This document shows, piece by piece, positions 1 to 32,000 of a DNA stretch of 32,000 bases. Position 1 is the stretch's first letter. Each line of letters begins with the position of its first letter. Source of the stretch: Promethearchaeia archaeon (GTDB lineage Archaea > Asgardarchaeota > Lokiarchaeia > Sigyniarchaeales > SOKP01). The notes beneath the pieces were generated by a model, which saw only the letters and a program-made list of their open reading frames with translations, was not told the origin of the DNA and searched no databases. Location of the stretch: contig JAWOFX010000041.1 of NCBI GenBank assembly GCA_046497275.1, forward strand, positions 46,279-78,278, in the 5' to 3' direction. The position numbers and the translations under genes were made by a program.

Positions 1-8764: not shown

Positions 8765-9033
8765 TAATCATCTCAAATCTTTTTAAAGGCTAATGATAAA
8801 AATTAATAAAACCATAAAAAAATTATTACTTTCAGTAGAAATCTACACAAATCTTAACACGAGGGACATCTTTCTTTTGGAAAAGTAAATGTTTATATGT
8901 CAACAATAGCTTGGTGAAAATTGATTGAATCTCACTTTTTTATATAATAAAGACCTCCATAAAGTTAAGGATTAATTATAAATATCAGTTAAGATATTAA
9001 TTCTGTAACTAAAAATTTAAATTTTAATTAAGA

Positions 9034-9255
9034 GTTGGAATAAAAATTAAGCAGATAAGTGAATTAATCGATAGCGGTGTATATGAAACATTTGTTCCAG
9101 ATAAGCCAATGACCGTTGCTGATCTCTTAAAAGAATTAGATTTGGAAGATAAATATTTCGGGATTTTAGTAAATGGTAAGAAAGCCGATCCAGAAACAAG
9201 TATTAAACCTACCGACGAAATCTGTATCCTTCCTCACATCGCCGGCGGAAATTAG
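9034..9255 (+). CDS. MoaD/ThiS/SAMP-family ubiquitin-like beta-grasp protein ending -IAGGN
   Basis: Manual translation: (V)GIKIKQISELIDSGVYETFVPDKPMTVADLLKELDLEDKYFGILVNGKKADPETSIKPTDEICILPHIAGGN*. TVADLL, ILVNG and ILPxIAGG are classic motifs. Start uncertain: the first ATG is at 9109, and the frame is open from 9028. Confidence 0.88.
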   Translation, partial: VGIKIKQISELIDSGVYETFVPDKPMTVADLLKELDLEDKYFGILVNGKKADPETSIKPTDEICILPHIAGGN

Positions 9256-9364
9256 ACACATATATCGCTAGTGGATTATAAAACCAATTAAGGTTTTTTT
9301 ATTCTTTTTTTTAAAATTCTAAGGCAATTAGGGAAGCCTTAAAATAATAATTTGGAAGCATAAT

Positions 9365-10345
9365 TTATTTAATTTTGAATCGCATTAAGTCTTCCGCTAA
9401 TATGGTGTTTGGAAAAATCTCTTGTGCATCCTTTAATAATTGTTCTGCTTCACCTTGATAGCGATTAGAGATGTGAGTTAAAATTAATTGTTTGGCATTC
9501 ATCTCTTTGGCATCACGAGCGGCATCCACGGAGGTAGAATGTTTTTTTTCATGAGCAATATCTGCTAATTCTTTTGCGTAAGTCGCTTCATGGATTAGGA
9601 CATTAGAATCCTTTCCTAACTCAATTAAACTCTCACATGGCAGTGTATCGGCGGAGTATGTTATTTTCCTTCCAGGTCTTTTTGGATCCACAATACCCTC
9701 TTTAATTGGATTAATAATTTTATCTTTATATTCCAAGGTCTCTCCTTTTTGTAATTGTTTCCATAATCTACTCTCAGGTATACCCAATTCTCGCGCTCTT
9801 TCGGGATGAAATTTCCCATATCGAGGCTTTTCTATAAAAGCATATCCAAAGGTTGAGACAGAATGGTTCATTTCATCGTATTTGATGAAGTAGCGATTTT
9901 TTTCAAAAATAATATTCTCTTTTATAGGGATTTCTTTTTGCGGAGATTTTGATTTTAATCCTTCATATTCATATAACAGTTTATTTTCGTTATCGATTTC
10001 ATAAATAGTAAGGGGATAATTTGCTTTTAATCCCAAGATGGCTTGATGCATGAATAAATAAAGATATAGGTTTGGATGGCCAAAAATCTTTACTGGGGCC
10101 GTCCGTTCAATAAGCGAGAACCTGAATAATAACCCAGGAAGACCCAGAATGTGATCTCCGTGGAAATGAGAAATTAAAATGATCAATGGTTTATTGAATT
10201 TAAGATTTGCTTCATTAAATTTGCGTTGGAGATCTTCTCCACAATCAAACAATATGATATCAGATCTATATTTTAAAGCAGTTGCTATTAAATTACGATT
10301 TTTAACAGGAATAGCTGCTGAAGTTCCTAAAGTTATAATTTCCAT
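9365..10345 (-). CDS. rnz: Ribonuclease Z (tRNA 3' endonuclease)
   Basis: TLGTSAAIP, SHFHGDHILG (HxHxDH), exosite GKFHPERARELGIP, YSADT, HEAT, HST, LTHISNRY. Confidence 0.95.
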   Translation of the reverse strand: MEIITLGTSAAIPVKNRNLIATALKYRSDIILFDCGEDLQRKFNEANLKFNKPLIILISHFHGDHILGLPGLLFRFSLIERTAPVKIFGHPNLYLYLFMHQAILGLKANYPLTIYEIDNENKLLYEYEGLKSKSPQKEIPIKENIIFEKNRYFIKYDEMNHSVSTFGYAFIEKPRYGKFHPERARELGIPESRLWKQLQKGETLEYKDKIINPIKEGIVDPKRPGRKITYSADTLPCESLIELGKDSNVLIHEATYAKELADIAHEKKHSTSVDAARDAKEMNAKQLILTHISNRYQGEAEQLLKDAQEIFPNTILAEDLMRFKIK

Positions 10346-10361
10346 AATTCAAAATTTGTCT

Positions 10362-11711
10362 TTATTTTCTTAGCTCCGCAATTTCTATTAAATGTTGAGT
10401 ATTTTCTTTTTTTAATTCATTAACTAAGCTTTTGAGTTCTTGGATTCTAATTAAAAGATTCGTTGATTTTTCAGAGATTTCATTCTCGGACTGTTGTGTT
10501 ATAGTTTTGATTTGAGTATTTAGGTTTTTAATTTGTTGATCTTTTGTAGCGAGTTTTTCTTGAAGATTCTCAATTTCAGAATTACATCTCATCGCTTCGT
10601 TTTTGATTGCTTCAATCTCTTCTTGTTTATTTAATAATAATTCTTCTTTTGATAGAAGTTTTGATTTAAGATCATCAATGAGGTCATTTTTTTCTGAAAC
10701 AGTATTCTTCAATTTATCATCTATCTTGGAAACAACTTGTTTCCCTTCAGTTTTTTGTTTAAGTTGAGTTTCCAATTCGTTAATTCTAATTTTTGCTTTA
10801 TTTAATTTTTTTTGAAGCTCATCTGTTAATTCCGAAATCATGCCAGAATTCGGTAAAGGGACATTATTTAAAAGGGAGTCTGATTTTGTATTTTCTAAAT
10901 CAGAAATTCTTTTTTCAAGCTCTTTAATTTTTCTTGTCTTATCATTTAATTGCCGCTTTAATTGATTTACATCCTCCTCAGTTAAAATTACTTCATCCTT
11001 AATATTTTTAAATCCTGAAACATTCTCAACATCCTCATATTTAGAAAGATGTTGATAGAGAATTTTCACTTGTCTTTTGGTTTTATTCAATTTATCTTGC
11101 AATTCTTCTGTTAAACTTTTTGTAATTGTGTCGGTAGTCTTTCCCTTTAATGTTCCTTTTTCTTTAGTTTCTAATTGAGCTTTCAATTGAGAGATTTCTT
11201 CTTGAAGGGAGACAATTTTTTGATCTTTTGTTTTTTGATCGCTTTGGATTTCTCCTGAATCAATCTCATTAATGGATTCTCCTTTCTTGAGTTTGTCTAT
11301 AACAATTTGCTGTTTATTTATTTTATTTTGCAATTCTTTTACTAAGGCTTCAAAAGGACCAGATTCTGTTTTCTCTTTAATCCGAATAACGGTGGATTCA
11401 TTTTTTGGTGGAATTCCTTTTTCTATTTGTTTTTGGAGTTCTATTTTTTCTTTCCTGAGAAAACCCATCTTATTTTTTAATTCTCTCAATTCACGCTCTT
11501 TCTGATCCAGTTCTATAGATAGTTTTGTTTCTTGCACTTTTTCTCGATCGAACCCACCTTCACTTTCTGCCTCTTCAATAAGGCCTTCTAATTTTAAAAC
11601 ATTATTCTCCAATTGTTCAATGCGATCAAGATATTGATTTATATCTCTAGTTTTCTCTTCCAATTCTTTTTCTAATTCATTTATGCGAGCTTGGAAAGCT
11701 TGTTCTGACAT
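10362..11711 (-). CDS. Long coiled-coil protein with three repeats of an ELQxKLNK motif
   Basis: Heptad E/K/L/Q-rich sequence with no catalytic motifs. Its stop lies 16 nt upstream of the rnz start. Confidence 0.8.
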   Translation of the reverse strand: MSEQAFQARINELEKELEEKTRDINQYLDRIEQLENNVLKLEGLIEEAESEGGFDREKVQETKLSIELDQKERELRELKNKMGFLRKEKIELQKQIEKGIPPKNESTVIRIKEKTESGPFEALVKELQNKINKQQIVIDKLKKGESINEIDSGEIQSDQKTKDQKIVSLQEEISQLKAQLETKEKGTLKGKTTDTITKSLTEELQDKLNKTKRQVKILYQHLSKYEDVENVSGFKNIKDEVILTEEDVNQLKRQLNDKTRKIKELEKRISDLENTKSDSLLNNVPLPNSGMISELTDELQKKLNKAKIRINELETQLKQKTEGKQVVSKIDDKLKNTVSEKNDLIDDLKSKLLSKEELLLNKQEEIEAIKNEAMRCNSEIENLQEKLATKDQQIKNLNTQIKTITQQSENEISEKSTNLLIRIQELKSLVNELKKENTQHLIEIAELRK

Positions 11712-12041
11712 TTTTTTGAACCACTCAATTGTAATTTATTCAAGATTCCTTAGTGCTATATTATGATAATAATAGATTTATAATTATTATTATTTAGCAA
11801 ATCAAGAATAATCTATCTTTACCTATAATTAAGCGTGATCCTAGGGAGATTAATTTAAATTCTTAAATTTAATCTTTTATCAAGTTTTAATTTTTGTTTA
11901 ACTATTGAGGAATGTTGAAACGATCTAAAATTTCTATATCATTGCGCAATCAAATCAAAGAATTATTTAATTTGAGAGAATTTTTATAATTCAATATTAA
12001 ATTTAATTCTAATATTAGTATTTATTAGTACAAAACTTAAA

Positions 12042-12911
12042 ATGACTTTAATCACTTTAAAAGAGATTTTAATCCCAGCGCGTAAGGAAAAATACGCTGT
12101 GGGAAGTTTTAATATCCTTAACTTACAAATGATTAGAGGTGTGATTGAGGCTGCCGAAGAAGAGCGATCTCCAGTTATTGTTGCATTTGCTGACATATAT
12201 TCTAAAACAGTTCCTATTGATATTATTTTTCCCGCAATGGTGAAAATGGCAAAAAAATCAAAAGTACCAGTGACCGTGCATTTAGATCACGGCCTTAGTT
12301 TCGAATCAATAATATCTGCTCTTAGAAATAATTCTTCGGGTGTAATGTATGATGGATCTTCCCTCCCTTATGATCAGAATGTTAAAAATACTAAAGAAAT
12401 CTGTAAAATTGCTCACGCATTTGGTATATCCGTTGAGGCAGAAATCGGACATGTATTAAGAGAGGAAAATAATGATGACAAAAATGTGAAACCTAAAGAG
12501 GAAACCATTTATACAGAACCCGAAGAGGCGCTTAAATTTATAAAAGTAACTAATGTTGACGCATTAGCAGTTTCCATTGGTACCGTCCATGGGATCTGTT
12601 TAGAAGAGCCAAAAATAGACTTTGATCGTCTTTCGAGGATTAATGAGATTTCTGAAGTACCTTTAGTATTACATGGTGGTTCTGGAGTTTCAGATAATGA
12701 TTTTAGAAAATGTATTGATAATGGAATTTCAAAAATTAATTTTTTCTCACGCACATCAAATGCAATTGCGGAATCTGTAAAAAACAAATTAAATAGCTTA
12801 AACAGAAAGGCTCTTTATCAAGATATTGACCCCGTTATTTATAAAACTTGTAAAGAAAAAGTCAGAGAGAAAATTAAGGTGTTTAGGAGTAATGATCGCG
12901 TTTCTATTTAA
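12042..12911 (+). CDS. fba: Class II (metal-dependent) ketose-bisphosphate aldolase (fructose or tagatose bisphosphate)
   Basis: HLDHG, SVMYDGS-like GVMYDGS, VEAEIG, LAVSIGTVHG, PLVLHGGSG, KIN. Confidence 0.9.
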   Translation: MTLITLKEILIPARKEKYAVGSFNILNLQMIRGVIEAAEEERSPVIVAFADIYSKTVPIDIIFPAMVKMAKKSKVPVTVHLDHGLSFESIISALRNNSSGVMYDGSSLPYDQNVKNTKEICKIAHAFGISVEAEIGHVLREENNDDKNVKPKEETIYTEPEEALKFIKVTNVDALAVSIGTVHGICLEEPKIDFDRLSRINEISEVPLVLHGGSGVSDNDFRKCIDNGISKINFFSRTSNAIAESVKNKLNSLNRKALYQDIDPVIYKTCKEKVREKIKVFRSNDRVSI

Positions 12912-12934
12912 TCAATAAGACATATCTTATTTTA

Positions 12935-13846
12935 TTATTTTATCAAATTTGCGATCAATTTCTCCATAAATATGTTTGGACCATCAGATTTGGAAAAATT
13001 CATGGAATATGTAATTGGTTTTGAATTTTTAATAGAAATTTTATGTTTGATTAGTCTTCCAGGTTGTTCTTCAGTATCTACTTTAAAATAAAAATCTTTA
13101 AAAGAAAATAGATTAGGTTCTAGTAAATATATCGGAAGAAATGCATCAAAAGGATAAAAGCCCTTACTCAGATTATGTTGCCAGAGATTTAACCATGGTT
13201 CAATATATTTAATTAAAAATTCTATATAGGGAGTTTTATCAACATTTTTAATCATATCTAAATGTTCTTCTTTAAAAATTGCTTGACAACAGATATCTAA
13301 GCCGAAGCCTATTCGGGGAGTCTGGGTTTTGGGTTCTATCACCAATTTTGTTGCAATTGGATCTTGATTAAAATTGAATTCATTAGTGATAAAAATTGAA
13401 TCCCCAAAAGTGAATTGGGGACTAAATGAAAATGAGGGATTAATTACACCTCCCATAAAAATATATTCCTTGAGATCATCAATAAAATCGGGATAAATCT
13501 TTATTGCAGTCGCAATATTCGTCAAAGGTCCTAAACTTAATAAGGTAATCTGATTGGGATATCTCTTGACTTGCTCAATTAAAAATTCAACCGCTGGATT
13601 AGACGTTCCAAGATCATTAGAATTTGCTGCCCCTCTATAATGAGGGATACTTAGACAATCTTTAAATTCTAAATATTTTTTTAATAGTTTAAATCCCTTA
13701 GTTATATTAGTATTTCCAAAAACTGTTGTGATTCCTTTTATTCTAAACTTATTTCTATTATTTAATAGAATAAATAATGCTAACCCATCATCAACATCCG
13801 AACCTCTGCTTCCTAATCCAGGATCGCAATCAATTATTAGATCCAT
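12935..13846 (-). CDS. Nucleoside hydrolase (IU-NH family)
   Basis: N-terminal DCDPG...DVDDGLAL Asp cluster, TTVFGN, LGPLTNIA, MGG, EFNFNQDP. Confidence 0.88.
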   Translation of the reverse strand: MDLIIDCDPGLGSRGSDVDDGLALFILLNNRNKFRIKGITTVFGNTNITKGFKLLKKYLEFKDCLSIPHYRGAANSNDLGTSNPAVEFLIEQVKRYPNQITLLSLGPLTNIATAIKIYPDFIDDLKEYIFMGGVINPSFSFSPQFTFGDSIFITNEFNFNQDPIATKLVIEPKTQTPRIGFGLDICCQAIFKEEHLDMIKNVDKTPYIEFLIKYIEPWLNLWQHNLSKGFYPFDAFLPIYLLEPNLFSFKDFYFKVDTEEQPGRLIKHKISIKNSKPITYSMNFSKSDGPNIFMEKLIANLIK

Positions 13847-13890
13847 TTTGTTATTTGTATCTCCACTTCAATTATTTTTTTTATGTATTA

Positions 13891-15807
13891 TTAAAACATC
13901 CTTAAGGCTTCTTGTGATGAATGATTGATATCTTTTAATATTGGAATGAGAATTAATGAATTGAGAATAATAAAAGATACTAAGATAATGCCATTTAAAA
14001 GAAAAGGAATATAGAGAGGAGGAAGATTTACTCTCTCAAATAAAAATAGCGCATTAATTATCATCCCACCTGCTAAACTTGTAATAACAGCAGGTATTAA
14101 AATAAAAAAAGCTTCAAAAAACAGTATTTTTCCGATATTGATGAGTTTAGACCCTATTGATCGCATTATAAGAAAATCTTTTAATTGTTCAGCAAGATCT
14201 CCTTTTTGAAAGTGGTAAAGGGAATATAATGATACTATTGAGGTTAATATAATCAATAAAATTGAGTATAAGGACAAATAATTCAGATAAGATAGATTTA
14301 CGTTAAAATCTTGATTTAAGCACAAATAGGTAAAATCTGGTCCCAAATTAGCAGTAATATTTGATTCTAATTGATCTTCTATTTGGGAAAAAGCATTTGA
14401 TTCCATTTGTAATAGAATAATATTTATCTCATCATTAGTCAAATTCAATATTGATCTGTACTGTTCGATATCAATATAAACACTATACCCAGAATAAAAG
14501 GGATCAATTACGATTCCCGAGACTGATGAACGCTGCCCAGTTTCGAATTGCAGTTCCTGACTAAAAGCATATTCAAAAAAATTATAAGCTAATCCATCAC
14601 CTATAGTTATATTATCATCTGTGGGATTTTGACTATTAAAAAAATTACCTTCAATTTCATACTCTTGGATTAAGTTAGTTGAATTTAATCCTATAACTGG
14701 GAAAGTGCCTTCAGTATTATGTCCAATTGAAATATACTCTCCTCCCCCTGATATGATGTAGGTTTGCAGCTCCTTAATTTTTGAAAATTGAATAAGTCTT
14801 TGATCTATTTTCTCAATTCCACTGATATTGCTGATTTGATCTATTTGACTAAAGTTGAAGAGATATTGAGAGTTAGTGAAATTCACAGCATCCTCATCAA
14901 CAAAAACGGTTGGATCTGAAAACATCCTATACATAGAGGAGTAATTATTTACAATATCATTATGACCTATAACAATTATATTATTGCCTTGAGCTTTATT
15001 GATCCAATTAGATGATGATGAATTTAGAACCATCGCACCTAATCCAAGGGTGAAAAGAATCAAAGAAATAAGAAAAAAAATAAGAAAAAACCGCTTAAAC
15101 TTTCCTTTCTTCCTAGTTAAATTTAGAATCGCATATTTGACATTTAAGCCAAAAGAAGAGATCCATTTTGGAACTAGCTTCAATGGAGATGAAACATTAT
15201 AGTCCGCGGGGATATCCTCAGAAAAGCTATTAATAACTGGTTTTCTTCCAATGCGTCTTAATTGGAAGCCTGGTAACATTATTGATGCAATTGCACATGA
15301 AAAAAATAAGAGAAGCGAGAATACCAATTCAAACTCAAAACTAATAGAAAAGAGGAAAATAGAAAAAATAACTTTAAAAACTCCAAAAGAAATAAGACCT
15401 ATTATCCATCCTAGAAAAAACCCTAAAATATAAATGATAAATGCTTCAAGAAGATAAAAACTATATAATTTTTCTGGTAAAGTCCCAAGCGCCTTCATGA
15501 TTGACATATCTCTTTTTTTGCTAATAATAAATGAAGAACAGATAATTGTGACCATTAATAACGCTAAAATGAAGTTTAAGATCATTAGAAGTGTGTTGAA
15601 TTGTGTATAGACTATACTTATCGCACCGGAAAAAAAATAAGGATTGGTATAAGTCCTATCTTGTCTAATAAAATTATTCAAGTTTAATGCACTAGAAAAA
15701 TATAGTAAAAAAATGGAAATAGTTATGGTTAATGCGATAGTAATGACATATGGAAAATTTTGCTTCCTTTTTCTATAAAAATCTTTAAGTGCAAAATCCA
15801 GAGTCAT
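13891..15807 (-). CDS. FtsX/MacB-type ABC transporter permease (duplicated FtsX domains)
   Basis: Multiple TM helices, two ABC-permease signatures (KRDMSIMKALG; KDFLIMRSIG) and a large extracytoplasmic domain. Confidence 0.85.
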   Translation of the reverse strand: MTLDFALKDFYRKRKQNFPYVITIALTITISIFLLYFSSALNLNNFIRQDRTYTNPYFFSGAISIVYTQFNTLLMILNFILALLMVTIICSSFIISKKRDMSIMKALGTLPEKLYSFYLLEAFIIYILGFFLGWIIGLISFGVFKVIFSIFLFSISFEFELVFSLLLFFSCAIASIMLPGFQLRRIGRKPVINSFSEDIPADYNVSSPLKLVPKWISSFGLNVKYAILNLTRKKGKFKRFFLIFFLISLILFTLGLGAMVLNSSSSNWINKAQGNNIIVIGHNDIVNNYSSMYRMFSDPTVFVDEDAVNFTNSQYLFNFSQIDQISNISGIEKIDQRLIQFSKIKELQTYIISGGGEYISIGHNTEGTFPVIGLNSTNLIQEYEIEGNFFNSQNPTDDNITIGDGLAYNFFEYAFSQELQFETGQRSSVSGIVIDPFYSGYSVYIDIEQYRSILNLTNDEINIILLQMESNAFSQIEDQLESNITANLGPDFTYLCLNQDFNVNLSYLNYLSLYSILLIILTSIVSLYSLYHFQKGDLAEQLKDFLIMRSIGSKLINIGKILFFEAFFILIPAVITSLAGGMIINALFLFERVNLPPLYIPFLLNGIILVSFIILNSLILIPILKDINHSSQEALRMF

Positions 15808-15836
15808 AGTTTGAGTTATCTTTATTTTCTATTTTT

Positions 15837-16595
15837 TTAACTTTGAATAGATTCATTAATGATTTTACCATCATGGAACTCCAAAATTCTATCTGCCAAT
15901 TCCAATAAATACTCATCATGAGTGGCAACTAAGATCGTTTTTTCCATTTCTTTTATATCCAAAAATAAATCCCTAATGAAGATGCTTGTGTTTTTGTCTA
16001 AATTTGCAGTGGGCTCATCTGCTAAAATGATTGGGGGATCATTAGCTAAGGCTCTGGCAATCGCCACCCTTTGTTGTTCACCTGCACTTAACTGGAAGGG
16101 AAGATGTTCACGCCGTTCTGAGAGTCCCACTTCTTTCAATAAATTTACTGCTATTTCTCTCTGCTTTTTTAGTGGTGCTCCTATAAGACTAATTGGAAAC
16201 ATGACATTTTCCTCAGCTGTTAAAGTACTTATCAGATTATAATTTTGAAAGATGAATCCAGAATTGATCAAGCGAAACACAGCGAGAGATTCTTGATCCA
16301 TATCTGAGATTCTCACACCAAAAGAATAAATGTCACCTTTCGTTGGACTTACTAAACCCCCAATCAGATTAAGAAGGGTAGTTTTTCCAGCCCCCGAGGG
16401 ACCTCTAATTACTATGAATTCTCCCTCTGTAATTTCAAGATTCACCTCATCCACAGCTCTGACTATAAATTCCCCAATTTCAAAATCTTTTATAATATCG
16501 ATTGTTTTAATAACAATCTTCTTGTCTAATTGCCTTTTTGAGGTTTTTAAGTTATTATTGCTCTGATCTACTTTTAGATCGGTTGAATCCGACAT
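15837..16595 (-). CDS. ABC transporter ATP-binding protein (LolD/MacB-like)
   Basis: Walker A GPSGAGKT, FIFQNYNL, signature LSAGEQQRVAIARAL, ILADEPT, VATHD. Confidence 0.95.
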   Translation of the reverse strand: MSDSTDLKVDQSNNNLKTSKRQLDKKIVIKTIDIIKDFEIGEFIVRAVDEVNLEITEGEFIVIRGPSGAGKTTLLNLIGGLVSPTKGDIYSFGVRISDMDQESLAVFRLINSGFIFQNYNLISTLTAEENVMFPISLIGAPLKKQREIAVNLLKEVGLSERREHLPFQLSAGEQQRVAIARALANDPPIILADEPTANLDKNTSIFIRDLFLDIKEMEKTILVATHDEYLLELADRILEFHDGKIINESIQS

Positions 16596-16862
16596 AATTT
16601 ATTCTCTACCTTACTACAAGAAAACAAGTTTTTTCTAATTAATTAATATCTTTTAAAATAAATAGATTTTTATTTATCTAATTTCATTTGGAAGTGTTTT
16701 AATATTTAAATCAAATAGTTTTCTAAATAAGGTAGAATGAGAATTTGAAAAATTTGATAATAAGGTTTTTAAGTATCTTCTACTTATTTATAATTCAGAG
16801 AGAAATATAGCGAAATTGCGGAATAATATCCCCTAAAAATTAGCTCTTTGCAAATATCTTGC

Positions 16863-16884
16863 TAATTAGGGAATTTCCTAATTA
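16863..16884. promoter_or_regulatory. Near-perfect palindrome TAATTAGGGAATTTCCTAATTA in a divergent intergenic region
   Basis: 8-bp perfect arms plus a nearly complementary centre, between the ABC operon and the corrinoid protein gene. Confidence 0.4.
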
Positions 16885-17123
16885 AATGGTATAACTAAAT
16901 TTTATCCCAAAACTTGTTTAAAGTTTTTGCGATTTTGCTTTTTTCTCTTTCTCTTTCTTTTTTCTAATATGATTAGATCCAATCTCATGAAAATATTATA
17001 TTTTTATACTTTAAAGACAAATAGACTATTAAAATAAAGTTTACTAAAATTTAGATAAAATTAAGTTTAATAGTAAATTTATTGATATAATTTTGAATAA
17101 AAAAGAAGAGATTAGGATAATTA

Positions 17124-17756
17124 ATGGAATTTGAACAATTGACAGAATTGATAATAGAACTTGAATGTGACGATATTCAAGAGGCTGTAAAAGAAGCTTT
17201 AGGGGAGGGAAAGGATCCTTTTGAAGTGCTTAATGCATTAACGGAAGGAATGGATGAGGTGGGAAGAAGATATGAGGAAAAGGAATATTATTTAACTGAG
17301 CTCGTTCTCGCAGGAGAAACGATGAAAGAAGCCTTCACAGTTTTACAACCCGCTTTAGCCAAAGCGGATCAAACTCAGGTTAAAACGAAAGTTATTCTTG
17401 CTACAGTGAAAGGAGATAACCATGATATTGGAAAAAATATATTAGCCTCTCTACTTTTAAGTTCTGGGTTTGAAATTCATGACCTTGGGATGGATGTGGG
17501 CGAAAAAGAAATTGTAGAAAAGGTTAAAGAAATAAATGCAGATATCGTGGCATTAAGCACTCTCCTCACAATGACAGTGGAACAAATAAAAGTTGTGGAT
17601 CAAGCTCTTAAAGATGCAGGCTTAAGAGATAATGTGAAGCTTATTGTTGGAGGCGCACCTCTCAATGAGGAATTAGCTAAAGAATTAGGCGCGGATGATT
17701 TTGCAGAGGACGCTGTTGAAGGAGTTAAACATATTAAAGCCTTAGCTGGAAATTAA
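17124..17756 (+). CDS. Cobalamin-binding (corrinoid) protein, MtaC/MtbC/MttC-like
   Basis: N-terminal B12 cap domain (GMDEVGRRYE...YLTELVLAGETM) and B12-binding motifs GDNHDIGKN (DxHxxG), DLGMDV, LSTLLT, VGGAP. Confidence 0.93.
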   Translation: MEFEQLTELIIELECDDIQEAVKEALGEGKDPFEVLNALTEGMDEVGRRYEEKEYYLTELVLAGETMKEAFTVLQPALAKADQTQVKTKVILATVKGDNHDIGKNILASLLLSSGFEIHDLGMDVGEKEIVEKVKEINADIVALSTLLTMTVEQIKVVDQALKDAGLRDNVKLIVGGAPLNEELAKELGADDFAEDAVEGVKHIKALAGN

Positions 17757-17760
17757 AACA

Positions 17761-17795
17761 TTCTTATTCTTTATTTTTCCTTTTTTTTGATTTTA
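17761..17795 (+). terminator. Oligo-T terminator after the corrinoid gene
   Basis: TTCTTTATTTTTCCTTTTTTTT directly after the stop. Suggests the tusA operon is transcribed separately. Confidence 0.5.
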
Positions 17796-17856
17796 ATATT
17801 TAGGCTTTTATAAATAATTTATATTTTAAAAGTAATATTTCGAAATACTTTATTAC

Positions 17857-17885
17857 TTAATGAAATTAATGTTCAATTTCATTAA
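17857..17885. promoter_or_regulatory. Perfect 11-7-11 inverted repeat TTAATGAAATT-aatgttc-AATTTCATTAA upstream of tusA
   Basis: Arms at 17857-17867 and 17875-17885 are exact reverse complements, about 80 nt upstream of the tusA ATG. Confidence 0.55.
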
Positions 17886-17964
17886 TTCATAATGAAAACC
17901 TTTTTCACTTCAGTTAACCATGAATAAAGTGATAAAAAAAGTATATATATAGGAGGTAAAAAAA

Positions 17965-18219
17965 ATGAGTGAAGAAAAAACAGAAGAACCGCTTTTTGAT
18001 GTTGAATTAGATACAAGAGGGTTGTTTTGTCCTGAACCTTTATTTGAAATAAGAAATCTCTCAGAGGAATTGGAAATTGGTCAATGTTTTAAAGTGATCG
18101 CGGATGATCCCGCTGCTGAGGAAGATTTTAAAAGGTGGGCAAAACGAACAGATACAGATATTATTGATTTCAGTAAAAAAGGAGACGACTTAATATTCTA
18201 TTTCAAGAAGAAAAAATAA
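17965..18219 (+). CDS. tusA: TusA/SirA-family sulfur carrier protein
   Basis: LDTRGLFCPEP (CPxP), ADDPAAEEDFKRWA. SD AGGAGGT upstream. Confidence 0.92.
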   Translation: MSEEKTEEPLFDVELDTRGLFCPEPLFEIRNLSEELEIGQCFKVIADDPAAEEDFKRWAKRTDTDIIDFSKKGDDLIFYFKKKK

Positions 18220-18233
18220 TGAGGTGAAAAAGC

Positions 18234-18593
18234 ATGGAAAAAAAACATCTTTTATATGTTCAAACCACAGATGCTTCTGAAAAGCAATATTCCCCATTAG
18301 TATTAGCCCAAATGGCTGTAGCAATGGATTTAAAGGCGACAGTATATTACTTGGGAACAGGGTTAAAAATCTTAAAACTGGGTGAGGCGGAGAAAATTAA
18401 ACTAGGAAATTTTCCAAGTGTGAGAGAGATGATTGATCAAACAAAAGAAGCAGGCGTGGAAATTTTAGTCTGTGAAGCATCAAAACGTATGTTAGGATGG
18501 GAGAGTGTTGAGTTAATCCCTAGAGTGAAAATAGTTGGGGCTGCGACCCTAAATGATTTGGTGTTGGAAGCAGATGGAACAATGTGGTTTTAA
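18234..18593 (+). CDS. DsrE/DsrF-family sulfur relay protein
   Basis: PLVLAQMAVAMD..ATVYYLGTG, GVEILVCEAS (conserved Cys), IVGAATL. SD GAGGTGA. Confidence 0.85.
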   Translation: MEKKHLLYVQTTDASEKQYSPLVLAQMAVAMDLKATVYYLGTGLKILKLGEAEKIKLGNFPSVREMIDQTKEAGVEILVCEASKRMLGWESVELIPRVKIVGAATLNDLVLEADGTMWF

Positions 18594-18629
18594 TTAATCA
18601 AAAATAAAAAACAAAATTGAGGTTAAAAA

Positions 18630-19823
18630 ATGGAAATATATTTGGATTATCAATCGGCAAAACCGGTTGATCCCAGAGTTATAGAAGAGATGATACCCTA
18701 TTTTACTGATAAATTCGGGAATCCAGCATCATTACACAACGTCGGTGATCAAGCTACTGAAGCTCTCAATCATTCTAGAAAACAGATTAAAGATTTCTTG
18801 AATGCCTCTGAGGATTCGAAAATAGTTTTTACATCCGGTGCGACAGAATCCAATAATCTTGCTTTAATTGGAACTGCTAGGAGATATAAAAATAAGGGAA
18901 ATCATATCATTATTTCAGAAATTGAGCATATTTCAATTCGAAATCTCGCGAAATATTTGGAGAGAGAAGGTTTTAAGGTTAGTAAAATCCCCGTAGACCA
19001 ATTTGGGGTCATAAAACTCGCTAAATTAAAGAATTTAATCACTGAAAATACTATTCTTATTTCTATTTCTACTGCGAGTAACGAAATCGGTTCAATCCAA
19101 CCATATGAAGAGATCAGTAAAATTGCTAAGGAGAATAATATAATTTTTCACACAGATGCAATTGCAAGTGAATCAGCATTACCGATTAAAGTGGAAGAAA
19201 CACCGTTTGATCTTATAACATTATCCTCAAATGATATATATGGTCCAAAAGGAGTAGGCGCGTTATATCTTCGAAAAGGTTTGCGCTTAAATCCCGTTTT
19301 AATTGGTGGTGGACAAGAATTTGGTATGAGATCTGGATCTCATAATTTGCCTGGAATAGTTGGATTTGGGAAAGCTGCGGAAATTATGAAGAGAGAAATG
19401 ATTTCTGAAGATAAAAGACTTTCAGAATATAGAGATTTATTAATTAAAGAGGTAATAGATAAAATTCCAAAATCCTATCTCAATGGGCATCCGACTAAAC
19501 GATTAGCTCATAATGCTCACTTTCGTTTCGATTATATTGAGGGAGAATCGTTAATTCTTGATTTAAAAGAAAATAATATAGCTGCAGCAACAGGCTCAGC
19601 GTGCTCATCCAAAACATTGGAACCATCACACACTTTAATTTCTTGTGGATTGTTACATGAAGAAGCACATGGAAGCTTATTATTTACATTAGGGAGATTT
19701 ACTCAAAAAGAAGAAATCAATAAAGTGATTGAAATATTACCTGGGATTGTAAAGAGATTGAGGTTATTATCTCCACTTACTCCTCCTGAAATTTTAAAAA
19801 AATATAATGAGGTGAAAAATTAA
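18630..19823 (+). CDS. iscS: IscS/NifS-family protein, non-canonical (PLP lysine replaced by Asp)
   Basis: YLDYQSAKP, GNPAS, FTSGATESNN, SEIEH, NEIGSIQP, HTDA, SSNDIYGPKGVGAL, GGGQE, TGSACSS. Confidence 0.93.
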   Translation: MEIYLDYQSAKPVDPRVIEEMIPYFTDKFGNPASLHNVGDQATEALNHSRKQIKDFLNASEDSKIVFTSGATESNNLALIGTARRYKNKGNHIIISEIEHISIRNLAKYLEREGFKVSKIPVDQFGVIKLAKLKNLITENTILISISTASNEIGSIQPYEEISKIAKENNIIFHTDAIASESALPIKVEETPFDLITLSSNDIYGPKGVGALYLRKGLRLNPVLIGGGQEFGMRSGSHNLPGIVGFGKAAEIMKREMISEDKRLSEYRDLLIKEVIDKIPKSYLNGHPTKRLAHNAHFRFDYIEGESLILDLKENNIAAATGSACSSKTLEPSHTLISCGLLHEEAHGSLLFTLGRFTQKEEINKVIEILPGIVKRLRLLSPLTPPEILKKYNEVKN

Positions 19824-19824
19824 A

Positions 19825-20616
19825 ATGAAATCAACCCAATACACTGAAAAAGTAATGGATCATTTTAGAAATCCTCGAAATGTCGGCATTATTGAAAATC
19901 CTGATGGATATGGAAAAGTTGGAAACCCTGTATGCGGAGATTTAATGGAAATGTTTATAAATGTGGAAAAAGATGAACAAGGAGAGGAATTTATTGAAGA
20001 CATTAAATTTAGAACCTTTGGATGTGGATCTGCTGTCGCAACCTCTTCAATGATAACTGAAATGGCTATGGGGATGAATCTTGATGAAGCTTATAAAATT
20101 ACAAGAAACGATGTAGCAGATGAGCTTGAGGGCTTACCCCCAATAAAAATGCATTGTTCGAATCTTGCAGCTGATGCATTAAAGGCAGCGATTGATAACT
20201 ATAGAAAAGGTACAGAGCCAGAAGTTCAAGTTCAAGCTTCATGTAAACCTATCGATATAAAAATCATTTTAGGTTTGGATGAGTTTCTAGGAAAAGGAGT
20301 TTATGAAAAACTTCCAGATTTGGAAGAATTAAAAGATAAACGCACTCTGATTGTTGATTCAAATGAAAAAGCATTAGAATTCGCTATTGAATTAACAGAT
20401 TATACGAATAGAGTTATTGTAACTACTAATAGAGATGAAATTCCTGGTTCAGAAGAGATGAGAAAAAAGTTAAAATTCTCCGATGTAAAAATATTGAGAC
20501 AATCAGAATTAATAGAAATTCAAGGTACTGACAGTGTTGAGAAGGTTCTAATCCATGATTTGGATGAGGATGAAAATTATGAACTATTTGTTGATTCTGT
20601 AATCATATTAAAATAA
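19825..20616 (+). CDS. iscU: IscU Fe-S scaffold fused to a C-terminal thioredoxin-reductase-like Rossmann domain
   Basis: YTEKVMDHFRNPRNVG, GNPVCGD, FGCGSAVATSS, KMHCSNLA (three Cys), followed by about 120 extra residues. Confidence 0.92.
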   Translation: MKSTQYTEKVMDHFRNPRNVGIIENPDGYGKVGNPVCGDLMEMFINVEKDEQGEEFIEDIKFRTFGCGSAVATSSMITEMAMGMNLDEAYKITRNDVADELEGLPPIKMHCSNLAADALKAAIDNYRKGTEPEVQVQASCKPIDIKIILGLDEFLGKGVYEKLPDLEELKDKRTLIVDSNEKALEFAIELTDYTNRVIVTTNRDEIPGSEEMRKKLKFSDVKILRQSELIEIQGTDSVEKVLIHDLDEDENYELFVDSVIILK

Positions 20617-20874
20617 TTTTTATTTTAATTCTTTATTTAGTTGGATTTTTAAAAATAGAATAAAATCTAAATCCTTTATTGGGATAAATAAGATCGCTTA
20701 GTTATAATAGAAGAAGTATTATATATATTATAATAAATCATAATCTAATCATTTTTTAATTTTTATAATTCTAATTCTTCAAGGTAATTTTTTTTTAATT
20801 TATAATAAGAAGAATTAAACATAATCTAGAAATACACACAATAACAAAATTAAAATAATTTTATTGTGAAAGCT

Positions 20875-21216
20875 ATGAAAAATAGTAAAGAATTATTACA
20901 AGAAATACAAGATACTATGAATTCTTTTGGAAAAATTAATCCCGAGGCTATGGAAGGATTTAAAAAATTCATGGATACCTCAAAACAAGATGGTGCGTTA
21001 TCAAAAAAGATGAAAGAAATAATCGGTGTTGCACTTTCGGTAAGCAAGCAATGCGAATGGTGTGTAGCACTCCACATTAGGCAGGCTTTACAAGCAGGTG
21101 CTACGAAGGAAGAGATCATGGAAGCATGTTTGGTTGCAGCAATGATGGGTGGAGGGCCCTCATTAATGTTCACGAAAAATGTATTGCAATCAATAGAAGA
21201 TTTTACTAAAAAATAA
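20875..21216 (+). CDS. Carboxymuconolactone decarboxylase/AhpD-like protein with CxxC
   Basis: GALSKKMKEIIGVALSV, CEWCVALH, AGATKEEIMEA, MGGGP. ATG 20875 preferred over GTG 20866 because the GTGA there acts as an SD. Confidence 0.88.
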   Translation: MKNSKELLQEIQDTMNSFGKINPEAMEGFKKFMDTSKQDGALSKKMKEIIGVALSVSKQCEWCVALHIRQALQAGATKEEIMEACLVAAMMGGGPSLMFTKNVLQSIEDFTKK

Positions 21217-21234
21217 ATAAAAGGTGTTTATAAA

Positions 21235-21627
21235 ATGGTAGATTTTTTAAAAAAAGAGTTGGATATGGATTTTGATAAAGCAGTTAAAAAAGTAGAAACT
21301 ATTGTTGAGGAAGAAGGATTTAGTCTGTTGTTGACGAAAGATCTTGATAAGATTTTCAAGAAAAATTTGGGAGTAGATTATTCAAGATATACTATGATTT
21401 TAGCCTGTGCTCCTGAATTCGCAAAAGGGGCTTTAGATGTTTCAAAGAATGTGGGTTTACTCTTTCCTTGTAGTTTTGTGGTATATGAAGACCAAGGGAA
21501 AGTTTTTGTCTCTCACATATCTATTATGAAAATAGCTCCTGAAATTGAGCTTGCTTCTGCAGATGAGATGCAGCCAGTGATTGATATGACGGGAGAAGCA
21601 GTCCATAAAGCATGGGACAGACTTTAA
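21235..21627 (+). CDS. DUF302 domain protein
   Basis: EEEGFSLL, ILACAP, GLLFPCSFVVYE. Confidence 0.82.
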   Translation: MVDFLKKELDMDFDKAVKKVETIVEEEGFSLLLTKDLDKIFKKNLGVDYSRYTMILACAPEFAKGALDVSKNVGLLFPCSFVVYEDQGKVFVSHISIMKIAPEIELASADEMQPVIDMTGEAVHKAWDRL

Positions 21628-21758
21628 TAATTAAATATTTTTTCTTTTTATTTAGGGGTATCGATACTTATTCTTCTATTTTTAAAATATAAAAGGTAGG
21701 CTTTAATCAAAAGGAAGTCTATTTCTAAATCAAATAATAAATTATAATTGGTGAGATT

Positions 21759-21881
21759 ATGACAAATGTAGGAGAAGTTTATAAATGTGAGAAATGTGGA
21801 AATGTAGTCAAAGTAATCGAAGAAGGATTTGGCACATTGGTGTGTTGCGGAGAAGATATGGTATTAGTAGAAGAAGAGTAG
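21759..21881 (+). CDS. Stand-alone desulforedoxin (40 aa)
   Basis: Manual translation [40 protein letters not shown] shows CxxC...CC. SD GGTGA. Below the ORF-track length cutoff. Confidence 0.93.
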
Positions 21882-22003
21882 GCATTCTTCTGGTAAAAAG
21901 CTTTACTTCAATTATTCTTAAATTCTTATTTTTTCTTTAAATGGGTGACTAGTATAAGTAGAAAATAAAAAAATATTTAGATTAAAATTACTGATGAATA
22001 TTT

Positions 22004-22384
22004 TTAGCTAACTTTTTCTTCATTTCTCCAGAGTCCGTGAATGTTACAATAACTAAATGCAATAATAGTCCCTGGTTTTTCAGTTTTAAATCTCATTGTC
22101 GCCTCTGGTTCGCAATAGATGGTTGATGTATTAGGTCCTTCTACAGATTCTCCATGTGCGTTAAACTCACATTTACCTATTTCATAGGGATATTTCTCTC
22201 CATCCGGGTGGAATAGCGCCTTAATCCATCTAATATGATGTTCTGTGGTATTTGGATGACCTATCTCCTCTCCAACATGGAGTCTAACTGTGACCATATC
22301 TCCCTTCTTAGCCATATCAATAACGGGCACATGCTTTTCCTTCTTCCAGTCTGCCTCTTGATAAAGTTCGTTATAATCTACCAT
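22004..22384 (-). CDS. sor: Superoxide reductase (1Fe, neelaredoxin type)
   Basis: EKHVP, HPNTTEHHIRWI, CNIHGLW ligand motifs. Confidence 0.95.
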   Translation of the reverse strand: MVDYNELYQEADWKKEKHVPVIDMAKKGDMVTVRLHVGEEIGHPNTTEHHIRWIKALFHPDGEKYPYEIGKCEFNAHGESVEGPNTSTIYCEPEATMRFKTEKPGTIIAFSYCNIHGLWRNEEKVS

Positions 22385-22612
22385 TTTTTATAACCTCTTA
22401 TTATAGTTTTCTAATCCTCAAATTTCTTGGATATCGATATTTAAAAAAGGAATAAAATCGTTTAAAAAATTATTTTTAATAAATTATTAAGTTTTGGAGG
22501 GGAGAATCTTTTAAATCTATTTTTGAAAATAGGTGGCTAAGAGATTGATATTCCAATTTTATTCCAATAAGATTTTGAAAAAATTATGTATCCGAAATAG
22601 TATAAAAAAAAA

Positions 22613-23848
22613 TTATATTAGTTGAATACTAGAAGGAAATACCGCAGCTTTTGGAGGTTCCGGATATTCTGTACTTAATTCATTAATTAGATCATCCCAT
22701 TCGTTAAATAATTTAACATCTTTAGGGAAAAAATGATATAAATCTGGCTCACTAATGTTTGGTGAGAAGAATAATATCTTTCTTTTTTTAACAAATGCTT
22801 TCCATATAACACTATCTCCTAAATTATTATATAATTTGGCTCCAGTCTCAGCGATTAAACTATGATATCCTCTTCCTTCATAGGATGATGACATGAGTAC
22901 TATATGCCCTCTTCTATTTAACATTTTATTTGGCGCAGTCATCAACGCATTAAAACCTTTAACTGACTGATTTAATTCTGAGTCTTCGGGAAAGAGATTG
23001 AAAAAACAAATGTCATTATCTAAGGTAACTTCTGTGGAATAAGCTTCAGTCGCCAATTCCATCGCTTTTCGATGAGATTGTCTAAAATCTCCCGCTGTGA
23101 TCCCAGAGATATCGCCTTTTTCGGTTAAAATCAAATTGATTGAGAAATCTAGTCCGACTATATCTGCAATTTCTTCTATATCTTCACGAACTCCAGTCAT
23201 TCGACCGATGCCTGCTCCTATTCCCCTCATTGCAGCAGAATGATTCGCTTCTAATGTCCGGATTCCACATACTCCAGGGAGGACTATTTTTGCACCACCT
23301 CCAAATCCCGCTAATGGATGTGGAATTACACCCCCGACAGAAATTTTGAGGTCAGCATTACAATACGTTGTATTGACATCTATAGGAGTACCAATATTTG
23401 ATTCTCCAAAATTAGTGAGATTTTCATAAGGATGATGGTTTTCAATATTTAATGTATCTACAACATCTTTCCCTAATTTTAGAATTTGATCCTCCTTCAT
23501 CATTGGTTTATGGGCTCCTAAAGCAAAAAGAATGGTAATCTGTTCTCGTGAAATTCCACCTTGCTTAAGTTCCTCAAGAATATAAGGCATTAATAGGGAT
23601 ACAGGAGTGGTTCGTGTCATGTCATCAACAACAATTACAATTTTCTCCTTTCCTTTTGCTAATTCTGATAATTTAGGTGTTCCGATGGGATTTAAAATAC
23701 CTTGCGCAAGCTGATTCCCAGATAATACGGGTCCATTCCATTTATTCATTTTACAAACATTTACTTCCCAAGATTCTGGAAAAGAAATTTCAAGAAATTC
23801 GGGATCTCGCCATGCTGCCCATGGGATTCTAATTTTATTTTTTGACAT
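22613..23848 (-). CDS. LarA-family nickel-pincer-dependent 2-hydroxy acid racemase/epimerase
   Basis: VDDMTRTTP, ALGAH, ENHHP, GTPIDVN, PHPLAGFGGGAKIVLPG, ANH. Confidence 0.85.
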   Translation of the reverse strand: MSKNKIRIPWAAWRDPEFLEISFPESWEVNVCKMNKWNGPVLSGNQLAQGILNPIGTPKLSELAKGKEKIVIVVDDMTRTTPVSLLMPYILEELKQGGISREQITILFALGAHKPMMKEDQILKLGKDVVDTLNIENHHPYENLTNFGESNIGTPIDVNTTYCNADLKISVGGVIPHPLAGFGGGAKIVLPGVCGIRTLEANHSAAMRGIGAGIGRMTGVREDIEEIADIVGLDFSINLILTEKGDISGITAGDFRQSHRKAMELATEAYSTEVTLDNDICFFNLFPEDSELNQSVKGFNALMTAPNKMLNRRGHIVLMSSSYEGRGYHSLIAETGAKLYNNLGDSVIWKAFVKKRKILFFSPNISEPDLYHFFPKDVKLFNEWDDLINELSTEYPEPPKAAVFPSSIQLI

Positions 23849-24130
23849 CTTTATCGTCTTAAATACTTTAAATTTGGGTATTCAATTTTATTCTATATAT
23901 TTAGTTTTAGAATTAATTTTATATAATATTTTTAATGTAAAGAAGAACCACAATGAATTTTTCCACGAAATTGCCAATTATTGATTTTTTTCTTTTCTGA
24001 ACTAAAGTCTTATACTTTTAACTCATTGTGTTATTTCAATTAAGTAATCTTTAATTTTTAAACAACAATTTTTTAAGGAAACCAACTTAATTGTAATCGT
24101 AAACCAATTAAAAAAATAGAAGTGAAACAA

Positions 24131-24418
24131 ATGACATTAGGAAAAATTCCGATAGATTTAAGCAAAGCTAAACAAGAGAATATTGATAAGCAGATATTAC
24201 GTGCAGGAATGCTTGCGGAACTTGATGCGATTAATTTATATGAACAGATGGCAGATATGACAGATAATAAACACTTGAAAATGGTGTTGCTTGATATTGC
24301 AAAAGAAGAGAAAGAGCACGTTGGAGAGTTTCAATATATGCTCTTAAAGTTAGATGCTCAACAAAAAGAAGAATTAGAAGAAGGAATGGAAGAAGTGAAA
24401 GAATTAATTGGAGATTAA
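24131..24418 (+). CDS. Half-ferritin (encapsulated-ferritin/rubrerythrin-like) di-iron protein
   Basis: AELDAINLYEQ and IAKEEKEHVGEF ferroxidase motifs. ATG 24131 or GTG 24122. Confidence 0.85.
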   Translation: MTLGKIPIDLSKAKQENIDKQILRAGMLAELDAINLYEQMADMTDNKHLKMVLLDIAKEEKEHVGEFQYMLLKLDAQQKEELEEGMEEVKELIGD

Positions 24419-24531
24419 ACCCCATAAAAAATTTTATTTTTTTTTCTTATTTTATGAAGTTAGGTATAATATTTAGTTGATTTATCAAAATTTACTTAGA
24501 TGAGAATTAATTAATGAAGAGCTGAATTACT

Positions 24532-25086
24532 ATTTCCAAAAAGAAAGCAATTGTTATGGATAGAGATGGTACATTAAACAAAGATCCGGGGTATGTCCAT
24601 AAAGTCGAGGATTTCGAACTACTCCCGGGAGTGATTGAAGGATTGAATCTTTTAAAGCAAGATTATTTATTTTTCATAATCAGTAATCAATCGGGGATAG
24701 GACGAGGTTATTATGAAGAAAAAGATTTCTGGGATTTTACAAATCATTTACTTTCAACCTTAGAAGAAAATGAGATTCATATTGAACGAGTCTATTTTTG
24801 TCCTCATCATCCAGATATTGATTGTAATTGTAGAAAACCAAACACAAAGTTCATGGATGATATCCTTTCAGAATATAAGATAGATTTAGATGGATCTTGG
24901 ATGATTGGGGATCATCCATCAGATGTACAATTTGGAGTTAATGCCGGCATTAAGTCTGTATTTTTATTAACGGGGCACGGAAAAAAACATCTCCATGAAT
25001 TAGAAGAAAAAGAGATTGAACCGACCATAATGGCTAAAAATTTTTTAGATGCCGCGAAATCGATAAAAAACTATTCACATAACTAG
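24532..25086 (+). CDS. GmhB/histidinol-phosphatase-like HAD phosphatase
   Basis: KKAIVMDRDGTLN, SNQSGIGRG, CPHHP, CNCRKP, MIGD. The domain begins upstream of the ATG at 24556, so the start is uncertain. Confidence 0.88.
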   Translation: MSKKKAIVMDRDGTLNKDPGYVHKVEDFELLPGVIEGLNLLKQDYLFFIISNQSGIGRGYYEEKDFWDFTNHLLSTLEENEIHIERVYFCPHHPDIDCNCRKPNTKFMDDILSEYKIDLDGSWMIGDHPSDVQFGVNAGIKSVFLLTGHGKKHLHELEEKEIEPTIMAKNFLDAAKSIKNYSHN

Positions 25087-25163
25087 TTAATTATTCATTG
25101 ATATAAGGATTCAGTATAAATAAGGGAAATTATTTTTATATTATATAGTGGACCTAATAATAG

Positions 25164-25643
25164 GTGGACTCTATTTTTTTCAGAAAAATAAATAATGCTC
25201 AATTATGGGATAAGATTCAGAGATTAAGAGAAATTATTAAAGCAGAAAAGAATTTTAAAGAGAGAGTTTGTTGGAAATGCGGAAAAGAACTTAATATTTA
25301 TGATTTCTTAAGTGATAATTTGGAATACAGTGCTCTCGGAATTTTTAAGTTATGGCAATCCCCACTCTTAGAATTTCATTGCTGCGACTGCTTCAAATCA
25401 TTGAAATCCCATGAATTAGAACAAATTGAACAAATTTCCAAGACACGAAAATGTCTTTATTGTGATAATGAGATTGATTTATATACTTATGCAAGACGTA
25501 ATAATTATCTTAAAATTTACGAATTAAAAGAGATCTGGCAAGATCCAAAAGCAGAAATTTTTTGCGATTCTCTATGCAGGAAAAAGTATAACCGTGAAGC
25601 TGCAGCAGGCGCACTCAATCTAAAGTTCAAAAATACAAATTAA
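25164..25643 (+). CDS. Hypothetical protein with two tandem Cys-rich (Zn-finger-like) repeats
   Basis: CWKC...HCCDC and CLYC...FCDSLC repeats with shared W-x-x-P spacing. Confidence 0.8.
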   Translation: MDSIFFRKINNAQLWDKIQRLREIIKAEKNFKERVCWKCGKELNIYDFLSDNLEYSALGIFKLWQSPLLEFHCCDCFKSLKSHELEQIEQISKTRKCLYCDNEIDLYTYARRNNYLKIYELKEIWQDPKAEIFCDSLCRKKYNREAAAGALNLKFKNTN

Positions 25644-25667
25644 ATAAATTTAGATTAGAAATAATTT

Positions 25668-26453
25668 TTACTCTATAGAATCAATCGCAGCAACAATATG
25701 CTTTCTTAAAATATCTTTATCAATTTCTGCTTTTAGTTCTAATAGCCTCCCATTTATATAAATCGCTCTGGAAATTCCATATCTTGTGCAAATAATTCTG
25801 TTATCTGCTGGATATTCATTTAATATGAGTTTATTTCCAAATTCTTTTATAACAGAACGCACTCTTTCTGCCTCTATGGCACTTGTCTGACAGAAGGTAT
25901 TGTAGAATAAATCAATAACCACTCTATTCTTTATTTCTTTAAATGAGTAATTTTTTTCTATAAATTGGGGAAGTAATGCATTTTCATTGAATTTTTTCCA
26001 GAGAAGCAATTCAATATCCTTGCGCTGCGCAACTTCAAATCCTAAATGAATAAAATATTCAGCAGGCATAAACCAATTATCCCAATCCATAGCAGAGACT
26101 GCGATGCCATCTTTTTCTTGTTTTTTAGCCTCATTTTCCCCAGCTTCTATTAATGCTTTTCCAATATTGTGTCCTGAGAAATTTGAATGCGCTACCAAAC
26201 AAGGGATGAAGAACAGGTTTTCTCCTTGGATTTCCCACGGAGAGATTTCAATTGGGAAAAGATAAATAAATCCAGCATATTGATCATCAAAAAGAGCCAC
26301 TTTTATCTTTAGTCCTGATTTCTTCATCTTTCTAAAATATTCAATTCTCTCTTTCGCACATTTTTCTATTTCTTCATTTTTTTCTCCAACATGGGTACAT
26401 GTTCCAACATACCACTCATCTTCTTTAGTCATATCCCGTATTTGTAAACCCAT
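25668..26453 (-). CDS. GNAT acetyltransferase with C-terminal thioredoxin-like domain
   Basis: Acetyl-CoA motif FSGHNIGKALIEAGE, YFIHLGFE. C-terminal VIDLFYNTFCQTS...YGISRAIYING. Confidence 0.78.
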   Translation of the reverse strand: MGLQIRDMTKEDEWYVGTCTHVGEKNEEIEKCAKERIEYFRKMKKSGLKIKVALFDDQYAGFIYLFPIEISPWEIQGENLFFIPCLVAHSNFSGHNIGKALIEAGENEAKKQEKDGIAVSAMDWDNWFMPAEYFIHLGFEVAQRKDIELLLWKKFNENALLPQFIEKNYSFKEIKNRVVIDLFYNTFCQTSAIEAERVRSVIKEFGNKLILNEYPADNRIICTRYGISRAIYINGRLLELKAEIDKDILRKHIVAAIDSIE

Positions 26454-26551
26454 TTGAATTAAACCTCAATTAAAAAGTCATATTCTATATTTCATTGCTT
26501 TATAAAATTGTAATTATAAAATTTTATAATAAAAAAAATCGAATATATCAT

Positions 26552-27136
26552 CTATTTCTTCATAGCTTCTGTAAAAACTTTTTCTTCACTAATTACTTGC
26601 CACGTTCTCCACCCATTTGCGATTTTCTCTTTTGCTTGTTCAATAAAGTTGTTATATCCGATTTCACGGCATCTTTTTAAATTGTTAATATTATCTCTAT
26701 TGTATCTTTTACAGATTAGTTCCATCATAGAGCCCTTGTCTGCCATTGGCATGGGACTCGGATTGATATGCGGACAAGAGTTATCAGATTCAGGATCAAA
26801 ATCCTCACATTCAGCACATGTCCAATATCCTTTTGATTTCACACATTTCGCAATTCCACAAATACTTGAGGGTCCGCCCCCTAAAAAACATCCGGGACAC
26901 TTTCCTCTTCCTTCACTTTCAATATATTTTTTCAATGTTTTTAGAGTCTCTTCAATTCCTTTCATTCCAAAGAGAGGACCAGTATCTTCCATATTGCTTC
27001 CTTTCCAGATTTCGTATAGTTTTTTAGCTGCTTCCATTCCCTCTCCAAGATGGCTATCACAACCCGCACATAAAATTCCACATGGTGCTAACACACGTCT
27101 ATCCTCTTCCTTTACGTCATCTAATTTTAAGGTCAT
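26552..27136 (-). CDS. DUF3795 Cys-rich (metal/Fe-S-binding) protein
   Basis: APCGILCAGC, CPGC, CGIAKC..KGYWTCAECEDF...C. ATG 27136 or TTG 27139. Confidence 0.8.
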   Translation of the reverse strand: MTLKLDDVKEEDRRVLAPCGILCAGCDSHLGEGMEAAKKLYEIWKGSNMEDTGPLFGMKGIEETLKTLKKYIESEGRGKCPGCFLGGGPSSICGIAKCVKSKGYWTCAECEDFDPESDNSCPHINPSPMPMADKGSMMELICKRYNRDNINNLKRCREIGYNNFIEQAKEKIANGWRTWQVISEEKVFTEAMKK

Positions 27137-27368
27137 CAAAATCTTCTTAATAATTCCTTTTTATTATTCACAAATATAATTTATCTGTATTTTAGTTTTA
27201 CTGTCTTATCTATAGGTAGAGGATTCAGTAAAAATTGGATTGATAAAAAAATTTCTTGATCGATATTCTATCAATTTCTAGTTTTGACAATCTATTTGCC
27301 TTTGATTTATAATAATCACGATGTTTTAATATAGAGAATTATTTGTATTTTTGAAGGTTTTATAAAAT

Positions 27369-28376
27369 ATGAAAATTTTAGATGATGAGAAATTTATCAG
27401 AAATGTGGAAAACTTAATTGACCCAAAGGAAGTTAGCTATTTGTATTTCTACCAAAATTTCAAACGGTTAATACCTCGCTCCCTTTTTAAAAAGATGTTA
27501 AATAAGACTTCAAAAAAGACTCCCTACATGGGTTTTGTAATTGAACCTTATAGTCTGTTTTTATTCTTTAAGCTTAAAAATATCGAAAAAGCAAAATCAT
27601 TATTACCGGAACGTTATGAGTTGAAAAAGACCAGAATTTTTGCTGATGAAGAACCAGAACATTATTTGGGAATGGGGGTTTTCAATACCCGAGCCAGTAC
27701 TTTTTGGGGTTCTAGGTTAGAATCATATCTCGTTGCAGAAGACAAAGAAACTGGTCTTATCTCTTGGATTTTTATTGATATTCTGAGCAATACAATAATT
27801 GCTATCCCTTCAGAAGGAGTTGCAGATAGAAATAGTAAAAATGCCATATATACGACTAGCTCAAAGGGAGATATACTGCTGGATTTTAAAGAAGACAAAA
27901 CTGACCGACATATAACCTTAAAGGGTAATATTACCAATGGAAAAATGCGTAGCCTTGATCAACCTCTTTGGATATTAGGAAATTCATCCATCGGATATAG
28001 TAAACAACATTCAGATAATAAAAACGATGATACACTTGCCGTAATATTTGATCTTGCTGAAGTTGAAGAGGCTTTAGAAATTCCTATAGAGGATATTCAC
28101 TTAAAGTTTAATAATCTTTTTCCAGATTTAGCAGAGCCGGAATTATGCAAAGTCCTATGTTTCCCTTTCGCTCAGCACTATATCGCCGATAGTCCAGGCC
28201 GTCGCACCTATATCAAAAACACCAATGACATGATCGAGAACTATAACAAAATTGCGGATATGAAAGAAATGAAAACCTTTTCAACAAGAAATATAAAGAT
28301 AATGTTATTAATATCAATCGCTTTATTTATAGTAATCTTTATTACCCTAGTTATTCTATTGATTATTAATCTATGA
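27369..28376 (+). CDS. Hypothetical protein, acetoacetate-decarboxylase-like fold suspected, C-terminal TM anchor (paralog 1)
   Basis: PYMGFVIEPYSLFLFFK, AKSLLPERYEL, hydrophobic C-terminal tail. Confidence 0.8.
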   Translation: MKILDDEKFIRNVENLIDPKEVSYLYFYQNFKRLIPRSLFKKMLNKTSKKTPYMGFVIEPYSLFLFFKLKNIEKAKSLLPERYELKKTRIFADEEPEHYLGMGVFNTRASTFWGSRLESYLVAEDKETGLISWIFIDILSNTIIAIPSEGVADRNSKNAIYTTSSKGDILLDFKEDKTDRHITLKGNITNGKMRSLDQPLWILGNSSIGYSKQHSDNKNDDTLAVIFDLAEVEEALEIPIEDIHLKFNNLFPDLAEPELCKVLCFPFAQHYIADSPGRRTYIKNTNDMIENYNKIADMKEMKTFSTRNIKIMLLISIALFIVIFITLVILLIINL

Positions 28377-28411
28377 AGATAGATTTGAAAAAAAGTAGAA
28401 CGGTTATGTGA

Positions 28412-29425
28412 ATGAACGAAGAAGAGAAAAGGATGTTCATTAAAAAGATAGAATCTCTTGTAAAGCCTCAAGATGTAACTGCCATTAGTTTTTTAAGCAG
28501 TTTCAGTGAAGCTCTTCCTAAAAAAACACAACATAAATTTTCACAGAGTGGCAAGGGAAAAGTTCCTTTCATGGGATTTATAGTAGATCCCTATAGTTTA
28601 TTTCTATTTTTTAAAATAACAAATACTTCAGCAGCCCAAGAGATGCTCCCCGATGGATATGAACTAGCAGAAGCCTCAATTTTTAAGAATGATGCTAAGT
28701 TTCCTATGGCAATTGCAAGCGTATTTACCGCTCGAACCTCAGGATTTATAGGTATGCGAGTTGAGTTTTATATTATTGCTCGCAACAAAGAATCTGGGTT
28801 GCTGTCTTGGATCATCTGTGATTATGAAACGAATACTAACAGTTATGACCCAAAGAATGGATTTTGTGGATATACCTGCGATCCAGCCGTGTATACAACC
28901 ACATACTCTGGGGAGATATTGGTGGATGTTAAGAATCCAACTGAAAATAAAGAATTTGTTGTATTGGTTGATTTAGAAAAGGGGGATTCAAGGGAATTAG
29001 ACGAATCACTGTGGATTGAAGGAAATCTTGTTGTTGATTATGGCGGTGAGATAAAAAGTGAATTTTCAGAGCCTTTCAGCCTGATTTTTGACACAGATAT
29101 GGTGAAAGAAGCGGTAAACATACCTTTAGAACACGTTTCAATCAAGGCAAACTCCTATCTGAGTAATATTATTGATCCTCTTAAACCAGTAAACGCACTT
29201 ATCTTTCCTTATAGTCAGCACTTCTTTATTAAGCAAGACTTGCAAAAGTTTACGGTTAAAAATCAAAAGGACTTAGATGTTCAAATAAAGGCTTTCCTTA
29301 ATAGTAGTGGATTTAAAGTTATGTCAGGTGATGATATAAAAAAGCCCATTTATGCAATGATCTTAATTTCTTACCTAATACTTATTAGTATGAATGTAAT
29401 TTTACTAATACTCCTCTTACTATAA
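28412..29425 (+). CDS. Hypothetical protein, paralog 2 of 27369-28376, C-terminal TM anchor
   Basis: PFMGFIVDPYSLFLFFK, AQEMLPDGYEL. Colinear with paralog 1 along its whole length. Confidence 0.8.
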   Translation: MNEEEKRMFIKKIESLVKPQDVTAISFLSSFSEALPKKTQHKFSQSGKGKVPFMGFIVDPYSLFLFFKITNTSAAQEMLPDGYELAEASIFKNDAKFPMAIASVFTARTSGFIGMRVEFYIIARNKESGLLSWIICDYETNTNSYDPKNGFCGYTCDPAVYTTTYSGEILVDVKNPTENKEFVVLVDLEKGDSRELDESLWIEGNLVVDYGGEIKSEFSEPFSLIFDTDMVKEAVNIPLEHVSIKANSYLSNIIDPLKPVNALIFPYSQHFFIKQDLQKFTVKNQKDLDVQIKAFLNSSGFKVMSGDDIKKPIYAMILISYLILISMNVILLILLLL

Positions 29426-29439
29426 GTTTGAGTAAACCC

Positions 29440-31041
29440 TCATTTTTTATTTTTCATTAAATTTTTAGCAGCTGCTAGTCCTGTAAGAATCGCAATGGGT
29501 ACTCCGGAAGGACTATAGACCCATTGACCAGCTTGAAGCATATTTGGAATAGGGGTTTTCACAGATTTAGTCATTTTGAGAATACTTTGAACCACAGGGA
29601 CGGGATCTTCAAGTGTCCATCCTGTTATTGCTCCTTCAGAGCTTCCTACTCTTTTTGAAATACTAACAGGAGTTAAAGAGAAACGAAAGAGAATTTTATC
29701 CCTGATTATTGTGTATATGGATTTTGATAAAGTCTCTACCATGCGATTCTCGACTTCTTTTTTGAATTCTTCATACCATCCTCCCTCTTGAACCTTTTTC
29801 ATGAGATCGTATTCAAAGAGAATGCTAACTATTAATCCAGTCTTTCCTTTTGGAGCTAAACTAGGATCTCTAAGCCCTGGAATGGATATCTCATATGTAT
29901 TTAATTGGCAATAGTCGTCTAACCAACTCATAATGACTTCTTTGGGAGTGTTTTCAAAATTATCAATAATTTTTCTCAATCTAATCCAAGTTGATTCTCC
30001 TAAACCTTTTTTTGAGGGAGTGTAAAAAAAATGACCGTTCGAAATCGCTTGAAATGTCGCGAGAGGTTCGTCTATTCCTAAATATAAAGAAAAGACTGAA
30101 TCTCCACCACGATTCGATAGCAATTTATCTTTTTGTGTCGATATCTTGCGAGAAACTTTTTCCTTTAAATCATTGAATTTAAGAAATCGATATAAAGACT
30201 TCAAATCCGCGCACCAAATAAGATTTTCATAGTAAAACGTGTTTCCATCTACATCAGTTAATTTGTTTTCAGAAGGGATGATCTCATTTATCTTTGTACC
30301 ATATAAAATTGTTCCCCCCCAATCAATGATTTTTTGGGCGATAGCTTCGGGAAGTTTACCTGTACCCCCCTTTGGATAATAATAATCAAGGTAGGTGTGA
30401 AAATACCCTAAGGCAAAAAAGGTAGGCGTGCATTTGAAGAAATGTTGTGTTATTATATCGATAAGTGATTGGTTTGAAGTTATGTTTTTTAGAGTTTCTT
30501 CAACCGGATCCCTCCTTCGATTTATCCGGCGAATAGCCAGAAGGAACTTGCCAAGGTATGGAAGAAGTTCCTTAACAAGATAACCTAATTCGTGTCTCAT
30601 GTCTCTAAAAATCGGATTATCAATCTCATTTAGAATAGCCATATCTTTCAAAATTTTTTCAATTAACGAGAAAATTTTGGCAATCTCCTCGTTGTTATCG
30701 GGATACAGTTTTTCTATTAAGGACTGATATTCATATAAACTCTCGTTTGATGTGTAGTGTAAAATTTCATTCTCAATACCAATTGAAACCGGACTATTGA
30801 GGAGTTCAAGTGAAATTCCAAGATCATTTAACAATGGCAGTACGGCTCCAGAATTTTCAATTGATCTTGGACCTGTGTCAAAAACAAAACCATCTTTTTC
30901 GATTGAATTTACCAAGCCACCACAAGTTTCGTTCTTTTCAATTAGAAGAACATCCTGTTCCGCCCTAGATAAATAGGCTGCAGCGGTTAACCCTGCCATC
31001 CCTGCTCCTACAATAATAATCTCATGGTTTGTATTCGTCAT
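29440..31041 (-). CDS. FAD-dependent oxidoreductase, phytoene desaturase (CrtI)/retinol saturase superfamily
   Basis: IIIVGAGMAGLTAA, LIEK..CGG, GFVFDTGP, YPKGGTGKL, C-terminal PNMLQAGQWVYSPSGVP. Start placed at ATG 31041, which overlaps the SDR stop (ATGA). Confidence 0.88.
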   Translation of the reverse strand: MTNTNHEIIIVGAGMAGLTAAAYLSRAEQDVLLIEKNETCGGLVNSIEKDGFVFDTGPRSIENSGAVLPLLNDLGISLELLNSPVSIGIENEILHYTSNESLYEYQSLIEKLYPDNNEEIAKIFSLIEKILKDMAILNEIDNPIFRDMRHELGYLVKELLPYLGKFLLAIRRINRRRDPVEETLKNITSNQSLIDIITQHFFKCTPTFFALGYFHTYLDYYYPKGGTGKLPEAIAQKIIDWGGTILYGTKINEIIPSENKLTDVDGNTFYYENLIWCADLKSLYRFLKFNDLKEKVSRKISTQKDKLLSNRGGDSVFSLYLGIDEPLATFQAISNGHFFYTPSKKGLGESTWIRLRKIIDNFENTPKEVIMSWLDDYCQLNTYEISIPGLRDPSLAPKGKTGLIVSILFEYDLMKKVQEGGWYEEFKKEVENRMVETLSKSIYTIIRDKILFRFSLTPVSISKRVGSSEGAITGWTLEDPVPVVQSILKMTKSVKTPIPNMLQAGQWVYSPSGVPIAILTGLAAAKNLMKNKK

Positions 31042-31976
31042 GCTAACCCGCCTAATTTTACACTTAAATCCCACAGCTCTTCCGCAACTTCTCGGTCCAA
31101 GGCAGGAGGTGCAGGCTCTTCTTTGTAAGTAAGGTTGAAATACTTCCCACTCACACCCTCAATATCCTTCGAAACTCCAAGATAGTATAAGGCTTTAGCG
31201 GATATCCTTGGTGATCTGTAAGAAGGTTCGATGAAAACTCTCTGGAATAATCCATCACTTTCTTCTCCCATGTTGGTTTTTACATTACCAGGATGCATTG
31301 CGTTAATCGTCACGCCACTTTTTTGGAAGTATTCATTAAATTTGATCATTGTCAGAAGTTGAGCAGTTTTTGCCGATCCGTAACTTTTAAGTCCAGAATA
31401 GCGGCGCTTCACCCAGTTGAGATCATCTAATTTCAAACCAAGAATAGCAAAACGGTGTCCCTCAGAATTTACTAATATTATCCTGCATTTTTCCTGGGCT
31501 TTAAGTTTATCCTTTAAAATATAAGTTAAGATAAAGGAACCGAGATGATCTACTTGAAAAACCATCTCAAGACCATCATCAGAGATCGTTCTCTCTGGTA
31601 AATAGACGCCTGCATTATGAATGAACACATCGATATTCAGATCGGATTTTGCAAGTTCTTCACCGACTTTCTTAACTTCGGAAATATGGGCAAAATCTGC
31701 AAGCATGTAATCGAATTCTACGTCAAAATCTCGGTTGATTTCTTTGCGCAGATTTAACGTTTTTTGCTTATTTCGATTAATGGTTAGTAAATTAGCTCCG
31801 TGTGAAGCGTATTCTCGAGCTGTTGCGTATCCGATTCCGGATGTGGCACCAGTTATAGCCACTAAACGTCCATTAAAATCATCTTGACATTCCAATGGCT
31901 CTGCTTTACTATTGCGAACCATTGCCATAATATTTGATACCGTGTACTTTTTCAAGTATTTAAACAATTTATTCAC
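31038..31976 (-). CDS. Short-chain dehydrogenase/reductase (retinol dehydrogenase/WWOX-like subgroup)
   Basis: TGATSGIG, HNAG, VNSEGH, YGSAK (YxxxK), HPGNVKT. GTG start; the frame stays open to the window edge. Confidence 0.9.
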   Translation of the reverse strand: MNKLFKYLKKYTVSNIMAMVRNSKAEPLECQDDFNGRLVAITGATSGIGYATAREYASHGANLLTINRNKQKTLNLRKEINRDFDVEFDYMLADFAHISEVKKVGEELAKSDLNIDVFIHNAGVYLPERTISDDGLEMVFQVDHLGSFILTYILKDKLKAQEKCRIILVNSEGHRFAILGLKLDDLNWVKRRYSGLKSYGSAKTAQLLTMIKFNEYFQKSGVTINAMHPGNVKTNMGEESDGLFQRVFIEPSYRSPRISAKALYYLGVSKDIEGVSGKYFNLTYKEEPAPPALDREVAEELWDLSVKLGGLA

Positions 31977-32000
31977 CCAAACAATTTCCTCATGAACTTC

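What the first reader, a model, noticed from the sequence alone, without database searches (positions are those of the whole stretch)
17965..20616. tusA-dsrE-iscS*-iscU* operon: candidate desulfurase-independent Fe-S assembly fed by a sulfur relay
Four tightly packed genes (gaps 14, 36 and 1 nt), each with a strong SD. TusA (CPEP) and DsrE (VCEAS) are established persulfide carriers that normally receive sulfur from IscS. Here IscS lacks the PLP lysine but keeps its loop Cys. The flow may therefore be reversed: environmental or metabolic sulfane sulfur to DsrE/TusA, then to the IscS Cys, then to IscU, with the fused IscU domain docking a reductant. That would suit a sulfidic anoxic habitat. 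I know of no described system with this four-part combination, but cannot search to confirm.
Basis: partly seen in the sequence, partly recalled or inferred. Interest (0 to 1): 0.82.

Follow-up and report, generated by a model that had tools for sequence, protein, structure and literature searches.

The report
Sulfur-carrier genes joined to lysine-less IscS-IscU
A Lokiarchaeal four-gene operon joins two small sulfur-carrier proteins (TusA, DsrE) to an iron-sulfur assembly pair whose "cysteine desulfurase" has lost its catalytic lysine. The same link holds wherever such lysine-less enzymes were sampled, including the crystallised Archaeoglobus pair, so it gives a testable answer to where that pair gets its sulfur.

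Summary
Four co-oriented genes (gaps 14, 36 and 1 nt), each with a GAGG-type ribosome-binding site, encode TusA (CPEP), a DsrE3-like protein (VCEAS), an IscS reading SSNDIYGPKG (Asp for the PLP lysine, loop Cys kept) and an IscU with a C-terminal tail.

The Lys-to-Asp IscS is not new. It is about 60% identical to Archaeoglobus fulgidus IscS2 (PDB 4EB5), which is reported to lack desulfurase activity.

The gene linkage goes beyond the literature I could search. Of 192 IscS-type loci, 82 of 93 lysine-less genes had tusA and/or dsrE beside them, against 0 of 99 lysine-bearing ones. Both A. fulgidus loci are among the linked ones. On a tree the lysine-less genes form essentially one old clade, so this is long-kept synteny, not repeated co-evolution.

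The IscU tail is a degenerate NADPH-domain remnant of a CxxC-less thioredoxin-reductase-like flavoprotein. That flavoprotein is still fused whole to IscU in Jordarchaeia and some Halobacteriota.

"Desulfurase-independent" is not shown, because this genome also has a normal Lys-bearing IscS and a plain IscU. The direction of sulfur flow is inferred.

This scan has reported the same module at least eight times on other genomes.

The parts
17774..17788 (+). Oligo-T runs after the upstream corrinoid-protein gene; likely archaeal terminator marking the 5' boundary of the unit
17965..18219 (+). tusA: 84-aa TusA-family sulfur carrier; Cys22 (codon 18028-18030) in CPEP; DDPAAEED motif
   Evidence: Pfam PF01206 63.6 bits. 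Best solved relatives are E. coli TusA 1DCJ/3LVJ at 2.2e-6. Cys, Pro and DDP are invariant in 31 orthologues.
18234..18593 (+). dsrE-like: 119-aa DsrE3-type carrier; Cys80 (codon 18471-18473) in VCEAS
   Evidence: Pfam PF02635/PF13686. Best solved relative is 3MC3 (S. solfataricus SSO1125, a DsrE3A trimer) at 2.2e-13, with the Cys aligned. Present in 19 of 30 same-family operons, so it is an optional member.
18630..19823 (+). iscS*: lysine-less IscS/MisS; Asn201-Asp202 (Asp codon 19233-19235) replace the His-Lys of SxHK; HTDAIA replaces HxDAxQ; loop Cys325 (codon 19602-19604) kept
   Evidence: phmmer against PDB 4EB5_A, E 1e-132, motif SSNDIYGPKG identical. NCBIfam NifS/IscS scores are below the equivalog cut-offs.
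19825..20214 (+). iscU scaffold domain (residues 1-130): Cys37, Asp39, Cys67, His110, Cys111, LPPIK
   Evidence: NifU_N 2e-45. TIGR03419 scores 191.5, over its cut-off of 187.9. PDB 7C8M 2.4e-57 and 4EB5_C 9e-45.
20260..20613 (+). IscU C-terminal tail (residues about 146-263): remnant of the NADPH domain of a CxxC-less TrxR/FNR-like flavoprotein. CxxC and GxGxxA are lost and there is no FAD domain.
   Evidence: The AF2 model has tail pLDDT of about 90 and a disordered linker at 132-145. Foldseek matches TrxR/FNR NADPH domains at E about 1e-10 and rmsd about 1.8 A. The tail is 36% identical (E 1e-18) to residues 269-374 of the 448-aa IscU-TrxR-like fusion L052. Alignment A5.
20617..20650 (+). 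Oligo-T runs directly after the iscU stop; likely terminator marking the 3' boundary of the unit

Best explanation
The four genes form one operon for an Archaeoglobus-type 'minimal ISC' iron-sulfur assembly complex with its own sulfur relay. IscS* has no PLP lysine, so it cannot take sulfur from cysteine. It pairs with IscU as a structural partner and lends its loop Cys325, as in the solved A. fulgidus (IscS-IscU)2 complex. TusA (Cys22) and, where present, the DsrE3-like protein (Cys80) carry sulfane sulfur as persulfides and hand it to IscS* Cys325 and/or to the IscU cysteines, replacing the missing desulfurase step in cis. The ultimate source of that sulfur is unresolved: it could be environmental or metabolic sulfane sulfur, or cysteine through the genome's separate Lys-bearing IscS. 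The IscU tail is a vestige of a fused TrxR/FNR-like flavoprotein. In Jordarchaeia and some Halobacteriota that flavoprotein is still complete and is the likely electron donor. In this genome the tail can bind neither FAD nor NAD(P)H and is at most a structural or docking module. Shown here: genes, residues, fold, and conserved, specific synteny. Inferred: persulfide carriage, direction of flow, sulfur source, role of the tail.
For: IscS* aligns to A. fulgidus IscS2 (4EB5/4EB7/4HVK) at E 1e-132 with an identical SSNDIYGPKG motif. That protein is reported to lack desulfurase activity and to supply a Cys ligand to the [2Fe-2S] cluster on IscU (PMC7585200; PMC13066941). IscU has all its cluster ligands. 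Operon anatomy is consistent with one transcript. Synteny: tusA is present in 30 of 30 same-family loci and dsrE in 19 of 30. Other Asgard families, Bathyarchaeales and a Thermoplasmata genome carry the same order. In a 301-genome sample of the phylum holding the Methanolobus genome G201, all 27 lysine-less loci among the 30 best matches have tusA and/or dsrE. Both A. fulgidus loci are linked: L216 has tusA-dsrE-iscS-iscU and L240 (AF0564) has dsrE-iscS2-iscU. Paralogous Lys-bearing loci show nothing: 0 of 21 in the same Asgard family, and none among the Lys-bearing loci (nearly all of the 80 fetched) in other genomes, mostly bacterial. Overall, 82 of 93 lysine-less loci are linked against 0 of 99 Lys-bearing loci. 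Lysine-less variants with other residues (NS, SA, QG) are also linked. The carrier cysteines are invariant across orthologues. Full-length IscU-TrxR-like fusions sit in the same operon position.
Against: There is no biochemical evidence for any step. On the tree, the lysine-less state needs only about 3 changes, so the linkage is essentially one inherited arrangement, and the independent-pairs test has only 2-3 pairs and is not significant. DsrE is dispensable in a third of close relatives. Several lysine-less loci lack both carriers within 1.5 kb on the same strand: 11 of 93, some at contig ends or with other contexts. The genome has a normal IscS and IscU and an SMS-type SufB, so this operon need not be the main Fe-S route. 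Free sulfide could serve IscU directly without carriers. My loci were chosen as best matches, not at random.
Confidence: 0.6

Rival explanations
1. Desulfurase-dependent in trans. Sulfur still comes from cysteine via the genome's Lys-bearing IscS/NifS (or SufS in sister families). TusA/DsrE shuttle that persulfide to a dedicated IscS*-IscU scaffold complex.
For: A canonical IscS (SAHKIYGPKG, NifS model 519 bits) and a plain IscU exist in this genome. Nearly all same-family genomes have both paralogues. Sister-family genomes have a SufS-like gene. In E. coli, TusA is a known acceptor of IscS persulfide (PDB 3LVJ; PMC13066941).
Against: tusA/dsrE are never next to the Lys-bearing paralogue (0 of 21; 0 of 99). 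The active paralogue has its own IscU nearby in several genomes.
Confidence: 0.22
2. IscS*-IscU builds clusters from free sulfide, and TusA/DsrE do something else at the complex. They might buffer or detoxify reactive sulfane sulfur, regulate assembly, or carry sulfur away from the complex to thio-cofactor or tRNA thiolation pathways.
For: MIS and SMS systems are reported to be able to use sulfide (PMC13066941; PMC12192291). DsrE is optional. The genome has other TusA/DsrE clusters beside YeeE/YedE-type transporters, so these carriers serve several routes.
Against: The tight, translationally coupled position upstream of iscS*, kept across phyla and only beside lysine-less enzymes, is hard to explain if the carriers do not compensate for the lost step.
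Confidence: 0.13
3. The linkage is only inherited gene order in one old clade, with no functional coupling.
For: The lysine-less genes form essentially one clade, and the independent-pairs test is not significant.
Against: The order persists at about 50% IscS and 35-45% TusA identity across at least four archaeal phyla, while the flanking genes differ. One variant has the rearranged order iscS*-dsrE-tusA and still keeps the set together.
Confidence: 0.05

Closest known systems
Archaeoglobus fulgidus IscS2-IscU (AF0564 with NifU-1; PDB 4EB5, 4EB7, 4HVK; D199K variant 4R5F)
   Same: IscS has Asp for the PLP lysine with an identical SSNDIYGPKG motif, keeps the loop Cys, and is about 60% identical over the full length. 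It has an adjacent IscU. A dsrE-like gene lies directly upstream of AF0564, and tusA-dsrE lie upstream of the second A. fulgidus copy.
   Different: The published work I could read treats only IscS and IscU and does not mention the carriers. A. fulgidus IscU (153-156 aa) has no TrxR-like tail.
Methanosarcina acetivorans isc1 cluster (IscS1 MA0808, IscU1 MA0807) in PMC7585200
   Same: IscS1 lacks PLP-binding residues. IscU1 is enlarged (24.2 kDa). [quoted passage not shown]
   Different: The accessory genes were not named or interpreted in the main text. IscS1 was insoluble and was not studied. I did not fetch this locus myself.
MIS (minimal ISC) system of Garcia et al. 2022, as reviewed in PMC13066941
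   Same: A two-gene IscS-like plus IscU-like core in an anaerobic archaeon, without chaperones or carriers of the ISC type.
   Different: MIS is described as having an active cysteine desulfurase and no additional components, and its electron donor is called unknown. Here the desulfurase lysine is missing, two sulfur carriers are attached, and related operons fuse a flavoprotein to the scaffold.
E. coli IscS-TusA sulfur relay (PDB 3LVJ) and TusBCD/DsrEFH
   Same: The same protein families with the same carrier cysteines: TusA CPxP, and DsrE/TusD Cys at about position 78-80.
   Different: In E. coli, sulfur flows from an active IscS to TusA and on to tRNA thiolation. Here IscS cannot generate persulfide, so any flow must run towards it or bypass it. 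The TusA scores below the E. coli TusA equivalog cut-off (43 against 78 bits).
DsrE3A/TusA of Metallosphaera cuprina and sHdr systems (PMC4175335, PMC11094781)
   Same: A small DsrE3-type protein paired with TusA. The closest solved structure, 3MC3, is a DsrE3A.
   Different: Those pairs feed dissimilatory sulfur oxidation (Hdr-like complexes). No such genes are present here.

Membership tests
Lysine-less (A. fulgidus IscS2-type) IscS | IscS/NifS-type class-V aminotransferase fold and sequence | tested here: met
   Aminotran_5 2.6e-72; 4EB5_A E 1e-132 over residues 4-383
Lysine-less (A. fulgidus IscS2-type) IscS | Schiff-base lysine replaced (Asp), with neighbouring His to Asn and Gln of HxDAxQ lost | tested here: met
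   SSNDIYGPKG and HTDAIA
Lysine-less (A. fulgidus IscS2-type) IscS | Flexible-loop cysteine retained | tested here: met
   Cys325 in GSACSS; invariant in 34 orthologues
Lysine-less (A. fulgidus IscS2-type) IscS | No PLP bound and no cysteine desulfurase activity | not testable with these tools
   Needs purified protein; known for A. fulgidus only through cited literature
IscU/NifU-N scaffold | Three Cys, Asp and His cluster ligands; score over the curated cut-off | tested here: met
   C37, D39, C67, H110, C111; TIGR03419 191.5 against 187.9
TusA family (PF01206) | Pfam score over cut-off and the conserved Cys-Pro-x-Pro carrier cysteine | tested here: met
   63.6 against 28.6 bits; Cys22 invariant
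E. coli TusA equivalog (NF001423) | Score over the equivalog cut-off | tested here: not met
   43.4 against 78 bits; a family member, not the tRNA-thiolation orthologue
DsrE/DsrE3-type sulfur transferase | Pfam DsrE over cut-off and active-site Cys aligned with DsrE3A | tested here: met
   54.2 against 22.7 bits; Cys80 aligns with the Cys of 3MC3
DsrE2 equivalog (NF047629) | Score over the equivalog cut-off | tested here: not met
   35.8 against 210 bits
Low-Mr thioredoxin reductase / TrxR-like FNR (for the IscU tail) | NADPH-domain fold | tested here: met
   Foldseek E about 1e-10, about 119 aligned columns, rmsd about 1.8 A
Low-Mr thioredoxin reductase / TrxR-like FNR (for the IscU tail) | FAD-binding domain, GxGxxA NADPH loop and (for TrxR) CxxC | tested here: not met
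   No FAD halves; DSNEKA in place of GGGxxA; EKLP in place of CxxC. The tail is a remnant, not a reductase.
MIS (minimal ISC) system | Active cysteine desulfurase plus scaffold, with no further components | tested here: not met
   The catalytic Lys is absent, and two carrier genes are part of the operon. It works like MIS at the scaffold step only.

The most novel reading that the evidence does not exclude
A cysteine-independent route into Fe-S assembly. Sulfane sulfur from the environment or from metabolism (for example thiosulfate or polysulfide taken up by the genome's YeeE/YedE-type transporters) is carried as persulfide by DsrE and TusA to the loop cysteine of a PLP-free IscS and on to IscU. 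In some archaea a flavoprotein fused to IscU supplies the electrons. That would be a distinct, widespread, ancient kind of sulfur entry into Fe-S biogenesis in anaerobes.
Probability: 0.33. Interest if true: 0.8.

Novelty: new variant of a known kind. Interest (0 to 1): 0.6.

Why it matters
The A. fulgidus IscS-IscU complex has been solved for over a decade, yet the papers I could read give no account of where its sulfur comes from. Reviews still describe the minimal ISC system as two proteins with an unknown electron donor (PMC13066941). The carrier genes sit next to the crystallised proteins and next to every sampled relative, and some lineages fuse a complete flavoprotein to IscU. This turns both open questions (sulfur donor and electron donor) into direct bench experiments with four or five small proteins. 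It also bears on how Fe-S clusters were made before cysteine desulfurases, and on Fe-S biogenesis in the Asgard relatives of eukaryotes.

Tried and rejected
1. Complex prediction with two copies of IscS* plus TusA gave no verdict (score 0.00, controls not run). It counts neither for nor against binding.

3. Literature searches for TusA with cysteine desulfurase and Asgard, for TusA/DsrE with IscS/IscU in archaea, for AF locus tags and for IscU-TrxR fusions found no paper describing the linkage. Subscription papers are not in the library, notably the A. fulgidus papers, Garcia et al. 2022 and the Tanabe/Dahl TusA review, so absence is not proven.

4. A selenium-trafficking reading (YedF-like TusA, a lead from PMC11097638) was dropped. 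The TusA scores far below the YedF cut-offs, and the partner genes are IscS and IscU.

5. The idea that sister families lack any desulfurase was tested and rejected. They carry a SufS-like gene.

6. The independent-pairs test of co-evolution on the IscS tree had too few independent transitions to say anything.

7. My first regex classification of the PLP motif failed on many sequences. I replaced it with an alignment-based read-out.

8. The conserved upstream corrinoid protein with its ABC transporter, and the downstream CoADR-rhodanese-TusA gene seen in close relatives, are not kept in other families, so I did not count them as parts of the module.
Full report
**Observation.** The window holds four co-oriented ORFs at the stated coordinates: 17965-18219 (84 aa), 18234-18593 (119 aa), 18630-19823 (397 aa) and 19825-20616 (263 aa). 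The gaps are 14, 36 and 1 nt. Pfam names them TusA, DsrE/DrsE_2, Aminotran_5 (IscS/NifS type) and NifU_N with a weak Pyr_redox hit on the tail. NCBIfam agrees. Each start has a GAGG(T) motif 7-9 nt upstream. No run of six or more T lies inside the unit, while oligo-T runs follow both the upstream gene and the iscU stop. The quoted motifs are present: TusA CPEP (Cys22), DsrE VCEAS (Cys80), IscS SSNDIYGPKG with Asp202 at the lysine position, HTDAIA for HxDAxQ, and the loop Cys325.

**The organism.** The window lies in a 3.85-Mb, 98.9%-complete genome. Its closest protein relatives are named Lokiarchaeota or Promethearchaeota.

**What is already known.** IscS* aligns over its whole length with A. 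fulgidus IscS2 (PDB 4EB5, 4EB7, 4HVK) at E 1e-132, with the identical motif. 4R5F is the Asp-to-Lys variant of that protein. According to PMC7585200, the A. fulgidus protein lacks desulfurase activity because of this substitution and supplies a cysteine ligand to the [2Fe-2S] cluster on IscU. PMC13066941 describes the same structure. The IscU domain has all cluster ligands and matches archaeal IscU structures (7C8M at 2.4e-57, 4EB5_C at 9e-45).

**Linkage to tusA and dsrE.**
- I searched 201 genomes of the same phylum with IscS*, and 165 had a match.
- All 30 best loci, from the window's own family, carry tusA (CPEP) directly upstream of an ND (once NE) IscS followed by a tailed IscU. A dsrE gene lies between them in 19 of the 30.
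- Other Asgard families show the same order. Some have TusA CPQP with a tailed IscU, others a plain IscU. Two families showed no carrier within 3 kb.
- Most genomes of the window's family hold a second, Lys-bearing paralogue (SAHK/SGHK). None of 21 such loci has tusA or dsrE within 3 kb.
- A scan of one-genome-per-species contigs returned 80 loci. The Lys-bearing ones, which made up most of the set and came mostly from bacteria, had no carrier gene within 4 kb. Every ND locus with intact upstream sequence had one, including a Bathyarchaeales genome. A Thermoplasmata genome also has tusA-dsrE-iscS(ND)-iscU.
- I sampled 301 genomes of the phylum that holds the Methanolobus genome G201. Among the 30 best loci, all 27 ND loci had tusA and/or dsrE adjacent.
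- One of these genomes has a single 2,178,400-bp contig whose IscS matches the 4EB5 chain, except for at least one residue. Its first locus reads tusA-dsrE-iscS(ND)-iscU. Its second (AF0564, the crystallised protein) reads dsrE(94 aa)-iscS2-iscU.
- Among the 150 nearest 50%-identity cluster representatives, 19 lack the lysine, with various residue pairs (ND, NS, SA, GP, SD, QG, QQ, HT and others). All of them also lack the Gln of HxDAxQ.
- Contexts of seven of these representatives:

| Representative | Residues at the His-Lys position | Context |
|---|---|---|
| P0241 | ND | tusA-iscS* |
| P0243 | NS | tusA-dsrE-iscS*-iscU |
| P0245 | SA | dsrE-iscS*-iscU |
| P0280 | QG | iscS*-dsrE-tusA |
| P0261 | SD | no carrier genes nearby |
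| P0306 | QQ | no carrier genes nearby |
| P0251 | GP | gene at a contig end; context unknown |

- Pooled over 192 distinct IscS-type genes from all fetched loci, 82 of 93 lysine-less genes have a carrier on the same strand within 1.5 kb. None of 99 Lys-bearing genes does.

**How much that association is worth.** A FastTree phylogeny of the 192 proteins needs only about three changes of the lysine state (two forced by supported branches). The lysine-less genes are therefore essentially one clade. The independent-pairs test has only 2-3 pairs and is not significant. The 82-to-0 contrast is not 82 independent events. It is one arrangement kept across at least four archaeal phyla, at about 50% IscS identity and 35-45% TusA identity. 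The flanking genes differ between families, and one variant has a permuted order. Such retention is the usual signature of functional coupling, but it does not give direction or mechanism. My loci were best matches, not a random sample.

**The IscU tail.** 346 database proteins match the tail, nearly all 262-270 aa and from Loki, Promethearchaeota or Thor bins.
- An AlphaFold2 model from 49 sequences (mean pLDDT 83.6) shows two domains joined by a disordered linker at 132-145.
- Foldseek matches the tail to the NADPH domain of low-Mr thioredoxin reductases and TrxR-like ferredoxin-NADP reductases: E about 1e-10, about 119 columns, rmsd about 1.8 A. Sequence search agrees (2ZBW, 3LZW).
- The CxxC position reads EKLP, the GxGxxA loop reads DSNEKA, and no FAD-binding halves exist.
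- In one Asgard family, named Freyarchaeum or Jordarchaeaceae by NCBI records, IscU is 448 aa. It carries NifU_N plus a complete Pyr_redox_2 flavoprotein with a GGGPAG FAD loop and a GNGDQA NADPH loop, but no CxxC.
- Two genomes of the Archaeoglobus/Methanolobus phylum sample have 443-444-aa fusions directly after iscS(ND).
- The window's tail is 36% identical (E 1e-18) to residues 269-374 of the 448-aa fusion, which is closer than to generic TrxRs. In a joint alignment it covers exactly the central NADPH-domain segment, and both FAD halves are missing.
- My reading: an IscU fused to a CxxC-less TrxR/FNR-like reductase is the older or fuller form, and the Loki/Thor tail is its degenerate remnant.
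- The full-length fusion is a candidate for the electron donor, which the review calls unknown for MIS. The remnant in this window cannot itself be a reductase. Whether it docks anything is untested.

**Is the organism desulfurase-independent? No.**
- The same genome encodes a 397-aa IscS/NifS with SAHKIYGPKG and an intact Cys loop (NifS model 519 bits). It also has a plain 126-aa IscU 6 kb away and a third NifU_N hit.
- It has a SufB-type (SMS) gene.
- Sister-family genomes with a single IscS-type gene carry a SufS-like gene.
- So the operon lacks its own desulfurase, but cysteine-derived sulfur could still reach it in trans.
- The genome also has two further carrier clusters. One has a full YeeE/YedE-type Sulf_transp gene with TusA and three DsrE-like ORFs. 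The other has a split Sulf_transp, three TusA, DsrE-like genes and an AIR-synthase-related (possibly SelD-like) gene. These show a wider persulfide network and a possible uptake route, but they are not linked to the operon by any test here.

**Mechanism.**
- Most likely (0.6): TusA, with or without DsrE, delivers persulfide sulfur to IscS* Cys325 and/or IscU. This replaces the lost PLP chemistry in cis, and IscS*-IscU then assembles a [2Fe-2S] cluster as in 4EB5.
- Rivals: the sulfur comes from the active paralogue via the carriers (0.22). Or free sulfide feeds IscU and the carriers buffer, regulate or export sulfur (0.13). Or the synteny has no function (0.05).

**Novelty.** I found no open paper that describes the carriers as part of this system. 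[quoted passage not shown] The arrangement has therefore been seen but not explained. Key subscription papers could not be searched. Within this scan, the same module has been reported at least eight times on other genomes, including an Asgard genome and one with a TrxR-like IscU tail. I reached the Archaeoglobus and paralogue contrasts independently before reading those notes. Relative to the literature this is a new variant of a known kind, not a new kind. What this window adds is the Asgard context and the remnant-versus-whole series for the IscU-flavoprotein fusion.

Noticed in passing
L052:4900-6246; L219:156-1490; L220:164-1495: Full-length IscU fused to a complete CxxC-less TrxR/FNR-like flavoprotein (443-448 aa), in a Jordarchaeial family and in two genomes of the Archaeoglobus/Methanolobus phylum sample, in the lysine-less iscS operon. 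One NCBI record annotates only the last 326 aa, as 'NAD(P)/FAD-dependent oxidoreductase' (P0391), and so misses the IscU domain.
   Followed up: partly
L054:4177-5760: In one Asgard family the IscU gene is interrupted by an intein with a LAGLIDADG homing endonuclease (527 aa; NifU_N split around Intein_splicing and LAGLIDADG_3).
   Followed up: partly
L062:7251-9188; L063; L064:6792-9188; L065:6369-8750: Four close Loki relatives carry a gene of about 793 aa for a CoA-disulfide-reductase-like flavoprotein with two rhodanese domains and a TusA domain. It lies 0.4-1.3 kb downstream of iscU and is a candidate persulfide/polysulfide reductase. It is absent at this position in the window.
   Followed up: partly
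G000 contig C143 (L245:3974-6304) and C114 (L244:1888-5849): Two more sulfur-carrier clusters lie in the same genome. One has a YeeE/YedE-type Sulf_transp with TusA and three DsrE-like ORFs. The other has a split Sulf_transp, three TusA, DsrE-like genes and an AIR-synthase-related (possibly SelD-like) gene. They may serve thiosulfate or selenium uptake and relay.
   Followed up: partly
window 13891-17756: An FtsX-type ABC permease, an ABC ATPase (both on the - strand) and a 210-aa corrinoid (B12-binding) protein (+) lie upstream of tusA. The same arrangement is found in three close relatives, with a spacer of about 200 nt and T-runs. I read this as local synteny and not as part of the operon.
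   Followed up: partly
window 20866-23848: Downstream lie an AhpD/CMD-family protein with CEWC, a DUF302 protein, a neelaredoxin/desulfoferrodoxin-family protein (- strand) and a LarA-N-domain protein (- strand). The neighbourhood has a redox and oxidative-stress flavour. It is not conserved next to the operon in other families.
   Followed up: partly
L067, L070, L094; L210-L214: Operons 61-62% identical to the window's, with the tailed IscU, sit on contigs labelled 'uncultured Actinomycetes' or 'Spirochaetota', and in five genomes of the Methanolobus/Archaeoglobus phylum sample. This could be mis-binning, mislabelling or lateral transfer of the cassette.
   Followed up: no
L240:2704-2988: The DsrE-like ORF directly upstream of A. 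fulgidus AF0564 is only 94 aa from its first start codon, against 119 aa at the other A. fulgidus locus. No tusA was found beside it. The copy may be N-terminally shortened.
   Followed up: no

What the first reader, a model, noticed from the sequence alone, without database searches (positions are those of the whole stretch)
20263..20616. IscU fused to a degenerate thioredoxin-reductase NADPH-binding domain
The tail LGLDEFLGKGVYEKLPDLEELKDKRTLIVDSNEKALEFAIELTDYTNRVIVTTNRDEI...SELIEIQGTDSVEKVLIHD...ELFVDSVII aligns colinearly with the middle domain of TrxB, recalled as GEEEFLGRGVSYCATCD...K.V.VIGGGNTA.EEA..L....V.LIHRRD....IKGD..VE.V......L.VDGVFI. The CxxC has become EKLP and GGGxxA has become DSNEKA, so both catalysis and NADPH binding look lost. 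It may serve as a docking module for a flavoprotein or ferredoxin, or for TusA/DsrE. A linker Cys (QASCKP, residue 140) could be an extra ligand or persulfide site.
Basis: partly seen in the sequence, partly recalled or inferred. Interest (0 to 1): 0.68.

Follow-up and report, generated by a model that had tools for sequence, protein, structure and literature searches.

The report
IscU scaffold with relic flavoreductase domain
This Asgard (Lokiarchaeial) iron-sulfur scaffold protein IscU carries the cofactor-less middle domain of a thioredoxin-reductase-like flavoenzyme that is still fused whole to IscU in some methane-cycling archaea. The leftover is strongly conserved and is predicted to clamp onto the partner protein IscS rather than do redox chemistry.

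Summary
ORF 19825-20616 (263 aa) is a complete archaeal IscU (residues 5-128), a disordered 16-residue linker, and a 116-residue tail. The tail is a true homologue of the NAD(P)H domain of TrxR-like flavoproteins (profile against PDB E 1e-12; Foldseek TM 0.91).

The glycine loop reads DSNEKA (family D-[ST]-G-D-x-S), the HRR phosphate site is gone, and there is no FAD domain and no Cys.

The fusion is not an assembly quirk. It occurs in 216 of 400 Asgard genomes sampled, always after tusA-(dsrE)-iscS, and that IscS always lacks its PLP lysine.

New here: 441-454-aa proteins of Methanoperedens, ANME-2 and Jordarchaeia fuse IscU to the complete CxxC-less flavoprotein in the same kind of operon. 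On a tree all IscU-fused NAD(P)H domains group together, and the truncated ones form a single clade. So the tail is a relic, and the CxxC was probably never there.

The relic is under strong purifying selection (dN/dS 0.06). A complex prediction places its invariant residues on IscS (0.64, best control 0.00).

I found no paper describing it. This scan has already reported the same architecture on other Asgard genomes.

The parts
19825..20616 (+). iscU::tail gene, 263 codons plus stop. The start codon lies 1 nt after the iscS stop codon.
19837..20208 (+). IscU (NifU_N) scaffold domain, residues 5-128. It has Cys37, Cys67, His110-Cys111 and LPPIK 104-108.
   Evidence: Pfam PF01592 E 2e-45. 70-73% identical to Methanothrix IscU 7c8m and 63% to A. 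fulgidus IscU 4eb5_C. Codons checked.
20218..20265 (+). Flexible linker, residues 132-147 (PEVQVQASCKPIDIKI), with Cys140 at 20242-20244.
   Evidence: pLDDT under 50 for residues 132-145. A linker Cys is present in 80 of 80 loci and absent in some divergent members.
20266..20613 (+). Relic NAD(P)H-binding domain of a TrxR-like flavoprotein, residues 148-263. It has no FAD domain on either side and no Cys; the net charge of the family's tails is about -11.
20356..20373 (+). Former dinucleotide-binding glycine loop, now DSNEKA. The family consensus is D-[ST]-G-D-[EDK]-S; full fusions have GGGNSA, GNGEQA or G[HNR]GYNA.
20425..20448 (+). Former 2'-phosphate site after strand beta-2, now TNRDEIPG (HRRxxFRA in TrxR, AHRKDELRA in the Methanoperedens full fusion). 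Thr201, Pro207 and Gly208 are invariant.
20554..20574 (+). Conserved acidic beta-hairpin HDLDEDE, residues 244-250. An xEDEx hairpin is shared with the full IscU::flavoprotein fusions and was absent from the two stand-alone relatives inspected. It is not part of the predicted IscS interface.
18630..19823 (+). iscS of the A. fulgidus IscS2 type. The PLP lysine is replaced by Asp202 (SSNDIYGPKG, 19224-19253) and the loop Cys325 is kept. It is the predicted docking partner of the tail (residues 121-124, 131-136, 283, 337-345, 385, 387).
17965..18219 (+). tusA. It lies upstream of iscS in every related locus whose upstream flank was recovered.
   Evidence: Pfam PF01206; synteny
18234..18593 (+). 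dsrE-like gene, present in roughly a third of the related loci.
   Evidence: Pfam PF02635; synteny

Best explanation
The tail is the surviving NAD(P)H-binding domain of a TrxR-like, CxxC-less (ferredoxin-NADP-reductase-type) flavoprotein that was once fused whole to the archaeal IscU scaffold. In the Lokiarchaeia/Thorarchaeia-type lineage both halves of the FAD domain were deleted: the N-terminal half became a short linker and the C-terminal half was cut off by a stop codon. The nucleotide-binding motifs then eroded. The domain therefore no longer carries flavin or oxidises NAD(P)H (inferred from sequence). It has been kept under strong purifying selection as a non-catalytic protein-binding module. 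The most likely role is to clamp the tethered scaffold onto its partner, the lysine-less (desulfurase-dead) IscS. The predicted site is on the flank next to the IscU site and the Cys-loop exit (predicted, not shown). In that pose the former nucleotide crevice and a conserved acidic hairpin stay exposed as a possible second surface. The system it serves is a TusA-(DsrE)-IscS(Lys to Asp)-IscU module that must take sulfur from sulfide or a persulfide relay, not from cysteine. That last point follows from published work on A. fulgidus IscS, as cited in PMC7585200.
For: Homology and fold:
- Pfam PF00070 scores above its cut-off.
- The tail profile hits PDB 2zbw at E 1e-12.
- Foldseek gives TM 0.87-0.91 and rmsd 1.5-2.0 A to TrxR/FNR NAD(P)H domains.

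Origin:
- An ESM-Atlas shape search found 448-aa archaeal proteins with NifU_N plus a complete Pyr_redox_2.
- P0169 is IscU (6-127) plus a whole flavoprotein (138-426) with GGGPAG and GGGNSA motifs and no CxxC.
- More than 100 such fusions occur in Methanoperedens, ANME-2, Methanosarcinales and Jordarchaeaceae.
- P0001 aligns with the Jord-type P0387 at 72% over the IscU domain and 42% over the tail, with P0387 residues 123-257 (linker plus FAD-N) and 375-448 (FAD-C) missing from P0001.
- In a maximum-likelihood tree of 66 NAD(P)H domains, all IscU-fused ones form one group (support 94/82) apart from 27 stand-alone relatives. The truncated ones form one clade (100/99) on a long stem of 0.95.
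- The operon is shared: ANME-2 has TusA-DsrE-IscS-IscU::flavoprotein, and every IscS reads SSND.

Loss of catalysis:
- There is no FAD domain and no Cys in the tail.
- The glycine loop is D-[ST]-G-D-x-S in 76 of 80 loci.
- HRR is replaced by T-[SN]-x.

Selection and spread:
- Median dN/dS is 0.064 for the tail and 0.038 for the IscU domain over 272 pairs.
- The tail is in frame with IscU, without stops, in 80 of 80 loci.
- It is present in 216 of 400 Asgard genomes sampled.

Docking on IscS:
- Complex prediction was run with an IscS dimer plus the tail. Score 0.64 (runs 0.64, 0.62, 0.65); best of 3 controls 0.00.
- That mark was reached by 58 of 80 solved complexes and 2 of 110 mismatched pairs.
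- The runs agree in at least 95% of contacts, and the partner's pLDDT is at least 87.
- As far as I know no like complex has been solved, so the pass is not from memory.
- The tail residues in the interface include the family's invariant polar and aromatic residues: R173, T194, R196, K217, K222, E239, Y252, L254, F255, D257.
Against: - Binding to IscS is a model's confidence, not a measurement.
- IscU was not in the job. Part of the predicted footprint (window IscS residues 342-345, 385, 387, equivalent to E. coli about 345-348, 388, 390) touches elements that bind IscU in E. coli IscS: the alpha-10 turn with Glu347 and helix alpha-12, residues 379-391 (PMC2854127). The pose could therefore partly reflect an empty IscU site.
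- The IscS residues in the footprint are no more conserved than the rest of IscS (0.81 against 0.80). They are mostly the same in IscS proteins whose IscU has no tail, so there is no co-evolution signal.
- Several interface residues (R173, E239, D257) are conserved in the whole TrxR family and may be structural.
- The support for 'all fused domains are one group' (94/82) is just under the usual threshold, the order inside that group is unresolved, and no root independent of that grouping was used for either tree.
- The IscU-domain tree does not place full and truncated fusions together.
- Loss of nucleotide binding is inferred from motifs only.
Confidence: 0.55

Rival explanations
1. The former nucleotide crevice has been remodelled into a new small-ligand or metal site, for example Fe(II) held by Asp178, Asp/Glu181 and the acidic hairpin. 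The tail would then be a sensor or an iron-entry, frataxin-like module rather than a plain clamp. This can coexist with IscS docking.
For: The loops at the C-terminal edge of the sheet are invariant or nearly so (D178, G180, S183; T201, P207, G208). So is the hairpin (H244, D245, D247, E248, D249, E250). None of these lie in the predicted IscS interface, so something else must be conserving them. The tail is very acidic (median net charge -11, pI 4.6). The minimal archaeal system is described as having no carrier protein or chaperones (review PMC13066941).
Against: No ligand was tested and no known metal-binding motif is present. An acidic hairpin is also present in the full flavoprotein fusions, where an iron-donor role is not obvious. 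In this window's own protein the middle Gly is Asn (DSNEKA), so the loop tolerates change.
Confidence: 0.15
2. The tail docks a partner other than IscS: the operon's TusA or DsrE, a ferredoxin or flavodoxin, or a free flavoprotein. It would bring sulfur or electrons to the scaffold.
For: tusA precedes iscS in every related locus whose upstream flank was recovered. Methanoperedens operons with the full fusion end with a flavodoxin gene. A second conserved surface of the tail is left free in the IscS model.
Against: The TusA-DsrE-IscS-IscU operon also exists with plain, tail-less IscU in Methanosarcinales, Methanomassiliicoccales and a Hodarchaeota MAG, so TusA and DsrE do not need the tail. TusA (pI 4.5) and ferredoxins are acidic like the tail (general knowledge for ferredoxins). 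No binding test was run for these partners.
Confidence: 0.15
3. The tail is a self-association module that pairs two IscU domains, favouring fusion of two [2Fe-2S] clusters into one [4Fe-4S].
For: Archaeal holo-IscU dimerises with two clusters positioned for fusion (Methanothrix structure, as summarised in PMC13066941). An excised domain exposes the two hinge strands (148-150, 258-262), which could pair between molecules (inference).
Against: In TrxR-family dimers the interface is made by the FAD domains, not the NAD(P)H domains (general knowledge). The invariant residues are accounted for by the IscS model.
Confidence: 0.08
4. The tail is a decaying, functionless remnant.
For: It has lost every catalytic motif and its cofactor domain.
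Against: dN/dS is 0.064. The frame is intact in 80 of 80 loci. Identity is 57-74% across the 80 species-level loci recovered. The model has pLDDT 93.7. Two separate deletions removed the FAD halves while sparing exactly this domain.
Confidence: 0.02

Closest known systems
Archaeoglobus fulgidus IscS2-IscU pair, (IscS-IscU)2 complex (PDB 4eb5, 4eb7, 4hvk; D199K variant 4r5f); the 'minimal' MIS-type system (MisS/MisU)
   Same: The window IscS is closest to 4eb5_A (E 1e-132) and shares SSNDIYGPKG, with Asp in place of the PLP lysine, and the loop Cys. The IscU domain is 63% identical to 4eb5_C and 70-73% to Methanothrix IscU 7c8m. Pfam scans of the genes flanking the operon (17124-21627) found no chaperone, ferredoxin or A-type carrier genes.
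   Different: The A. fulgidus and Methanothrix IscU chains in the PDB are 112-138 residues and have no tail. The Asgard IscU adds a 116-residue pseudo-reductase domain, and the operon is preceded by tusA (and often dsrE).
IscU::TrxR-like flavoprotein full fusions of Methanoperedens, ANME-2, Methanosarcinales and Jordarchaeaceae (441-454 aa; annotated 'NifU' or 'thioredoxin reductase'; I found no characterisation)
   Same: Same N-terminal IscU, same NAD(P)H-domain lineage (one group in the tree), the same kind of operon with lysine-less IscS and TusA/DsrE, a shared xEDEx hairpin and no CxxC.
   Different: They keep both halves of the FAD domain (GGGPAG) and a GxGxxA loop, so they are plausibly active reductases. 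The window protein lacks the FAD domain and the loop.
Homodimeric TrxR-like ferredoxin/flavodoxin-NADP+ oxidoreductases (Thermus 2zbw, Bacillus subtilis YumC 3lzw, YcgT 5xhu) and thioredoxin reductases (3f8d, 2q7v)
   Same: The NAD(P)H-domain fold and a colinear sequence from G-x-x-E-F-x-G-K-G-V to V-D-x-V.
   Different: There is no FAD domain, no GxGxxA, no HRR and no CxxC, and the domain is fused to IscU. It is a homologous domain, not a member of the enzyme family.
Three-domain NifU (IscU-like N domain, central [2Fe-2S] ferredoxin-like redox domain, C-terminal Nfu domain)
   Same: A precedent for an IscU-type scaffold carrying an extra domain of redox origin. The database name given to this protein is 'NifU'.
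   Different: Pfam finds no ferredoxin-like or Nfu domain here, and the tail has no Cys to bind a cluster.

Membership tests
IscU / NifU_N scaffold (PF01592) | Profile match over the whole domain | tested here: met
   E 2e-45, residues 5-128 on profile positions 1-122 of 127. Foldseek to IscU structures gives TM by target 0.83-0.92.
IscU / NifU_N scaffold (PF01592) | Three cluster-ligand Cys plus Asp and His, and the LPPxK motif | tested here: met
   Cys37 within the GNPVCGD motif (which also carries Asp39), Cys67, His110-Cys111 and LPPIK 104-108 are all present and nearly invariant in the family.
Lysine-less IscS-IscU pair (A. fulgidus IscS2 type, MIS system) | The partner IscS has Asp or Glu in place of the PLP Schiff-base Lys but keeps the loop Cys | tested here: met
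   SSNDIYGPKG and TGSACSS in the window. SSN[DE]IYGPxG in 72 of 72 orthologues. Aligned to 4eb5_A at E 1e-132.
Lysine-less IscS-IscU pair (A. fulgidus IscS2 type, MIS system) | No cysteine desulfurase activity; the cluster is built from sulfide with the IscS Cys as a ligand | not testable with these tools
   Biochemical property; known for A. fulgidus only (as cited in PMC7585200).
Thioredoxin reductase / pyridine nucleotide-disulfide oxidoreductase (PF07992) | FAD-binding domain with GxGxxG | tested here: not met
   PF07992 scores only 11-14 bits, below the 26.1 cut-off. The protein ends at the last strand of the NAD(P)H domain, and residues 123-257 and 375-448 of the full fusion P0387 have no counterpart.
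Thioredoxin reductase / pyridine nucleotide-disulfide oxidoreductase (PF07992) | NAD(P)H-binding GxGxxA loop and HRR 2'-phosphate site | tested here: not met
   DSNEKA and TNRDEIPG in the window; D-[ST]-G-D-x-S in the family.
Thioredoxin reductase / pyridine nucleotide-disulfide oxidoreductase (PF07992) | Redox-active CxxC in the NAD(P)H domain | tested here: not met
   There is no Cys in residues 148-263. It is also absent from the full fusions.
Thioredoxin reductase / pyridine nucleotide-disulfide oxidoreductase (PF07992) | Fold of the NAD(P)H domain | tested here: met
   TM 0.87-0.91 and rmsd 1.5-2.0 A to 3f8d, 2zbw, 3lzw and 2q7v.
Three-domain NifU | Central ferredoxin-like [2Fe-2S] domain and C-terminal Nfu domain | tested here: not met
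   No such Pfam match at E up to 1.

The most novel reading that the evidence does not exclude
The Asgard minimal Fe-S machine has turned a dead reductase domain into a two-faced adaptor. One face clamps IscU onto a catalytically dead IscS. The other face (the remodelled nucleotide crevice plus the invariant HDxDEDE hairpin, perhaps with the linker Cys) takes over a job done elsewhere by separate accessory proteins: frataxin-like iron entry or regulation, or recruitment of the TusA/DsrE persulfide relay. That would make this a self-contained, cysteine-independent assembly system in the closest archaeal relatives of eukaryotes.
Probability: 0.2. Interest if true: 0.75.

Novelty: new variant of a known kind. 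Interest (0 to 1): 0.55.

Why it matters
How 'minimal' archaeal IscS-IscU systems work is open. Where their sulfur and electrons come from is unclear, and so is what a desulfurase-dead IscS does. A recent review calls MIS the least studied Fe-S system (PMC13066941).

This locus shows a three-state series in otherwise similar operons: plain IscU, IscU fused to a whole flavin reductase, and IscU with only the reductase's dead middle domain.

- The whole fusion points to a built-in electron donor.
- The relic is a clean natural example of an enzyme domain recycled as a binding module (a pseudoenzyme). It gives concrete, mutable residues for testing scaffold-IscS docking.
- It is also a lineage marker. 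It is common in Lokiarchaeia and one other large Asgard family and absent from many other Asgard families. A 2026 study reports Asgard associations for eukaryotic ISCU and NFS1 (PMC12872458), so Asgard Fe-S assembly has wider interest.

It is not categorically new. The parts and the system type are known, and the function is still only predicted.

Tried and rejected
1. A split TrxR, with a separate FAD-domain-only partner for the tail. A PF07992 scan of the window's own genome gave 40 matches, mostly ordinary or HdrA-like large flavoproteins. Nothing pointed to a partner and I did not pursue it. The only other tail-like match in the genome is an ordinary 327-aa TrxR-like ORF at 25% identity.
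2. A 744-aa open frame in G319 that looked like a TusA-IscS-IscU triple fusion. It is just four separate genes, tusA, dsrE, iscS and iscU::tail.
3. Stand-alone 145-aa 'NAD-binding proteins' (P0044, P0076; G230 frame). The G230 gene runs off its contig end. These are probably truncated calls, not a free domain.
4. Short representative hits P0154, P0146, P0153 and P0164. They look like chimeric or fragmentary calls.
5. Co-variation between IscS footprint residues and presence of the tail. Footprint conservation is 0.81 against 0.80 overall, and residues are mostly the same in four IscS proteins with tail-less partners. Only positions 136 and 342 look more hydrophobic with the tail, and the sample is too small.
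6. Methanosarcina acetivorans IscU1 (MA0807, listed as 24.2 kDa in PMC7585200) as a possible second truncated form. Unresolved.
7. Sister group of the truncated clade. It is unresolved in the NAD(P)H-domain tree and in the IscU-domain tree.
8. Literature. Searches on IscU with Asgard, MisU/MisS, IscU with thioredoxin reductase, fusion and ANME, and IscU with domain architecture found no description of either fusion.
9. Intramolecular packing of the tail on the IscU domain. The full-length model gives two confident domains and a disordered linker, pTM 0.50, so no fixed packing is predicted.
Full report
**What is there.** Window 19825-20616 (+) is a single 263-codon ORF. Its ATG lies one base after the stop of the upstream class-V aminotransferase gene. 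Pfam finds NifU_N over residues 5-128 (E 2e-45). In the tail it finds Pyr_redox PF00070 (25.5 bits, cut-off 22, E 1.9e-5 for the tail alone). That match starts at profile position 11 and so skips the glycine-rich loop.

**Homology and fold.**
- A profile of 26 tails hits PDB NAD(P)H domains of TrxR-like proteins: Thermus 2zbw at E 1e-12 over residues 131-247, then the TrxR-type ferredoxin-NADP reductases 5xhu and 3lzw, then true thioredoxin reductases.
- AlphaFold models the full protein as two confident domains joined by a disordered linker (residues 132-145 below pLDDT 50; pTM 0.50).
- The tail alone is modelled at pLDDT 93.7. It superposes on TrxR/FNR NAD(P)H domains at TM 0.87-0.91 and rmsd 1.5-2.0 A.
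- The N-domain is 70-73% identical to Methanothrix IscU (7c8m) and 63% to A. fulgidus IscU.

**What is lost.**
- Where TrxR-type enzymes have GGGxxA, this protein has DSNEKA. The family has D-[ST]-G-D-[EDK]-S in 76 of 80 loci.
- Where they have HRRxxFRA, it has TNRDEIPG, with Thr201, Pro207 and Gly208 invariant.
- The tail has no Cys at all and one His. The tails are strongly acidic: pI 4.5 for this window's tail, median pI 4.6 and median net charge -11 across the 26 aligned tails.
- There is no FAD domain on either side.

Flavin chemistry and disulfide chemistry are thus excluded by the sequence. Loss of NAD(P)H binding is a strong inference from the motifs, not a measurement.

**Distribution and context.**
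- A word-indexed search restricted to the tail found 364 proteins. The 120 listed share 58-96% identity in the tail, and nearly all are 247-270 aa with NifU_N. Those that carry names are Lokiarchaeota, Promethearchaeota or Thorarchaeota MAGs.
- A pattern scan of one genome per prokaryote species gave 130 relatives. The best 80 are all Asgard-labelled MAGs, except several labelled only 'uncultured archaeon' and one labelled as a Nanopelagicaceae bacterium.
- Within the Asgard phylum, 216 of 400 genomes sampled have the tail: 114 of 134 in the window's own family, most members of another large family, and none in many other families.
- In all 80 loci the IscU and tail parts are in one frame without stops.
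- The gene order tusA-(dsrE)-iscS-iscU::tail holds wherever the flank is present. A corrinoid-protein gene lies upstream in most loci.
- All 72 orthologous IscS proteins read SSN[DE]IYGPxG. The PLP lysine is replaced, as in A. fulgidus IscS2, and the loop Cys is kept.
- The window IscS matches 4eb5_A at E 1e-132. Published work on A. fulgidus IscS, as cited in PMC7585200, shows that this variant has no desulfurase activity and lends its Cys as a cluster ligand.

**Where the tail came from.**
- A shape search of the ESM Atlas with the tail model returned the protein's own family. It also returned a cluster of 448-aa archaeal proteins carrying NifU_N and a complete Pyr_redox_2.
- One such protein was already among my exhaustive-search hits. 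P0169 (443 aa) is IscU (6-127) plus a whole TrxR-like flavoprotein (138-426). It has GGGPAG for FAD, GGGNSA and AHRKDELRA for NADPH, and GVYYFV in place of the CxxC.
- More than 100 homologues of 441-454 aa exist in Candidatus Methanoperedens, ANME-2 (Methanocomedens), Methanosarcinales and a Jordarchaeaceae (Asgard) MAG. None of the 15 inspected has a CxxC after residue 130.
- The window protein aligns with the Jord-type P0387 at 72% over IscU and 42% over the tail. P0387 residues 123-257 (its linker and the N-terminal FAD half) and 375-448 (the C-terminal FAD half) have no counterpart. So the window protein ends exactly at the last strand of the NAD(P)H domain.
- The glycine loop shows a graded series. 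It reads GGGNSA in Methanoperedens, GNGEQA in the Jord type, G[HNR]GYNA in ANME-2 and D[ST]GDxS in the Loki/Thor type.
- In a maximum-likelihood tree of 66 NAD(P)H domains (116 columns), all IscU-fused domains, whole or truncated, form one group (support 94/82). The 27 stand-alone relatives fall outside it.
- The 23 truncated domains form one clade (100/99) on a long stem of 0.95. This fits one truncation followed by a burst of change. The order within the fused group is unresolved.
- The operons match. ANME-2 has TusA-DsrE-IscS-IscU::flavoprotein. Methanoperedens has DsrE-IscS-IscU::flavoprotein-flavodoxin. The Jord-type contigs carry TusA and IscS about 3 kb upstream. Every IscS reads SSND.
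- The same operon also exists with plain IscU (123-145 aa) in Methanosarcinales, Methanomassiliicoccales, Bathyarchaeia and a Hodarchaeota MAG, again with Asp in place of the lysine.
- In an IscU-domain tree the truncated proteins are again one clade (SH-aLRT 96). The 138-aa plain IscUs of ANME-2/Methanosarcinales nest inside the ANME-2 full-fusion clade (100). The flavoprotein part has therefore been lost entirely there.

The module is evolutionarily labile. What is special about the Loki/Thor form is that exactly the middle domain was kept.

**Is the relic functional?** Pairwise Nei-Gojobori estimates over 272 pairs (dS 0.05-1.2) give a median dN/dS of 0.064 for the tail and 0.038 for the IscU domain. 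That rules out a decaying remnant.

**What it may do.**
- The input was an IscS dimer (alignment A5, 29 rows) plus the tail (A4, 36 rows).
- The score was 0.64 (runs 0.64, 0.62, 0.65) and the best of three controls scored 0.00.
- That mark was reached by 58 of 80 solved complexes and 2 of 110 mismatched pairs in the tool's calibration. The calibration holds only roughly here, because my own alignments and three chains were used.
- The runs agree in at least 95% of contacts, and the partner's pLDDT is at least 87. The model supports binding; it does not show it.
- I know of no solved complex of this kind, so memory of a structure is unlikely to explain the pass.
- On the tail, the contacts (P0001 numbering) are 171, 173, 194-196, 198, 217-218, 222, 224, 234-236, 239-240 and 252-257. 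These include most of the family's invariant polar and aromatic residues: R173, T194, R196, K217, K222, E239, Y252, L254, F255 and D257.
- On IscS, one protomer contributes 121-124, 131-136, 283, 337-345, 385 and 387.
- I mapped these to E. coli IscS using the offsets. Residues after the Cys loop correspond to E. coli number minus 3. Residues 121-124 correspond to E. coli 125-128; this second mapping rests partly on my recollection of the E. coli sequence.
- The footprint starts at the R340-equivalent position, which matters for CyaY, IscX and ThiI binding in E. coli. It runs to the alpha-10 turn and helix alpha-12, which contact IscU (PMC2854127).
- The predicted site is thus next to the IscU site and overlaps it at the margins. 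That is geometrically sensible for a domain tethered by a 16-residue linker. It also means the pose could shift once IscU is present.
- A check for co-variation of the IscS footprint with presence of the tail was negative or underpowered.
- By my reading of the topology, the former nucleotide crevice (D178-S183, T201-G208) and the invariant acidic hairpin HDxDEDE (244-250) are not in the interface. They face away from IscS, so a second conserved surface remains unexplained.
- An xEDEx hairpin is shared by the full fusions. It was missing from the two stand-alone relatives printed.

**Linker cysteine.** Cys140 is present in all 80 loci. It is missing in some divergent truncated members and from the linkers of the full fusions inspected, and it lies in the disordered linker. 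A role as a fourth ligand or a persulfide carrier is possible but untested.

**Verdict.** Two corrections apply.
- The domain is the remnant of a complete, CxxC-less flavoprotein fused to IscU, so the CxxC was probably never there.
- The only partner with in-silico support is IscS.

I found no paper describing either fusion. Databases call them NifU or thioredoxin reductase.

After I had reached this reading, I saw that this scan has already reported the same architecture, with the same interpretation, on several other Asgard genomes, and the full fusion in Methanoperedens. Those notes are not independent evidence; I re-derived each point here.

I rate it a new variant of a known kind, of moderate interest. 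It is a well-supported pseudoenzyme domain in an understudied Fe-S system, with a predicted but unproven mechanism.

Noticed in passing
window 18630-19823 (Asp202 codon within 19224-19253): The IscS next door has Asp in place of the PLP Schiff-base lysine (SSNDIYGPKG) and keeps the loop Cys325. The same holds in 72 of 72 orthologues and in IscS proteins paired with plain or fully fused IscU in other archaea. The link TusA/DsrE + lysine-less IscS looks general.
   Followed up: yes
window 17124-17756: A corrinoid (B12-binding, MtaC-like) protein gene sits about 200 nt upstream of tusA. It keeps that position in most of the 80 related loci, which is an unexplained conserved neighbourhood.
   Followed up: partly
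window 20866-21216 and 21235-21627: Downstream genes: a CMD/AhpD-like protein with a CxxC (CEWC) and a DUF302 protein. Both reappear downstream only in the closest relatives (L001, L003), so they are probably not part of the conserved module.
   Followed up: partly
window 22004-22384 (-) and 22613-23848 (-): A 126-aa ORF that looks to me like a superoxide reductase (neelaredoxin type), and a 411-aa ORF that looks like LarA/DUF2088. Neither was scanned against Pfam here. tblastn finds close copies of the 126-aa ORF (80-92% identity) near the operon only in L001, L003 and L009; in many other loci there are only distant matches of 31-45% identity.
   Followed up: no
L092:3001-3417 (and P0418, P0425, P0428): Plain 138-aa IscUs of ANME-2/Methanosarcinales nest inside the clade of ANME-2 IscU::flavoprotein full fusions and sit in the same TusA-DsrE-IscS operon. 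The flavoprotein part has been lost completely in some lineages.
   Followed up: partly
L088/L089:6592-7023: In Methanoperedens the full IscU::flavoprotein gene is followed by a flavodoxin gene. In L089 a small rubredoxin-like gene sits between dsrE and iscS. These are possible electron partners of the fused reductase.
   Followed up: no
paper PMC7585200, Table 1: Methanosarcina acetivorans IscU1 (MA0807) is listed at 24.2 kDa against 13.9 kDa for IscU2, and it pairs with the lysine-less IscS1. The extra ~10 kDa is not commented on in the paper. It could be another truncated form; I could not retrieve the sequence.
   Followed up: partly
L074 (DATKTW010000107.1): A contig assigned to a 'Candidatus Nanopelagicaceae bacterium' MAG carries the Asgard-type corrinoid-tusA-iscS-iscU::tail locus at 59% tail identity. 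This is probably a mis-binned contig. One ESM-Atlas cluster of the fusion is likewise labelled mostly bacterial (Thermodesulfobacteriota).
   Followed up: no
G230:C230:4411-4782 (L096); P0044, P0076: 145-aa 'NAD-binding protein' entries consisting of the tail alone begin inside the IscU C-terminal helix. In G230 the gene runs off the contig end, so these are truncated gene calls, not free domains.
   Followed up: partly
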